Assembly: GCA_021784555.1 (NCBI GenBank)
Contig: JAJYHY010000002.1
Location: forward strand, 16,827 to 80,826
Reading direction: 5' to 3'
Source of the DNA: a bacterium
GTDB lineage: Bacteria > Verrucomicrobiota > Verrucomicrobiia > Limisphaerales > UBA8199
DNA length: 64,000 bases
Below the pieces are notes generated by a model, which did not search any database, had not been told where the DNA came from, and saw only the letters and a program-made list of their open reading frames with translations. Below are positions 1 to 64,000 of the stretch, one piece after another. Each line of letters begins with the position of its first letter. Positions within the stretch are counted from its first letter, which is position 1. Made by a program: the position numbers and the translations under genes.

Positions 1-502
1 GCTTACGGGGTTGCTGGCCGAAGTCCATCGCCGCGTTCGACAACGCCAATTCATTCTCCCGCTCGATTCGGTTCGAGTCTTTTGGATCAATCCAACCGCC
101 GATCTGCGCATCATGAACCTCCTCGAAGATTGGGGCGCCCGGCTCTGCGGCGCCGATTATATGTTCACCCATGCCCTGGATGTAATCCCCGAAGACCTGC
201 CGCCTTTGGAAGCTCTGGCTCGAACCGCATTGGCCGACCCCATGGCCGGCTCCGCGAGCGAACGCGCCCGGCGCATCGTGGCGGACTGCCGCGTCTTTCG
301 GGCCGAGGCGGTTGTCATCGCTCGCATTCCGGGAGCGAGCCATTGCGCGCGGGAAGGAACGATCCTCCGCAAGGTCGTTCATGAGGAGCTCGGCTTGCCC
401 GTGATCGACCTGGAGATTCCGCCGCTCTGCGATGCCCTGTTGCCCGCGCTCAGCGGCAGGTTGCAGGCGCTTCTCGAAACCGTCCGAAACCGGCGGCGGT
501 GA
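1..502 (+). CDS. 2-hydroxyacyl-CoA dehydratase subunit (HgdB/FldC-like), C-terminal part; starts before the window
   Basis: C-terminal pattern AEAVVIARIPGASHC...LGLPVIDLE...LSGRLQALLE resembles the HGD-D family tail. Confidence 0.6.
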   Translation, partial: LTGLLAEVHRRVRQRQFILPLDSVRVFWINPTADLRIMNLLEDWGARLCGADYMFTHALDVIPEDLPPLEALARTALADPMAGSASERARRIVADCRVFRAEAVVIARIPGASHCAREGTILRKVVHEELGLPVIDLEIPPLCDALLPALSGRLQALLETVRNRRR

Positions 503-613
503 GGCAAGTGAGCACAAATAGACGGGGGCGCCCATAGAAAGGTTTACTGTTCATTCTCAAATTCCCCTCCGCCCAAACACCAGCCGCGACGAAAGACCTT
601 CTGAGCAGCTTGT

Positions 614-654
614 GGAGTGATGGAAAATCCAATACTCCAGTATCCCATCATCCC
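614..654. repeat. Short octamer-type inverted/tandem repeat (GGAGTGATGG...ACTCCA), same family as 43804-43894
   Basis: ggagtgatggaaaatccaatactcca matches ggagtgatggaaaacccgacactcca at 43812. Confidence 0.65.
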
Positions 655-799
655 GCTCGCCCGTGTACCAATGTGGATTGCCTTGGTTTGGCTGTAAGAA
701 TTGCTGGTAGGCGGGGCGTCCGGACGGATGAAGGCTCGGCCGTCCCAGGCGAGGGGATAAGGCTTGGCTCTCCATCGCCTCCAGGGTAGGCTGGAGGAT

Positions 800-1333
800 A
801 TGGGCAAGGCATCACGAATTAGAGCTCAACGACGGCTGCGGCACGGCGGCGAAACAGCTCTGCTGCAGCGCGTACGAAACCTGGGCCTTGCGCCGGAGGT
901 GCGGGTGCTCAAAGACCCGGCTGGTTTGGAGAAGATGTCGGAGGTCATCGAGGAGTTCGCCGGGCCACTGCTGGAGCACTGTTCCCGAATGGACCAACGG
1001 CGCGGGGCCATTGGGCTGGCAGTAACGGCTTGGAACCTGAGCCTCTTGCCGGACGAGGAGCGCGAGAAGGAGTTGAGCCAGCACATACTCCCGAAGACCG
1101 GGCCGGAGATGAAAGACATCCTCACGACGATGGTCAAGCGCAAGCAGGCTCTTTATCGGGACATCCAGCGATTAATCCTCGATTACGAAATCACCGACAA
1201 GGGAAAGGACGCCTTGCGCCTGACCGTCATCTCCGCTGTTCCCCGCGACAAGATCCCGGCCGACCAACTTGACGGCATTCCGAGCCAGCCAGGCCGCGAC
1301 TTGCAGCGTGGTCGTGAGCAACGCGGCCGGTAG
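800..1333 (+). CDS. Hypothetical protein
   Basis: ORF with GGAGG immediately before ATG800; KMSEVIEEFAGPLL...AVTAWNLSLLP looks like a real globular sequence. Confidence 0.6.
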   Translation: MGKASRIRAQRRLRHGGETALLQRVRNLGLAPEVRVLKDPAGLEKMSEVIEEFAGPLLEHCSRMDQRRGAIGLAVTAWNLSLLPDEEREKELSQHILPKTGPEMKDILTTMVKRKQALYRDIQRLILDYEITDKGKDALRLTVISAVPRDKIPADQLDGIPSQPGRDLQRGREQRGR

Positions 1334-1394
1334 CGTCATCAGAGATGCGCACCGAAGGCGGGGTGCTGAAAAAGACCTGTCGTGCAGGTCACTG

Positions 1395-2981
1395 TCACTG
1401 CAACTTCACGGGGATGCCCATCGTCTGGGAGAAAAGGCGGGAGAGGGTCTCCCCAGTGCGCTCGCCGGCAACATTCTGGCCGAACTGGATCGTCGCCGAT
1501 ACGTCAAAGCTGTGGATCATCCGGCAGTAGGCCCCGTTCACCATCACCCCCAGCAATTCTCCGTGTTCGCTGAAAACCAAGTCGCCTCGCGACGGGTTGA
1601 ATTTGCCAAACAGGCCTTTGATGAAGCTCCGGTCCAGCTTCAAGTATCCGGGTGTCGAGGTGTCCATTTGAAAGTTGCATTCCCCATAATAACTTTCTCG
1701 CGCCCCCACCAGCACGGCTTGCTGGAACCGGAACGGGTCCGACGAAATTGTATAGACTTTGCACCCCAACTCTTGCGCTTCTTCCTTGGTTACCGGAATC
1801 AGCACCACACGCGGGTCCGGCCACGCAAACGACACGGAGCGGATGGGGACGGCGCGCGTCTTGCCCTCCAGCATTCCACTCAGCCCATCCCAATCCCGGC
1901 CCGGGCTGGAGAAAGCCAAGGGCGTATCCTGGACGTGGCACAAGGCGAACGTCCGGGTGCCGTCAGTCACGAGAATCGTCTCGGTGGTTCGCCGTTTGTT
2001 CGAGCCCAAAAACCCGTTGCGGACGGCATGAAATGCGGCTTCGACCCGGTTGGAAAGGAAATCGCTGAAGATGGTGTTGGGAACCAGCGGCGTGTTTTGA
2101 TGAATCTCCTTGGCCAACTCGCCGGAATTGGTCGCCAGGACTTTGACCCCCTGGGCTAATTGTTCCGCATGGTGAGCCAGTTGCGCGTTCTGTTTCCGTT
2201 GCGACTGCACCTCAGTTTGCATCTGGGCGACCTGCTGAGTGGCGGCTTGCGTCTGGGTCTCGGCGACCAGGAGCTTGCCGGTCAATTGCTCCTTCTCGGC
2301 CTGCACCACGGTGTTGCTGTCCGCCAGGTACGTGATCTGCCGTTGGAGGTCGGCGGCCTTGGCAACCTGCCTCTGGACCTCATTTTTCATGGCGGAGAGT
2401 TTCTCCTTGGAGATGACATCCTGGATGTTGGCCTGGTGCAGTCTCTCGTTCAAGGCATCCAGCCGTTGTTGCGCGGAGACGTACTGATGTTCCAGGTAGC
2501 CTCGCTGTTCCTGAAGCTGCTGGGCCTCCGCATTCTGCGTGTTCAGCCCCTGCTTCAGGGTCTCAACCAGCCGTTCACGTTCCACCAGCAAGGCTTCTCT
2601 TTGACTGGCCTCACGCCGTGCCTCGACCAGGAGGGCCTGTTTCTGACTGGCCTCTTGCTGAGCTTGGGCGAGCAGGGCCTGGTTGCGGCTAGCCTCCTCT
2701 TCGGCCTTGGCGAGCAGGGCCTGGTTGTTGCTGGCGGCCTCTTTGGCCTTGGCCAACTCCCGCAGGAGGGCCTGTTGGCCTTTTTGTTGCTCGTTCAAGG
2801 CCTGACGCATCACGGCGGCCAAGTCGTTCCTGCCGCTGTTCGTTTCGGTAGTTTGCGGCTCCAGCCTGCCCACGCGTTCAGTATCGGCGGGATTGCGAAT
2901 CCGGTTGATATCGACGTTGGAAAACGCCAACAGGCTCAGCAACAGGAAGTCGCACATGACGATTAGGATGCTCCGGTTCAT
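1395..2981 (-). CDS. Single-pass membrane protein: ExbD/MotB-like N-terminal TM helix, long coiled coil, trypsin-like C-terminal domain
   Basis: ILIVMCDFLLLSLLAF (Asp within TM); 14-aa repeats EASxxQALL; C-terminal RGDLVFSEHGELLGVMVN; 4-bp overlap with upstream gene. Confidence 0.6.
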   Translation of the reverse strand: MNRSILIVMCDFLLLSLLAFSNVDINRIRNPADTERVGRLEPQTTETNSGRNDLAAVMRQALNEQQKGQQALLRELAKAKEAASNNQALLAKAEEEASRNQALLAQAQQEASQKQALLVEARREASQREALLVERERLVETLKQGLNTQNAEAQQLQEQRGYLEHQYVSAQQRLDALNERLHQANIQDVISKEKLSAMKNEVQRQVAKAADLQRQITYLADSNTVVQAEKEQLTGKLLVAETQTQAATQQVAQMQTEVQSQRKQNAQLAHHAEQLAQGVKVLATNSGELAKEIHQNTPLVPNTIFSDFLSNRVEAAFHAVRNGFLGSNKRRTTETILVTDGTRTFALCHVQDTPLAFSSPGRDWDGLSGMLEGKTRAVPIRSVSFAWPDPRVVLIPVTKEEAQELGCKVYTISSDPFRFQQAVLVGARESYYGECNFQMDTSTPGYLKLDRSFIKGLFGKFNPSRGDLVFSEHGELLGVMVNGAYCRMIHSFDVSATIQFGQNVAGERTGETLSRLFSQTMGIPVKLQ

Positions 2982-4690
2982 GAGGAAGCAGCGAGCCCCG
3001 AGGTGGTCACCGGCGCCGCGGTCTCGGCGGAATTGGCTTCCGCCTCCAGCAGCAACCGCCGCCGCAGTGGGCGCACGTTGAATATCTTGAGAACGGCCAC
3101 GAAGATGATGCCGAAGGAAGTCGAGGAATAGGCCGCCATCAAGCTCAGCGTAATAATGCGAAACGACACCAATATGAGGCAGATAATCGTTCCCACAAAG
3201 CCGAGGTAAAGGCCGGCATCGAACAGGTTCTCCTCGTTTTCGAGGAGCTTGAGTTTGACACGCGCCACGACGCGCTGGCGCCGGATTTCCGCCAGCTTAA
3301 TCATGCAGGCGGTGTAGATGAGCCCCTGCAGGACAAAAAACAGGAGCAGCGTTAAGAGACTGTATAATTGGTCATTCATATTCAAGGTATGAGGGCCGGA
3401 TTTTCCCATCGGGGCCGTTAGCGTTGCCAAGGACAAGCGCAGCCGGAACGGCAGTATGGCTCTCTGGCTTTGCTGAGCGAGAAACGGCTCGCTCAGCAGC
3501 AGTACCACCAACAGGAAACCGAACGCAAACAAAACTTCGCGCGCGAGGTGGAAACCGCGCACCTGCAGCGGCGCCTCCAGAGGCGAAATAGGACGGCGCA
3601 TGAAATGGCCCGCCGCGGCTATCCAGAAGCCGCCGGAAAAATAGAGCAACCACTTCAAACCCAGCGCCAGCCAGGGCATGCGCCAGGAGTAATCCACCGC
3701 GACGGTCGCAAACTGCGCAAAGGGCGTGTACTGTGTTAGCCGGTTCCAAAACGGCGCCGGATGCGGACGTTTCTCCCCCGCCACCATCGCCTTGAGCGCC
3801 CCGGCGCCCAACCGCGCGCTTTGGGCCAGGTCGTTGAAGCCCGTTTTGCTGTATCTCATCAAGTAGTTCCCGACGGCCGCCGGCTCGCCGGAAAGGCGCA
3901 CCGTGGCGAACAGCAGCGGCAGTTGCTTGCCGGCATTGCGGACGCGATCCGCCAGCACACGCAGAGTCTGGGGACTCTCAATCTGGCTGACAAACACCAC
4001 CAGTTGGTCCCAATTGAACCGCTGGCCCAACGACATCAAATCCAGCAGCAGTTGCTCGAGCGGCTGCGATCCCTTGCCGGCGTTTGCCTCCGCGGCCATT
4101 TCCGCAATCGCGGGGCTGAATCCAAGCCGACCCTGCTCCAGCAGCAGACCGCAAAGCGAGACCGCGGTGTCCAGGGCCTGGCCGGAGGCCGATGGCGAGG
4201 GAGAAAAGATAACCGTGTTAGTCAACAGCCGGCATCCCAGCAGCGCTTGCACACTGGCCTGGCGCGAGGTCGATAAGAACTCCAGCACCTTCGCCCGGCT
4301 TGAGTCGCGCACCAAAAAATCGGTTATCGGCTTGGTCCCAGCCGTCGCGGCGTCGTCATTCGTCCCAAAGAGACGGTCCAACAGCGGCGCCGCGCCGCCC
4401 CAACGCAATAGCTCCGGCTGCTCCATCGCCAGGTTCCCAACCGCAAGGCCCAGTTTCCGCGTCCCCGCGAGGTGTTGCTGTCGGGCGACTTCAAGGCACA
4501 TCTCCGCCGCGCCCAATTGCTGTTCCTTGACCAGTGTCAAGCCCTCATCCACAATCGAAGGCGAACCCCTCCCCGCGACGCTCAGCACCGTATCATCAAT
4601 GGCCCGCAGGTGGGCCGGCATCAGCAGGCCACACACGAGCATCGCCAAACCGAGCAAGGCACACAGCGTAAACAAAAACCAGCGACTCAT
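2978..4690 (-). CDS. Membrane protein with C-terminal MotA/TolQ/ExbB-like helices
   Basis: Multiple TM segments; GLYLGFVGTIICL and AAYSSTSFGI resemble the LGLLGTV and TTAxG motifs of MotA/ExbB proton-channel proteins. Confidence 0.55.
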   Translation of the reverse strand: MSRWFLFTLCALLGLAMLVCGLLMPAHLRAIDDTVLSVAGRGSPSIVDEGLTLVKEQQLGAAEMCLEVARQQHLAGTRKLGLAVGNLAMEQPELLRWGGAAPLLDRLFGTNDDAATAGTKPITDFLVRDSSRAKVLEFLSTSRQASVQALLGCRLLTNTVIFSPSPSASGQALDTAVSLCGLLLEQGRLGFSPAIAEMAAEANAGKGSQPLEQLLLDLMSLGQRFNWDQLVVFVSQIESPQTLRVLADRVRNAGKQLPLLFATVRLSGEPAAVGNYLMRYSKTGFNDLAQSARLGAGALKAMVAGEKRPHPAPFWNRLTQYTPFAQFATVAVDYSWRMPWLALGLKWLLYFSGGFWIAAAGHFMRRPISPLEAPLQVRGFHLAREVLFAFGFLLVVLLLSEPFLAQQSQRAILPFRLRLSLATLTAPMGKSGPHTLNMNDQLYSLLTLLLFFVLQGLIYTACMIKLAEIRRQRVVARVKLKLLENEENLFDAGLYLGFVGTIICLILVSFRIITLSLMAAYSSTSFGIIFVAVLKIFNVRPLRRRLLLEAEANSAETAAPVTTSGLAASS

Positions 4691-4816
4691 CGCGAATACA
4701 CGCTCACTATCCTAAAACCCGGTACAATACAGGAAACTCAGGCCGGCGAAAGCTTAAATTTCGCGAGAAGGGTTTACATCCTTTGGGCCGCTTTTGGGAG
4801 TTGCTTCCTGGCGTGA

Positions 4817-6079
4817 ATGCTGTTTTCTAGTGAGGGTGAAATGCATTCTCCACTCCTGTTCGCAATGGCGATGAGCGCCGCGCTCGTTTCCAGGTCGGCT
4901 GCCGCCTTCAGCGTCGGGGTCAGTCCCGCACCTTCTTCCGCCACTGCGCCCTCCATCGTCGCGGAAAGGGCGAGGACTGACCCAAACGCCTCATCCCGAA
5001 CCTCTATGCGAGTCTATATTGGCACTTATACCGGCCCGAAGAGCCGGGGCATCTACATTGCGGCCTTCAATTTAGTGAGCGGCAGGCTCGGTAGGCCAAC
5101 GCTTGCCGCCAGTACACCCAGCCCAAGCTTTCTCGCCCTCCATCCCAAGCTGCCCGTGCTTTATGCCGTGGGAGAGACGAGCCAACTCGGCCCGAACAAG
5201 GAAGGAGCGGTCAGCGCCTTCCGCATTGAGGCGCAATCGGGAGAGTTGACGTTTCTGAACCGGGAACCGTCGGGAGGCCGGGGCCCCTGCCACCTCTCGG
5301 TGGATAGCGGCGGGAAATGGGTGTTGGTGGCCAACTACAGCAGCGGGAGCATCGCCGTCCTGCCGGTGGAGCCTGACGGCAGACTCGGAGCGGCTCGCAC
5401 GATTATGCAGCATCACGGATCGAGTGTGAACGCGAAGCGCCAGGCCGGCGCTCACGCGCACTTCATCACAACCGATCCGTCCGATTCCTTCGTGCTGGCC
5501 TGCGACCTGGGCCTGGACAAAGTCCTGGTTTATCGCTTCGACAGATTGACCGGGGCGCTCACGCCGAATATTCCGGGGGCGGCGGTGCTGGAGGCGGGGT
5601 CCGGCCCGCGGCACCTGGCGTTCCGTCCCGACGGGCGGCGGGTCTATGTCGTGAGCGAGATGGCAAGCACCGTAACGGCCTTTGACTATGACCCGGAGCG
5701 GGGCGCGCTTCATCAGTTCCAAACCGTCTCGACCATCCCGCGCGATTTCGGCGGTGACAATATCGCCGCCGAGGTCGCGGTTCATCCGTCAGGCAAATTC
5801 CTTTACGCCTCCAACCGCGGCCACGATACCATCGCGGTGTTCCGCATCGACCCGGCAACTGGCATGCTGACGCCGGTCGAATACCAATCGAGCTGGGGAA
5901 AGACGCCGCGCCATTTCGCTATCGACCCGACGGGCCGTTGGCTCCTGGCCGCCAATCAGGACTCGGATCGGATCGTCGTGTTCCGCATCAACCAGAGGAG
6001 CGGCCGCCTGCGCCCGACCGGCCAGGTGGTGGACGTGGGCGCGCCCGCGTGTGTTCTGTTTAGCGCGCCGAAGCTCTGA
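4817..6079 (+). CDS. pgl: 6-phosphogluconolactonase-family beta-propeller lactonase
   Basis: YIGTYT, GPCHLS, ANYSSGS, HAH, GSGPRH, SNRGHD and PRHF motifs; start codon uncertain. Confidence 0.85.
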   Translation: MLFSSEGEMHSPLLFAMAMSAALVSRSAAAFSVGVSPAPSSATAPSIVAERARTDPNASSRTSMRVYIGTYTGPKSRGIYIAAFNLVSGRLGRPTLAASTPSPSFLALHPKLPVLYAVGETSQLGPNKEGAVSAFRIEAQSGELTFLNREPSGGRGPCHLSVDSGGKWVLVANYSSGSIAVLPVEPDGRLGAARTIMQHHGSSVNAKRQAGAHAHFITTDPSDSFVLACDLGLDKVLVYRFDRLTGALTPNIPGAAVLEAGSGPRHLAFRPDGRRVYVVSEMASTVTAFDYDPERGALHQFQTVSTIPRDFGGDNIAAEVAVHPSGKFLYASNRGHDTIAVFRIDPATGMLTPVEYQSSWGKTPRHFAIDPTGRWLLAANQDSDRIVVFRINQRSGRLRPTGQVVDVGAPACVLFSAPKL

Positions 6080-6282
6080 AAGCACGTCCTCAGCAGGTCG
6101 AGGGTGCGTAATGTCCCCCTCAGGTTAATTGAGAATCGAGAATGAAGTATTGAGGATTGGAAATTGATGGCAAAACGGGAGCGTTATGACACTGAGAGAA
6201 CTGGATCAGCTTACAATCAAGGCCCTGATTTGTAGCGATCAACTCCTTGACGCCACCCGCCCGTTCAGGCCAGAGTCAGGGC

Positions 6283-6894
6283 ATGTACAAGATTATCGGA
6301 GCGGATGGAAAGGAGTACGGCCCGGTAACCGCGGACCAACTGCGTCAATGGATAGCCGAGGGCCGGGCAAATGCGCAGACGAAGGTGCTGCCGGATGGAG
6401 CCACGGAATGGATGGCTCTATCGGAGGTTGCTGAGTTCGCATCCTCTTTCCCCGCCAGCCCTCCGCCGCCGGTTCCGGAGTTGCCGCCCCAAAACGCGGC
6501 GGCAGTGGAGCAGGTGAGCGGGCCGGCGATCGGGCTGATGGCGGCGGCGGTGCTGGGATTCCTGGGCCAGGTAACGGGCATTCTTGTCCGGATGGCGGGC
6601 TTTTCGATGTGGCGCTCGGGCTACGGGATGATGCCACGCGGCATGCCCAACTGGGCAATGTTCATGTCGGGCACGCTTGGCTTCGCGCTGGGCCTGGTCG
6701 CCCTGGGCATGAGCGTTCTGGTCTTCGCCGCGGGGCTCCAGATGAAGCAGTTGCGCAATTACGGGCTGGCCATGGCCGGCAGCATTGCCGCCATGGTCCC
6801 CTGCGTTTCACCTTGTTGCTGGATCGGCCTGCCGATTGGGATTTGGGCGCTGGTCGTCCTGAGCAAGCCGGAGATAAAAGGCGCGTTCCATTGA
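6283..6894 (+). CDS. GYF_2/DUF4339-domain membrane protein
   Basis: N-terminal YKIIGADGKEYGPV...LRQWIAEGR; C-terminal TM helices with CCWIGLPIGIWALVVL. Confidence 0.8.
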   Translation: MYKIIGADGKEYGPVTADQLRQWIAEGRANAQTKVLPDGATEWMALSEVAEFASSFPASPPPPVPELPPQNAAAVEQVSGPAIGLMAAAVLGFLGQVTGILVRMAGFSMWRSGYGMMPRGMPNWAMFMSGTLGFALGLVALGMSVLVFAAGLQMKQLRNYGLAMAGSIAAMVPCVSPCCWIGLPIGIWALVVLSKPEIKGAFH

Positions 6895-6907
6895 GAGGGG
6901 AGGGGCG

Positions 6908-7357
6908 ATGAACGCCAGCAAATGCCGGACGCCTCCACGGATCGGAGACGCGCCCTCTGAAAGTATCCTCTTTTTCATTGCCCTGGGGATGCTGGGGGCG
7001 GGCGCGGTTCTGATGCTGTTCTTGTATAATCCCGCCAAATTCGGGTTTTATCCTGAGTGCTATCTTTATCGGACCACGGGCTTGTTATGTCCAGGCTGCG
7101 GTTCGCTGCGGGCGATGTATCAACTGTTCCACGGCCATTTGCTCACGGCGCTGCACGACAACATCCTCTTGGTGTGTTCACTCCCGCTGCTGATTTGGGG
7201 GACGGCGCGTTACATCGTGGCCCGGCTCAGAAACCTGCCCGCGCCCTTTGCCGTGCGCCCCTGGCTGGTCTGGTCCGCCGTAGGGGTGATGGTGGTGTTT
7301 GGAATCGTCCGCAATCTGCCGCTCGGACGCGCCATGGGATTGGCGCCTTACCCCTGA
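6908..7357 (+). CDS. DUF2752 membrane protein
   Basis: C-x5-TGLLCPGCGSLRA...LFHG motif and C-terminal FGIVRNL. Confidence 0.8.
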   Translation: MNASKCRTPPRIGDAPSESILFFIALGMLGAGAVLMLFLYNPAKFGFYPECYLYRTTGLLCPGCGSLRAMYQLFHGHLLTALHDNILLVCSLPLLIWGTARYIVARLRNLPAPFAVRPWLVWSAVGVMVVFGIVRNLPLGRAMGLAPYP

Positions 7358-7490
7358 CACCGCGGCCAGTGACAAGGCCAAGTACCTGAGAGCCGACAGG
7401 GAAACGCCCAGGGCATAGCAGCGCATGATCTACCCGGCCGAGAATGAGCGGGGCCTTGACCTGGCGCAAGCCGGGGGCCATGCTTGCTTC

Positions 7491-7718
7491 GTGAAAACGA
7501 TCTCACTTGATGAGGCAGAACGTCATTTCAGGGCGGTGTGTGAGGACGCGTTTTCCGGAGAAGTTATTCGGCTCAGGATGGCGGATGGCTCGCTCCTGGA
7601 GTTGACTCACATAGGGGCGGGGGAATCAGGCATCCTCTCCGATGAGGAGCTTAATCGGTGCTATGAGGAAAGCGACTGGGCCGCTTTTGAGAGCCGGTGC
7701 GCCGCCGCCAGCCATTAG
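7491..7718 (+). CDS. Small Phd/YefM-like antitoxin-type protein, orphan
   Basis: MKTISLDEAERHF...GEVIRL resembles the Phd N-terminus; preceded by TTGACC-17-CATGCT-6nt-GTG. Confidence 0.5.
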   Translation: MKTISLDEAERHFRAVCEDAFSGEVIRLRMADGSLLELTHIGAGESGILSDEELNRCYEESDWAAFESRCAAASH

Positions 7719-7866
7719 CCGTGGCGCCCTGGGAGATATGGACTTACGATTTCCCCGTTGAGGGAGCACATCCCTTTCGAGTTTTAGCAACTCTGCTCCT
7801 TCAACCGAGAGTCCCCCACTTCCGGCGTGACAACACGCGCCTTGCGTGGAACATTCTCGGACTTTT

Positions 7867-8601
7867 ATGAGAGTATTGAAGATAAGCAGCGTGCTGATGC
7901 TGGCGGCGGGCCTTTTGGTTGCCTGCGGGCAGAACGGCAAAAAGGAAGCCACAGAGACGGCGCCAGACACGAGCGCCACGGTTGGGGAGCAATCGACAAA
8001 TTCCTCCGGCAGCACCGGCACGGAGGATTCGCAAAACGCATTGAGCGGGACGAACGAGGTGGCGGTGATCAAGACCGGCATGGGCGAGATGGTGGTCGGC
8101 TTTTGGCCGGACGTGGCCCCGAACACGGTGGCGAATTTCAAGAAACTGGCCCGCCAAGGCTTCTATGACGGCACCTGCTTCCATCGTGTCGTCAAGGGCT
8201 TTATGATCCAGGGTGGCGACCCGTTGACCAAAGACCCCTCCAAAGAGGCCGAGTGGGGGACCGGCGGCCCCGGCTACCACATCGATGCTGAGTTTAGCCA
8301 CCGGCATCACGCGCGCGGCGTCATCTCCATGGCGCGCAACGGCGACCCCCGCGAACAGTACGGACAGCCGCCTCGCCCGCAATTCGCCAACAGCGCTGGC
8401 TCGCAATTTTTTATCTGCCAGGCCGATGACGGCTTTCTGGATGGGAAATATACCGACTTCGGCAAACTGATAAAGGGTTACGATGTTTTGGATAAGATCG
8501 CCAATGTGCCGGTCCGCCCCGTGGGCGGCGAGAACAGCCGGCCCATCAAGCGCGTGGATGTGATCAGCATCCGTATTGTCCCGGCCAACCAGGTGAAATG
8601 A
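7867..8601 (+). CDS. Cyclophilin-type peptidyl-prolyl isomerase, lipoprotein
   Basis: Lipobox LLVAC; APNTVANF, FYDGTCFHRV, FMIQGGDP, SAGSQFFI. Confidence 0.9.
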   Translation: MRVLKISSVLMLAAGLLVACGQNGKKEATETAPDTSATVGEQSTNSSGSTGTEDSQNALSGTNEVAVIKTGMGEMVVGFWPDVAPNTVANFKKLARQGFYDGTCFHRVVKGFMIQGGDPLTKDPSKEAEWGTGGPGYHIDAEFSHRHHARGVISMARNGDPREQYGQPPRPQFANSAGSQFFICQADDGFLDGKYTDFGKLIKGYDVLDKIANVPVRPVGGENSRPIKRVDVISIRIVPANQVK

Positions 8602-8624
8602 CTCCCTCCAACCAAGGAACAATC

Positions 8625-9128
8625 ATGAGTGAGGTGGCAATAATTCAAACGAGTGAGGGCGAGATGGTGGTGGAATTCTGGCCGGAGGTGGCGCCCAAGA
8701 CGGTCGAGAATTTCAAGAGGCTCGCGCAAGAGGGCTTTTACGACGGCACCTGTTTCCACCGGGTCATCCGCGATTTCATGGTCCAGGGTGGCGACCCTTT
8801 GACCAAGGACCCGAGCCAGGAGGGATGCTGGGGCACGGGCGGACCCGGGTACCAGGTTAAAGCCGAGTTCAATGACCGGCACCATGATCGCGGCGTGCTT
8901 TCAATGGCCAGGTCCCAGGAACCGGATTCCGCTGGGAGCCAATTCTTCATTTGCCATGGCAACTCGCGGTTCCTCGATCGCCAATACACCGCCTTTGGCA
9001 AGCTCATCAAGGGAGACGACGTGCTCGAAAAGATAGCCACCACCCCAACTCGCCCGCCGGACCGTCCGGTGAAGCGCGTGGTCGTAGAGAGCGTCAAAGT
9101 CAGCCCGGCGGAGACGGCGGGCGTCTAG
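8625..9128 (+). CDS. Cyclophilin-type peptidyl-prolyl isomerase, cytoplasmic paralog
   Basis: APKTVENF, FYDGTCFHRV, SMAR...SAGSQFFI, YTAFG. Confidence 0.9.
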   Translation: MSEVAIIQTSEGEMVVEFWPEVAPKTVENFKRLAQEGFYDGTCFHRVIRDFMVQGGDPLTKDPSQEGCWGTGGPGYQVKAEFNDRHHDRGVLSMARSQEPDSAGSQFFICHGNSRFLDRQYTAFGKLIKGDDVLEKIATTPTRPPDRPVKRVVVESVKVSPAETAGV

Positions 9129-9176
9129 CCCCTTGTCGAAGGACAGAGACAAACATGTTGTCGTTCCGATCAATTC

Positions 9177-9430
9177 CAATGACCAATGATTAATGCTCAA
9201 TTCTCAATGCTTAATGAGCGCTGTTCTCCGCAGGAGAACCTCACTTTCGCCGCGCCAGCGGCGAAAGTGCCTGGAGTCCTTGAATTTCAAGACATGTTGC
9301 AGAAAGGTCAAGTTTTGCCGTTTGTGCGGAGAGGGCGAACCGGCCTCGGGTGTGACGCCAGCGGCATTTTTCATTGGGCATTGGGCATTCGCCATTATTC
9401 ATTGGCGATGCCCAATGCCTAATGCCTCAT
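9177..9430. repeat. Inverted pair of CAATG-core heptamer arrays (9177-9217 and 9361-9430)
   Basis: caatgac caatgat taatgct caattct caatgct versus cattggg cattggg cattcgc cattatt cattggc; the right part recurs inverted at 30117-30190. Confidence 0.7.
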
Positions 9431-9501
9431 GTGAAATGTTCAATGAGATGGAAAAGGTGCTCCGGGGCGCCTCGTTAGAGTTAGATCTGTGCCCCGCACA
9501 C

Positions 9502-9696
9502 ATGACCATTGAGGAACTCGCCGGTCTGCTGGCCGGCTTAGGGTGTCCGGTCGAGAAATCGACGGCTATGGCCGCCCAACTCGATAAGCGAGCCCGGCAG
9601 TTGGCGGAAGCCAAGGACCGCACCTATCAAGAGGCATTGGAGCACTTGCTTCGGCTCATGAGCCAGGGTTGGGCGGCCAAAGAACGAGGGTTTTGA
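9502..9696 (+). CDS. Small hypothetical protein
   Basis: LGCPVEKSTAMAAQLDKRARQLA...LLRLMSQGWAA; directly upstream of the NUDIX gene. Confidence 0.6.
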   Translation: MTIEELAGLLAGLGCPVEKSTAMAAQLDKRARQLAEAKDRTYQEALEHLLRLMSQGWAAKERGF

Positions 9697-9698
9697 AT

Positions 9699-10424
9699 AT
9701 GAGAGACGAAACGAAGGCGCTCAAAGAGCCGGGCGACTCCGGTGCCGAATCTGAATCACGAGGCGCCGCTCCGGAAGCGAACCCGGCCAAGATTGAGCCT
9801 TGGGAAACGGTCGGCTCGGAGCCGGCGGGCAATTTCCGAGTCTTCACCATCCGTTCGGATCGCCGCGTCTCGCCGCGAACGAAGCGGGTGCATGATTTCT
9901 ACGTCATTGATTGTGTCGATTGGGTAAATGTCATCGCCACCACCGCCGCCGACGACCTGGTGATGGTGGAGCAGTACCGGCACGGGTCAAACACGGTGGA
10001 ACTGGAGATACCCGGGGGCATGATCGACCCTACCGACGCGTCGGCTGAGGTCGCCGGCGTCCGAGAACTCCGGGAAGAGACAGGCTATGAGGGCGAAAAC
10101 GCTCGCATCCTCGGAGAGGTGTTTCCCAATCCGGCCATCATGAGCAACCGCTGTTTCACTATCCTGGTCGAGAACTGCGTCTGCCGCCACTCCATTCACC
10201 TCGATGACGGCGAGGACGTCCTGACCCGTCTGGTGCCTATTGCGGACATCCCGCGCCTGGTTGCCTCAGGCAAAATCCGCCACTCGCTCATCATCGCGGC
10301 GCTCTACCACTATGATCTTCGCCCTCATAACGTCGGGGTCAGTCCTGCACTTCTTTCCGCCACTCCACCTTCCCCTACCGCGGAAAAAGTGAGGACTGAC
10401 CCCGATGCCCAACTTCGGGCGTGA
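9699..10424 (+). CDS. NUDIX hydrolase (ADP-ribose pyrophosphatase-like)
   Basis: EQYRHG, EIPGGMID...RELREETGY Nudix box; C-terminal tail is encoded by a REP-like hairpin. Confidence 0.88.
   Translation: MRDETKALKEPGDSGAESESRGAAPEANPAKIEPWETVGSEPAGNFRVFTIRSDRRVSPRTKRVHDFYVIDCVDWVNVIATTAADDLVMVEQYRHGSNTVELEIPGGMIDPTDASAEVAGVRELREETGYEGENARILGEVFPNPAIMSNRCFTILVENCVCRHSIHLDDGEDVLTRLVPIADIPRLVASGKIRHSLIIAALYHYDLRPHNVGVSPALLSATPPSPTAEKVRTDPDAQLRA
10333..10405. repeat. REP-like hairpin, family B (GGGGTCAGTCC...GGACTGACCCC)
   Basis: Terminal inverted repeat; second copy at 55173-55249. Confidence 0.8.
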
Positions 10425-10455
10425 CCCTATGGAGACGTTGTGACATGTTTCCGGT

Positions 10456-11319
10456 GTGACCACGATCGAAGCGATCAAACTCCTGGAACGGTTCCGCGAT
10501 GGGAACGCCGGCCTGGAAGACGTGCTGCGCACGTTTCAGGCCGCGCCGGTGGCGGACATTGGGTTTGCCCAGGTGGACGTGCATCGGGCGATTCGGCGAG
10601 GGTTCCCGGAGGTGATTTTCGGCGCGGGCAAATCCCCCGAGCAGGTGGTCACCATCGCCCAGCAGTTGCGTGAACACGGGCAACGTGTTTTGGCGACGCG
10701 GGTTACGCTCGAGCACGCGCGGCTTTTTCTGAGACAATTCCCCGAGGCGGTTCATCACGAGGTCGCCCGGTGCCTGAGCCTGGACCCGCAGCCGTTGCCC
10801 AAACGCCCCGGAACGATTGCGGTGGTCTGCGCCGGCACGAGCGATTTGCCGGTGGCGGAGGAGGCGGCGGTGACGGCGGAAATTATGGGTAACCGGGTGG
10901 AACGGATCGCGGACGTGGGAGTATCCGGCGTTCACCGTTTGCTGGGACGGCTGGATGCTATCCAACGCGCGAACGTGGTGGTGGTGGTGGCCGGCATGGA
11001 AGGCGCCCTGCCGAGCGTGGTGACCGGCCTGGTCTGGCGCCCGGTCATCGCGGTGCCGACCAGCATTGGCTACGGGGCCAGCTTTGGAGGCCTGGCTCCT
11101 TTGCTGGGCATGCTCAACAGTTGCGCCAGCGGGATGACGGTCGTCAATATTGACAACGGGTTTGGGGCCGGCTATGCCGCCAGCCAGATCAACGCCTTGG
11201 CCGGCGCGGCGCCCCAACCGCGCGATTCCAATCCGAGAACGCAAGAGGCCCTGGACATCGGGGTCGCGGCCCAGGGCGGCGGCGGCCAACGCATGGCCGC
11301 GACCGCGGGAATTCCATGA
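10456..11319 (+). CDS. larB: Nickel-pincer cofactor biosynthesis protein LarB
   Basis: RRGFPEVIFGAGK, AGTSDLPVAEEA, DVGVSGVHRL, VAGMEGAL, VNIDNGFGA. Confidence 0.93.
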   Translation: MTTIEAIKLLERFRDGNAGLEDVLRTFQAAPVADIGFAQVDVHRAIRRGFPEVIFGAGKSPEQVVTIAQQLREHGQRVLATRVTLEHARLFLRQFPEAVHHEVARCLSLDPQPLPKRPGTIAVVCAGTSDLPVAEEAAVTAEIMGNRVERIADVGVSGVHRLLGRLDAIQRANVVVVVAGMEGALPSVVTGLVWRPVIAVPTSIGYGASFGGLAPLLGMLNSCASGMTVVNIDNGFGAGYAASQINALAGAAPQPRDSNPRTQEALDIGVAAQGGGGQRMAATAGIP

Positions 11320-12749
11320 AAACCCTCTACCTCGACCTCTTCAGCGGCATCAGTGGCGACATGTTCGTCGCGGCGCTGATTGATTTGGGGGTCGATGCGG
11401 GGCGCTTGGAGGAGGAATTGGAAAAACTGGGCCTGGACGGCTATCACCTGCACGTCACGCGTCAACACCGACTCGGCATCGAAGGAGTCCGCTTTGACGT
11501 TCACCTGGAAGACAATGCCGAGACAGGCAGTCAGGAGAGAGGGCATTCTCACGGGCATCAACACGAGGGCGAACAAGAGCAGGAGCAAGAACAAGGGCAA
11601 GGGCAAGGGCAAGAGCAGGAGCACGGGCACCGACACGAACATTCCCACGGGCATTTCCATGGCCAGCATCGTCTGCGCGAGTGCGACGATTCGCCCACCC
11701 GTTCCCAGGCCCAAACCGCCTCCGGCGTCCTTCCTCCCGCACACGCGCACGCCCATGGCCGGACTTTCAGCGCAATTCGAGAGCTGTTGACCAACAGTCC
11801 TCTCAGCGATTGGGTGAGGGAGCAGGCGATCGCCGTCTTCCATCGAATCGCGGTGGCCGAGGGCAGGATTCACGGTCTGCCCCCGGACCAGGTCGCTTTT
11901 CACGAGGTCGGGGCGGTGGACTCGATCATTGACATTGTCGGCGCGTGCATCGGGCTGGACATGCTCGGCAGGCCCAGACTGCTTGCCAGCCCGGTGGTAG
12001 AAGGGACAGGCTGGATTGAATGCGCGCATGGCCGTTTTCCGGTTCCGGCGCCCGCCACCCTCGCCATTCTGGGGGCGCGCGGGATTCCGGTCTCTCAATG
12101 CGACGAGCCTCATGAAATGGTGACACCTACGGGCGCCGCCTTGCTGGCCGAGTTGGTCCAGAGCTTCGGTCCCATGCGAAACGTGGTGGCGGAGCAGATC
12201 GGGTTTGGCCTGGGGGCGCGCGAGACCGAGAGCCGGCCCAATGCCCTGCGGGCAATTCTGGGCGAGGCAAAAAGCACGGGAGAGGTTCAGGCGCATGATT
12301 GGGAGACCGACACCGTGATGATGCTGGAGACAAACCTGGATGACATCAGCGGAGAGATCGTAGGCCACGTGATAGAGAAGGCGCTGGCGGCGGGCGCCCT
12401 CGACGCCTTTCACTCCCCCATCCAGATGAAGAAGAATCGTCCAGGTGTGCTTTTAACGGTGCTCTGTGCCGAAACCGATGCCGACACGTTCACTGAGTTG
12501 CTCTTGCGAGAGACCACCACGCTGGGCGTCCGGCGCCACCTTGCCGTGCGTCGCAAGCTGCGCCGGGACTTCACGGAAGTAAGCACGCCGTACGGCCAGG
12601 TGACGGTGAAGCTGGGACGGCTCGACGGCGAGATTGTTCAGGTCGCGCCGGAATACGAATCCTGCCGTCAAGCTGCGGAAACGGCGAAAGTGCCGTTGAA
12701 GCAGGTCTATAGCGCCGCCCTGGAAGGCCTTTCCCTGCCCTTGACATGA
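11316..12749 (+). CDS. larC: Nickel-pincer cofactor biosynthesis protein LarC
   Basis: SGISGDM, His-rich region, FHEVGAVDSIIDI, PVPAPAT, TPTGAA, ETNLDD, MKKNRP, PEYE. Confidence 0.93.
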   Translation: MKTLYLDLFSGISGDMFVAALIDLGVDAGRLEEELEKLGLDGYHLHVTRQHRLGIEGVRFDVHLEDNAETGSQERGHSHGHQHEGEQEQEQEQGQGQGQEQEHGHRHEHSHGHFHGQHRLRECDDSPTRSQAQTASGVLPPAHAHAHGRTFSAIRELLTNSPLSDWVREQAIAVFHRIAVAEGRIHGLPPDQVAFHEVGAVDSIIDIVGACIGLDMLGRPRLLASPVVEGTGWIECAHGRFPVPAPATLAILGARGIPVSQCDEPHEMVTPTGAALLAELVQSFGPMRNVVAEQIGFGLGARETESRPNALRAILGEAKSTGEVQAHDWETDTVMMLETNLDDISGEIVGHVIEKALAAGALDAFHSPIQMKKNRPGVLLTVLCAETDADTFTELLLRETTTLGVRRHLAVRRKLRRDFTEVSTPYGQVTVKLGRLDGEIVQVAPEYESCRQAAETAKVPLKQVYSAALEGLSLPLT

Positions 12750-12997
12750 TTAGCGCTGAACTCCTGAAAATCCTCTGCTGCCCGGAAACACACCAGGGCC
12801 TGCACCCGGCCGAGGCCGGACTTATCGAAGAATTGAATGAGAAAATCGCCGCGGGCCGTCTCGCCAACCGCGCCGACCAGACGGTGCAGCTTCCCATCGA
12901 CGGCGGGCTCATCCGCGAGGACGGCAAATTCCTCTATCCCATCCGCGACAACATCCCCGTCATGCTCATAGACGAAGCCATCCCGCTGGGGGGCTGA
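12746..12997 (+). CDS. Trm112-family protein
   Basis: LLKILCCPET...YPIRDNIPVMLIDEA. Confidence 0.85.
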   Translation: MISAELLKILCCPETHQGLHPAEAGLIEELNEKIAAGRLANRADQTVQLPIDGGLIREDGKFLYPIRDNIPVMLIDEAIPLGG

Positions 12998-14034
12998 TGC
13001 ACCCACCTCCTGAACAGCCCCAACCGGCCGCTCCAGGAAAACCGGCCGTGCTGGTTACCGGCGGCGCCGGTTTTATCGGCTCGCACCTTGTTGAGCGGTT
13101 GCTCGCGGAGGGGAAACCGGTGGTCGTGATTGATGATCTCTCGACCGGGCGGCTCGAGAACCTGCGTGAGGTCGAAGGCCATCCCGCGCTCCGCGTCATT
13201 CAAAGCACCGTCTCGGCTTGCCCGCAGCTTGCGGAACTCGTTGGCGAGGCTGAATCCGTGTATCACTTGGCGGCGGCGGTCGGCGTCGAGTTGGTGGTAC
13301 GCTCGCCGATTCGGGTGCTGGAGACCAACCTTCACGAAACCGAGGTGCTGCTGGAGGCGGCGGCGCGGCGGAGCGTTCCTGTGCTCCTCACCTCGACTTC
13401 GGAAGTCTATGGAAAGAGTCTCAAACCCGCGTTCAGCGAAGAGGACGACTTGCTCATCGGTCCGCCGCGCCAATCCCGCTGGAGTTATGCCTGCTCGAAG
13501 CTGATGGACGAATTCCTCGCCTTCGCCTTTTTCAAGGAGCGGAATCTGCCCATCGTCATCGCACGCCTCTTCAATACCGTTGGCCCGCGCCAAACCGGGC
13601 GGTATGGGATGGTTTTGCCGCGCTTTATCGCCGCCGCCAAGGCCGGGCAGCCCTTGAAGGTTTTTGGGGATGGCAAGCAGACGCGCTGCTTTTGCTACGT
13701 TCAGGACACCGTTGATGCGCTGGTTGGTCTTCAAGACTGCCCGGGTGCTCGAGGCGGGGTGTTCAATATCGGCAGCACCGAAGAAATCTCCATCCGGGAT
13801 TTGGCGGCACTGGTCATCGAGATCCTCCATTCGCGATCACCCATTGAGTTTGTTCCCTACAATCAGGCCTACGAACCCGGTTTCGAGGACATGCGCCGCC
13901 GCAAACCGGTCGTGGACCGCCTCCAGGCCGTGCTCCATTCCCGGCCCTTGACTCCCCTGCGGCGGATTATCGAGCTGACGGTGGCTCAAGCAGCTCGAGC
14001 AGACGCATTGCTGCCTCCGGCGTCTCCTCCTTAA
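12997..14034 (+). CDS. NAD-dependent nucleotide-sugar epimerase/dehydratase
   Basis: VTGGAGFIGSHL, STSEVYG, YACSK (YxxxK), RLFNTVGPRQ. Confidence 0.9.
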   Translation: MHPPPEQPQPAAPGKPAVLVTGGAGFIGSHLVERLLAEGKPVVVIDDLSTGRLENLREVEGHPALRVIQSTVSACPQLAELVGEAESVYHLAAAVGVELVVRSPIRVLETNLHETEVLLEAAARRSVPVLLTSTSEVYGKSLKPAFSEEDDLLIGPPRQSRWSYACSKLMDEFLAFAFFKERNLPIVIARLFNTVGPRQTGRYGMVLPRFIAAAKAGQPLKVFGDGKQTRCFCYVQDTVDALVGLQDCPGARGGVFNIGSTEEISIRDLAALVIEILHSRSPIEFVPYNQAYEPGFEDMRRRKPVVDRLQAVLHSRPLTPLRRIIELTVAQAARADALLPPASPP

Positions 14035-14073
14035 TAGGGCGCCGGGCGGCCCCAGAAAGACTAATGGTTGAGC

Positions 14074-14107
14074 TTGACTGGGGGCGTTTGGCTTGTATGG
14101 TTCATAC
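14074..14107 (+). promoter_or_regulatory. Putative leaderless promoter and operator of the TA operon
   Basis: TTGACT-16-TATGGT-6nt-GTG; inverted repeat GTATG-gtt-CATAC overlaps the -10. Confidence 0.55.
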
Positions 14108-14386
14108 GTGCAAAGCAAGACGTTCCCGCTGGCCATCCCAAACGAACTACTCAGCCAGGTGCGGCGGGCGGCCCGGAAGACCGGTCTCTCGATGGCCGAG
14201 ACCATGCGCCAAAGCATGAGACTGGGCCTCGAGCGTCTGGTTCGCGGGTTAGCGCCAGAGCCGCGAGTCACGAACGTGGACCCTCTTCCGGATGAGGTCC
14301 TAGACCGCTACTACTCCCGCCCTGAGCGCGATGAGGCGGGACTGGCTCGTCTCATCAAAGCGCAAGCGACCGGGAGACGGGATTGA
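14108..14386 (+). CDS. Ribbon-helix-helix (CopG-like) antitoxin
   Basis: TFPLAIPNELLSQVRRAARKTGLSMAETMRQSM fits an RHH pattern; overlaps the toxin start. Confidence 0.65.
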   Translation: MQSKTFPLAIPNELLSQVRRAARKTGLSMAETMRQSMRLGLERLVRGLAPEPRVTNVDPLPDEVLDRYYSRPERDEAGLARLIKAQATGRRD

Positions 14387-14697
14387 AAGCCTGGGAAATT
14401 TGGACGTGGGAGGGCCATCCGGTTGTGCTGGTCTCGAATCAGCGGCGGATCGATCGGAAGCAAAAGCTCGTGGTGTTGAAATGCCAGACTCTTTATTCGG
14501 GTGATCCCCCAGCCGGGGAGTTTGAAACCGTGCTAGGGCAGGAAGACGGATTGGAGCGGCCGACGGTATGCATTTGCGATCCGTTCTTCACCGCGCACAA
14601 ATCTGAGATAAGCCAAAGACGCGGGGCTGTGTCATACGAACGGCAACGCGACATTTCACGGAAGATGGTTCAGGGCCTGGCGATCGCCGGGCTCTGA
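14383..14697 (+). CDS. PemK/MazF-like toxin
   Basis: WEIW...GHPVVLVSN, GLERPTVCICD...RRGAVS fit the MazF fold; 104 aa, directly after the antitoxin. Confidence 0.65.
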   Translation: MKAWEIWTWEGHPVVLVSNQRRIDRKQKLVVLKCQTLYSGDPPAGEFETVLGQEDGLERPTVCICDPFFTAHKSEISQRRGAVSYERQRDISRKMVQGLAIAGL

Positions 14698-14747
14698 GAA
14701 AAAGCCGGGGCATTGTTCCCGCCCCATTCGCCTGATAGGCTGCCCCG

Positions 14748-16040
14748 ATGAAAATGAACGTATCAGCGAGAGTCCTCATCGCAATCTATTTGCTTCCTTT
14801 CGGTGTGCTTCACGCCAATGACCAGGGCGTGCGCCATCTGCTCGCCGATGCCCCGGCTCCCCCTCCAACCCATGCGCTCAAGCCGTGGCCAAGCCAGCCC
14901 CCCGCGGACTGCCCCTTCCCGAAATCACGGAGCATCATCGGGCTGGCGTTCACCGGACGCCACGCCGAGTACGCGCATGCCGACACCTGGTATCCTTCGT
15001 GGGCCGCGGATGGCAACCTGTATTCTCCATGGACGGACGGAAGCGTCCATGGCCTCGGTTCGAGTTCATCAGGAGAAAACGCGACCACCGGCAACGCGAC
15101 GATTCTTGGCGATGATCCTTTGCACTTGGTGATCACCAACCAAGGCGTATTTAACTCCAGCCCGCGTCCTTACGCGGGCCGGTACCCGTGCGGCAGCCTG
15201 GTCTATCGCGGCGTTTGGTATTATGGGACCTACTGTTTGGCCCCGAGCGGCATCGTTCGGCACGATGCAACCACCTATAACTGGCCGTGGCTGGGCCCGT
15301 TTGTCGGGTTCCGGTGGTCCACCGATTACGGGAGGACATGGACCCAGACGCCCTGCACGCCGGCCCACCCGCTCTTTGGAGAACAGGGGCTGCATGGTGA
15401 GCCGGTCAAGATTGGCTCGCCTCATTTTGTCGATCTCGGCAAAGAGTTGGAATACTCCCCTGATGGCAAGGCCTACCTCGTGGCCCATGGCGCCAGCGAC
15501 GGCACAAACCGCCGCTTCGCTTATGACAGTTGGATCACCGGCGATGAGATCTATCTGCTCCGGGTGACGCCCAGCATCGCGAACATGAATGACGCCAGGA
15601 AATACGAATTCTTCGCCGGACGCGACGAGAACGGGGCTGCCCGCTGGTCTCACGATTTCGCCCGGATTCAGCCCATCGCGGCGTGGCGGGACCATGCCGG
15701 CTGTGTCACCATGACCTATGACGCCCCTCTGCGCAAATACCTGCTCTGCGTGACCGACGGCGGCAATACGGTTTCCCGTTTCAGCAGCTACATTTTGGAA
15801 TCGGATGCTATCAGCGGGCCGTGGAAGCTCGCCGCTTATCTCAAGGACTTCGGCGAGCAGGCCTACTTCGTCAATATTCCTTCCAAGTTTATTGGCGCTG
15901 ACGGTCGCACGGTCTGGCTCTGCTACGCCGCCAATTTCAGTTCCGGCTGGGGCGGCGTCACCTTCGCTTCCCGCCCGCCCGGCAGCCGCTACGGGATGTG
16001 CCTGCAAGAGGCGCGGCTCCTGTCGCCAACGGACCGGTGA
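14748..16040 (+). CDS. Secreted beta-propeller protein (DUF4185/glycoside-hydrolase-like)
   Basis: Signal peptide; DTWYPSWAADGNLY; Asp-box STDYGRTW. Confidence 0.55.
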   Translation: MKMNVSARVLIAIYLLPFGVLHANDQGVRHLLADAPAPPPTHALKPWPSQPPADCPFPKSRSIIGLAFTGRHAEYAHADTWYPSWAADGNLYSPWTDGSVHGLGSSSSGENATTGNATILGDDPLHLVITNQGVFNSSPRPYAGRYPCGSLVYRGVWYYGTYCLAPSGIVRHDATTYNWPWLGPFVGFRWSTDYGRTWTQTPCTPAHPLFGEQGLHGEPVKIGSPHFVDLGKELEYSPDGKAYLVAHGASDGTNRRFAYDSWITGDEIYLLRVTPSIANMNDARKYEFFAGRDENGAARWSHDFARIQPIAAWRDHAGCVTMTYDAPLRKYLLCVTDGGNTVSRFSSYILESDAISGPWKLAAYLKDFGEQAYFVNIPSKFIGADGRTVWLCYAANFSSGWGGVTFASRPPGSRYGMCLQEARLLSPTDR

Positions 16041-16085
16041 TTGCCAGCCCAAGTATCCCACAGACTGTCCGCCGACTCATGAACG

Positions 16086-17534
16086 TCAGTCCTTCCAGGG
16101 CTGTGATTCCACTTTGAAGGCGTAGGCTTGCCGGCACGGGCGCCGGGTTTGGTCCTGAAGCGCCGCCGGCAGCTCTATCACCAAGCCGTCCGCGTCCTGG
16201 CGCCATCTCAAAGCCGGCTTCCAGCCGAGCAGGTGGATTTGAGAGCCTGGTATCGCCTTGACCAATGTCGTTCGCAGCGACCGGCCAGGCCATTTGAGGC
16301 AAATGACATAGACGGTCTTCCTGTCCTTGGAACGTGTAAAGCGCAAGTTGGCCCCCTCGTGATAGCGGAAGTAGGGCCGCGTGGCGTAAATGCATTCGCC
16401 ATTGACTTTCAGCCAGTCGCCGACATAGGTCACTCGGTCAATCATCTGCTTGGGCCACCTGCCGGTCGGGTCCGGTCCGAAGCCAACCTCGAAGTTGCCC
16501 CCCTTGGCGACGATGTCGATAAGGCTGCTGAGCACCCACTCCTTGGGCTTGTAGGTGTCATGCTGCTTGTAAGAGAAACCGGTGCCGCAAGGGTAGATCA
16601 CCTGCCAGGGGCGGTTGATGCGGTTGGGGTCTTCGGGAATGGTCGCCTCCGGCGTTTCATAATCCCCGTAATTGCCGATGCCTCGGTTGCGCAGCAGGAT
16701 ATGGGGCTGGAGGCGGCGCGCCAGCTTGGCAATCCCATACGCATCGTTCTGTGCCGCCTTGGGCCAACTGATATCCAAAGAGAGCATGTCAATTGGGCCA
16801 TACCAGGTGAGCAGTTCCGTGATCTGCTCGCGTTCCTTCTGGATAAAGGCCGCCCAACGTTGGGGCTGCGATTGTTTGGTGAAGGCTGGATCGTACCAAT
16901 AATTCCGGTTATCCCAGCCAAAATCCCAGTCGTGCCAGTCAATGTGCGAGAAATAGAAAGCGATGCCCAAGCCGTGCGCGCGAGCCGCCTTCACCACTTG
17001 GCCAATGATATCCTTCTTGTAAGGCGTCTCCGCGATGCTGAAGTGATTGGTCACCTCCACGTAACTGCCATCCGGCATCTTCTCGAAGCCCCTCTGCCAC
17101 GTCCGCGTTGGCCATAGGCAAAATCCCTCGTGATGTTTCGTGGTGATGGTGAAGAATTTCATGCCGGCGGCTTGCATGATGTCCATCCATTGGTTCGCGT
17201 CGAAATTGGTGGGATCGAATCGCTCGTAGGAAGAGAAATAGTTCTTGAGCCAGGGCTTGTCGCCGAGGTGCTCGGTGATAATCCACGACTCACGCCCGTT
17301 GAACAGGGTGTAGAGACCCCAATGAATGCGAAGCCCCCACTTCCAGTCCATCCACCGGTTTAGGGCCGCCTCTCCGGCGTGCCGGTAGTTCGGGTCCTCC
17401 ACGCGGTAGCCCGGGTATCTCTGTCGAAGCCGCTGTTCCTCCCGCGCGCTGATGGGGTGATCGGCCGGTTGCTGAGCAGCTAGCACGAATGGGGAGATTA
17501 GAAGGAAAGCCGCGACAAGGGTATGCATTTTCAT
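16086..17534 (-). CDS. Alpha-L-fucosidase (GH29)
   Basis: GLRIHWGLY, FDPTNFDA..W, TTKHHEGFCLW, DIVAKGGN, GDWLKVNGECIYATRP. Confidence 0.9.
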   Translation of the reverse strand: MKMHTLVAAFLLISPFVLAAQQPADHPISAREEQRLRQRYPGYRVEDPNYRHAGEAALNRWMDWKWGLRIHWGLYTLFNGRESWIITEHLGDKPWLKNYFSSYERFDPTNFDANQWMDIMQAAGMKFFTITTKHHEGFCLWPTRTWQRGFEKMPDGSYVEVTNHFSIAETPYKKDIIGQVVKAARAHGLGIAFYFSHIDWHDWDFGWDNRNYWYDPAFTKQSQPQRWAAFIQKEREQITELLTWYGPIDMLSLDISWPKAAQNDAYGIAKLARRLQPHILLRNRGIGNYGDYETPEATIPEDPNRINRPWQVIYPCGTGFSYKQHDTYKPKEWVLSSLIDIVAKGGNFEVGFGPDPTGRWPKQMIDRVTYVGDWLKVNGECIYATRPYFRYHEGANLRFTRSKDRKTVYVICLKWPGRSLRTTLVKAIPGSQIHLLGWKPALRWRQDADGLVIELPAALQDQTRRPCRQAYAFKVESQPWKD

Positions 17535-17858
17535 GCCCCGGAGTCTGGGGATAATCCTCTAAGGATTCAAGCGCGGGTTTTCAGCACCAGACGCCACTAA
17601 CATTTGAGAGATTCGTTGGCTCGCGCCGGCGCCATTTTTGTGTTCCGGAGGAACACACGATAGTAGCCGTTACGCGGTCCTCGCAATGGCTCACGTGGCC
17701 AAATGTTAGTGGCATTGGATTGAAAATCTGCGGTACGAAGAATTTTCTCGTGCGCCCCAAGATGGGAAAGAGACCGGATAAGGCAGGGCGTAAGCGCCGC
17801 CTGCAAGAGTAGTTAAAACCCCGATTGAGGAGGTTCAGCCGGCACAGGATGGTACGAC

Positions 17859-18029
17859 ATGTTTGGATGGGCTGTAGTATTCTTTATAATCGCCATCATC
17901 GCCGCCATTTTTGGTTTTGGCGGCATCGCAGGCGCCGCAGCGAGTATCGCGGTGATCCTGTTTTGGGTGGCGTTGGCGCTATTCGTCCTCTCGCTGCTGG
18001 TGAGCATGTTCAGCGGCCGGAGGCCATAA
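17859..18029 (+). CDS. DUF1328/UPF0391 small membrane protein (56 aa, not in ORF track)
   Basis: [47 protein letters not shown]. Confidence 0.88.
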
Positions 18030-18118
18030 TTGGCCACCGTCGAACTTTCACGCCAGGAGGGCCTGTAGAGTCCTAGAAGTTCAAAACACGTTGCAGACAG
18101 GTCAAGTTTTTGGGAAGA

Positions 18119-18168
18119 CACGAATTTCACGAATTGACGCGAATTCGTGGTAATTCGTGCAATTCGTG
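18119..18168. repeat. CACGAATT-unit inverted/tandem repeat hairpin downstream of the tRNA
   Basis: cacgaatttcacgaattgacgcgaattcgtggtaattcgtgcaattcgtg. Confidence 0.7.
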
Positions 18169-18216
18169 TCAAAGCGGGTCTGAGGCTGCCCTCGCTAGAT
18201 CGTTCAGCGGCCTTTT

Positions 18217-18292
18217 TGGTGGAGCCGAGGCGATTCGAACGCCCGACCTTCTCGTTGCGAACGAGACGCTCTGCCAACTGAGCTACGACCCC
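18217..18292 (-). tRNA. tRNA-Ala (anticodon CGC)
   Basis: Minus strand GGGGTCGTAGCTCAGTTGGCAGAGCGTCTCGTTCGCAACGAGAAGGTCGGGCGTTCGAATCGCCTCGGCTCCACCA: 76 nt, G3:U70 pair, TTCGAA T-loop, CCA end. Confidence 0.97.
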
Positions 18293-18343
18293 AACCACTT
18301 CACAGCCAAGCACTTACAACCGCCTGATCGGACTGAAAATTTT

Positions 18344-18368
18344 CCCTTTCACGACCCCCTTTCACGAC
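18344..18368 (+). repeat. Tandem direct repeat CCCTTTCACGAC x2, putative integrase arm-type sites
   Basis: Exact 12-mer at 18344 and 18357, between tRNA and integrase start. Confidence 0.55.
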
Positions 18369-18382
18369 GTATCTTCTGGTGC

Positions 18383-19444
18383 ATGAAAGAGACGCACGCA
18401 CGCAACGGCGAATTTGGCCGCGTGGCTGAAAATCTGTTCCGATATTCTTCAAGCGGGGTTTACTATGCCCGCTTCCAGGCAAATGGCAAGGACATTTGTC
18501 GGAGTTTGCGCACAACAGATCGCGCCTTGGCCAAACGGCGGCTTGCCGATGAGATGGAGAAGGCTTCGAAGGTTGACCCCAACATGGGAAAGCTGTCGCT
18601 CAGCGAGTTGCTTCGGCTTTACGATGAACATCTCGCGCAGTGCGCGCCAAAAACGGTGGCGACGCGGCGCTCGATCGCGAGATGTTTCAAGGAAACCTGG
18701 CGGCATGGACTGGAGCTTGCGGTTCAACAAATCAATGCCGGCCAACTCGAGCTCTGGCTCGCCGGCAAGAAGCGGGAGGTCAAGACCGCGACCTTCAACG
18801 AATACGCGAGGTTCCTTCGCCAGTTGTTCAACCTTGCGCTGAAGCTGCGCGCGATCGCCGCTTCCCCGGCCGCCGACCTCCACGGAATTCGCGTCGAAAG
18901 CCCGATTCGCGCGACCCCCACCTGGGAGCAATTCCATCAGATCGTGAAGGACATCCGGGATCTAAAGCTGAACCGTGATGCCGAGGACACCGCCGACCTC
19001 GTGGAGTTCATGGGGTTAGCAGGCGTCGGAACGGCAGAATGCGCCAACCTCCGAGGAGAGCACATCGATCTGGCGAAGAAGCGAATTAACCTCTACCGCG
19101 CAAAGACCGACACCGGCTACTCAATTCCGATATTTCCGCAGCTCTTGCCCTTCCTGCAGAAACTGGAGGCCAACGGGCGTATCCGCCTGGGGCAGACTGT
19201 CTTTGCGGTGAAGGATCCAAAGAAATCGTTGGCGGCGGCCTGCAAACGGCTGAACATGGCACACTTTTCGCCGCGCTCCCTACGTCGCTGTTTCATCACC
19301 CGCGCCATCGAGATGGGGATCGATTTCAAAACGATCTCGGCGTGGCAGGGACACCGCGACGGTGGAGTTCTTATCGCCAAGACCTACGGCCACTTGCGCA
19401 GCGAGCACAGCGAAGCGATGGCGCAACGGTTGGTCGCCCAGTGA
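18383..19444 (+). CDS. Tyrosine recombinase/integrase
   Basis: N-terminal arm-binding YYARF...RSLRT; box II RSLRRCFIT...WQGHRDGG...TYGHL; box I atypical (AGVGTAE). Confidence 0.85.
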   Translation: MKETHARNGEFGRVAENLFRYSSSGVYYARFQANGKDICRSLRTTDRALAKRRLADEMEKASKVDPNMGKLSLSELLRLYDEHLAQCAPKTVATRRSIARCFKETWRHGLELAVQQINAGQLELWLAGKKREVKTATFNEYARFLRQLFNLALKLRAIAASPAADLHGIRVESPIRATPTWEQFHQIVKDIRDLKLNRDAEDTADLVEFMGLAGVGTAECANLRGEHIDLAKKRINLYRAKTDTGYSIPIFPQLLPFLQKLEANGRIRLGQTVFAVKDPKKSLAAACKRLNMAHFSPRSLRRCFITRAIEMGIDFKTISAWQGHRDGGVLIAKTYGHLRSEHSEAMAQRLVAQ

Positions 19445-19961
19445 CCGCCTCACGCGCCGCCCCGGTGCCCGTTTGCCTCGAGCACCGGCGCTTTGGCGCG
19501 GATCGAGAAAGCGTCGCAGCCGACACCGTTCAGCACGCGGTCGGTACTACGCGTAATGGACCGTTGAGCTTTTGTCTTGTCCCATGCTAAGTGCTGAAAG
19601 GGGGCAGGCTGTCCCAAAGGCTTCATGCCTTCTAAGTCGAAACCGGTTTTTGGCTCCAAATGGTCTCAGCGAGGTATCACCCAGACCCACAATAAGTTAC
19701 GCCGCTTTTTGGGAGGCACTTTTCGGACCCATTTACCCCCCAAAAGGCCCCGAAAATGGGCAAGTAGTGTCAGATCGCAGCATCAGATCTGGCCGTTGTC
19801 GCTTATTCCACAATCCGGCTTTTTGTTGCCATGGCGTCAGGTCGTCAGGTTCCCGCCGTGAGAGACGACCGGTTGGCCTTTTGGAACCAGGATGCTGACC
19901 GCGCAACACTCAAGGTTTAGACTACCGGCAGGGCCGGAACCGCAGGGTCAACGAGGCGCTG

Positions 19962-20204
19962 GTGCAGAATGTGGAGACGGCGCGTGCGGTGCTTACAACC
20001 GCACCGCAGGGCCAGGCAGTCGACGCGCAGTTCCTGAAGTGGCTGATGGGTCACCAGAAGGAGGCCGGCGACTTTACGGCGGTTTCCGGGTTGGTGGATC
20101 AGCTCAACGATAATTCGGCGGGCAGGATGACGACGCGGGAGATTGCGGCGCGGGTGCAGCAGGCGCAGCAGGCCGGGACCGCGAGGGCAACGGCGTCCGG
20201 GTAG
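19962..20204 (+). pseudogene. Probable C-terminal gene fragment, hypothetical
   Basis: Protein-like ORF (DAQFLKWLMGHQKEAG) lacking a good start, inside the island. Confidence 0.35.
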
Positions 20205-20230
20205 CGGGCGAACAGGCAAAAAGCCGCAGC

Positions 20231-20263
20231 AAAAAGCCGCGGCCCAGCAACGGGCCGCGGTTT
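20231..20263 (-). terminator. Rho-independent terminator after the ATP-grasp gene, possibly bidirectional
   Basis: CCGCGGCCC-loop-GGGCCGCGG followed by CTTTTT on the minus strand. Confidence 0.75.
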
Positions 20264-20280
20264 AGTGGTGTTTGGGGGGG

Positions 20281-21369
20281 CTAGTGACGCGCGTGGTTCC
20301 GGTTCCTGCAGAAGCGCCTGAAGTCCTCGTTGCTGAGGGAGGCGCTCAGGAACTCGATGTCTTTTGCGGTCAGCTCTGCCGGTGGATGTGCGGGCGGGTT
20401 AGTGTGTGACATCAGCTCGTCTGCGATGGCCTTGGCGATTGGGAGGCCCGTGAGGTTCTCCACCCAGGCGAATTGGCCGTTTGCGTTAGCCTCAAGGAAG
20501 ACCGGCTCTCCTTTAAGGGGAACGATGAAGTCGAAGCAGGCGAAATTCAGGTTGAACTCGCGCATGTAGTCATGGATGCGGCTGTGAAGATTCGGAGCTT
20601 CCGTGGCCGTGTGAGTGAGATTTTGGGTGTCGAACCTGTAGTCGTCGGCGGTGAGGTCTCCGGGGCGCGCCTGGATGCGGCACGTGAATATTCTGTCGCC
20701 GACGCAGGTCACCCGCAGCTCGCATGCCTTGGGGATGAATGGCTGGAAGGTTGTCGACAGGTTGGCGATCTTGTCTTTCACGGCCAGAAGTTCGGCACGG
20801 GTGACGCGACGTGTAAACAGGCCGTAGCTGGTCTGCGTGCCCGTGCCCTGGGCGGCCGACAAGGCGCCGAGGCTCTTTATGGCGAGGTCGCAATTGCTCT
20901 TTGCGGCGAACCGAAGGGCGGCGTCCGGGCTGTTTGTCACGAGAGTCTCCGGTACGCGGAAGCCAACCTTGGCAGCGACCTTGAGCTGAAGCATCTTGCG
21001 GTGAGCGATTCTGGCGTGGAAGGGGTTGTTGATCCAAGGGACGTGGGGAAGGAGGGCGTATAGGTTATCGAGAATCTCCCGGAACTCGGATTGGACGTAG
21101 TCGAGTGAGCCGGCATCGAGTTGGAAATGGCCGACTTGTGGCGTTTCCGGTTTGCGGTACCAGACCGCCTGCACATCCTGAAGGTTGAACTTCCGTCCGC
21201 TGTCCTTGATGTGCAGGGAGCCTGTGCCGAGAGCCGGCTCAATCGTGAGGTCAAGGTTCTGGGCGATGTCTTCGGTGTTGAGGCGAACCCAGGGCGCTCC
21301 GGCTGCGTCCAAGTGGCGGGTCACGGCCCCGATGTGGCCGTCCGGCTTGCTGGTGATAATGAGAATCAT
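20281..21369 (-). CDS. Graspetide synthetase (MvdC/MvdD-family ATP-grasp RiPP ligase)
   Basis: ILIITSKPDGH, AVWYRKP, WINNP...KMLQLKVA..VGFRVPETLVTN, FQPFIPKACELRVTCVG, DYR, FDFIV...FLEANANGQFAW. Confidence 0.9.
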   Translation of the reverse strand: MILIITSKPDGHIGAVTRHLDAAGAPWVRLNTEDIAQNLDLTIEPALGTGSLHIKDSGRKFNLQDVQAVWYRKPETPQVGHFQLDAGSLDYVQSEFREILDNLYALLPHVPWINNPFHARIAHRKMLQLKVAAKVGFRVPETLVTNSPDAALRFAAKSNCDLAIKSLGALSAAQGTGTQTSYGLFTRRVTRAELLAVKDKIANLSTTFQPFIPKACELRVTCVGDRIFTCRIQARPGDLTADDYRFDTQNLTHTATEAPNLHSRIHDYMREFNLNFACFDFIVPLKGEPVFLEANANGQFAWVENLTGLPIAKAIADELMSHTNPPAHPPAELTAKDIEFLSASLSNEDFRRFCRNRNHARH

Positions 21370-21382
21370 ATGTTGATGTTAC

Positions 21383-21412
21383 GGCCCGCCGCAGGCTGTC
21401 CCACGGCGGGCC
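21383..21412 (-). promoter_or_regulatory. Stem-loop between precursor and ligase genes (stabiliser or attenuator)
   Basis: GGCCCGCCG...CGGCGGGCC inverted repeat. Confidence 0.55.
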
Positions 21413-21439
21413 ACTTGGTTAGCAGTCAGTCCCGGTCAA

Positions 21440-21667
21440 CTAGTCGTCTTTCTTCGTGTCGGTGCGCGATTTGCTGATGATCCCGCCGACGGATTCCTCG
21501 TACTGGCAGGTGCTGTACCCGCGGGAGGACGCGAATCTCGTCAGTTGGGACACCGGATCGTAGGCGAATGCCGCCTCGCGATCGGAGTCTTGGATGGTGA
21601 TGTGATAGGGCAGTGCCGCCATGAGCGGGACCAGCCCTCCGGTTTCCATTTGCTTTGTTACTTGCAT
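21440..21667 (-). CDS. Graspetide precursor peptide (75 aa)
   Basis: Directly upstream of the ATP-grasp gene; YDPVSQ leader motif; Ser/Thr-rich core ending in DTKKDD. Confidence 0.8.
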   Translation of the reverse strand: MQVTKQMETGGLVPLMAALPYHITIQDSDREAAFAYDPVSQLTRFASSRGYSTCQYEESVGGIISKSRTDTKKDD

Positions 21668-21835
21668 TGTTTTTATGTTTCGATTTACTGCTTTGTCCGG
21701 CGGTCGTTGTTCTCACCCCGAGAACCTGATCCGCCGAACTACGTTAAAATTGCGGTGGGCTGATTTGTTGGTCAGGATGGCAACATCCGGCAAGAGACGG
21801 CAGGAAGCGACACGAAACGACAGGAGCGGAAATCG

Positions 21836-23338
21836 ATGGCACGGCGGACGAAGTCTGTGGGGAAGCGGCGGGGCAAGCGGTCTCCGGGTAGAAAGCTTGT
21901 ACCGGAGGAGGTGCTGTGGATTGAGGGCCAAATTGCCAAGAGGGGGTGGAACAAGACCGAGTTTTACGCTGCCTATGAGACTGCTAACAAAGGCAAGCCG
22001 CTGCCGCGTGACCCCAAGCGCCAACTTCAACGGATTTTCCAGGAGAAGGACCCCACGCCCTTGACGCCGCTGGTCCAGGCGAACCTCGCAGCGACGCTGA
22101 GCATGACGTTTGAGGACTTCGATGCGGGACTGAGGGGCTGTTTGGCTGTGCGAGGCGGTCGTCGGAAGGGAGCGGTGCCGGACCAGGGCAGCAGGATAAT
22201 TGGTGCGGAGACAGCCGGAGCAAACGCCAGTGTGATCGAGCGTTTTCAGGAATCCGCGCAGAGATTCGATGAACAACTTCTGGCCGACTATTTGACAGGC
22301 GTGGGGTTTGCGGAGTGGATGGGCAATAGAGACGATTGGGAGAAGACTGTTCGGCAAGGTAGAGAGTGGCTGGAAGCGCATCCTGAGGACCTCTACTGTC
22401 GTGGAATGTTCCTTTGGTCCATTTTGAACAAGGGTAACCCGAGCGAGATGGTTGGTATCCTCAAAGAGACCGGGCGGTGGCTGGCTTCTGCTCTACCGCC
22501 CGCTGCGGGTTCTGCTGGCCATTACGATTCGGGAGATTGGCAGCGGATGCTTGAAGAGAGGATCTCGCAGCTCAGCAGCGGGAGCGTCGAGCACCCTAGC
22601 TTCGTGCGTTGGCATTTGGAGGATACGCTCGCAAGGGCTGCTCTGCTTCGGTGCCTGAGATTCCAGGAAGGGCGTTCACAGCTTCAGAGCGAGTTCACGA
22701 AGCTGGGCGGCGATGTGGAGAAGCAGATGCCGATTAGGGCACTGTTCGGCTCGACCAAACCGGGGGAAGTGGATTCCTGGGTGGCCGCAGCGGTGGCGCA
22801 GGCGGATCGGTGGGCTGGTTTCGAGCAGGAAAGCGGCTTAGCACGGTTGTGCCTGATTTGGTTTACTGGACAACAGGGCCAGGTCGACAGGATGCAGTTT
22901 GTAATCGAGCAGTCGCGCCGGTGGCTTGAGCGGAACCCGAGGCATACCTTTGTGCGATGGGCGACGCTCTGGCTGGCTGGGCTCTGTCCGGAGTGCGAGG
23001 CGACTACGCAGCTCATCGAAGAATCGGCGTTGTGGCTGGCGGGGGATGCGCCCGACGACGAGCGGTTGGCGCGGATGGGATTCTTGTGGCTGGTGGGAGC
23101 GAAAGGAACCGCCGAGCAGGTGCGACAAGGGGCCGCGCAAACTGCGAGGTGGCTAAAAGCGCACCCAGCGGATGATTTCATCCGCGTCGTGTACCTTCTG
23201 TTTCTCATCCGACGGAGGGCGGCGCCTGAAGAGCGAAAGAGGGTGATTGGAGAAACGCGCAGGTGGCTGCGGCAGCACGGTGATGCTTATGGAATCACGG
23301 GGCTGGCCTTGCGCCTCTGTGAATGTGCGCGCAGCTGA
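21836..23338 (+). CDS. Putative XRE/HTH-like N-terminus plus alpha-helical repeat protein
   Basis: Basic, helical N-terminus; ~35-aa repeats WLEAHPEDLYCR, WLERNPRHTFVR, WLKAHPADDFIR, WLRQHGD. Confidence 0.55.
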   Translation: MARRTKSVGKRRGKRSPGRKLVPEEVLWIEGQIAKRGWNKTEFYAAYETANKGKPLPRDPKRQLQRIFQEKDPTPLTPLVQANLAATLSMTFEDFDAGLRGCLAVRGGRRKGAVPDQGSRIIGAETAGANASVIERFQESAQRFDEQLLADYLTGVGFAEWMGNRDDWEKTVRQGREWLEAHPEDLYCRGMFLWSILNKGNPSEMVGILKETGRWLASALPPAAGSAGHYDSGDWQRMLEERISQLSSGSVEHPSFVRWHLEDTLARAALLRCLRFQEGRSQLQSEFTKLGGDVEKQMPIRALFGSTKPGEVDSWVAAAVAQADRWAGFEQESGLARLCLIWFTGQQGQVDRMQFVIEQSRRWLERNPRHTFVRWATLWLAGLCPECEATTQLIEESALWLAGDAPDDERLARMGFLWLVGAKGTAEQVRQGAAQTARWLKAHPADDFIRVVYLLFLIRRRAAPEERKRVIGETRRWLRQHGDAYGITGLALRLCECARS

Positions 23339-23356
23339 TGACGCTCGCGTGGATGC

Positions 23357-23950
23357 ATGAAGTTTAGCTTCGTATCGTTTGCGGTGATAGTCTTGGCGGT
23401 CGTAGTGTCTGGGTTTGCATCTTTCGTGGACGGAACCCTCACCAGCAAGCGGGTGACCATGGGGTTCCTGAACCACGGCGGGATGTGGGGCGATCTTATC
23501 ATCATGTCGACAGTCGCCGGATTCGTGGTCCCTCACCTTGTCAGGAGCCGAGTTGTCGTTCTTTCGGCGTTGTGCATCGCAGTTGCGGTTACTGTGATTG
23601 CCCACCATCAGTGGGGGAGGTGGGACACGACCACTGGGCACATGTTTCCTGCGCACTCGGGGGGTAAATGGTACTTGGACATCAGTGTGGCTGGATGGCT
23701 GCATGTGCTTGTAATGACCGCGTTGCTGACCATCATGCTGGTCTATGCGGCATCCCCCTTGCCGGTCAGGGTCATCGTCGTTGTATCGGTCCTGGTCACG
23801 ATGCATCTTTTCTTGGCCATGGTACAGCCGGGGTGGTTCTGCACAGGGCAACTGTGGACGTGGAGGAATTTCGGCCCGCCGCTGGTGGCATCGGGGATGG
23901 TTTGGGCCGTCGCTGTGTGGAAGATTCGACTGGCTGATGGGGGCTTCTAG
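23357..23950 (+). CDS. Hypothetical integral membrane protein (about 6 TM)
   Basis: Hydrophobic helices; HGGMWGDL and WLHVL motifs. Confidence 0.65.
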   Translation: MKFSFVSFAVIVLAVVVSGFASFVDGTLTSKRVTMGFLNHGGMWGDLIIMSTVAGFVVPHLVRSRVVVLSALCIAVAVTVIAHHQWGRWDTTTGHMFPAHSGGKWYLDISVAGWLHVLVMTALLTIMLVYAASPLPVRVIVVVSVLVTMHLFLAMVQPGWFCTGQLWTWRNFGPPLVASGMVWAVAVWKIRLADGGF

Positions 23951-24034
23951 AAGCGGAGAAGGTGCTGTCTCTGATGAACTTCGGGCTCGCGGAGCTGGCA
24001 CTGGACCCCGGTGTTTTCCAGTTGGGGTGGCGAG

Positions 24035-24343
24035 TCAGCGGCCGGTGAGGTCGTGGCTAGGGCGGGGGCGTGGAGTTCGACTACGGTCCATTGGCGGGGC
24101 CTTTGCGGAGGCGGTTGGGGATGAGGCGGTCGTGGCGTAAGCGGGTGCCAACGTGGAAAGCAGCGCCGTCAACGTAGATGGCGAGGTAGGGGTGGGGGAC
24201 CGCGACGTCGGTGTGGAGAGGGGTGGCGCGCCGTCGCCTGGGGCTACGGCCACTTGGGTTTGGGAGTTGAAGCCGTGTTGCTGGAACAGGCGGAGGAAGC
24301 GCAGTTCCAGGGGAGAGCCAACGCCAGCGGCAAATGCCTCCAC
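24035..24343 (-). pseudogene. Frameshifted remnant of a DUF559/Vsr-like endonuclease domain
   Basis: SPLELRFLRLF...Q in one frame, then LAIYVDGAAFHVG in a shifted frame. Confidence 0.55.
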
Positions 24344-24472
24344 CCAGGGGCGTGGGTTGTGGTGTCGCGCTGTTCGAGCGGAGCGGCGTCCGGTAGGTTT
24401 CGCGGATCGCGGTCTGCCTGCATTCTGCGACGCGAGAGCCCCAACCAGCGGAGTCGGAAAGGGACGAATAGC

Positions 24473-24889
24473 TCAGGCCGTAGTTGTGCGCGGCGAGAGA
24501 TCATCGGTTCCGTCGGAATTGCGAGGAGCGAAACGTGTCTGGAGTTTGGCGAGGAGGTCGTAAAGAGGTCGGTCGCTTTTGGTCGGGCCAGCCCACCAGG
24601 CGAGGACTTCGAGGGCGGCGTTCTTCAAGCAGTGGTCGAATCGGCGGAGTTCCAGGCCGCCATCGCCGACGAAACCGGTGGGATCGGGTTGCCCGGCGAG
24701 CCAGAAGAGGAAATTGCGCGCGGCCTGGCTCCCTCCGGTGTCTTCGCAGGCGGCGCGGTAAAGCAAATCCAACTCCTTTTCCGGCACGGGCGCCGGGGGC
24801 ATCCTCAGCAGGCGCTTAAGCTCGGCAAGAACGGCGTCCCGTTCGGGTTTGGCTTGGCCGGCGGGAATGTCGAGGGAGATTCTGGTCAT
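24473..24889 (-). CDS. Hypothetical mobile-element protein
   Basis: DTGGSQAARNFLFWLAG...ELRRFD resembles small plasmid/ICE proteins. Confidence 0.5.
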   Translation of the reverse strand: MTRISLDIPAGQAKPERDAVLAELKRLLRMPPAPVPEKELDLLYRAACEDTGGSQAARNFLFWLAGQPDPTGFVGDGGLELRRFDHCLKNAALEVLAWWAGPTKSDRPLYDLLAKLQTRFAPRNSDGTDDLSPRTTTA

Positions 24890-25054
24890 GGTAGTTGTCC
24901 TTTGCTCCCGATTTCGGTCCAGCTTTTCGGCTGCGTGCGAGGCTGAATCACATCAGGAGACCGGGAAAGAGATGAGGATTGATTTTGGGGCTCAATTCCT
25001 CGAAAGCCGTGAACGGTAGTAAGAACCGCGAGGGGAACTGGCCGAGGGCATCGG

Positions 25055-25210
25055 TCAGCTCTGCGGGTCATCCTGTTTCTCGTGGGCCTGCTCGAAGATC
25101 CACGTGTGCGCTGTGTCTGCGACCTTGGCGACGAGGAGCAGATCGTCGCGGCCAAAGGAGGAAGTGGAAGCCCACTGGTCCTGCTCTTTGTCCTTGTAGA
25201 GTCGTGGGGC
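25055..25210 (-). pseudogene. C-terminal remnant of a small phage/ICE ssDNA-binding-like protein
   Basis: RLYKD...WASTSSFGRDDLLLVAKVADTAH motif; N-terminus missing. Confidence 0.45.
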
Positions 25211-25406
25211 GCCGAAATAATCACAGTCATTGATGGTAGCCAAATCAAAGCGTACCCGGTTGGGGCTGGCGCCTGGATATGGGAGGGAGCATGATGCCTC
25301 AGAACAGGAGAGTAGAGCTGCGATGGCCGGACCGTGCCGATTGGGGCGTCGAGGCGGGGCCAAGATTGAGAATTGCGGGTTGCCGATCCGGTTGGTTGAA
25401 GCGCGG

Positions 25407-26447
25407 TCAGTTTTTCTTTAGCCAGGCTTCGATTTCGTCCTTGGCGTAACCGGCGGATTTCAACAACTCGGTGGTTGAGGCTTCAACCCTGGACCGGAGT
25501 TTTGTGTCAGTTTCGAGGCGGCTGTCCACATTCTCTATGTTTTGGATCGCTGCGAGGAGGTCGAGTGCAAGTTCTTTCTCTCCCGGCGGCGGCTCGGTTT
25601 GGGTCTTAATTTTAGAGAGGCCTGAGGTGTCGGTGAGAGGGGATGCATATGGGCGGAACAAAAAGCTTAGCGAGACCATGTCGGGCGAACCTGGTTCGAC
25701 GGAGTAGCAGTACCCGCGCTGCATTTGGATGCTCCACGGGTTCAGTTCCCTGATCAGCCGTAGCAGCCATTTCCCGACGCCTAGCCCGAAGAGGGTGAAG
25801 AAGTCCGATTCCGAGAGTGCTCCGAAGAAAGTGCAGTCAGCAATATCCTGTCCAGCCGCTGAGGGAATGATCTCGATCAGGCGGGCTGCAAAGTCGGGAT
25901 GGTCGGTGCTGTTCGCACGAACGCAACCGGATAGTTTCTGCATGTCTTCTTCCTCGACCAAGTCCTTGCTCACTCGTGAGGTGACGAAGAGCAGCCATGG
26001 CTCCGTTCTGGAATTGAGTTGGTACTCCATCAGGACGTTGAGGGCATCGTAGTAGCTCGGTCCGCTCTTGCCTTTGCTGCCGGGGGGCGACACCGACTCA
26101 CATAGGTCTAAATTCACGACGTCGAAGTCGCCGTAATTTTGGAGATGCCGGTAGGCTTGCGATTGCCTGTTCGCGATCTGCTGGAACAGGTCGTGGATGA
26201 CAGTCGAGGCTCGCCAGATGCCCGGCAGGCTGTTCACTTCGTTGGTGGCGACATTCAACCACGTGTTTGGCTGTGAGGCGCCGTAGGACTCGTGAAGCCC
26301 GAGGTACTTTACATGTTTTCCGAAGCGTAAAAGACATTGGTGCAGCATGCGCACATCCAGGAGGTCATCCCCGGGCAGGGATAGGTAGTGGAGGGGCCTG
26401 TCGTCCTTAAATTTCAGGAACTTGGTGCAGAGCTTTCTGATGTCCAC
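25407..26447 (-). CDS. PP_RS20740-like putative methyltransferase-fold protein, probably N-terminally truncated
   Basis: LHYLSLPGDDLLDVR, FDVVNLDLC, PWLLFVT, DMVSL motifs. Confidence 0.55.
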   Translation of the reverse strand: MDIRKLCTKFLKFKDDRPLHYLSLPGDDLLDVRMLHQCLLRFGKHVKYLGLHESYGASQPNTWLNVATNEVNSLPGIWRASTVIHDLFQQIANRQSQAYRHLQNYGDFDVVNLDLCESVSPPGSKGKSGPSYYDALNVLMEYQLNSRTEPWLLFVTSRVSKDLVEEEDMQKLSGCVRANSTDHPDFAARLIEIIPSAAGQDIADCTFFGALSESDFFTLFGLGVGKWLLRLIRELNPWSIQMQRGYCYSVEPGSPDMVSLSFLFRPYASPLTDTSGLSKIKTQTEPPPGEKELALDLLAAIQNIENVDSRLETDTKLRSRVEASTTELLKSAGYAKDEIEAWLKKN

Positions 26448-26641
26448 GTTCCATCTTCCAGCAAACGTGCCTGCCGGAGGATTGGCGCGACTTAACGCTC
26501 AGTACACTACGCTACCGCCTTTTCTGGCTGCCGGGGGAACTTACCCGGCCGCAGAATCGGCCGACGCTCCGGTTAGCCAACTCGCCGATAATCCAGTGCT
26601 GGACTGATCGGATTCTGGCTCTCATCCGCAAGCGGAAGCCG

Positions 26642-27835
26642 CTAGAGGACTGATGCCAGGCTACTGAAAAAACATCGACTGCTGCAGAAACATCGGTGCC
26701 CATCCTCAATTTTAGGCCGGTTTTCGCAAAAACTCCGAAAACTCACGCCGGATCCAAGATCCAGCGCCGGCAGCTCGATTGCCTTATTGGCGTGTTCGCG
26801 GCTTTCAACGTGCGAGCGGAGCAGGCTGTGCCGGATGTTGACCATGTCCCTATGCGATTTGGCCGTCAGCAAGCACAGCTCGAGGGCGTACGTCCGCGAG
26901 TAATCGTACCGGTTAAGGTAGGGCGGTGAGGTAATGATGGCGGCCACCCGGCCCTCGTACCGCACCGGGAGACACATCTCCCGCGCATCGCCCTGCCTAA
27001 CGACAGCCTTTGTCTTTGGCTCCTGTCCGAACGTCCGCAGCTCTGAGAGGTCGGCCGCCATCCTGCCCAGTATCGAGCGCAAGGCCTCCCGCACTGGCGG
27101 AATTTTCTTGTCCACCAGGCGAAGGAACTGTCCGTCCTTCGAAGTGCGGCTGACACTCTCCAGGATACTGAGCAATCCCAGCAGGAGAAAATGCCGGAAC
27201 GGGGGCTGAAACTTCTCAGTTTCTTCCTTGAAAAACAGCAACTCGGCCTGGGTTTCCTTCGTAAAGGCCAAATTGATGATGCGCACGTCGCGCGGGAAGG
27301 TGGACTTTGGCTCTCGAAATGGCGCCTCCAGTAGTTTCTGGCTCGCGCTGAGTATTTCATCCAGGTCCGGCCATTTGGTCAATTTGGCCCTGGCGACAAA
27401 GACGGAGGTGGGCAGGATATCAACCCCGATGCCGTGCAGGCCCAATTCCTGAGCGGCCAGAAGCGTTGTGCCACAGCCGACGAACGGGTCAAAGACAATG
27501 TCTCCCTTTTGCAGACCGAATTGGCGAACCAGGCGTACAACCAACTCGCGGGAAAAACCCTCCTTGTATTTGAACCAGTTATAGACCGGCAGGCCTTTGT
27601 TAGGGACATAAGTCACCAGCCGCCGCCAATCCAGGCGATGTTCGAATGCGTCGCGGTACTTTTGCTCAAGGCGGACTCGCTCCCGCTGCGAAGGGCTGCC
27701 TGTTGCTATCGGAAGCGGACTGAGGTTTCGTTTGGTCCCCGCGGCCGGAACCTCCAGGAACGTCAGTTGTTCCGCATCCTTGAGCACGAGCGCCCGGTCA
27801 GGTTCCGGCAGATTAGAGTTTGAGGCTAATTTCAT
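26642..27835 (-). pseudogene. N4/N6 DNA methyltransferase, C-terminally truncated near 26758
   Basis: NWFKYKEGFS, DPFVGCGTT, TSPPYLN; after LPALD the frame reads into unrelated sequence. Confidence 0.7.
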
Positions 27836-28125
27836 CTGGCAGATGCAATTCGGAACCGGTGTGGATTGCGGGATCGTAGTTCATCCAGAGGGATTCGGTG
27901 CGCTCGCCTTTGGAGGAGTTGCAAAGGCGCGCACCGGCATCGACACGGCGCCAATCCCCGTAAAGGCGATCCATCAGGGGGCAGGAGTAGCCGGAAAGAG
28001 CCACGGCGCCGCGAACCGAATGGAGAAGACCGGCGAGTTGTTCGTGTTCGGCGTCTGTCATTTCATAGCCATAGGCCTTTGAATCGCCGCGCGATTCATG
28101 CGGATAGGGCGGGTCGCAATATAGA
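27813..28125 (-). pseudogene. C-terminal remnant of a Dam-like (D12 class) adenine methyltransferase
   Basis: YCDPPYPHESRGDSKAYGYEMTDAEH...ALSGY...ESLWMNY; upstream part absent. Confidence 0.7.
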
Positions 28126-28863
28126 TTCCGCCCGCCGCGCGCCTCGATTTAGATTCGGCGCCGTGGTTCTGCGCCAGACTTTGTCCTGGTGCGCTGCTCA
28201 TTGCTGCTTCGTCGGAAAGCATGCGAGCGCGACCCGGTTTAGGCAAGGCCGGAATGTGCTCCGGACCATTCGACGACTCGAGAGCTTGGCGGTTGGCAAG
28301 CCTTGCAGGCGGAAGGACCGCCGGAGGTAGGCCGGGCGGCAAACCGGTCATCCCTGGCAACGATGGGATTTGTCAGAGGGCGCGATTATCAGGTCTCTAT
28401 TCCTGCACGGCGTGCTTGATTGCCAGGGCGCCATTGCCCCCGTCGCAAACCGTTGCTTTACGGTTTGCAGTCCGTCCGCCTGCCACGTAACTTACGGACA
28501 TGAACGAGACGTCGTACTTCCGGCTCGTTGAGCTTTCGCTGATGCCCCAAAGCTGACGCCACATGGACTGGATGGCCATCTGGACGGTGCTCCTGTCGTT
28601 GCTTGCAAGCTTGGGCGAAATGCTATCCCGACACGAGAAGAGGATTTTCCGGGACATATTCAATCGCTACTTGCCGCTTTACCTTGGAATCAACGGCACC
28701 TTCGCGCTCGCGAGCATCGCCCAACTGTTCTTCAAACCCGAACAGAAGTCTCATTAGCCGCGGTCAAAAAATGGCCAGGAATTAACAACCACAGTGTAGC
28801 CGCCGGGCGGCGGATGCCCCAAACTGTGACGGCAGATCTGGGAATCTTTGATGTCGCCATGGT

Positions 28864-29730
28864 ATGACCGCCAGTCCGAGCAGCAAACTTAATGCAAACC
28901 CATTTGGGCGGCCGCGAGATTTTCTTCAAAACAGGTTTGTCTATCTGAGGGTCTCCGCCCGCGGCGGAGGTCTCACCATCGGCGTTAACCTGAACCCGGA
29001 CAGGAAGTGCAACTTCGAGTGCGTTTATTGTGAGATTGATCGCCTCGCACCGCCCAAGGCGCCCCGGTTGGACGTGGAGCTCATGGCCGCCGAGTTGAGC
29101 CAGACTCTGGCCCTGGTCCGTGGAGGCAACCTCCGCAGCCTGCGGGCCTATCGCTCTTTGCCGGACGAGTTGCTGCAATTGCGCCATGTTGCCCTCAGCG
29201 GCGACGGCGAGCCCACGCTCTGCCCGGAGTTCCCCGAGGCCATTCAGGCCGTCATGCATGTTCGTGCCCTGGCCGGATTTGCCTTTTTTAAGGTGGTGCT
29301 TCTCACCAACGGAGCGGGACTGGGTTTGCCGCACGTCCAACAGACCATTGCCCACTTCACGCGGGCAGACCAAATCTGGATTAAGCTCGATGGCGGCACC
29401 CAGGCCTACCTCAACCGAATCAACGGCACCCGCGTGCCCCTGGAGCGTATCTTGTCGAATATCCTTTCACTGGGACGCCAAAGGCCCGTGGTTATCCAGA
29501 GCCTCTTCCCCAGCCACCTGGGCGAGCCCCCTCCCGCCGAGGAAATCGAACGCTATGCCCACCGCCTGCTCGAGTTGAAGCAGGCCGGAGCCGAGATCTC
29601 TCTGGTCCGCATCTATTCGGCGCTCCATCCCACTCGGCTTCCGGAGTACGGCCACCTGCCGCTCAAGGAACTCTCCCGCATCGCCCAAGCCGTGCGCCAG
29701 ATAGCCGACCTCAACGCTGAGGTCTCCTGA
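28864..29730 (+). CDS. Radical SAM protein
   Basis: CNFECVYC (CxxxCxxC), SGDGEPTL, LLTNG, KLDGG. Confidence 0.85.
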   Translation: MTASPSSKLNANPFGRPRDFLQNRFVYLRVSARGGGLTIGVNLNPDRKCNFECVYCEIDRLAPPKAPRLDVELMAAELSQTLALVRGGNLRSLRAYRSLPDELLQLRHVALSGDGEPTLCPEFPEAIQAVMHVRALAGFAFFKVVLLTNGAGLGLPHVQQTIAHFTRADQIWIKLDGGTQAYLNRINGTRVPLERILSNILSLGRQRPVVIQSLFPSHLGEPPPAEEIERYAHRLLELKQAGAEISLVRIYSALHPTRLPEYGHLPLKELSRIAQAVRQIADLNAEVS

Positions 29731-29743
29731 AACAGCCCTCCGT

Positions 29744-30124
29744 ATGAGAACTGATGGCCAAAACTACCTGCAGGAGCTTGCCAGCCTCCCGCCCGACACC
29801 TTTGAAAACCGCTTCTCCAGAATCTCGACCCGGCTTGGCCTGGGCCGCGCCCTCGGTCGCGATGCGCTGGCGCGGCTTTTCGAGGCGGCCCTTTCCGCCG
29901 CCCTGTGCAATATCGCCATAAATGGACTGGGCGGGTGTGAGGGCGAAATCAGGCCCGGCCAGGAATGCAATCGCATCCGGCTGGAACAGGAGTTTATGGC
30001 CGCACGCGATCAGCTTTATCGCTCGCGCGACTGGCGCAAGCTGGCGAGCGCAAAGCGAGACCCCGCCAGCCGGGTGTTTCTGACGGTGTGTGTAGCGGAA
30101 GAGAACCTGGCGAGTGGGCATTAG
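29744..30124 (+). CDS. Hypothetical protein
   Basis: 126-aa ORF 13 bp after the radical SAM gene. Confidence 0.45.
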   Translation: MRTDGQNYLQELASLPPDTFENRFSRISTRLGLGRALGRDALARLFEAALSAALCNIAINGLGGCEGEIRPGQECNRIRLEQEFMAARDQLYRSRDWRKLASAKRDPASRVFLTVCVAEENLASGH

Positions 30125-30190
30125 CCATTGATCATTTGGCATTGCCAATGCCTAATGGCAAATGCCCAATGCGTAATGAAAAATGCCGCG
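30117..30190. repeat. CAATG/CATTG heptamer hairpin element
   Basis: ...aatgcccaatgcgtaatgaaaaatgccgc is nearly the reverse complement of 9361-9425. Confidence 0.7.
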
Positions 30191-30232
30191 GGGCGCGCCG
30201 GCAAGCCGGTAACCTCAACGCTCGGCAGGCGC

Positions 30233-30970
30233 CTATTCCCCGGCGCCAACTCTGCACAACTCGATCAGGAGCCGGGCATTGGCCGGCGCCCGGACTTTGA
30301 CATCGTTATTGAAATACGCATAGACCGTTTTACCTTTGGCGGCCTGCGCGCGGATATGCTCGACCCACGGCGCCAGCTCCTCACGCGTGTAATCGTGGGC
30401 GGCGCCGCCTGTCAGACCGTGGAACCGGATATAGACCAAGTCCGCCGTGACGGTCAGGTTCCTCGGCATGAGCTGGGAGCTGACCGAGACATGGGCGGCG
30501 CCGTGCCGGTGCAACGTCTCGAAGATTTCCTCATCCAGCCAGGAGCCGTGCCGGAACTCCACGGCGTGATGGTAAGCGCGGGGGAGTTGAGAGAGGAAGG
30601 CGTCAAGCTTGCCAGCGTCTTTGTGGAACATGGGCGGGAGTTGCCAAAGAATCACCCCGATACGGCGCTGAAGTGGGCGGATGCGGTCGAAGAAGCCATC
30701 GAGCGCCTCGCCGGCATCGACCAGTTTCTTCATGTGCGTAATGAACCGGCTCCCTTTTGCCGCATAGACAAATCCGGCGGGCGCTTTGTCCCGCCAGCCT
30801 TCGACCATCTTCGCCGCCGGCAGTCGATAAAAGGTGAGATTGATCTCAACCGTCGAAAACTGAGAGGCGTAAAACTCGAAATGGCGCGATGCGGACAGGC
30901 CCGCCGGGTAAAAGCTCCTCTCCCAGCTCTTGTAGGACCAGCCGCTCGTTCCGATGTAGATTCGCTTCAC
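30233..30970 (-). CDS. DUF72 family protein
   Basis: IGTSGWSY, VEINLTFY, ILWQLPP, VEFRHGSW, YIRFHG, YFNND. Confidence 0.9.
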   Translation of the reverse strand: MKRIYIGTSGWSYKSWERSFYPAGLSASRHFEFYASQFSTVEINLTFYRLPAAKMVEGWRDKAPAGFVYAAKGSRFITHMKKLVDAGEALDGFFDRIRPLQRRIGVILWQLPPMFHKDAGKLDAFLSQLPRAYHHAVEFRHGSWLDEEIFETLHRHGAAHVSVSSQLMPRNLTVTADLVYIRFHGLTGGAAHDYTREELAPWVEHIRAQAAKGKTVYAYFNNDVKVRAPANARLLIELCRVGAGE

Positions 30971-32508
30971 CAGGCTCCGCGAATAGCCGGCTTGAGCGTC
31001 CAGCTTTGGAGCCGGGCCAACGCCAGGAGTTTCGGGGCACGAAAATCCGCCTTGTGGATAATCCAACCGCCGAACAGGCCCGGCGTATCCTTCGCAATGT
31101 GGCGGGCGGGGAGCAGTTCCGGCTCCGGGCCCAGCGCGACTCCGCCCTCGAGCGGCAGTCGGCCATCGCGCAGGTGGGCATCATACACGCCGGCCATTGC
31201 GACCAGGAACCGCGCTGGCGAGATCGGGTCCGCCCCGATAAAGACGCGCGCCGCGACACGGTGCTGGGTCTGGATGAAGTTGACGACGTCGCGCAAGGCA
31301 TCACGGAAGGCCGGCCACGCGATATGGGTCAGTTGGCCGGAGGTGGAGGGCGCACTGTCTGGACCGAACAGGCCGCGAGCCGGGAGAGGAAAAGAAGGCG
31401 CTGCTCCGCCGAGGAGCGTGTCGTCGGCAAGGGCAAGCAACTCGAACTGGTCGGCAACCGAGTAGCTTCGATTGCCGAGGGTTTGGAAATTCACTGCCGT
31501 GTTGCCATTGGCAACGAGATTCGAGGCCAGCGTTGCCAAATCTCCGGCCGATGCGCCGGTAGAGCGTACGAGGTCGGGATAAACTTCGGGCAAATCGCTG
31601 GCGGTGATGAAGCGCACACCGGGGAACGAGCGGATGTAATCGATGTATTGCCCGAAGCGCGCGAAGGCGCCGTCGATGTCCGCCTGGGACCGCTCCGGCG
31701 GGGCCTTCCATTGCTCGCGAGGCGGGTTGGCGCCGCGGCTGAAGTTGACCGCGTCCCAGAACTTCTGGTGGATGAATTCGCAGGGATGATAATAGATGCT
31801 GATCAGGCCGCCTCCCGCCTTGCGGAGCCGTTGGACGACGGCGGCAAAGGCCCGTTCACCGGGTTGAACCGCGGCCGGATCGTGCAGTTCCATTCGCGTG
31901 CAGTTCTCACCCATATTGAAAACCGTCAGGGCATTTTCATACCAGAAGGGCTGGTGGTTGAGCCCTACGTCATCCCCCTCATCGACGTAACAGGGCACTC
32001 CGTGTGGGGCGACGCCGATCTGCTTGAGCGCGGCTACGGCTTGAGGCGCCCAGGAGGAGCCCGGCTGTCCGTAACAGGCCAGGGTCTTCACCGAGAAAAT
32101 CCTCCGCACGTCCGCCGCGCCGGGACCTTCGCGCCGCACGAACTCCGCTATCCCGTCCAGCCAGCCGCAATCGGCCAGGTACTCCGTTGGGGTGGGATGG
32201 ACGGAATGGAAATTGGAGTGATAAGCGATGGTGTGCTTCCGGAGCGCGTTAATCACATCGAAGCGTCCGCGCCGCTCCAGCGTCCGGGCCTTTTCGCCAA
32301 CGACCTTGAAGGTGGCGCGGATGTGGCGCTCGGTCAGCATCTCCGCGATTCGCTTGGCGGAGTCATCCGATGCCGGGAGCATGTAATCTTCGGTGTCGAA
32401 CCAGAGGATAACGTCAATTCTGGGCTGTTGGGCCAAGGCGCAAAGCCCAAGGAACAACGGCACAAGCAAAGAGATGAGCAGTCGAAGGATGCGGGCATTA
32501 GGTTTCAT
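30967..32508 (-). CDS. Secreted polysaccharide-deacetylase-like protein
   Basis: Signal peptide; WFDTED, ATFKVVG, YHSNFHSVHP, YYHPCEF. Confidence 0.6.
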   Translation of the reverse strand: MKPNARILRLLISLLVPLFLGLCALAQQPRIDVILWFDTEDYMLPASDDSAKRIAEMLTERHIRATFKVVGEKARTLERRGRFDVINALRKHTIAYHSNFHSVHPTPTEYLADCGWLDGIAEFVRREGPGAADVRRIFSVKTLACYGQPGSSWAPQAVAALKQIGVAPHGVPCYVDEGDDVGLNHQPFWYENALTVFNMGENCTRMELHDPAAVQPGERAFAAVVQRLRKAGGGLISIYYHPCEFIHQKFWDAVNFSRGANPPREQWKAPPERSQADIDGAFARFGQYIDYIRSFPGVRFITASDLPEVYPDLVRSTGASAGDLATLASNLVANGNTAVNFQTLGNRSYSVADQFELLALADDTLLGGAAPSFPLPARGLFGPDSAPSTSGQLTHIAWPAFRDALRDVVNFIQTQHRVAARVFIGADPISPARFLVAMAGVYDAHLRDGRLPLEGGVALGPEPELLPARHIAKDTPGLFGGWIIHKADFRAPKLLALARLQSWTLKPAIRGAW

Positions 32509-32594
32509 GCCACCAGTGTTATCCCGCGGGCAGGTGGCTGGCAAGCGCAGGTTAGCATTTGCCATCCATTGTGATTGTGCCCACGATAGGCGCG

Positions 32595-34919
32595 ATGAAG
32601 CTTATCCGACTCGATGAATTGCTCGCGATAGCCTGGCTCGCCGCTCCGGCCTGTATTTGCGGCGCCCACCCCGTTGCCGGCACCGCGCCATTGACCCTGC
32701 AAGGCGACCTTGCCTCGAACATGGTGGCGGGCGTGGACCGATTCCTGTTGCGCAAGCTGGATGAATCGTCCGCGACGCGCTCACGGTTCTGGCACCGGGA
32801 TTTTTCCTCATGGACAGCCTACGAGCAATCGCTGGCAACCAACCGGCAGCGCCTGGAGTATATCCTCGGCGCGCGCGACCACCGAGTGCGTCACGTCGAA
32901 CTCGAACTCATTGCCACCCCGAACCGCTCGGCGCTCCGCGGGCGCGGCCACGGCTACCAGGTGTTTGCCGTGCGCTGGCCGGCATTCGGAGACGTGACGG
33001 GCCAAGGGTTGCTGCTGACGCCAACCCATGGCACGCCCATCGCCAATGTGGTCGCCATCCCCGACGCGGACCAGACCCCCGAACAGCTCGCCGGATTGGC
33101 CGGCGGGATTGCGCCCGAAAGCCAATTTGCGCGGCGCCTGGCCGAAAGCGGCTGCCGGGTGATCGTACCCGTGCTGATCAACCGGCACATCGACGCTCAA
33201 CGGAAGCTCTCCAACCGGGAGTTCATTTATCGGCCGGCCTACGAACTGGGCCGGCATATCATCGGCTACGAGATCGAAAAGGTATTGGCGGCCATTGACT
33301 GGCTCAGAAGGGAAACGCCGGGCGCCGCTATCAAGACCGGCGTCATCGGCTGGGGCGAGGGCGGTTTGCTCGCCTTTTACGCCGGCGCGCTCGACACCCG
33401 CATCGCCGCGACGTCCGTTAGCGGTTACTTCGAGGAGCGCCGCCAGGTTATCTGGCGGCAGCCGGTGACTCGGAACGTCTTTGGGCTGCTGGAAGAGTTT
33501 GGGGATGCGGAGGTGGCGGCGATGATCGCTCCCCGCGCCCTGATCATCGAAGCCGCGCATGGGCCGGAAGTAACGATGCCCGGCGGCGATGCCTACACCC
33601 CGGCGCAACGGGGCTGCGGCGCGCCCGGCGTCCTCCGCTCTCCCAGGCTGCAAAACGTCCGCCGTGAATTTGAGCGAGCCCGCTCGTTGGTGGCCGCATT
33701 GCGCCCATCGCCGCGCCTGGAGTTGGTCGTGACCGGAGAATCCGGGCAAGGGCCGTTTGGCAGTGAAGAGGCGTTGCGAGGCTTCCTTGGCGCGCTGGCT
33801 GACAATGCTCGTCTGGCGCCGGAGGGGGCGCCGCCCACAAACCTGTGGCCGGACTTTGATCCGGCGGTGCGGCAGGCCGAGCAATTGCATGAGTTGGACC
33901 GCCACAACCAGCGCCTGCTGGCTGAGAGCCCGTACGTACGCCGGAAGTTTATGGCCGAACTGGACACCTCTTCGCCAGCCAAATTCCGGCAAACCGCTGC
34001 CTGGTATCGCAACTATTTCTACCGCCAGGTGATTGGCCGTTTCGATGAGCCCCTCCTGCCGGCCAATCCCCGTTCACGGCAGATATACGACACACCGCAA
34101 TTCACCGGCTACCGGGTGGTGCTCGACGTGTTTCCCGACGTTGTCGCCGAGGGGATTCTGCTGGTGCCGAAGGACCTCAAGCCTGGTGAACGGCGCCCGG
34201 TCGTAGTCTGCCAGCACGGCTTGGAGGGCCGTCCGCGGGAAACGATCAACGGCAACAGCCACTACTATCACAATTTCGCCGCCAGGCTTTGCGAGCAGGG
34301 GTTCATCACCTTCTCGCCTCAGGGCCTCTTCATTTTCGAGGATCGGTTCCGCACACTTCAGCGCAAGGCCAATCCGCTGGGCAAGACCTTGTACTCGATC
34401 ATGGTGCCTCAACACCAGCAGATCACCGACTGGCTCAAAACGCTGCCCTTCGTCGATCCGGCGCGAATTGCCTTTTACGGCCTGAGCTACGGCGGCAAGA
34501 CGGCGATGCGCGTGCCGGCGCTGGTGACAAACTATTGCCTCTCCATCTGCTCCGGAGACTTTAACGACTGGGTATGGAAGTGCGCTTCGACTCTCAGCCC
34601 CTACAGTTATGTGCGGCTGCCTGAATACGAAATCTTCGAGTTCGACCTGGGCGACACCTTCAATTACTCGCAGATGGCCGCCTTGATCGCTCCGCGCCCG
34701 TTTATGGTGGAACGAGGGCATTTCGATGGGGTGGCGCCGGACGACAGAGTGGCTTACGAGTTTGCCAATGTCCGTTACCTGTATGAAGCGCGATTAGGTC
34801 TCCACGACCAGTGCCGCATCGAATGGTTCAACGGGCCGCACACCATCCATGGCGTGGGGACTTTCCAATTCCTCCACCAGCACCTGGATTGGCCTCGCCA
34901 GGGGTCGGCAACGCAATAG
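32595..34919 (+). CDS. Tandem alpha/beta-hydrolase (dienelactone hydrolase-like) protein
   Basis: Two hydrolase-like halves: GWGEGG (no Ser) and GLSYGG; RPVVVCQHG. Confidence 0.7.
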   Translation: MKLIRLDELLAIAWLAAPACICGAHPVAGTAPLTLQGDLASNMVAGVDRFLLRKLDESSATRSRFWHRDFSSWTAYEQSLATNRQRLEYILGARDHRVRHVELELIATPNRSALRGRGHGYQVFAVRWPAFGDVTGQGLLLTPTHGTPIANVVAIPDADQTPEQLAGLAGGIAPESQFARRLAESGCRVIVPVLINRHIDAQRKLSNREFIYRPAYELGRHIIGYEIEKVLAAIDWLRRETPGAAIKTGVIGWGEGGLLAFYAGALDTRIAATSVSGYFEERRQVIWRQPVTRNVFGLLEEFGDAEVAAMIAPRALIIEAAHGPEVTMPGGDAYTPAQRGCGAPGVLRSPRLQNVRREFERARSLVAALRPSPRLELVVTGESGQGPFGSEEALRGFLGALADNARLAPEGAPPTNLWPDFDPAVRQAEQLHELDRHNQRLLAESPYVRRKFMAELDTSSPAKFRQTAAWYRNYFYRQVIGRFDEPLLPANPRSRQIYDTPQFTGYRVVLDVFPDVVAEGILLVPKDLKPGERRPVVVCQHGLEGRPRETINGNSHYYHNFAARLCEQGFITFSPQGLFIFEDRFRTLQRKANPLGKTLYSIMVPQHQQITDWLKTLPFVDPARIAFYGLSYGGKTAMRVPALVTNYCLSICSGDFNDWVWKCASTLSPYSYVRLPEYEIFEFDLGDTFNYSQMAALIAPRPFMVERGHFDGVAPDDRVAYEFANVRYLYEARLGLHDQCRIEWFNGPHTIHGVGTFQFLHQHLDWPRQGSATQ

Positions 34920-34933
34920 ATGGGGTAGTGTAT

Positions 34934-36127
34934 ATGAGCTGTTCTGGAACCGAAAGAGTTGTTAGCCTGCTGAAGACGTTGGTTGCATTCGATACGGTAA
35001 GCGAACACAGCGATTATCAGTGCGCCGCGTTCGTGGAGTCCCAGCTTAGCCAATCTGGCGCGCGCACTGGAATCATCAGTGAAGAGGTTGGAGGGGTTCA
35101 GAAATGCTCTGTTTACGGAGTATTTGGGCCAATGAACGAACGTGGGCTTGTTGTCTGCGGTCATCTCGACACTGTTCCATTTGAAGGTCAAGAGGGTTGG
35201 CAGAGCCCACCACTGGGGTTGTCGCGTCGCGGTGACAGGCTCCACGGCCGTGGAACGGCTGACATGAAGGGGTTTATAGCACAGTGTTTGGCGGCAGCGC
35301 CCTTACTCAAGCGTGAATCCCTAAGGCGGCCTATCATCTTTCTCTTTACCTGTGATGAGGAATTAGGTGGCGCCGGTTCACGGCGGCTATGTCCACGGCT
35401 GGAGAACCTCTTGCCATGCAAGTTGCCGCTAGAAGGATGGATTGGAGAACCGACCGCCTACCGTGTGCTGTCAGCGCAAAAGGGCTACATCACTTTCAAC
35501 GTTGTAGTTCGTGGGGTTGGCGGCCACAGCAGCACACCCGACAATGGGTGTAATGCGATTACCGCGGCGGCTATCGTTGTCGAGGCCATGGCGCGCCTGG
35601 ACCGGGCCTGGGCAACAGGGGTGGGATCCGTGAAAGATCCGGCCTTTCAAGGCTCGCCAACCAGCCGCTTAAATGTAGCGCGCATCTGCGGCGGTAGCGC
35701 CTTGAACATGATCCCCGAATCTTGCGAATTGGCAGTGAGTATTCGCGTGGTTCCGACAGACAATACCGGCGCTTTGCTTCAGCAAGTGCGGGACGAGATG
35801 CATTCGGCTTTGCAGCGCGCCTACGCGAGCGTCCCAGTGACACCGTCGCTTCAGGTCTCAACGCCGGTGATCACTCCTGGCATGGCCTCATCGGGAAATG
35901 CGAGTATTGAACGGTTGTTGAAAAAGCAGCTTGGGCAAGCAGCCCGAGAAGGAGCGCCGTTCGCAACTGATGCAGGCAGCTTGGCGGAGATTGGCTGTGA
36001 GTGCGCGGTCTGCGGGCCGGGGCAGTTAGAGCAGGCCCATCAGGCTAACGAGTTCATTGGAATCCAGCCGCTATTGTCGGGGGTTGATTTAATCGTAAAC
36101 GTATGTCAGGCGTGGTCCGGACTATGA
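34934..36127 (+). CDS. M20 peptidase / acetylornithine deacetylase-like
   Basis: GHLDTV, GRGTADMKG, DEE, IGEPT, GHSS, AHQANE. Confidence 0.82.
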   Translation: MSCSGTERVVSLLKTLVAFDTVSEHSDYQCAAFVESQLSQSGARTGIISEEVGGVQKCSVYGVFGPMNERGLVVCGHLDTVPFEGQEGWQSPPLGLSRRGDRLHGRGTADMKGFIAQCLAAAPLLKRESLRRPIIFLFTCDEELGGAGSRRLCPRLENLLPCKLPLEGWIGEPTAYRVLSAQKGYITFNVVVRGVGGHSSTPDNGCNAITAAAIVVEAMARLDRAWATGVGSVKDPAFQGSPTSRLNVARICGGSALNMIPESCELAVSIRVVPTDNTGALLQQVRDEMHSALQRAYASVPVTPSLQVSTPVITPGMASSGNASIERLLKKQLGQAAREGAPFATDAGSLAEIGCECAVCGPGQLEQAHQANEFIGIQPLLSGVDLIVNVCQAWSGL

Positions 36128-36137
36128 CCAGATTCAT

Positions 36138-36263
36138 CGCAACTGCTCAGGCCGAGCCGCCGGACGCATGCGATAGGAGCGCGGACGCCCTCGTCCGCGT
36201 CTCCGGAAAGCCGCGGTCGCGGACGAAGGCGTCCGCGCTCCAATCACCACCTGGGCAGTTGCG
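36138..36263. repeat. ~125-bp MITE/REP-doublet element, family A, copy 1
   Basis: Ends CGCAACTGCTCAGG and CCTGGGCAGTTGCG; internal GGAGCGCGGACGCCCTCGTCCGCG with inverted partner. Confidence 0.8.
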
Positions 36264-36265
36264 AC

Positions 36266-37126
36266 TCACCCCACCGCGGGGTCCGCGATAGCCGCTGTGG
36301 CCTGCGGAACGGTTGCCGACAGGGCGGTTCCCAGGCGCATTCGTGTGAGATTTCGAAGGGCGGTGAACCCGAGCCGTCCGACTGTTGCGGTGGCGATCTC
36401 GTTCTGTTCCGGCGCATCCCAAATGACGGAAAACTCGCCCGGCACAAGCAGTAGATCCTCGGCCAGGCAGATTGCCGCTGTTGGCTCGGTGCAAACCAGC
36501 GGACCGATGCACCGGCTTTCCGCGCCCGGACGCAACAAGCCCCAACCCTTGATTTGACCTTGGGCCGGCCAGACGAGCGCGGCGTAGCTGCCGGTCGCCA
36601 GTAGTCGCAGCAATCTCGGGCGAGGAACCCCAACGGCAGCCGCGTCGATCTTTTCAACGGAGGGCCAATCCTGTTCTGACATCTCCCGCGTGGTCGCAAC
36701 ATGCTCCGGCAGGAGTGGCCTACGCGCCGGAGGTCGCCGCCATCGTGTGATCCGCCATTCCGGGGCAAAGCCCAGCCGCTCGTACAAGGGCTGACCGGCG
36801 GGGGTGGCATCGAGTCGCACGCACCGCACACCCGAATCCCGCAGGTGACTAAGCGCCCGCCGCATCAAGGCCGTTGCAATGCCCTGTCGGCGGTGCTCGG
36901 GATGCACGAGCATCATGCCGATCCAGGCCAGGGCTTGGCCATAAGCAGTCGTTGTGACCGTTCCCACAAGCTGTCCGTTCCGCATTGCTACGAAGCAGCC
37001 GACGGGCTCCAATCGAAGCAGTTGCTGCCAATCCTCCCGCCTCTGGTTCCATCCCGCCAGTCGCCGCAATTCATCGGCCGCCACCACGTCCGTTTCCTCC
37101 ATTCGACGCAAGGAAAAATCAGCCAT
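36266..37126 (-). CDS. GNAT N-acetyltransferase (YitH-like)
   Basis: GWNQ, AWIGMMLVHPEHRRQGIA, LDATPAGQPLYERLGF. Confidence 0.88.
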   Translation of the reverse strand: MADFSLRRMEETDVVAADELRRLAGWNQRREDWQQLLRLEPVGCFVAMRNGQLVGTVTTTAYGQALAWIGMMLVHPEHRRQGIATALMRRALSHLRDSGVRCVRLDATPAGQPLYERLGFAPEWRITRWRRPPARRPLLPEHVATTREMSEQDWPSVEKIDAAAVGVPRPRLLRLLATGSYAALVWPAQGQIKGWGLLRPGAESRCIGPLVCTEPTAAICLAEDLLLVPGEFSVIWDAPEQNEIATATVGRLGFTALRNLTRMRLGTALSATVPQATAAIADPAVG

Positions 37127-38195
37127 TCAACCACTTATCTCCGTTTTCCCTAACAAATGCATCATCCTTAAGCTGCGGGTAGGCTTGGCAGACCCGGTCG
37201 ATTTCCTCAGCCTGCCCCGCCGAAAGCCGTAGGCCGGGCTCCAGGCACCAAGTCCCCTCGAGCAACCCTTGGCGCCGGAGCATTTCGTGAATGCCTGGAA
37301 TGCAGCCGGCAAAGCCGTTGGCCGCGTCGAACACGGCTGCATTGCAGTCCATCACCTGTGCGCCAAGAGAGAGCAACTCCGCCGGAATGCTCCTGGTTGA
37401 GCGAGCTCGCCGGCATTGCTCGAACAGTTCGACTGCCCGACGGGTCCAAAACGCCCAATGGCCCAGCAGACCGCCTGCGATTCGCACATGCGCTTCACCA
37501 CAACGCCCCGGCAGAACATACTCGGTGAGCAGGTCGGGAATGATGTTATCATCATTGCCGGTGTAAAGAGCCACTTCCCCCGCGCGCCCAACCTCGGCTA
37601 CTGCCCGCACAACATCGAGCGTCTGGTAACGGTTAAAGGGGGCAATCTTGATGGCAACTACGTTCGGAATCTCAAGAAAGCGCCGCCAGAACGCGGGCGA
37701 CAGTGCCCTGCCGCCGACTGCGGGCTGGAGATAGAAACCGAACAGGGGCAGCTCACGGGCAACTGCAACGCAATGTCCTATCAGCTCCTGGTCGTCTGAC
37801 TCCCGGAAAGCCCCGAGCGAGAGGAGGCCCGCATGAAACCCAAGCCTCCGAGCCAGGATGGCTTCGGAAACCGCCTGGCCGGTGCGACCGCAAACGCCGG
37901 CGATACGCACCGTCTGCCTGCGGGCATCTGTGTCGCACTGGCTGAGGGTGGCCGAGGCCAGTTCAAGCACCGGCTTTAGAAGCCCGTGCTTGGGATCGCG
38001 AATGGCGAACTGAGTCGTGTGAACGGCGAGGGCCAAACCGCCTGCTCCCGCGGCATGATAGTAGCGCGTGAGGGCGCGCTGCCTGCGCTCGTCCAACCTG
38101 TGGGCCGGTGTAAGCGCCAGTGGATGAGCCGGTATCACTTGGCCCTCCAGAAGCGCTGCCTGAACCCAGCGGGGCGGTGAAGGAAAGGAGGACAT
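37119..38195 (-). CDS. Dihydrodipicolinate synthase-family aldolase
   Basis: VIPAHPLAL, AVHTTQF, FYLQPAVGG, AIKIAPF, YTGNDD. Confidence 0.82.
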   Translation of the reverse strand: MSSFPSPPRWVQAALLEGQVIPAHPLALTPAHRLDERRQRALTRYYHAAGAGGLALAVHTTQFAIRDPKHGLLKPVLELASATLSQCDTDARRQTVRIAGVCGRTGQAVSEAILARRLGFHAGLLSLGAFRESDDQELIGHCVAVARELPLFGFYLQPAVGGRALSPAFWRRFLEIPNVVAIKIAPFNRYQTLDVVRAVAEVGRAGEVALYTGNDDNIIPDLLTEYVLPGRCGEAHVRIAGGLLGHWAFWTRRAVELFEQCRRARSTRSIPAELLSLGAQVMDCNAAVFDAANGFAGCIPGIHEMLRRQGLLEGTWCLEPGLRLSAGQAEEIDRVCQAYPQLKDDAFVRENGDKWLNG

Positions 38196-38197
38196 GT

Positions 38198-39279
38198 TCA
38201 ATACTGGCCGTTGCGAATCTCGAAGTGGGTGGGCCGCTGGAGGTAGGCGCCTTTCCTGCTGACCCAATGCGCCGTCCAGCGAAGCACGGCCTCGAGGGAA
38301 GTGGGCGGCGGGCCGAGAACAGCGCATAGTTTGGAGGCATTGCTGAGCAACGCGGCCTCGCTCTCGTGGCCTGTAAACCTGGGGGAGCGCGAGAGCAGCT
38401 CCCCAAGACGTTCTGCGACGGCCCTGACCCGGAAAGGCGCCGGGCCGGTAAGGTTCCACGAAACGGCAGGTGAGGAGCTTAACGCCAGCGCGCGCAGAAT
38501 CATCTCATTGGCATCGCCCTGCCAGACGCAATTGAACCAGCCGTTGGAGAGATCGATGGGTTCCCCGGCCATAACTTTACGCGCGATATCAACCAGCACC
38601 CCGTACCGCAACTCGACGGCATAGTTGAGCCGCATCAAAGCTACCGGCGTTCCCTGGGCCATCGAGAAGTGTTGGAATATCCGCTCACGCGCCACAGCCG
38701 AATTGGCGTATTCGCCCAGCGGGGTTAGTGCGTTATCCTCGCGCGCTCCTCCGCTGGCGACAGGCACCGGGGGATATACGTTGCCGGTGGAGAGGGCAAC
38801 GAACCGGGCCTGCGAGTACCGCTCGGCGACCCTGGCGGGCACAATCGTATTGGTCGCCCATGTCGCGACCGGGTTCCTGGTGGTGCCGAATTTCAGACCC
38901 ACAAGGTAGAGCACCTCCTTTGCCTCAGGCAAGCCGCTGAGCGATTGCGCATTCAGCAGGTCGGCTTTGTAAGTGGCAACCCCGTTCACCTCCAGCCATC
39001 GGCGCGACTCTTCGTCCGAGAATCGGCTTACCGCTATCACCCCCAAACGGTGGTTGGCCTGGTCGGCGGCGCGTTTGGCCAGCACGCAAAGCGTCGGCCC
39101 CATCTTGCCGCCAGCCCCTACACGACCAGCGGACCCGACATCGTGCGGATGAAATCCACGAGCACCGGTCGGGGCCGAGTGAGAAACGCATCCAGTTCTG
39201 AGGTGTCGTCAATGGCCTCAGGCGGCTCAGGTGGCATGGCGGTCATATCAGGTAAGGCGGGCCCGCGCGGGGTTGACAT
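38198..39279 (-). pseudogene. NAD-dependent epimerase/dehydratase with a 1-nt frameshift near 39120
   Basis: ...GPLVV then TAG; the shifted frame gives GAGGKMGPTL; STGNVY and RLNYAVELRYG follow. Confidence 0.8.
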
Positions 39280-39680
39280 GCGGGTAGTCGCAGGCGTCGT
39301 TCTGATAGATGACCTGTCGCCGGTTGTAACGGCTCGTAACGTGATACATGGGTCTGGGATATTCAATCCGCACCTGACGCGGCGTGCATGGTCCGACTGT
39401 GCCAAGGAGGCCGGTGTGCCGTCAAGGCGGAAGCAGCATCGAAGAGCAGGAAATCCCACATTGATTACCGCCAAAATGTGAGTTATGCACGACGACACGA
39501 TTTTTTGCGGATAGACCTCACAGAAGCAAACAAAGGCAACAAAGAACGCGCGCCGTCATCGCGCTCCGTTGTCGAGGAATGCGCAATCAAATCTGTCGTC
39601 GTGTATAGTGGATTCGCCGATGGCGGTGCTGAGTGGTGATGGGCGCAAATACAGTGACGTGCCGACGGGGGCCGCTCCTC

Positions 39681-39720
39681 CGCAATCGCAAATCGCAAAT
39701 CTAAAACCGCAAATCGTGAA
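39681..39720. repeat. AATCGCA/AATCTAA heptamer array, solo copy
   Basis: cgcaatcgcaaatcgcaaatctaaaaccgcaaatcg. Confidence 0.75.
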
Positions 39721-39748
39721 TGCGTCACCGAACTTACGCCCTGGAGCA

Positions 39749-40228
39749 CTAAGCCCCTTCGGTATTCGGGGTGGCGTAGGCGCGGGCCTGGACTTCGAAG
39801 AAGCTATGAAGGAAGAGGGCATTATCGGCGACGGCCTTCTCGATGAGCTGCGGGAGCAGGAACAATTCGGAGCTGTTGATGACCGCGTGAACGCTCTGCT
39901 GGAAGGCCTGCATCGGAGTGAATGTCTGGAACGAGTCGCCAAGCAGGATGACGGTGGCTTGGCGGCGTTGGGACATGGGCATGGTTTGCAGCGCGCGCAG
40001 GGTGAGGTTCTCCGCCAACGTCGTGGCGGCGAACAGTTCCTCGACTATCACGACCTGGTAACGGACTTGGTTGAACCGGATGAGGAAATCGCCGTGGGTG
40101 GCGGCGGTGTGGACCTTAAACCCCAGCGTGTTGAGGGCGGTTTTGGCCGCCTCAAGCCATTCCGGGTTTGAAAAGGCAAGGAGGGCTGGCTTGTCGGTAG
40201 CGCTGATGAAATCGAAGTTTGTGGCCAT
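39749..40228 (-). CDS. Conserved hypothetical protein (receiver-like fold), third gene of the pilT operon
   Basis: Starts 4 bp after the PilT/PilU paralog stop; protein-like composition. Confidence 0.65.
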   Translation of the reverse strand: MATNFDFISATDKPALLAFSNPEWLEAAKTALNTLGFKVHTAATHGDFLIRFNQVRYQVVIVEELFAATTLAENLTLRALQTMPMSQRRQATVILLGDSFQTFTPMQAFQQSVHAVINSSELFLLPQLIEKAVADNALFLHSFFEVQARAYATPNTEGA

Positions 40229-40232
40229 AGGA

Positions 40233-41438
40233 TTACTTAAGGCGCAGCTTAATAGGGGAGACGGGAGATTCACCGTTGGGAGCCTCCTGGCGAACCTTCA
40301 TGCGGAGTGAATTCATGGTGGAAGTGTTCTCTCCTCGAGCCTTCTTGATCTGGTCGATACCGCGCATCACCGGGCCGCGCTTGGTGCAGTAAAGCACGGC
40401 GGTCTCCTCAGTGATGTTGCCGGCTTCGTAGGCCTCCAGCGCGGAGAAATCGAATGTGCGCCAGCCAAAAGCCTGGCTGGCTTCGGCGATTTCGTAAAAG
40501 CTTTTGCCCTCGCTTTCGCCCAGCCGGATGGACTCCTGCACGCGCAAGTTGCTGCCCATAATCTCCAGCAGGGCAAACCGCCCCCCGCCCACTTTTGGGA
40601 CCAGGCGCTGGCTGACGACCCAGCGCAACGTGTCGGCCAGGCGGGCACGCAACTGCTCCTGCTCCTCGGTTTCGAACATGCCCAGAATGCGATTGATGGT
40701 TTGGCCCGCGTCAATGGTGTGCAGGGTGCTCAGCACGAGGTGGCCGGTCTCGGCGGCGCTGAGCGCGATCTTCACGGTTTCGCGATCGCGCATCTCACCC
40801 ACCAGAATCACCTTGGGCGCCTGGCGCAGCGCGGCTCGTAGGCCGCTGGCGAAGTTGTCGAAGTCCGTGCCCAATTCGCGCTGGTTGAAGGTCGCTTTGT
40901 CATGGGTATGAACGAATTCGACGGGGTCCTCCAGCGTAATGATATGGACCGGCTTGGTATGGTTGATCATGTTCAGGACCGCCGCCAGCGTCGTGGATTT
41001 GCCCGAACCGGTCGCGCCGGTGACGAGCACCAAACCGGTCTGTTCGGCGGGAATCTGCTTGATGATCTCTGGAAACCCCAGCGTGTCCAACGTCGGGATA
41101 GCGGTATTGAGCTTGCGCGAGACGATGGAGTAACTGCCGCGCTGGGAAAAGACGTTGATACGGAACCGGGCGCGCTCTGCCAGCGTATAGGCGGTATCGC
41201 AGGAGCCGTGGCGCAGCAGGTCGGCGAGGTGCCACTGATTATCCCCGATGAGATTCAACGCGATCGTCTCCGTCTGAAAAGGGGTGAGCCTCTCGATGGG
41301 CGGGTCGCATTTGACGGGCTTGAGCTCTCCAAAGGATTCGACCTGAAGCGGTTTATCCACGGTAAAGATCAGGTCGGACACCTCGGGCTGGGAGTCCAGC
41401 ATGGTCGTCAGCAGATAGTCGAGTTCGGGCCGGCGCAT
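40233..41438 (-). CDS. PilT/PilU-family type IV pilus ATPase
   Basis: GATGSGKSTT, TLEDPVE, ALRQAPKVILVGEMRD, TGHLVLSTLH. Confidence 0.9.
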   Translation of the reverse strand: MRRPELDYLLTTMLDSQPEVSDLIFTVDKPLQVESFGELKPVKCDPPIERLTPFQTETIALNLIGDNQWHLADLLRHGSCDTAYTLAERARFRINVFSQRGSYSIVSRKLNTAIPTLDTLGFPEIIKQIPAEQTGLVLVTGATGSGKSTTLAAVLNMINHTKPVHIITLEDPVEFVHTHDKATFNQRELGTDFDNFASGLRAALRQAPKVILVGEMRDRETVKIALSAAETGHLVLSTLHTIDAGQTINRILGMFETEEQEQLRARLADTLRWVVSQRLVPKVGGGRFALLEIMGSNLRVQESIRLGESEGKSFYEIAEASQAFGWRTFDFSALEAYEAGNITEETAVLYCTKRGPVMRGIDQIKKARGENTSTMNSLRMKVRQEAPNGESPVSPIKLRLK

Positions 41439-41447
41439 AGGGATGAA

Positions 41448-42542
41448 CTAGGTCTCGTCCTCCTCGGGAGGGTGGGGCAGGAAGGGCTTGAATTTCTTCT
41501 TGTCGAGGGCCTTGTCATAGGCCTCTTCGGGAGCAATGCGTTTCATCCGCAAATGCTCCATAATGGCGTCGTCCAGCGGTTGGTTGCCCAACTTTTTGCC
41601 CACCTGGATCATGCCGGGGATCTGGTGAGTCTTGCCTTCGCGGACAAGGTTGGCGATGGCGGTGGTGAAGACGAGGATCTCCAGGGCGGCCACGCGGCCC
41701 TTCTTATCGATGCGTTTGAAGAGGTTTTGCGCCACCACGCCTTTGAGGGCCTCCGAAAGCGTAGCGCGAATCTTGTTTTGCTGGTCGGCGGGAAAGACGT
41801 CGATGATGCGGTCCACCGTTTTGGCGGCGCTTGGGGTGTGCAGGGTGCCAAAAACAAGATGGCCGGTGCTGGCGGCCACCAGCGCCAGTTCGATAGTCTC
41901 CAAATCGCGCAGTTCCCCTACCAGGATAATATCCGGGTCCTCGCGCAGAGCGCCGCGCAGAGCCGCGGCAAAGGATTTGGTATGCACACCCACTTCGCGA
42001 TGGTTGACCAGGCAGTTCTTGCTTTCATGGACGAACTCGATGGGGTCTTCAACCGTTATCACATGATCCTTCCGGTTCTTATTCGCGTAATCGACCATCG
42101 CCGCCAGCGTCGTCGATTTGCCTGACCCAGTCGGGCCGGTGACCACGACCAACCCGCGATGGAGCATGGCAAATTTCTTGAGCACGGGCGGCAGGGGCGC
42201 GTCGAACGTTTCAAAATCCTCAAACGACAGGACCTTGCTCGGGATCTGGCGGAACACGGCGGCGATGCCGTATTTCTGGTTGAAGAAATTGGCGCGAAAT
42301 CGCGACACCTTCGGGATTTCGTAACCGAAATCGACATCCCCCGTTTCCTCAAAGACCTTGATTTTGAATTCCGGGGCGATCTCGTAAAGCATCTTCTTGA
42401 GTTCGTCGTTGTCCATGGGAGGGTGCTCCACGCGCTGCAGCTCGCCGTTGATGCGCAACATCGGATTGTTGCCCGAAGAGAGGTGCAGGTCGGAGGCCTT
42501 CTGCTCGAACATCAGGTTAAAAAATGCGTCGATTTTCGCCAT
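41448..42542 (-). CDS. pilT: Type IV pilus retraction ATPase PilT
   Basis: ASDLHL, GPTGSGKSTT, EDPIEF, ALREDPDIILVGE, AIANLVRE. Confidence 0.92.
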   Translation of the reverse strand: MAKIDAFFNLMFEQKASDLHLSSGNNPMLRINGELQRVEHPPMDNDELKKMLYEIAPEFKIKVFEETGDVDFGYEIPKVSRFRANFFNQKYGIAAVFRQIPSKVLSFEDFETFDAPLPPVLKKFAMLHRGLVVVTGPTGSGKSTTLAAMVDYANKNRKDHVITVEDPIEFVHESKNCLVNHREVGVHTKSFAAALRGALREDPDIILVGELRDLETIELALVAASTGHLVFGTLHTPSAAKTVDRIIDVFPADQQNKIRATLSEALKGVVAQNLFKRIDKKGRVAALEILVFTTAIANLVREGKTHQIPGMIQVGKKLGNQPLDDAIMEHLRMKRIAPEEAYDKALDKKKFKPFLPHPPEEDET

Positions 42543-42595
42543 AGATACGCTATGCTTGGTGGTTTGTTAGCTAAATCCGCACCATCGACGCAGGA

Positions 42596-43810
42596 TTGAA
42601 CCATCTAAGACGCAAAATCGCCGACGAAATCGGCGCGCAAGGGGTTATCTCCTTCGCCCGGTTCATGGAGCTCGCCCTCTACTGTCCTGTTTATGGATAC
42701 TATGAGGCTCAGAAGGAGACGATTGGCCGGCGCGGCGATTATTACACCAGCGTCAGCGTCGGCAGCCTCTTTGGGGAACTGCTGGCCTCCCAATTCGCTC
42801 ATTGGCTGGACGAGGACAGGCCGCAGTTGGTCGAGGCGGGGGCGCACACGGGCTACTTGGCGCGGGATGTCCTGTGGTGGTTTCGAGAGCATCGCCCGGA
42901 CCTGTTCGAGCGCCTTGAATACTGGATTATTGAGCCGTCCACGCGGCGCCGGCGGTGGCAGGAGGACACACTCGCGGCATTTGCCGGACGCGTGCGCTGG
43001 GCGTCTGAAATCGGCGGAGTGGGACCGCCCTCCGCTTTTGGCGACCGGGGCAGAATACGGGGCGTCATCTTCTGCAATGAACTGCTCGACAGCTTTCCGG
43101 TCCGCCGGTTCGGTTGGGATGCGCAAGAGCGCACCACGTTTGAGTGGGGCGTGCGCCTGGAGGGCGCGGAATTCGCCTGGGCCAAAATGCCTGACTCCGA
43201 TTGCAGTTCGTCGGCGCCGACCCTCGGCCAGTCACCGGCCGTCGCTGGGGCCCGCTCCGATGAAGCGCAACAAGACCCATGCGCCCCGGAAGTTCCCGCT
43301 GACGTACTGGCGGTCTTGCCTGCCGACTATACCCTCGAGATCTGCCCTAAGGCCGTAGCCTGGTGGCGCCAGGCGGCGAGGGCGCTCTCACGCGGCCGGC
43401 TCCTGACCTTTGACTATGGCTTCAGCGTGATGGAAAGATTGACACCGGAAAGGCTGCGCGGGACATGCCGGGCGTACTATAAACACAGGCTCACCAACAA
43501 CCTCCTGGCCAATCCCGGCGAGCAGGACCTCACCGCCCACGTGGATTTTGACGTAATCCAGGCCGTTGGCGAGGAGGCGGGGCTGAAGACCGAGACCTTC
43601 GAAAGCCAGGCCCAATTCCTGACCCGAATCGCTTCCCGGATTTGGAGCGGTGAAACCAGTTTCGGCCAATGGACCCCGGCCAAGACACGCCAGTTTCAGA
43701 CATTGACCCACCCCAACCACCTGGGGGCTGCCTTCAGGGTCCTGGTGCAACAGACTGCCTCAATCAAAACAGCCGACATTGATGCATGGGCCGGCGGAAC
43801 GTCGGAGTGA
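42596..43810 (+). CDS. MidA/NDUFAF7-family SAM-dependent methyltransferase
   Basis: FARFMELALY, GDYYTS, CNELLDSFP, FDYG, GEQDLTAHVDF. Confidence 0.88.
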   Translation: MNHLRRKIADEIGAQGVISFARFMELALYCPVYGYYEAQKETIGRRGDYYTSVSVGSLFGELLASQFAHWLDEDRPQLVEAGAHTGYLARDVLWWFREHRPDLFERLEYWIIEPSTRRRRWQEDTLAAFAGRVRWASEIGGVGPPSAFGDRGRIRGVIFCNELLDSFPVRRFGWDAQERTTFEWGVRLEGAEFAWAKMPDSDCSSSAPTLGQSPAVAGARSDEAQQDPCAPEVPADVLAVLPADYTLEICPKAVAWWRQAARALSRGRLLTFDYGFSVMERLTPERLRGTCRAYYKHRLTNNLLANPGEQDLTAHVDFDVIQAVGEEAGLKTETFESQAQFLTRIASRIWSGETSFGQWTPAKTRQFQTLTHPNHLGAAFRVLVQQTASIKTADIDAWAGGTSE

Positions 43811-43894
43811 TGGAGTGATGGAAAACCCGACACTCCAACACTCCAACACTCCATCACTCCATCACTCCAACACTCCATCACTCCATCACTCCAT
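43804..43894. repeat. Octamer tandem array CACTCCA(A/T) x8 with inverted GGAGTGAT units, between convergent genes
   Basis: Eight consecutive units at 43831-43894; the upstream gene's TGA lies inside the repeat. Confidence 0.9.
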
Positions 43895-43907
43895 GGCTCC
43901 ATGCAGA

Positions 43908-44957
43908 TTATCCCAGCCAACGCGGATTATGCGCCGTAGCGTCGAAGTTGGCGGTCGTCTTGAACGGCTCGTATTGGCCGCCTTCACCCGCGTCGGCGGT
44001 CTTGGCCAGCAACGCATCCACCGCCGACTGGCTCAATGGCTTGAATGAACGTGCCGCCCCGATGGCCTGGCCCAGAAGCTCTTGACTGTCAATGCCTGTG
44101 ATAATCGTCGAAGCCGGCAGGTTGAGTGCATAGTGGAGGCACTCAACCGGTGTCACGGTGTGGCTGCGCAGGATGACACCGCTGCCCATGGATTTCATCC
44201 CGAGAACGCCGATGCCCTGCTCGACCAGGACCGGAACGACCTGGTGCTGAAAACTCCGGAAATGGGCGTCCATGACGTTGAGGGGCATCTGTACGGCATC
44301 GAAGCGGAAATCGTGAGCGGCGGCAACCTGCAACATACGCAGATGGACGAGCGGGTCCTTGTGCCCGGTAAAGCCGATAAACCGGACCTTGCCGGCCTTC
44401 TTAGCCTCCAGCATCGCTTCCATCCCGCCGCCCGGGGCGAAGATGCGGTCCGGGTCTTCCATCCGAATCACCTCGTGAAATTGCATCAGATCGACGTGGC
44501 CGGTTTGCAGGCGCTCCAGCGACTGTTCGATTTGCCGCGCGGCGGCGGATTTGGTGCGGCCATCGATCTTGGTCATAAGAAAGACCTTTTCACGGTAGCC
44601 GTCCCGTAGCGCTTTGCCCATCCGAATCTCGCTCCCCCCGTTATGGTAATCCCAGGAGTTGTCCATGAAAGTGATGCCGCGCTCGATGGCGTCTCGAATC
44701 AGGCGAATGCCTTCCTGCTCATCGCGCGGGTTGCCAATGTGGAAGCCTCCAAGGCCCAACGCGGAGATTTGTTCCCCCGTCCGGCCCAATGGCCGGCGGG
44801 GCACGCCCTCCCGCCGCTCGTCGGCCCAGCCCGTTCCGCCTGCGCCGAACACCAGCCCGGCCGCTATGGCGTTGCGCACAAATTCACGGCGGGTCACTCG
44901 GCTCGCGCCATTCCTCAGAGTCGAGTCCTCGTTGGTGGGGTCAAGGGTCAATGTCAT
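43908..44957 (-). CDS. Aldo/keto reductase with Tat signal
   Basis: TRREFV; LGRTG, DNSWDY, FLMTK, SLERLQT, RFIGFTGH. Confidence 0.88.
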   Translation of the reverse strand: MTLTLDPTNEDSTLRNGASRVTRREFVRNAIAAGLVFGAGGTGWADERREGVPRRPLGRTGEQISALGLGGFHIGNPRDEQEGIRLIRDAIERGITFMDNSWDYHNGGSEIRMGKALRDGYREKVFLMTKIDGRTKSAAARQIEQSLERLQTGHVDLMQFHEVIRMEDPDRIFAPGGGMEAMLEAKKAGKVRFIGFTGHKDPLVHLRMLQVAAAHDFRFDAVQMPLNVMDAHFRSFQHQVVPVLVEQGIGVLGMKSMGSGVILRSHTVTPVECLHYALNLPASTIITGIDSQELLGQAIGAARSFKPLSQSAVDALLAKTADAGEGGQYEPFKTTANFDATAHNPRWLG

Positions 44958-45042
44958 CCCATACCTTCGCGCTTCATTGCAACGTGTCAAGCCGGTGCAT
45001 TGCCTTCCCGGAACCCTCGTGCCTTGCCGATCTGCGCCCCGC

Positions 45043-45660
45043 TTAGGACCTTCCGCGGCCGCCTTCGCGCGAGCGATGCATTTGGCGCAAGGCCCGCCGC
45101 AGCGACTCGATTTCTTGTTCGTCGGTGTCCTTTTGTCTCTCGGCCAACTCAAGCGTCTCGAGGACCTCCTCCATGTCTTCGAGGGCCGCTCTTAAGGCGT
45201 CGATGATCCGGTTGGCCTCGTCGATGGCGTGCTGAACGGACGTGGCGGATGCCGGGCGCCGTTCGCGGTGTTCAGGCCGGCGCGTAACCGGCGCTCTGCG
45301 TTGGGCCTGAGGGAATGCGGCCGCGCGAGCGGGTTCAGGTTCCGCAAACTCCGGGGTTGCTGCACCAGCCGAACCGGGCTGACCTCCCTCGCTCGTTTCA
45401 ATGGCCTCCGCCTGGGACAATTCCGCCTCCTGTGCCTCAAGTTGCGCGGCGTCATCCTGACGCGCTTCCTGCGCGTCGGCCAACTCGTCCAGTGTGGGAG
45501 GAGGTGGCGGCCCAAGCTCCGGCCGACTCTCGGAACGGGATGCCCGTCGAACGCCTCCGCGACGACCGCGTCCGCCTCGACGCCGCCCCCGAGATGGGGC
45601 GGGGGATTCGGGCCGGTCGGGATTCTGGATACCGCTGTTAAGCTCTTCGTTGGGACCCAT
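45043..45660 (-). CDS. Hypothetical low-complexity protein with C-terminal coiled coil
   Basis: RGRRRGGRGRR stretch; LEDMEEVLETLELAERQK..DEQEIESLRRAL. Confidence 0.6.
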   Translation of the reverse strand: MGPNEELNSGIQNPDRPESPAPSRGRRRGGRGRRGGVRRASRSESRPELGPPPPPTLDELADAQEARQDDAAQLEAQEAELSQAEAIETSEGGQPGSAGAATPEFAEPEPARAAAFPQAQRRAPVTRRPEHRERRPASATSVQHAIDEANRIIDALRAALEDMEEVLETLELAERQKDTDEQEIESLRRALRQMHRSREGGRGRS

Positions 45661-45895
45661 GTCTCGATTCAAATTTGCGCCTCAAAAACGCCAAATGCAA
45701 TGGCAATCTGGGCGGCTATCCAAGCCGCCCCAGACCTCAACCGCTAATCCACGCTAATAAACGCTAATCAATGAAGGGGTCTTTTTCACGTCTCTCGTGC
45801 GGTGCCCCGGAACTTGACGCGACCACAGCGGGTTTCGCGATTCCAGGACGGTATTGTGGCGAGCAAATTAGGTGGACGCAAACTAAATGTTTTCG

Positions 45896-46026
45896 CGTAA
45901 CTGCTCAGGTGGTGATAGGAGCGCGGACGCCCTCGTCCGCGTCCCGTCTCCAGAAGGCTGCAGTCGCGGAAGAGGGCGTCCGCGCTCCTATCGCGTGCGT
46001 CTGCCAGCTTGACCTGGGCAGTTACG
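45896..46026. repeat. MITE/REP-doublet element, family A, copy 2
   Basis: CGTAACTGCTCAGGT...ACCTGGGCAGTTACG ends; same internal palindromes as copy 1. Confidence 0.82.
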
Positions 46027-46048
46027 TTTTCACAGAATAGGACCCAGT

Positions 46049-47518
46049 ATGAGCAAATACAGTGTGATATGGAGGAGGTTGGCGGCTCTGGGTTCGGTCC
46101 TTTTCCTGTGCCTTGGCCTTCCCGTCCTCCAGGCGCAAACCAACTCCAGGCATTCCCGTCCCCCGGCCCCTCGCCGCCCGAACATTCTCCTGATTCTGGC
46201 GGACAACTTGGGCTGCGGGGACCTGGGTTGCTATGGCCAGACAAAGATTCAAACGCCCAACATCGACAAACTGGCGAGCGAGGGCATGCGCTTCACCGGC
46301 TTTTACGCCGGTGCGCCCGCCGGGGCCCCCTCGCGTTGCGCCCTGATGAGCGGGCTGGACACCGGCCACACTCCCGTGCGCACAAAGACCAGTGCGACGC
46401 TCCCGTCAAGCTGCATGACAGTGGCGCTGATGTTGAAGCAGGGTGGGTATGCGACGGGGTTCATTGGGAAATGGGGCTTGGGCGCCCCGGGCACCAGCGG
46501 CAGTCCTCAGCGCCAAGGCTTTGAGGAAGTCGTAGGATACGTCGATCCAGCCCAAGCGGAAGATTATTATCCTTACAGTCTGAGCCGGTATGGTCCCCGA
46601 GTAACTGCCCACCAGGTCATCCTGGCGGGAAATGCCGGGGGCAGGCAAGGAGACTACGCTCCCAAACTTTTCACCATCGCCGCGCTCAATTTCCTGCGCA
46701 TTCATAAGCCGGACCAATTCAATCGCCATCAGTCCTTCTTCCTCTGCCTTGCCTATCCCATCCCGCACGCCAATCCGATGGTGGCCCGGAGCGGCGGCAA
46801 CGGGACGCAGGTCCCCGGCGATGGCCAATACTCCGACCGGGACTGGTCGCCCGCCCAGAAGGACAGGGCGGCCATGATTACCCGCTTGGACGGCTATGTC
46901 GGGCAGATCATGGCTCAACTCAAACGCCTCCAACTCGACGAGAACACCCTGGTCGTTTTCACCAGCGCTCGCGGCCCCGCCACAGACATCGGCGCGGACA
47001 TCAAGCTGTCCCAAAGCGCCGGACCCTTGCCGGGCGCCAATACCGATCTCTACGAAGGAGGCATTCGCGTGCCCTTCCTCGCGCGCTGGGCCGGCACTAT
47101 TGCCCCCGGCCAGGTCAACGATCAGCCCGCCGCGCTCTGGGACTTTCTTCCCACCGCGGACGACATCGCCCGGCTCAAACCGCCCAAGGGGATCGATGGC
47201 CTTTCGCTCCTGCCTGTCCTCTTGAGCCAGGCGCGGGCCGTCCACCATAAATTCCTCTATTGGGAGTCATTTGCCCACGGCTTTCAACAGGCGGTCCGCA
47301 TGGGCGACTGGAAAGCCCTCCGGCTCAAGCCGGGGCAACCCTTGGAACTGTTCAACCTGAAAAAAGACCCCGCCGAAAGGCACAACGTGGCCAAGCAAAA
47401 CCCCGGGGTGGTCAAAAGAATCGAGACGTACCTCAAAACCGCGCGAACCGAACCGGGACGCTGGACCGTCAAACCGGGGGAAGCCGTCGAGGGGGCGGAC
47501 AAACCGGGCGGGACTTAG
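46049..47518 (+). CDS. Sulfatase-family protein lacking the formylglycine Cys/Ser
   Basis: PNILLILADNLG, TPNIDKLA, GAPSR, GKWGLG, LYEGGIRVP. Confidence 0.82.
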   Translation: MSKYSVIWRRLAALGSVLFLCLGLPVLQAQTNSRHSRPPAPRRPNILLILADNLGCGDLGCYGQTKIQTPNIDKLASEGMRFTGFYAGAPAGAPSRCALMSGLDTGHTPVRTKTSATLPSSCMTVALMLKQGGYATGFIGKWGLGAPGTSGSPQRQGFEEVVGYVDPAQAEDYYPYSLSRYGPRVTAHQVILAGNAGGRQGDYAPKLFTIAALNFLRIHKPDQFNRHQSFFLCLAYPIPHANPMVARSGGNGTQVPGDGQYSDRDWSPAQKDRAAMITRLDGYVGQIMAQLKRLQLDENTLVVFTSARGPATDIGADIKLSQSAGPLPGANTDLYEGGIRVPFLARWAGTIAPGQVNDQPAALWDFLPTADDIARLKPPKGIDGLSLLPVLLSQARAVHHKFLYWESFAHGFQQAVRMGDWKALRLKPGQPLELFNLKKDPAERHNVAKQNPGVVKRIETYLKTARTEPGRWTVKPGEAVEGADKPGGT

Positions 47519-47525
47519 GTCAAAG

Positions 47526-47620
47526 CGTAACTGCCCAGGTAGCCGATAGGAGCGCGGAGGCCCTCGTCCGCGTCTCCGGGGCGACATAGTCGCGAACGAG
47601 GGCATCCGCGCTCCTATCGC
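47526..47620. repeat. MITE/REP-doublet element, family A, copy 3 (one end missing)
   Basis: CGTAACTGCCCAGGT..GATAGGAGCGCGGA...TCCGCGCTCCTATCGC. Confidence 0.75.
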
Positions 47621-47889
47621 ATGTGCCTCCTGCAACCGGATATGTTCTTTTCAGCACAGTCCGAGAAGCCGCGACAGTAAAATACGCGGCCGCGCATTTT
47701 ATTGTCGCGTCAAAAAGCACTGTCCCGCTCCAGGCATTCGCAATTCCACCGCCAATGAGAAATTCGGCTGGGGCCGTACCCGCGCCGCTTCCAACTGTGA
47801 TGGGAGTAGTCGCCAAGAAATTACTCTGCCATACATAGCAAAAAGGATTCTCGTCCAGGCGACGGACTGATTATGTTGCTTCGTCCTGT

Positions 47890-49152
47890 ATGCCACATAT
47901 CGAGGCCTCATCCAACGCGGTTCAGGCGCCGGAGAAGACGCGCGACCCCTACGCGGTGCTTCGGAACCGCGACCTAGTGCTTTACCTGATCGGGCGTTTC
48001 GCCGCCTCGATTGGGCAGCAGATGCTCATCGTGGCCGTCGGTTGGGAACTTTACCAACGAACCCATTCCTATATTGCCCTGTGCCTGGTGGGGCTGGTTC
48101 AGACCCTTCCGATAGTCCTGTTCACCCTCCCGGCGGGGCACGTCGCCGATAATTACGAGCGGAAGCGGGTCATCATTTGGATGACCTTTGTCACTGTTTG
48201 CACCAGCATCGGTCTCACGCTTATCTCCGCCTACAACGCCCCGGTTGCGTGGATTTATGGCTGCCTGTTTCTGGCCGCCAGCGCCCGCACGTTCCAGTGG
48301 CCGGCCAGTTCCGCTTTCCTGCCCAACCTCGTCGAGCGCGAGGAGTTCTCCCGCGCCATCGCCTGGAGCAGCGGCAGCTTTCAGTTGTCCTCGGTTGCGG
48401 GTCCGGCGGCGGCAGGAGGCTTGATTGCCTTGATGCATCATGCCGCGCCGGTTTATGCCCTGAACGCCGTGGCGGCCTTGACCTGCCTGACCCTGATGGC
48501 CGCGGTGCGGCGGCGGCACGTCGTTGCGGTTAAAGAGCGGATGAGCAGGCACCGGCTGCTGGTCGGGGTGAGATTCGTCGTTGCCAACCGTGTTATTCTC
48601 GGCGTCATCACCCTGGACTTGTTCGCCGTTCTGTTTGGGGGCGCCACCTCCATCCTGCCCGCGTACGCCAAGGACATTCTGCTGGTCGGGCCGGTCGGCT
48701 ACGGATTCCTCTCTGCCGCGCTCCCCGCCGGCTCGCTGGTCTGCGCCCTGTTCCTGGCCCACCGGCGTCCGCTCCAGAAGGCGGGGCGGACGATGTTGCT
48801 GGCGGTCACCGGCTTTGGGGTTGCCACGATTGGCTTTGGGGTCTCCCGATGGTTTTGGCTCTCCTTTTTGATGCTCCTGCTCTGCGGTGTCATGGACAAC
48901 ATAAGCGTCGTGGTGCGGCACACCCTCGTTCAGCTCCTTACCCCGGACGAGAAACGGGGCCGCGTCTCGGCCGTCAATGCCCTTTTCATTGGCACCTCCA
49001 ATGAAATGGGCGGGTTCGAATCGGCTTTTGTCGCCTACCTGCTTGGCCCGGTCTTTTCGGTGGTCTCCGGGGGCATCGGGACAATTCTGGTGGTGGCGGC
49101 GGTCGCGCTGATCTGGCCGGAGATCCGGAAGTATGGACGGCTGGACAGTTGA
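47890..49152 (+). CDS. MFS transporter
   Basis: About 12 TM; GHVADNYERKR, LDLFAVLFGG, RGRVSAVN. Confidence 0.88.
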   Translation: MPHIEASSNAVQAPEKTRDPYAVLRNRDLVLYLIGRFAASIGQQMLIVAVGWELYQRTHSYIALCLVGLVQTLPIVLFTLPAGHVADNYERKRVIIWMTFVTVCTSIGLTLISAYNAPVAWIYGCLFLAASARTFQWPASSAFLPNLVEREEFSRAIAWSSGSFQLSSVAGPAAAGGLIALMHHAAPVYALNAVAALTCLTLMAAVRRRHVVAVKERMSRHRLLVGVRFVVANRVILGVITLDLFAVLFGGATSILPAYAKDILLVGPVGYGFLSAALPAGSLVCALFLAHRRPLQKAGRTMLLAVTGFGVATIGFGVSRWFWLSFLMLLLCGVMDNISVVVRHTLVQLLTPDEKRGRVSAVNALFIGTSNEMGGFESAFVAYLLGPVFSVVSGGIGTILVVAAVALIWPEIRKYGRLDS

Positions 49153-49248
49153 CGCGGCATCGACTTGTTGTTGCCCTGTTTACGCCGACGGTATAAGGTT
49201 CGGGTTAGTCTGTTACACAACTCATCTGAAACACAGCATAATTGACGC

Positions 49249-50694
49249 ATGAAATCTTCATTGCTCACTCGTCGTTCCTTCCTCCAACGAACACTCCTTG
49301 CCTCCGCCGCGGTTTCCGCGACACGAATCATCCCGGCGCCGAACCTGGTGGCCGCCAGCCCCGGCGACCGCATCAAGGTGGTTCAAGTCGGTTGCGGCGG
49401 GCGCGGACTGAGCGCCCACCTGCGCTGGCTGGTGACCCAGAGCAAGGACCACGTCGTGGGAATCGTGGATGCGGATGAGCGGCGCATCGCCGCTTCCAAA
49501 CGCTGGATGGAGCGGCAGGGGGTCAACTGCGCCGACCTCAAGACCTACAACGATTACCGGGTGATGTTCGACAAAATCGGCAACGAAATCGACGCCATAT
49601 TCGTTGCCACTCCCAACCATCACCATGCGCTGCCCTCGCTCATCGCCATGGAGCTGAACAAGGGCGTCTATTGCGAAAAGCCGCTCTGCCATGACATCCA
49701 CGAGGCGCGCACGCTGCGGGCAATGGCCGCCCGATCCAAGGCGCCAACCCAGATGGGCAACCAGGGCCATTGCATGGACGGCTACCGCCGGCTTTGCGAG
49801 TTCGTCTGGTCGGGACTGGTGGGGCACATCACTGAAACCCACAGTTGGAGCGACCGCGCCAACGGCGGCACCGGGCCGCGCCCGGCCCCCATTCCCGTTC
49901 CCAAAGGGATGCACTGGGATAATTGGATTGGGCCCGCCCCTTATCGCGAGTTTCACACCGATCTTCACCCGCACGAGTGGCACGGCTGGTACGATTTCGG
50001 CAATGGCTCCATCGGCAACATGGGCTGTCACATCATGGATGGCGTCTATTGGGCGCTGAACCTTGGCTATCCCAACAGCTTCGAGGCGGAGGAAATCAAC
50101 GGCGGCACCGACGAACGCTACCCGATCGGCACGCGCATTCGGTGGGATTTCCCCGCGCGCGGTGAAATGCCCGAAGTCAAAGTCTATTGGTATGACGGCA
50201 TGAAGCCGGGTGTCAATGGCAAGGCGGTTGGCACGTATGACCTGGTCAAAGGCGGCGCGCGCAATGTCCCGCCCCTGCTGGAGGAGCTCCAGAAGAAGTA
50301 TCCCGAGGAGGTCTTCGACTCCAACGGCACGCTCTACGTCGGCACCAAGGGAATCCTCTCCACGGACACCTATGGCAGCCATCCGCACCTGGTCCCATTC
50401 GATACCACGGAGGAGATCACTCGGAAAATCCCCAGGCTGCTGCCGAGGCCGGAGAATATCATGGACAATTTCCTCGATGCCTGCCGCCAAGGCAAGAAGC
50501 AGACCGCCGCCAGCTTCGAGTACGGCGCCCGGCTGACCGAGCTCATCCTTACTGGCAACCTGACCCAATATGCCGGAGCGGGCAAGACACTGGTCTGGGA
50601 CGGCCCCAACGCACGCGTCACCAATTATGAAGAGTTGAACCAGTTCATCCGCCGGCCCTATCGTACAGGCTGGCAACGCGGGGCGCTGGAGTGA
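49249..50694 (+). CDS. Gfo/Idh/MocA oxidoreductase with Tat signal
   Basis: TRRSFL; VGCGGRG, ATPNHHH, YCEKP, QMGNQ. Confidence 0.9.
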   Translation: MKSSLLTRRSFLQRTLLASAAVSATRIIPAPNLVAASPGDRIKVVQVGCGGRGLSAHLRWLVTQSKDHVVGIVDADERRIAASKRWMERQGVNCADLKTYNDYRVMFDKIGNEIDAIFVATPNHHHALPSLIAMELNKGVYCEKPLCHDIHEARTLRAMAARSKAPTQMGNQGHCMDGYRRLCEFVWSGLVGHITETHSWSDRANGGTGPRPAPIPVPKGMHWDNWIGPAPYREFHTDLHPHEWHGWYDFGNGSIGNMGCHIMDGVYWALNLGYPNSFEAEEINGGTDERYPIGTRIRWDFPARGEMPEVKVYWYDGMKPGVNGKAVGTYDLVKGGARNVPPLLEELQKKYPEEVFDSNGTLYVGTKGILSTDTYGSHPHLVPFDTTEEITRKIPRLLPRPENIMDNFLDACRQGKKQTAASFEYGARLTELILTGNLTQYAGAGKTLVWDGPNARVTNYEELNQFIRRPYRTGWQRGALE

Positions 50695-50719
50695 GGGAGT
50701 GCTGGGGGGGAAGCGGATA

Positions 50720-50845
50720 GGGATGAGGGATGGGGGGTGATGGATGATGGGTTCAAGACCTCCAGCATCCAAAGGCCCACATGCACCCAACCGGTCCCCC
50801 AGCCCACCAATCCTTCAATCCAATAATCCATCAATCCATTCATCC
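50720..50845. repeat. Degenerate GATGG/AATCC short-period repeats between convergent genes
   Basis: gggatgagggatgg...gatggatgatggg and aatccttcaatccaataatccatcaatccattcatcc. Confidence 0.6.
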
Positions 50846-50863
50846 GGCGCTGGAGCGAGCGAG

Positions 50864-51634
50864 TCAGCGGTTGATCTGCCGGGCCTTCATGGCTCCGCAA
50901 CGGGTTACGGCCAGTAGGTCCGCCTCGCGCACCGCCAGTTCGAAGGGGTGAGTTTGCGAGGCGGTGCGCTCGAGCACCCATTGCCTGAATTCCTGCGGAT
51001 GTTCGGCAAAGAGGCGCTCCAGGCGCCAGGCGGATTCCACCAAGAGCCTCTCGCCGACTTCCTCGGACCCGATGGTGACAACCTCGCCGTGCCGGCCTTT
51101 GAACCAGCCTTCGGGCATTTGGACCAACGAGCGGTCCGGGTGAACGGCCCGCCATAGCAACCGCACCAGGGCCGCCCGCAACGAAAACACCCCAGACCCA
51201 AATGGTCCGTGGTTTTGCCACGCGGGGTCTTCTTCGCTCAGAATGGCTAATTCCAGCCCCCGCCCAGTCAGCCGCCAGCCAAAAAATCGCTGCGGTCCGG
51301 GCCATGTCCCGGCCCGATTGAAGCGCGGGCGCAGGCGGCGCAGCAGTTCTGATTCCCTGGTCAGGGCGGAGGCTTCATCAGGCCACTCTTCGAGGTCAAT
51401 TCGCTCGACGGCCCGCACCAGTCTCAAATGACGGCGCGGCAGCCGCTCCGGGTTGGCAACGCGATAGGCGCCCAGCCGCCGGCGCAGGTTCTTCGCTTTG
51501 CCAACATACAGCACCACCCCGGCGCCGTCCCGCATGAGATAGACGCCCGGACCCTGCGGCGCGCTCCGGAAAAACTCCACCCCCAATCTCTCAACCAGGG
51601 GACGAGGGTCCGGCAATAGCAGCGTCTGGCGCAT
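50864..51634 (-). CDS. GIY-YIG nuclease (UvrC N-terminal-like)
   Basis: PGVYLMRD...LYVGKAKNLRRRL..Y, ESELL...PRFN. Confidence 0.82.
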   Translation of the reverse strand: MRQTLLLPDPRPLVERLGVEFFRSAPQGPGVYLMRDGAGVVLYVGKAKNLRRRLGAYRVANPERLPRRHLRLVRAVERIDLEEWPDEASALTRESELLRRLRPRFNRAGTWPGPQRFFGWRLTGRGLELAILSEEDPAWQNHGPFGSGVFSLRAALVRLLWRAVHPDRSLVQMPEGWFKGRHGEVVTIGSEEVGERLLVESAWRLERLFAEHPQEFRQWVLERTASQTHPFELAVREADLLAVTRCGAMKARQINR

Positions 51635-51638
51635 TCAC

Positions 51639-53084
51639 TCAGGTCACGCTCAATTCGCGCTGAATCCCGAATTTCTCGATGCGTTTGCGCAGTGTGGCGC
51701 GGGTAATGCCCAGCAGCTTTGCGGCCCGGACCTGGTTGCCGTCCGTTTCTTTCAGGGCTTGGATAACCAGTTCGCGCTCAATGGCCGGAATTATCTTGAA
51801 CTTCGGGTCCTTCTTGGCCCAATGAAACAATTGCTGGCCCAGGACCGCCACATCCGAATCTCCCTGAATCGACGTGACCGGCGGCGGTGGCGCGCTTGCG
51901 CCCGGAGCGGCCTCCCGTCCGGCAATCTCAGCGGGAAGATCGCCTGGCAAGATGGCATCCCACTTCGCTATTACCAGTGCGCGGCGGATGGCGTTCTCCA
52001 GTTCCCGTACGTTTCCGGGCCAGTGGTAATGTTCCAGTGCCTTAATTGCCGCGGTGGTGATCGACTTGGGGCCTGACTGCTGCTCGCGGGCGAAGGTCTT
52101 GAGGAAATAGTTTACAAGGAGTCGAATGTCCCCCGGGCGCTCGCGCAGAGGCGGGATGTGCAAGCGCACCACGTTGAGCCGGTAGAAGAGGTCCTCGCGG
52201 AATTGGCGCGTGGCGACCGCCTGCTCCAACGGTTTGTTGGTCGCCGCGATTATGCGGACATCGACCTTGATGGGCTGGTTGCCGCCTACCCGCTCGAAGG
52301 TTCCCGACTGGAGCACGCGCAGAATCTTGGTCTGGGTGGCGGGAGTCATGTCGCCAATTTCGTCCAGGAAAAGCGTTCCCCGGTTGCACTGCTCGAACTT
52401 GCCGATCCGCTGGAGTGTGGCGCCCGTAAACGCGCCCCGCTCATGCCCGAACAATTCGCTCTCCAGCAACTGCTCCGGAATCGCCGCGCAGTTGACCGCC
52501 AGGAACGGCTGCGAGACGCGGCGGCTGTGGTGGTAGATGGCCCTGGCGACCAATTCCTTGCCGGTGCCGCTTTCGCCAGTGATGAGGGCCGTGGCGTCGG
52601 AGGCGGCGAGTTGGCCAATGAGCTTGAAGACCTGCTGCATCGGCTCGCTGCGGCCAATAATGCCCTGTTCATAATCCTCCTGTTCAAGCAGCGGTTGGTA
52701 GGAAACGACGTGCTTCATGTCGCGGGCCGCCTTAAGGGCGTGGGCGACAAGGTCTTTGAGCTTGGGCACGTCAAACGGCTTGAGCAGGTAATCGTAAGCG
52801 CCGAGTTTGAGGGCCTCAATGGCGGCCTGCGTCGTGCCGTACGCGGTCATGAGGATCACCAGGAGTTTGGAATCCAGTTGCCGGAGCCGGCGCAAGGTGT
52901 CCAGGCCCGTGATGCCTCCCATGCGGATGTCCATCATCACCAGGTCGGGTTTGAACTTGGGGATGAGTCTCAAGGCCTCCTCGCCGCTCGAGGCGGTCTC
53001 CAACTCGATTTCCGGCAAATCAAAGATCCGCTGAAACGAGTATCTGACATCTTCTTCGTCATCGACCAGCAATAGTCTGCTCAT
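51639..53084 (-). CDS. Sigma-54-dependent NtrC-family response regulator
   Basis: LLVDDE receiver, GESGTGKE, GAFTGA, WPGNVREL, Fis-type HTH. Confidence 0.93.
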   Translation of the reverse strand: MSRLLLVDDEEDVRYSFQRIFDLPEIELETASSGEEALRLIPKFKPDLVMMDIRMGGITGLDTLRRLRQLDSKLLVILMTAYGTTQAAIEALKLGAYDYLLKPFDVPKLKDLVAHALKAARDMKHVVSYQPLLEQEDYEQGIIGRSEPMQQVFKLIGQLAASDATALITGESGTGKELVARAIYHHSRRVSQPFLAVNCAAIPEQLLESELFGHERGAFTGATLQRIGKFEQCNRGTLFLDEIGDMTPATQTKILRVLQSGTFERVGGNQPIKVDVRIIAATNKPLEQAVATRQFREDLFYRLNVVRLHIPPLRERPGDIRLLVNYFLKTFAREQQSGPKSITTAAIKALEHYHWPGNVRELENAIRRALVIAKWDAILPGDLPAEIAGREAAPGASAPPPPVTSIQGDSDVAVLGQQLFHWAKKDPKFKIIPAIERELVIQALKETDGNQVRAAKLLGITRATLRKRIEKFGIQRELSVT

Positions 53085-53110
53085 GCCACCATCTTATGGC
53101 GGTTCGTAAT

Positions 53111-54006
53111 GATTTGCGATTTTAGATTTGCGATTTGCGATTGCCCGCTTCGCGGAGAGATGCCAGGGAGGAACCGGGCCTTGAGGCGCTCCTCCAGGAC
53201 GAACCTTGGCCGAGTTCGATACAAATCGGAAATGAGGCGTCCGGAGCCAAAGTGGGTTTGAGCACACCTTGCAAGGTGTGCTCGCCCTCCGGGCTGCCAC
53301 ACCGCCACCCGCAGGGGTGCGGTTAGCGAGGGCGCGGCGGGTGCGCCAGAGAGTAGGCTGAAGGGGCGGGGCAGGTTATATGAGCACACCTTGCAAGGTG
53401 TGCTCATACAAGTCAAGCCCCTCTCGAGCCGAGGCTGCGGTGTTCCCGGTGGTGTCAACTTCGCCGAGTCGCATAAGACCGTATCGAGTTCGTGTCGCAG
53501 GCGTTGCTTCGCCCGGTGTTCTACGGACTATCTGTTCACTTCCAGTTGCTCTCCACGTCGCGTTGCCGGGACGCGGTTTCTTTCAGTTGTCTGGCGGAAA
53601 GCTCCGCCAGGGAGGGACTTTCACCCTCCGGTGCGCGCCCGCTTCCCAAGCGCACTATCGCCGGCTTCCCAGCCGGCAGGCCGCTGAAATGGTCGCGGTC
53701 GGCGGGCTGGGAAGCCCGCGACACAGCAGACTTGGAAGTCTGCGCTACGCGGTGCGGACTTTGTCACTGGCCGTGGCGGTGTTCCCGGTGGTGTCGACTT
53801 CGCCGAGAAACGGCAGCCGCTCGCTTCCTCTGGAAATGTCCAAACTGCGGGGGGTGCCGCGCCACGACGCTACCACGTGCGTCGCTTGGCGTTGGCGCGC
53901 ACGTCGCGGCGCCGGATGCCCCGACGCAAGGTCCCGGCCTGAGCAGTTATGAATCGCAAACCTAAACTCGCAAATTCACAGGAACCGCAAATCTAAAATC
54001 GCAAAT
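53111..54006. repeat. Repeat-packed divergent intergenic region bounded by inverted heptamer arrays
   Basis: GATTTGC array at 53111-53143 and GCAAATC array at 53952-54006; palindrome GAGCACACCTTGCAAGGTGTGCTC at 53260 and 53382; 32-bp direct repeat at 53437 and 53776; GCAGACTTGGAAGTCTGC near 53727. Confidence 0.8.
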
Positions 54007-54033
54007 AGCCACAATCCGCGCTATGATACGAAA

Positions 54034-55161
54034 ATGGAAATCCGTGATTTTGATCTTACCAGGTTAATGAAGACGGTCTTCGACCCTAAACCGGGCGAGC
54101 GCGTCGGCGTTTTCATCGACCTTGAACCACCTCAACACGTCGCCAGGGCCAGGTTCCTGGAGCGGACGGACTTGTCCACGCAACGAATCGCGCACGAGGT
54201 CTTTTACCGTGGACTGCTCGACCGCAAGAACGAGCTGCCCTTGGGCGCGATCGAATTCTATGCCTACGCGCCGACTGGCGGCAGCAACCTGGACCTGCCG
54301 GAAACCGTGGTTAACCTGGAGGGAAAAACCTTGCGTCTGGAACAGGATGTCCTTGCCCATCTCGATATTGTCCTCTATCTCTCGACCTACTCGGCAACCG
54401 CTCCCCTGACCGCCATGGCCAAGCGGATGGGATTCCGGGGCGCCACCATGCACGGCTGCAACGAGACCATCCTGGGCACCGGTTTGGCCAGGGACTACGC
54501 GGAGGTATCCGCAAAGGCGGAGCGGTTCCGTCAGGCCCTAACCCGCTGTGACGAGGTCAGCGTCGAGTTCCAGACCCTCGGCGCCCAATACCGGCTCACC
54601 CTGGAACTCGGGCGTCAGGAGGCGCAAAAGAGCCATGGCCTTTGCCGTTCCCCCGGCGAGATAGCCAACCTGCCCGCCGGAGAAATCTATTGGGTGCCCA
54701 CCGGTGCTTATGGCCGATTCCCGATGAGATTCAAGGAAGACGGCACCCTCGCCTTGATGACCGTCGCCGCCGGCAGAATTCAAGACGCCATCCTGCTCCG
54801 CGGCAATCCTCGAACCATGGAGCAGGCCCTGGCCTTGTATCGCACCGACCCGGCCACCGGCCAATTGGGCGAGCTGGGACTGGGCACACAGGTGTTGCCG
54901 GCCGCGGGCGCCGACATCCAGGATGAAAAAATCCTGGGCACCATGCACGTCGCCACCGGCCGCGACGACCATCTGGGAGGCGATCTCGGCCCCGGCAAGT
55001 TCAAGGATAAACGCCACGCCACTCACGAGGACATTCTCTTCGCCCCGCACAAGACCCCGGAAATCAACCTCAATGGCGTCTGGATGAAGAAGGACAGCCA
55101 GACCGTTTTGCTCATCAAGGACTACCAGCCAACCGATTTCGTAAAGCAGGTCGCCTTGTGA
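54034..55161 (+). CDS. M29/leucyl aminopeptidase-like metalloprotein
   Basis: ANLPAGEIY, GELGLG, DEKILGTMHVATG, HED. Confidence 0.7.
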   Translation: MEIRDFDLTRLMKTVFDPKPGERVGVFIDLEPPQHVARARFLERTDLSTQRIAHEVFYRGLLDRKNELPLGAIEFYAYAPTGGSNLDLPETVVNLEGKTLRLEQDVLAHLDIVLYLSTYSATAPLTAMAKRMGFRGATMHGCNETILGTGLARDYAEVSAKAERFRQALTRCDEVSVEFQTLGAQYRLTLELGRQEAQKSHGLCRSPGEIANLPAGEIYWVPTGAYGRFPMRFKEDGTLALMTVAAGRIQDAILLRGNPRTMEQALALYRTDPATGQLGELGLGTQVLPAAGADIQDEKILGTMHVATGRDDHLGGDLGPGKFKDKRHATHEDILFAPHKTPEINLNGVWMKKDSQTVLLIKDYQPTDFVKQVAL

Positions 55162-55172
55162 CCGCCAATCCA

Positions 55173-55249
55173 CATCGGGGTCAGTCCGGCACTTTTTCCG
55201 TCTCTTCCAATCTCCATCCCCGCGGAAAAAGTGAGGACTGACCCCGACG
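55173..55249. repeat. REP-like hairpin family B, copy 2, flanked by a 19-bp direct repeat
   Basis: CGGGGTCAGTCC...GGACTGACCCCG; GCCTTGTGACCGCCAATCC at 55153 and 55261. Confidence 0.85.
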
Positions 55250-55265
55250 CCTTTAACCGTGCCTT

Positions 55266-56003
55266 GTGACCGCCAATCCGTACGAAACCGACCGTTACCG
55301 GCAGGAATACCTCCTCTTGCATTTCGGCGGGCCGGAAGACCTTTGCCCCCATGACTTCGTGCCGCGCGCCTTCTTGCATTTTCACGAACGCATCCGGCGC
55401 GAGTGCCTCCTGCCCGTCCCCAGGACCGGGCTGAAAACGGGGCTGGACCTGGGTTGCGCCGTCGGGCGCTTCACCTTCGAACTGGCGCGTGTCCTGGACC
55501 GGGTCCTTGGCATCGACAACTCGCGAGTCTTTATCCAGACGGCGCGACGGATGGCCCGCCAACACACCGTGACGGCCCGCCTCAAAGTGTCCGGCGCGGA
55601 GTTCGTCCGCCGGCCATTGAAACTCCCCAAGGCGCTGGAGCACGGCAGAGTGGAGTTTCAGCAAGCAGACGCCGCAGATTTGAGTCGCTTTGCCCCGGAT
55701 ACCTTCCAGGTTGTCGCCGCCATTAACCTGCTCTGCCGCCTTCCGGAGCCCCGCCGTTTCCTCGAACAGCTTCACCGCATTGTCGCGCCGGGAGGCCAGC
55801 TTGTCCTGGGCACGCCCCTTAGCTGGCAGGAGGAATATACGCCGCGCCGCAAATGGCTCTCCGCGCAGGACATCCAGCGCCTGCTGCGTCCACACTTCAC
55901 CTTGGCACGCACCCGCGACCTCCCCTTCCTGATCCGCGAGCACCATCGCAAATACCAGTTGGGAATCTCCGCAGTGCGTGTGTTTGTCCGAAACCCACCC
56001 TGA
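55266..56003 (+). CDS. SAM-dependent methyltransferase, OvoA C-terminal-domain-like
   Basis: NPYETD..EYLLLHFG, LDLGCAVGR, NLLCRL, PLSWQEEYTP, IREHHRKYQ. Confidence 0.75.
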   Translation: MTANPYETDRYRQEYLLLHFGGPEDLCPHDFVPRAFLHFHERIRRECLLPVPRTGLKTGLDLGCAVGRFTFELARVLDRVLGIDNSRVFIQTARRMARQHTVTARLKVSGAEFVRRPLKLPKALEHGRVEFQQADAADLSRFAPDTFQVVAAINLLCRLPEPRRFLEQLHRIVAPGGQLVLGTPLSWQEEYTPRRKWLSAQDIQRLLRPHFTLARTRDLPFLIREHHRKYQLGISAVRVFVRNPP

Positions 56004-56300
56004 GTGATTTGCGATTTTAGATTTGCGATTTGCGATTTGTGCGCCGGCCTGGCGCGCCTCCTCATTATCACCTGCGGGGGCTCGCCCGGAGCCTGAAGAG
56101 GTGTCAGAGAGAGGCCGGGCATTCAACGCGAGCCACAACTCCGGAGCGCCCCCGCAACAAATCCGTGCTGACCCCGGGGGTCACGGAACGGGCCGGACGT
56201 TCTGGCATCCCTTTTGGGATAAAGAAACGAGCCATTCGACGGCTGAACCTCGACTGACCCTGACAAAAATCGCAAATCGCAAATCTAAAATCAAAAATCA
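56004..56300. repeat. Inverted heptamer arrays enclosing ~225 bp of non-coding DNA
   Basis: gtgatttgcgattttagatttgcgatttgcgattt versus aaatcgcaaatcgcaaatctaaaatcaaaaatcac. Confidence 0.85.
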
Positions 56301-56858
56301 CACGGTCATAATCTCCTTCTCTTTCCGTTCCAGATGGCCATCGACTTTGGCCGTGTATTCATCGGTCAGTTTCTGAAGTTCCTTCTCGGCCTGATCGACT
56401 TCATCCTCGGTAATCCCGCTGTCGTGAGCGTGTTTCTTGAGTTGGTCCATCGCGTCGCGCCTGACGTGGCGGATGGCTACCCGCGCGTCTTCGGCCATTT
56501 TTCTGACAATCTTGACGAATTCCTGGCGCCGTTCCTCGCTCAGTTCGGGGAAAAACAGCCGGATGGCCTTGCCGTGAATAGCCGGATTGAGGCCCAGGTT
56601 GCTCTTCTGGATTGCCTTTTCAATCGGGTGCAACGAGTTCGCATCCCACGGCTGGATGGTCAGAGTCCGCGGTTCGGGCGTGGTGATGCCCGCCAACTCT
56701 CGAATCCGCATTTGCGAGCCATAGACCTCCACCAGAATATTCTCGACCAGGGCCGGGGAGGCCTTGCCGGTGCGCACCCCGGCAAACTCATTAATGACCA
56801 CCTGCTCGGTCTTGCTCATCTTATCTTCCGCCTCGAGTAAAAAGTCGTCTATTGCCAT
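56298..56858 (-). CDS. frr: Ribosome recycling factor
   Basis: VRTGKASP, IQPWD, IEKAI, PELSEERR, AIRHVRRD, LQKLTD. Confidence 0.96.
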   Translation of the reverse strand: MAIDDFLLEAEDKMSKTEQVVINEFAGVRTGKASPALVENILVEVYGSQMRIRELAGITTPEPRTLTIQPWDANSLHPIEKAIQKSNLGLNPAIHGKAIRLFFPELSEERRQEFVKIVRKMAEDARVAIRHVRRDAMDQLKKHAHDSGITEDEVDQAEKELQKLTDEYTAKVDGHLERKEKEIMTV

Positions 56859-56978
56859 AAAAATAAGAGCATTAGCAGAGGCAGGAGGGGATGTATAGCG
56901 CGAGATAACATATCTACGTATCAGGATACGTTGATTTTTCGGTTGAATCTCCCCCTCCTTCCGCGTACTCTCTTTTGG

Positions 56979-57092
56979 AAAGCGACGGTTGGCGTCGCAC
57001 TCCAAACGCTGCGCGAGGGACCGATGGCGCTGGATGGACGGGCGGCGTGGGAGCTGGCGGAGCCTTTGGAGTGCGGCGCGGACCGCCGCTTT
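56979..57092. repeat. REP-like inverted doublet, family C
   Basis: aaagcgacg..cgtcgcactccaaa and tttggagtgcggcg..cgccgcttt. Confidence 0.65.
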
Positions 57093-57142
57093 GGCTTTCG
57101 GCCAACAACATAAGAATTGCTGGGAATTGATTTGGCTGAGTT

Positions 57143-60100
57143 GTGAAAACCGAACTAAACAAAACATCCGAACTGGAACGGTTGCTCCGGGAACGCATCC
57201 TGATTCTCGACGGCGCGATGGGCACCATGATTCAGCGTTGCGGGCTGGAGGAGGCGGCGTTTCGTGGCGAAAGGTTCAAGGATTGGCCGCGCGACCTCAA
57301 GGGCAACAACGACCTTCTGAGCCTGACGCGACCCGGCGTTATCCAGTCCGTTCACCGGCAGTATCTCGAAGCCGGAGCGGATATCATCGAGACGAACACG
57401 TTCAATTCCAATTCGATTTCGATGGCCGATTATGGCCTGGAGGGGCTGGCCTACGAGCTGAATCTCGCTGGCGCAAAGATTGCCAGGGCCGCCTCAGCAT
57501 CATTCCTTGCCCTCCACCCGGAGCGGGCCTGTTTCGTGGCCGGCACCCTCGGCCCAACGAGCAAGACCGCCTCCATTTCACCGGACGTGCAGAATGCCGC
57601 CTTTCGGGCCATCACCTTCGACCGATTGGTGGCGGCTTATTCCGAACAAATCCGGGGGCTGGTGGACGGAGGCGTGGACATCTTGCTGGTGGAGACGGTG
57701 TTTGATTCACTGAACGCGAAGGCCGCCCTGTTCGCCATCGACGCGTATTTCGAGGGAACGGGCCGGCGCCTGCCAGTCATGGTGTCCTTTACCATCACGG
57801 ACCTGAGCGGGCGCACGCTCTCAGGCCAGACGGTGGAGGCGTTCTGGAACTCGGTTTCAAATCATCGGCTCTTGAGCGTGGGCATCAATTGCGCGCTTGG
57901 GCCCAAGGAGATGCGTCCGTTTGTTGAGGAATTGGCAGGGGTGGCGGACATTTTTGTGAGCGCGCATCCGAACGCCGGTCTGCCGAACCCGATGTTGCCG
58001 ACCGGCTTTCCAGAGACGCCGGAGACCTTCGCCCCACAGCTCCGGGACTGGGCCCAGGCCGGGTGGCTCAACCTGGTTGGGGGCTGTTGCGGCACGACGC
58101 CGGAGCATATCCGGGTGCTGGCGGAGATGGTGCGGGGATTGCCCCCGCGGGTTCCGGCGAAGGTCGCGCCCTATACCCGGCTGAGCGGCCTGGAGGCGCT
58201 GACCCTTCGGCCTGATACCAATTTCGTCAATATCGGCGAGCGGACCAACGTGACCGGGTCGCCCAAGTTCGCGAAGTTGGTCCTGGCTGGCGATTACGAG
58301 GCGGGGCTGGCCGTCGCCAAGCAGCAGGTCGAGAACGGCGCGCAGATCATCGATGTGAACCTGGACGAGGCGATGCTCGACTCGCAGAAGGCGATGACCA
58401 CGTTCCTGAACCTGGTAGCGGCGGAGCCGGACATAGCGCGCGTGCCGGTGATGATCGACAGCTCGAAATGGACGGTCATTGAGGCGGGACTTAAATGTCT
58501 CCAGGGCAAAGGGGTGGTCAATTCTATCAGCCTGAAGGAGGGTGAGGAGAAGTTCAAAAGCCAGGCGCGGCTGATTCGGGGTTACGGCGCCGCGGTGGTG
58601 GTCATGGCCTTTGACGAACGGGGCCAGGCCGATTCCTTCGAGCGCCGAATCGAAGTCTGCGAGCGGTCCTATCGAATTCTGACACAGGAAATCGGTCTCC
58701 CGCCCCAGGACATCATTTTCGATCCGAACGTCTTGACGGTTGCCACTGGCATGGAGGAGCACAACAATTACGCCGTCGATTTCATTCGCGCCACGCGCTG
58801 GATCAAGCAGAACCTGCCATTGGCCCGGGTCAGCGGCGGGATTAGCAACATTTCCTTTTCCTTCCGCGGCAACAACCCGGTGCGCGAGGCGATGCACTCG
58901 GCCTTCCTCTACCATGCCATCAGGGCCGGCCTGGACATGGGGATTGTCAACGCGGGCATGCTCGGGGTCTATGAAGAGATACCAAAAGACCTGCTGGAGC
59001 TGGTGGAGGACGTGCTGCTTAACCGGCGCCCCGACGCTACCGAACGTCTGGTCAAGTTCGCCGATTCTGTCAAGAGCCAAGGCAAGGCCGAAGTCCAGCA
59101 GGACGAATGGCGGAGCGGGACGGTCGATGAGCGGCTGAGCCACGCCCTGGTCAAGGGCATCGTCGATTACATCGACCAGGACACCGAGGAGGCGCGGCGG
59201 AAGTATGGCCGTCCGCTGGCGGTGATAGAAGGCCCGCTGATGGCGGGGATGAACATCGTGGGAGAGTTGTTTGGCTCGGGCCGGATGTTTCTGCCGCAGG
59301 TGGTCAAGAGCGCGCGGGTGATGAAAAAGGCGGTGGCCTATCTGCTGCCGTTCATGGAGGCCGAAAAGCTGGCCTCCGGCAATCATCGCGCCCAGGGCCG
59401 CATCCTGATGGCGACGGTCAAAGGCGACGTTCACGACATTGGCAAGAACATCGTGGGCGTGGTGCTCGGCTGCAACAATTACGAGATTATCGACCTGGGG
59501 GTCATGGTGCCTTCGGAAAAAATCCTGCAAGTCGCGCGCGAGAAGGACGTGGACCTGGTGGGCCTGAGCGGCCTGATCACGCCTTCGCTCGATGAAATGG
59601 TTCACGTGGCCAAGGAGATGCAGCGCCAGGGATTCTCCCTTCCGCTGCTTATCGGAGGCGCCACGACCAGCAAGGCGCATACGGCGGTGAAGATCGCTCC
59701 CGGCTATTCCCATCCGGTGGTTCACGTCCTGGACGCCTCACGGGCGGTCGGGATAGTGGCAAAGCTGATGAATCCCGAACTCAAGCCGGCCTTCCTCGAA
59801 GAGCTCCGCGGCGGCTACGAGCAGCTCCGCAAACAGCATGGCGAACCCCGCGCCAAACCGCTCCTTTCGCTGGCTGAGGCGCGAGCGCGGCGCCTCTCCA
59901 TTGAGTGGCGGCCGGAGCAGCTTCCCAGGCCGGAATTCACGGGGGTACGAGTGCTGGCATCGGATGCCCGCGCGGCGGCGGCCTCGGACGGGGTTGCGGG
60001 GCGCAACGGCGAAGGGCCAAAGCAAGAGCAGGGGAAAGGGAAAGAGCAAGAGCAGGAGCAAGAGGCTTTGAACGGGGCGGGCGGGCGGAACGGCGAGAGG

Positions 60101-61027
60101 CCGGCGCCGAGCGTTATTCGATTGGAAGACCTGGTCCCCTATATTGACTGGTCGCCGTTCTTCCACACCTGGGAGATGCGCGGGCGCTATCCGGCGATTC
60201 TGGAGAACCCGGAGGCCGAAAAGCTCTTCGAAGACGCGCAGGCGCTCCTGGACCAGATCGTCGCGAAAAACCTCCTCGTCGCTCGCGGGGTCTATGGGTT
60301 TTTCCCGGCTAATTCGGTCGGCGACGACGTGGAGCTTTACTCCAACGGTTCCCGCGCCCATCCGCTGGCCACCTTCCATTTCCTGCGACAGCAGATGGAC
60401 AAGCCCCAGGACCAATTCAACCTCTGCCTGGCCGATTTCGTCGCGCCCAAGACCCTCAAAACGTCCGCGCTCGCGCCGCTCCCGGATTATATCGGGGCGT
60501 TCGCGGTCAGCGCCGGCTTTGGCGCGGAGGAACTGTGCCGGCAATTCGAGCGCGACCACGACGACTACAATTCCATCATGACCAAGGCCCTGGCCGACCG
60601 CCTGGCCGAGGCCTTCGCCGAATTCCTCCACGAACGGGTGCGGCGCCAGTGGGGCTACGGCAAAGATGAAAACCTGGCCAAAGAGGACCTCCTCCGCGAG
60701 CGCTACCGCGGCATCCGGCCCGCCGCCGGCTATCCCGCCTGCCCCGACCATACCGAGAAATGGACGCTCTGGAAGCTGCTCGACGTAGAAAAGAACACCG
60801 GCATCCGGCTCACGGAAAGCTGCGCGATGTGGCCGGGCGCCAGCGTCAGCGGCCTCTACTTCGCGCATGAGCGGTCAAAATATTTTGGCGTGGGCAAGAT
60901 CGACCGCGCTCAGGTCCTCGATTATCAAGGCCGCAAGCAAATGGACCTCCGCGCGCTGGAACGCTGGCTGGGGCCATGTCTGGACTACGAGCCGGAGCCC
61001 GCTGTGGATTTGCGATTTGCGATTTAG
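57143..61027 (+). CDS. metH: Cobalamin-dependent methionine synthase
   Basis: [46 protein letters not shown]. Confidence 0.97.
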
Positions 61028-61533
61028 GGGAATTTGCGATTTTAGATTTGCGATTTTAGATTTGCGATTTGCGATTTGCGGTTTGGCGGCGCGTTTGAGA
61101 GCCTGGGGCCATGAACGAAGCTGAGTTGAAGCAGAGAACAAAGAAGTTTGCCTTGCGCGTCTTGAGGCTCGTGGCGGCGTTGCCGCGAACGACGGAGGGC
61201 CGCGCCATCGGAGGCCAGTTGGTCCGCAGCGGCACTTCCGTGGGCGCCAACTATCGCGCTGCCTGCCGTGGACGTTCGAAGGCCGAGTTTATCTCCAAGC
61301 TGGGGACCGTAGAGGAAGAAGCCGACGAGTCCGCATACTGGATGGAGCTGATCGTTGAAGCAGGCCTGTTGAAGGCACAGCGCGTGAGAGCACTGCTCGA
61401 TGAGGCAACCGAACTCACAGCTATCATGGTTGCGTCCCGCATCTCGTCCTCACGGCGTCCTTAAATCGCAAATCGCAAATCTAAAATCGCAAATTGCCCT
61501 AAATCGCAAATCGCAAATCAAAAATCTAAAATC
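61007..61533. mobile_element. Four-helix-bundle gene cassette bounded by inverted heptamer arrays (IVS-like)
   Basis: 61007-61063 and 61463-61519 are reverse complements at 54 of 57 positions; mobility is inferred. Confidence 0.6.
61111..61464 (+). CDS. Four helix bundle protein (23S rRNA IVP / TIGR02436-like)
   Basis: QLVRSGTSVGANYR.ACRGRSKAEFISKL..VEEEADES.YWMEL. Confidence 0.92.
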   Translation: MNEAELKQRTKKFALRVLRLVAALPRTTEGRAIGGQLVRSGTSVGANYRAACRGRSKAEFISKLGTVEEEADESAYWMELIVEAGLLKAQRVRALLDEATELTAIMVASRISSSRRP

Positions 61534-61534
61534 C

Positions 61535-62653
61535 TCACCACGGTTTCCGCTTGTTCATCTCGGTAACGATGGTCCGGCGCAGGGCCAGGGCGTCGATGCT
61601 GCCGGTCTCGCTGTAAAGGATCTTGCCTTCGGGCGACATCAGGACCGTGTAGGGGACGGCGCCCTGCCAGTCCGGGTTGAAGGCGTCGATGAGTTTGTCC
61701 CGGTCGGCACTGGCGAAGATGAGGTTCCGGCACGAGGCCTGTTCCTTCTTCAGAAAGCCGAGCACGCTCTGCCGCTCCTCTGGACGGTTCATCGAAACGG
61801 TCACCAGCTCGAACTCGCGATGCCGGTACATGCGGTTCATGGTCACGAACTCATGGAACTCGGCCATGCATGAGGGGCACCACGTCGCCCAGAAGTTGAC
61901 CAGGCGGAACTTGCCGGAAGCGTTCTTGCGCAGCGCCCGGAGGGCCTGGGCATCCGCGGGGGCGAGGGACACCGGCTCGGCCGCCAATTGCGCCATGTAG
62001 GCCCTGACCGAGGCCTCCTTGCCGGCCCATTTGGTGGAGCACCCGATCACTCGGGTATGGGTGACCTGCGGCTGGCGGCCAGCCAGCAGCGCGTCAATGG
62101 CGTCGCGGACATAATGGCGTTTCACGTATTGAACTCGCTCCGAGTCGTCAATGGCGCCGACGTAACGGAGTTTGCGCGCCGAATCGAAGACGAATGCGTG
62201 CGGCGTGGCCACGGGCCCGTAAGCGCGCGCGGTTGCCTCGGTGTCGCCGTCATAGAGATAGGGATAGTTGAAGTGCCGGGCGCGGGCGCGGAGCTTCATT
62301 TCCGCGAAAGAATCGCTCAGGTCGGTCCAGCCCAGTTCATCGAGCCGAATGGCCTTTGGGTCATTGGGCATGATGGCCACTACCGCCACGCCTTTGTCCT
62401 TGTAGTCGGCAACCAATTGCTTGATGCGTGGCTCATAGTACTGCGCCGTCGGGCAATGGTCGCAAGTGAATATGATGACCAGGGCCTTGGCCCCGGCAAA
62501 GGATTTCAACGAATATTGGCGCCCATCCACACCCGGCAGGTTGAAGTCGGGCGCAGGCGAACCCAATGGGAGTGTCCGGGGCTGAAAATCCTCGGCGCAT
62601 ACCGCGCCCGGCAACGTGGCCGCGAGCAAGAAGGAAAACAGGAGCGATTTCAT
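61535..62653 (-). CDS. Secreted two-domain redoxin/thioredoxin-like protein
   Basis: Signal peptide; APDFNLPG, CDHCP, GCSTKW; second domain NFWATWCPSC. Confidence 0.85.
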   Translation of the reverse strand: MKSLLFSFLLAATLPGAVCAEDFQPRTLPLGSPAPDFNLPGVDGRQYSLKSFAGAKALVIIFTCDHCPTAQYYEPRIKQLVADYKDKGVAVVAIMPNDPKAIRLDELGWTDLSDSFAEMKLRARARHFNYPYLYDGDTEATARAYGPVATPHAFVFDSARKLRYVGAIDDSERVQYVKRHYVRDAIDALLAGRQPQVTHTRVIGCSTKWAGKEASVRAYMAQLAAEPVSLAPADAQALRALRKNASGKFRLVNFWATWCPSCMAEFHEFVTMNRMYRHREFELVTVSMNRPEERQSVLGFLKKEQASCRNLIFASADRDKLIDAFNPDWQGAVPYTVLMSPEGKILYSETGSIDALALRRTIVTEMNKRKPW

Positions 62654-63039
62654 ATCCTGGTAGATTACCCGCCGTGCGAGAGCCTGCAAGCCGGAGGATC
62701 TGCGATTTAACGACGCGGCCGCGTAATTTATTGTCGCGCCCAGTGGCGGGTGCAGCCCCGGCCAGGGCGATTGCCAAGGCGCGCCGGTCCGATGCCAAGG
62801 CGAGGAATGAGCCTGCTTGCGCAAGCGAGTATAGATCCCTCCGCTCCTTCCAGTCACTTCCTTCTTCTGTCACCGTAGGGGACTGTCTTCGCTGAGGTGC
62901 GCACGCCACTTATATTTTTTCATTTTTTTGCTTGATCCAATCCCGGCCACGTGATAATAGTCGGCCAAGTTCCCTCATCCGGCGCCGAAGGCAACCTCCC
63001 CTAGCGGCCGAAAGAGAGACGAACAAAAGAACTATCCTT

Positions 63040-64000
63040 ATGAACAAACGCAACCTAATCAAAGGAAAAACGAGAATCCCAATTGCCCTTATGGGGGCAC
63101 TCGGTTTGAGTTGCGCCGCCGCCCTGGCGGGCAGCTTCACCGATGACTTCAACACCAACCCCACCAACGTGGACTTTGGCGGGACACTTTGGGATGGCTT
63201 TACGGCCTCCCACACCGGCAGCGCCAACTGGCAGACGAACGGCGGCGCCGGTCCCTTCGGCAACACCGCCAACGGCCCCGTCAGCGGGGTCAACGGCGAC
63301 GGCTTTCTCCAACTGACTTTCGCCAGCACCCAGTGCGGGGCGAGTGCCACCCTTTCCAGCTACCTAAGCGGGTGCGTGCTCTTTCCGGACTTTGACCACG
63401 GACAGGTTGTGGCCGGTTTTACCTTCGAATGCGACATGCGCGTCGGCAACGGCAACCCCAACCCGGCCGACGGTTTCAGCCTCAATTATGTGCGCGCAAA
63501 CGATCCGGTTCTCCTGGCTCTGGAAGCCGGCGACACCTTCCCGCAAATGAACAACACCGGGCCCTCGCCCAATGGCGGCCAGTTCTCCGACAACGGCAGC
63601 TCGGGCGACATCAGCCTCATGGAGGAAGGCACCAAAACCGGCCTCAGCCTCGGATTCGACATGTGGGACAGCGGGGATTACACCATTCCACCCGCCGCGC
63701 CCGCCATCGGCACGGAGTTGCCCGGCATCACGCACGATGGCATCGGGCTGGACGTCCGCATCGACAACGTCCTGCAAGAAACGGTGCCCATGCCCAATGG
63801 CACGACGCAGACGCGGACCATCAACGGCATCACCGCCACCACTTTCGATGAGCACGGCAACCCCTTGTATGCCACCGACACCACCGGGGCGAACGCCGCC
63901 ACCGATCCAACGTCGCTTGAAACCGGGCCGCATGATGGTACCGGCTGCGATTCACACCTGAAGTGGGTGCATTTGAAAGTGGTGATGGACACCAACGGCG
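63040..64000 (+). CDS. Large secreted lectin/ConA-like domain protein, runs off the window end
   Basis: Open frame from ATG63040 (MNKRNLIKG...SCAAALAG signal); FTFECDMRVGNG..PADGFSLNY, EEGT..GLSLGFDMWD. Confidence 0.65.
   Translation, partial: MNKRNLIKGKTRIPIALMGALGLSCAAALAGSFTDDFNTNPTNVDFGGTLWDGFTASHTGSANWQTNGGAGPFGNTANGPVSGVNGDGFLQLTFASTQCGASATLSSYLSGCVLFPDFDHGQVVAGFTFECDMRVGNGNPNPADGFSLNYVRANDPVLLALEAGDTFPQMNNTGPSPNGGQFSDNGSSGDISLMEEGTKTGLSLGFDMWDSGDYTIPPAAPAIGTELPGITHDGIGLDVRIDNVLQETVPMPNGTTQTRTINGITATTFDEHGNPLYATDTTGANAATDPTSLETGPHDGTGCDSHLKWVHLKVVMDTNG

Follow-up and report, generated by a model that had tools for sequence, protein, structure and literature searches.

Short intergenic hairpins that occur in many copies are known from bacteria as MITEs and REPIN/RAYT systems (Correia, REP/BIME), and Y1 (RAYT/IS200-type) transposases are known movers of hairpin repeats. 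The cyanobacterial STRR are among the intergenic repeats built of heptamers, and intervening sequences (IVSs) that bear an open reading frame (ORF) are found in the 23S rRNA of Leptospira as well as that of Coxiella. The protein family PF05635/TIGR02436 is very large, and we know of no function for it outside diversity-generating retroelements (DGRs). In the accessible text on the Coxiella IVS, a terminal stem of 28 bp is cut by RNase III, and two to three tandem heptamers lie upstream of the S23p gene (PMC4990558). Avd is described, in the available part of its report, as a barrel of five subunits that is positively charged and has an element for binding RNA, and it binds structured RNA beside its own gene (10.1101/2023.10.23.563531). 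For Xanthomonas campestris, the accessible sections of one study record 186 GGGAATC arrays, including 70 convergent pairs (PMC4692102).

Within the window, i.e., the whole stretch of 64,000 nucleotides that was analyzed, a gene of this family is enclosed by two inverted heptamer arrays (Table 1). The cassette is a self-contained hairpin unit of about 527 bp, and at its two ends lie arrays, inverted with respect to each other, of a heptamer specific to the cassette, in this case GATTTGC. An inverted-repeat search identified arms of 57 nt each at 61007-61063 and 61463-61519, which are 95% complementary with three mismatches and have 399 nt between them, and the arrays as delimited by TRF are longer, covering 61007-61085 (10.9 units) and 61463-61533. 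Each arm is compound, with an outer sub-array (61007-61027 and 61501-61533) joined to an inner one (61031-61085 and 61463-61497) at a non-repeat junction, TTTAGGG(G/C)AATTTG, that is common to both arms. The inner portion resembles an arm of 32/33 nt present at many further loci. The sequence-only reading had described the arms as 57-bp reverse complements with three mismatches and as a matched pair rather than two independent microsatellites; the search agrees with the former, and the private junction in both arms bears out the latter. The stop codons of metH (TAG, 61025-61027) and of the 117-aa ORF (TAA, 61462-61464, overlapping the start of the right arm) also lie inside the arms, where that reading had placed them. 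The last seven codons of metH (VDLRFAI) are supplied by the left array together with the stop, and MetH protein homology with relatives is lost 6-10 residues short of the C-terminus. The leader that separates the left arm from the start codon is conserved in the copy of a congener (G001), as GGCGGCGCGTTTGAGAGCCTGGGGCC against GGGCGGCTTCTTTGAGAGCTTTTGGCC.

Table 1. Features at and near the cassette (window positions).
Feature	Position	Strand	Basis or remark
metH (cobalamin-dependent methionine synthase)	57143..61027	+	ORF; five MetH Pfam domains
Left arm, outer: GATTTGC GATTTGC GATTTAG + GGG junction	61007..61030	.	Pairs with 61498-61519
Left arm, inner: 8 heptamer units, AATTTGC GATTTTA GATTTGC GATTTTA GATTTGC x3 GGTTTG	61031..61085	.	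Sequence, TRF
Leader, 25 nt, left arm to start codon	61086..61110	+	Conserved in congener copy
117-aa four-helix-bundle gene, PF05635 / TIGR02436, Avd-like	61111..61464	+	ORF, profiles, predicted fold
Right arm, inner: AAATCGC AAATCGC AAATCTA AAATCGC AAATTGC	61463..61497	.	Sequence, inverted repeat, TRF
Right arm, junction CCT + outer: AAATCGC AAATCGC AAATCAA AAATCTA AAATC	61498..61533	.	Sequence, inverted repeat, TRF
AhpC/redoxin-thioredoxin-like gene, convergent	61535..62857	-	ORF, Pfam; stop 2 nt from right array
Gene-less same-family hairpin: 33-nt GATTTGC arm, 226-nt loop, complementary arm	56006..56299	.	Between two convergent ORFs
Same-family arm pair around ~800 nt of other repeats, without family gene	53111..54006	.	

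The closest likeness is to the 23S rRNA IVS of Coxiella burnetii. As far as the accessible text on that element goes, the two share the protein family, an ORF in the loop of an inverted-repeat stem, heptamers beside the start codon, and a similar size (428-444 nt for the IVS and about 527 nt for the cassette; PMC4990558). Terminal inverted repeats surround the ORF in either case, those of the cassette with a predicted pairing z of -6.1. The IVSs, however, reside in helix 25 or 45 of the 23S rRNA, whereas the cassette sits between metH and the redoxin gene in a window where Rfam identified a single tRNA, no rRNA, and nothing at the cassette. The arms of the cassette also differ in consisting wholly of heptamers and in being dispersed in hundreds of gene-less copies, and cutting by RNase III is known from Coxiella and is a prediction for the cassette. 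In RNA structure prediction, the two arms were paired with each other whether the MFE or the centroid structure was taken, in line with the earlier proposal that a transcript would fold into a long stem. An RNase III gene is present in the genome. None of the metatranscriptome contigs of the same study matched the cassette, and a consensus scan of the cassette for promoters and terminators returned zero of each, with no sigma-70-like promoter at threshold. One promoter candidate inside the alternating units, TTGCGA-17-TAGATT, scored 8/12, below the threshold, and was dropped.

The layout far exceeded what was obtained from controls. With up to one mismatch allowed, the sequence GATTTGCGATTT was counted 25 times in the window, where 0.28 were expected and 100 shuffles gave a maximum of three, and the inverted-repeat score for the flanks of this gene was 47.5, compared to a mean of 8.1, a 99th percentile of 12.0, and a maximum of 17.5 among 2000 random ORFs. 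That two microsatellites met by chance, or that repeats caused an assembly artefact in which the cassette was joined to its neighbors metH and the redoxin gene, appears very improbable. Such an artefact would be favored by the existence of the arm at hundreds of genomic loci and by the unitigs (Logan) from the probable source run, as these end within the arms, so that the joins from metH through arm, gene, and arm to the redoxin gene, with the local joins at 61052-61058 and 61466-61488, rest on the original assembly. The apparent unitig joints that bypass the gene carry the loop sequences of other genomic hairpins (C595 and C651), and hence are not empty sites. Against an artefact stand the similar unitig depths (7.1, 7.3, and 9.1), the private junction common to the outer arm parts beside metH and beside the redoxin gene, and the filled and scarred junctions of another cassette site (C449, below), which fall outside repeats. 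The same architecture also recurs, in independent assemblies, at 110 of 120 other testable loci.

This recurrence was measured by comparing the flank inverted-repeat score of each testable family gene with the 99th percentile of random-ORF controls. In this genome, 12 of the 14 copies of PF05635 had flanks above that level, each with a unit of its own, GGAATGC being the unit of one paralogue. The same held for 26 of 28 loci in family relatives and for 72 of 78 across many phyla; controls reach it in 1% of cases by construction. The expectation that other members of the family would also be flanked by inverted arrays thus held at all three levels, and the arms, with a median length of 32 nt over 98 cassettes, are an integral part of the gene cassette across paralogues, relatives, and phyla; the layout is not due to chance. 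The similarity of units was correlated with that of proteins (Mantel r of 0.37, reached by 0 of 999 permutations), and identical units were found in 83% of the pairs with 90% protein identity or higher and in 0% of those below 50%, a correlation that linkage alone would give. When 185,579 species genomes were scanned with a pattern, at least 601 stretches were found, of which 518 among the matches listed encode a relative of the 117-aa protein; homologues with 56-78% identity, again among the matches listed, occur in many phyla.

The protein itself was assigned to PF05635 (E-value 6e-17; 62.2 bits against a cut-off of 33.8) and TIGR02436 (88.7 bits against a cut-off of 24), and phmmer matched it to PDB entry 2RLD (E-value 8e-17). 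Its AF2 model (117 aa, pLDDT 97.2) contains four helices and belongs to the class of single-domain four-helix bundles of about 110-140 aa. Foldseek returned TM-scores of 0.87-0.90 for 2RLD, 0.83 for 2GSC, and 0.76-0.81 for Avd (4DWL and 8UB7 chain E), so the supposed structural kinship to the Avd/S23p family was recovered with matches to both. Five chains (A-E) are listed for each of the closest relatives of known structure, 2RLD and 2GSC, a further likeness to Avd, with which the protein, however, shares only 10-12% of its residues. No transposase family matched the single ORF of the cassette in profile searches, which also revealed no recognisable nuclease or recombinase, and a PADLOC search gave no match. 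Between this protein and the congener copy, dN/dS was 0.085 and pS 0.40; the four-helix-bundle protein is under strong purifying selection. In the same comparison, the right-arm bases 61463-61494 are identical (32/32) to the right arm of the congener cassette despite the 40% difference at synonymous sites, and the arm sequence is thus kept far beyond the synonymous-site rate.

Given the fold, the protein could be regarded as the Avd of a DGR, and PF05635 is, in the available portion of a survey, the commonest family beside DGR reverse transcriptases (PMC10053308). None of the eight RVT_1 matches in the genome is on the contig of the window, however, the neighbors are metH and the redoxin gene, and the locus has no pair of template and variable repeats, the heptamer arms being its sole repeats. 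We consider this assignment scarcely plausible, and DGR membership was rejected for want of an adjacent reverse transcriptase and of template/variable repeats.

Comparisons with the congener, which is 86-89% identical to this genome (G000) in the flanks, revealed a turnover of cassettes. Of four comparable sites, none is shared between the two genomes; two are without a cassette and two retain a single arm as a scar. At the metH site, the congener has no cassette, and nucleotide homology ends at window position 60999, eight nt before the arm. Its 94%-identical copy of the cassette is instead found between two Hsp70-like genes, where this genome has no array. At the C449 site, the congener retains an identical left arm and lacks 595 nt that comprise the ORF, the right arm, and a further 187 nt, with an AC microhomology at the junction, while the cassette matching C449 is at another place in the congener. 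Similarly, only the right arm is left in the congener at the C126 site. The C477 cassette has no match in the congener, and the flanks of the C252 cassette were not found there. Breaks in synteny between the two genomes fall at arrays, and the junctions read showed neither a target-site duplication nor any other signature of insertion. In more distant relatives, none of 29 metH loci had the gene or this redoxin downstream, synteny there not being conserved, and the redoxin orthologues of ten relatives have the same KPW* end and none (0/10) a cassette downstream; in one genome (G004), a heptamer hairpin of a different unit occupies the spot at the redoxin orthologue.

The cassette is therefore gained, lost, and partly deleted as one DNA unit between congeners, with solo arms as scars. 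The sequence-only reading had raised the possibility of a mobile DNA unit, which these gains, losses, and scars support at the level of DNA, and had looked to an empty site at metH in relatives; in the congener, the metH site has no cassette, and in other genera synteny at metH is not conserved. The differences between the two genomes fit relocation and differential loss of ancestral paralogues alike.

The heptamer is not private to the metH cassette, which corrects the earlier reading. Period 7 was the commonest TRF period in the genome (1062 of 4977 rows), and GATTTGC was its commonest heptamer array (388 arrays), with a modal length of 33 nt (107 of the 388; about 13 are longer). The 32-nt arm consensus had 40 exact occurrences, and 103 when up to two mismatches were allowed. 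At gaps below 250 nt, 23 pairs had the order GATTTGC...GCAAATC and none the reverse, and across all families the minority polarity was seen in one of 49 hairpins. Among 200 arrays, a gene end or start was abutted by the outer side in 61% and by the inner side in 23.5%. The arm has thus multiplied within this genus to hundreds of polar, size-limited copies with a mode of 33 nt that abut gene ends. The abundance of arrays is not simply tied to the presence of the gene, as the picture across 45 family genomes is mixed: one (G003) encodes an 81%-identical homologue with GATTTGC arms and yet has only seven pattern matches, another (G021) has 27 matches without a close homologue, and 30 of the 45 have no match to the GATTTGC pattern.

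These dispersed forms resemble MITEs and REPINs, which are likewise multicopy short intergenic hairpins of fixed polarity that vary in presence between close relatives and include one gene-bearing master form besides many gene-less forms; terminal inverted repeats in many dispersed copies, here 388 arrays, 103 copies of the 32-nt arm with up to two mismatches, and 23 short hairpins, are likewise a mark of MITEs and TIR transposons. In contrast to them, the cassette ends in tandem heptamer arrays rather than unique inverted repeats, its sole gene encodes a 117-aa helical bundle without a nuclease or transposase fold, and it has neither a cognate transposase nor, at the junctions read, a target-site duplication.

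One explanation for the dispersal is that the protein is a trans-acting nucleic-acid-binding regulator, for which the arrays are operator or UTR sites and its own arms a means of autoregulation, so that arrays have spread by selection and duplication rather than by cassette mobility. The position of arrays against gene boundaries, the fixed arm length, the number of near-identical copies, and the conservation of the arm past the neutral rate would all suit such a regulon, and sets of the heptamer TAACTGA have been proposed as translation regulators in the accessible part of one study (PMC4679880). This account is, however, unlikely given that the cassette occupies different loci in congeners and leaves scars, that many genomes contain the armed gene and few or no other arrays, and that the homologues across many phyla better suit a transferable unit. 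It is also compatible with the mechanism that we favor below.

In another account, the arrays are the ends of an element moved by some other factor, or generic hot spots of recombination or structure, and small genes are captured in the loops, the four-helix-bundle gene being merely the commonest. GATTTGC arms of the same polarity also bracket hicA/hicB, DUF433, and UPF0150-like genes, and hence the arms are not exclusive to the four-helix-bundle gene. The loops of some hairpins contain nested hairpins of other families, and most loops lack a gene remnant: the family HMM found none in 65 of 66 short hairpin loops (a match in 1/66, against 1/660 control segments), and blastn against full cassettes matched 3 of 66 loops and 7 of 660 controls. 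Only one of these matches was convincing, a gene-less GATTTGC hairpin (C280) that keeps 61 nt with 82% identity to the 5' end of this cassette, and descent from a cassette is therefore not demonstrable for most gene-less hairpins. The breaks of congener synteny at arrays would also fit a passenger gene. However, arms vary by cassette and track the protein phylogeny across phyla, and a single host factor could hardly recognize all of them; moreover, arms accompany nearly all testable genes of the family. Nor did the genome's Y1 transposase genes appear to be the movers, as a period-7/8 array was found within 600 nt of none of the ten examined PF01797 genes (of 18 matches), a difference from REPIN/RAYT systems for which a RAYT link was rejected. 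We regard the capture of a passenger gene as quite unlikely.

On balance, it is somewhat probable that the unit is a hairpin cassette in which an Avd-like protein recognizes its own heptamer arms, RNase III cuts the stem, and the unit persists or spreads. Transcripts through the cassette, including read-through from metH, would fold the arms into a stem of at least 50 bp, which the cellular RNase III would cut as it does in those intervening sequences of 23S rRNA that carry an ORF. Like its relatives, the protein is probably a pentamer with a positive charge; it would recognize tandem heptamers, and about five units per arm would be a fit for one ring. Such recognition could keep the arm sequence constant and allow both the cassette and those derivatives of it that lack the gene to persist or spread. 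Insertion at this locus would have rewritten the last residues of MetH, with the cassette filling the entire gap between two convergent genes.

The conserved and constrained linkage of the gene to its own arrays provides a concrete candidate ligand for PF05635/TIGR02436, and the cassette ties together three separate literatures, namely those on rRNA intervening sequences, the retroelement protein Avd, and so far unexplained microsatellites of heptamers. The scars, together with solo arms of fixed polarity and limited size, suggest in a testable form how families of heptamer repeats could have arisen, and may explain runs of 7-base units in bacteria. For annotation, cassettes of this kind matter in that they rewrite gene ends, as at the C-terminus of MetH, occupy the space between genes of an operon, and cause assemblies to break. 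Rfam found nothing for a conserved sequence downstream of the tRNA-cluster cassettes.

A wider generalization is offered tentatively, as a possibility that we rate as less than probable: members of PF05635 may be the specificity factors of an undescribed class of mobile cassettes with tandem-heptamer termini, whose pentameric ring would read about five units per arm. Such cassettes would insert, decay, and leave solo arms, and their footprints would be the source of the intergenic heptamer excess that has long been noted in bacteria, as in the GGGAATC arrays of Xanthomonas, those of cyanobacteria and Beggiatoa, and the GATTTGC arrays of this genome, with the rRNA IVS as a special case lodged in 23S rRNA. 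Only partial precedents were found in print, i.e., the heptamers of the Coxiella IVS and the Xanthomonas arrays. The accessible parts of the heptamer-repeat papers interpret the repeats as G-quadruplex or translational elements, and the four-helix-bundle gene is not mentioned in the main texts as far as these were available (PMC4692102, PMC4679880). According to the same portions, GGGAATC of Xanthomonas, GGGGAYT of Nostoc, and TAACTGA of Beggiatoaceae and cyanobacteria resemble the arrays described here in being over-represented intergenic tandem heptamers, often in convergent pairs. For example, one GGGAATC array lies on the start codon of XCC0516 (PMC4692102, supplement file 2, row 15, in the part of the source available), and XCC0516 is the protein of PDB entry 2GSC, itself a fold match to the cassette protein (TM-score 0.83).

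Repeat search and ORF reading bore out the layout claimed from the sequence alone for the metH / redoxin junction: the arms form a near-perfect inverted pair that includes the non-repeat junction TTTAGGG(G/C)AATTTG common to both, the metH stop lies in the left array, and the TAA of the cassette gene stands at the start of the right array. The flank inverted-repeat score of the cassette gene (47.5) exceeded all 2,000 random-ORF controls (99th percentile 12.0, maximum 17.5), and the two-unit heptamer pattern occurred 25 times in the window vs. 0.28 expected; a chance origin of the arm pair is excluded. Each arm reads as a compound of an outer and an inner sub-array meeting at the junction, where the inner part is the 32/33-nt arm present at many other loci. 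We infer that a canonical cassette is nested inside the arms of a second hairpin, and hairpins of other families were seen nested elsewhere in the genome containing the window (G000; 8.82 Mb, 658 contigs, 87% complete). In the probable source run, unitigs terminate within the arms, and the local joins therefore rest on assembly. In a genome of another genus (L048, G004:C69), a gene-less GTTACAA-type heptamer hairpin was found just past the stop of the redoxin orthologue, at the position of the cassette in G000 and with a different heptamer unit.

Coordinates of the cassette, its neighbors, and other repeat features in the window and in G000 contigs
Feature	Sequence	Position	Description
Arms	window	61007-61063 and 61463-61519	57 nt, 95% complementary, 399 nt apart (repeat search)
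Extended arrays	window	61007-61085 and 61463-61533	first: period 7, 10.9 copies (Tandem Repeats Finder)
metH ORF	window	57143-61027	C-terminus ...VDLRFAI*; stop within left array
Cassette ORF	window	61111-61464	117 aa; TAA on first bases of right array
Redoxin gene	window		convergent; ends 2 nt beyond right array
MetH low-complexity insert	window	59930-60090	residues about 930-985, between B12-binding and activation domains
Period 6/12 repeat	window	60021-60064	within the MetH insert (Tandem Repeats Finder)
Other period-7/period-8 arrays	window	9184-9431, 30143-30187, 43804-43902, 50715-50845, 39684-39716	units include CAATGCT/CATTGGG, TGCCTAA, CACTCCAT x9, GGATGAG/CCATCAAT; plus one solo GATTTGC-family array
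Interior of a GATTTGC arm pair	window	53143-53951	800 nt; contains other repeats
GC-rich palindromic repeat	window	45895-46030 and 47543-47620	GGAGCGCGGACGCCCTC ... GAGGGCGTCCGCGCTCC
Small hairpin repeat	window	55173-55250	GGGGTCAGTCC..CACTTTTTCCG / CGGAAAAAGTG..GGACTGACCCC
Small hairpin repeat	C282	9050-9130	inside the site (b) interval
Site (b) interval	C282	9000-9145	no array, no gene; its two ORFs overlap by ATGA
GGAATGC-armed copy and reverse-transcriptase ORF	C135	29571-29924 and 31553-32170	copy ~1.6 kb downstream of the ORF (544 aa), same strand
Y1 (IS200/RAYT-type) transposase gene	C599	4012-4350	strong non-periodic inverted repeat (score 43)
Recurring segment	C40	about 8560-8745	directly upstream of the four-helix-bundle cassette on that contig
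AATTGAG hairpins	C191, C302, C562	19874-20012, 19890-20024, 3793-3927	fixed variant unit AATTAAG
GATTTGC arms around non-family genes	C78, C97, C62	7866-8372, 3029-3522, 72-627	same polarity

The cassette protein matched PF05635 (62.2 bits, cut-off 33.8) and TIGR02436 (88.7 bits, cut-off 24), and carries 20 K+R vs. 14 D+E. Its AlphaFold model is a four-helix bundle (pLDDT 97.2), for which Foldseek returned BT_0352 (2RLD, TM 0.87-0.90), XCC0516 (2GSC, TM about 0.83), and the Bordetella phage retroelement protein Avd (4DWL and 8UB7 chain E, TM 0.76-0.81), in line with the structural kinship to Avd named in the sequence-only reading. A role as a component of a diversity-generating retroelement (DGR) was rejected, as none of the eight RVT_1 matches in the genome fell on the window's contig and no reverse transcriptase was present at the locus. 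An rRNA insertion was likewise rejected, since Rfam gave one tRNA and nothing else across the whole window. PADLOC returned no match for the cassette. Elsewhere in G000, a GGAATGC-armed copy on contig C135 lies near a reverse-transcriptase ORF.

Arms of this kind are a trait of the gene family. Period-7 or period-8 arrays in inverted orientation flank almost every one of the 15 PF05635 matches in G000, with a unit that differs from copy to copy (for example, in the printed flanks, AGAAGTC/GACCTCT, GGATTGAT/ATCACTCC, AAGGCTA/TAGCCTT, GGAATGC/GCATTCC, and CATTGAG/CAATGCC). With one contig-end copy left out, 12 of 14 exceeded the control 99th percentile, the two others being C392 (truncated, with an in-frame TGA) and C561 (a partial match). 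A uniform procedure was applied to relatives (250 nt on each side; 1,500 random ORFs, 99th percentile 13.0, maximum 49.5), where the flanks passed for 26 of 28 testable best homologues from elsewhere in the taxonomic family. In a species-level scan with a single genome each, they passed for 72 of 78 testable loci among 80 (56-78% protein identity), which are the best 80 of at least 518 confirmed relatives and sample one clade of PF05635 rather than the entire Pfam family. Flanking inverted arrays, which the sequence-only reading had proposed to look for around the family members of the genome, were found at all three scales. The cross-phylum record titles included Verrucomicrobia, Acidobacteriota, Planctomycetota, Chloroflexi, Lentisphaerae, Nitrospirae, Spirochaetes, Bacteroidetes, Cyanobacteria, a candidate-phylum bacterium, and others. 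The best lag was period 7 in 42 of 43 passing loci of this set, and the median arm length over 98 cassettes was 32 nt (IQR 28-36).

Arm units diverged with the protein. The closest homologue (94%, in the congener G001) has an identical 33-nt arm, followed by GATTTGC arms at 81% identity, GATTGCC at 69%, GATTTTT at 61-63%, and GATTTAC, GATTTAT, or GATTTCC at 53-57%. Among 94 cassettes, unit distance rose with protein distance (Mantel r 0.37, reached by 0 of 999 permutations), a trend that is expected from kinship alone and therefore shows co-inheritance, not recognition. Identical units were shared by 83% of pairs at 90% protein identity or above (six pairs), 41% at 80-90%, 16% at 70-80%, 7% at 60-70%, 2% at 50-60%, and none below 50%. 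What calls for explanation is the joint change of all units in both arms.

Both gene and arm are constrained. Between the orthologous GATTTGC cassettes of G000 and G001, 49 of 351 bases differ (dN/dS 0.085, dS 0.58, pS 0.40), while the right arm (61463-61494) is identical to the G001 arm at 32 of 32 bases, for which the chance at the synonymous-site rate is about 0.6^32 = 1e-7. A fixed internal variant of the arm, with GATTTTA as the second unit, has 40 exact copies in G000 and 103 with at most two mismatches. Since a stem requirement alone permits compensatory change, the exact conservation points to either sequence-specific recognition or continual homogenisation. Recognition of the heptamers by the protein may be inferred from these patterns.

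Turnover was assessed at four comparable sites against G001, the sole other genome of the genus compared, where flanking genes share 86-89% DNA identity; of two further cassettes, that on C477 had no match in G001 and that on C252 had flanks that were not located there. At the metH 3' end (site a), G001 homology stops at window position 60999, 8 nt short of the arm; MetH ends there in a different tail, followed by another gene, with no array. At site (b), the 94%-identical G001 cassette lies between two Hsp70-like genes, and the orthologous G000 interval on C282 has neither array nor gene. At site (c), that of the CATTGAG-armed cassette (C449), G001 retains an identical 49-nt left arm and the spacer to the base before the ATG and then resumes at the right flank; 595 nt are gone, comprising the ORF and right arm together with a further 187 nt, with AC at the end of both breakpoints. 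The matching cassette (88% nucleotide identity) is on a different G001 contig, where a 3' fragment of yet another copy adjoins it. At site (d), that of the AAGGCTA-armed cassette (C126), the right arm alone stands at the orthologous position. None of the four sites is shared and two bear a solo-arm scar, in agreement with the proposal of a DNA unit gained or lost between congeners; judged from these comparisons, the cassette turns over as DNA. No target-site duplication was visible at the compared sites. Cassette DNA identity (86-88%) equals that of the flanks, a pattern more in keeping with relocation, or with differential loss of old paralogues, than with recent import. The site (b) interval also contains a small hairpin repeat unrelated to the cassette, whose window copy has no counterpart at the orthologous position in G001; copies do occur at other places in that genome.

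Within the genus, sequence comparison links the cassette to a polar family of solo arms with many members. Tandem Repeats Finder gave 1,062 period-7 and 447 period-8 rows among 4,977 in G000, merged into 1,514 regions; by far the top unit was AAATCGC, the complement of GATTTGC (197 of 1,397 regions; the next unit had 59), and 388 GATTTGC arrays were found by pattern. Neighboring arrays less than 250 nt apart were ordered GATTTGC...GCAAATC in 23 cases and the reverse in none, a true polarity, as this order reads alike on both strands. Across all unit families with at least two hairpins, one of 49 hairpins had the minority polarity. Array lengths were not geometric (164 of 12 nt, 51 of 19 nt, 53 of 26 nt, 107 of 33 nt, and about 13 longer). 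Among 200 arrays, the outer side met the end or start of a long ORF in 61% and the inner side in 23.5%; the values for random positions were 11.5% and 23% (two outer-side classes) and 9.6% and 22.5% (two inner-side classes). That the protein is a trans-acting regulator, with the dispersed arrays as its sites, is considered unlikely. The exact two-unit pattern occurred 217 times in G000, 85 in G001, 27 in G021, 12 in G052, seven in G003, and at most four in the others, and was absent from 30 of 45 genomes of the taxonomic family; as G003 carries the 81% homologue with GATTTGC arms, the array expansion is genus-specific and does not simply track the gene.

Some gene-less hairpins are, by sequence, decayed cassettes. 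The C280 loop contains 61 nt that are 82% identical to the cassette leader and first codons (E 2e-13), and tblastn placed a dozen family-gene fragments next to arrays. The AATTGAG family comprises 77 arrays and 17 hairpins of single polarity, whose loops (59-211 nt) are homologous to one another; an intact gene between AATTGAG arms was not found in the G000 assembly, and two loops, C15 (E 0.001) and C182 (E 0.04; family HMM 0.009), retain weak traces, at the protein level, of a gene of the CATTGAG-cassette type. Across hairpin loops, the family HMM matched 1 of 66 vs. 1 of 660 controls, and blastn 3 of 66 vs. 7 of 660; cassette ancestry is thus demonstrable from sequence for some hairpins, not most. 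GATTTGC arms also surround non-family small genes, namely a toxin-antitoxin pair (HicA and HicB-like), a DUF433 gene, and a UPF0150-like gene, with paralogous permease-like genes on either side, and a full family gene occupies eight of 37 inverted array pairs with 251-1,200-nt loops. It would be quite unlikely that the inverted arrays are moved by another factor, or are hot spots, and captured small genes in their loops. Y1 transposases, which move REP-type hairpins, were rejected as movers of the arrays: among 18 matches, an array lay within 600 nt in none of the 10 examined. One such gene, on C599, resembles an ordinary REPtron-like unit that is separate from the heptamer system. Taken as a whole, the cassette is a real, discrete, constrained gene-plus-arms unit of the family of the 23S rRNA intervening sequence (IVS) protein, located outside rRNA.

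A 551-nt transcript model folded at -239.5 kcal/mol vs. -197.5 +/- 6.9 for shuffles (z -6.1), with the arms paired in both MFE and centroid structures, so that the long stem suggested for a read-through transcript is predicted. RNase III is encoded in G000, and a scan for promoter and terminator consensus sequences gave none at the cassette. A plausible mechanism would combine processing of the arm stem in cassette transcripts, by analogy to the Coxiella IVS, with the reading of about five heptamers by a protein that is probably a pentamer.

Partial precedents are in print. The Coxiella IVS has a 28-bp terminal stem cut mid-stem by RNase III, at the first of two to three tandem GACAGAT heptamers upstream of S23p, a likeness in both heptamers and stem, and its authors mention an older suggestion of a possible role of the IVS ORF in mobility (PMC4990558). 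Further cases are the GGGAATC arrays of Xanthomonas (186 in Xcc, 70 convergent pairs; PMC4692102) and TAACTGA heptamer sets (PMC4679880); the main text of neither paper names the four-helix-bundle family. In supplement file 2 of the former (row 15), a GGGAATC array is listed as overlapping the start codon of XCC0516; as XCC0516 is the protein of PDB 2GSC, the dominant heptamer there also sits on a four-helix-bundle gene. Within the literature text searched, TIGR02436 gave nothing by name, PF05635 only a DGR survey, combinations of heptamer, inverted repeat, and four-helix bundle only the two heptamer papers, and S23 ribosomal, Avd, and intervening sequence only DGR papers; 23S rRNA intervening sequence together with four helix bundle gave nothing.

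Several minor observations were made on particular cassettes and repeats. The GCAGAAT-armed cassette adjoins a tRNA gene cluster in several genera (L015 in G000:C561, L074, L077-L079, L081, L084) and is followed 3' by a conserved non-coding stretch (CCATTTCAACAAAGAACAAACACCTCTTGCTATC...) with no Rfam family at gathering score. The GATTTAC-armed cassette is found at one and the same place in four genomes (L070, L071, L072, L080) that represent three genera, in the gap between cdsA-like and dxr-like genes as read from flanking translations, and by this comparison has kept its place through speciation. A segment of about 115 nt (CCGGCTTCCCAGCCGGCAGGCCGCTGAAATGG...) from inside the GATTTGC arm pair at 53143-53951 recurs on C40. 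The GC-rich palindromic repeat has dozens of matches in G001 on both strands and resembles a REP-like family that has no relation to the heptamers.
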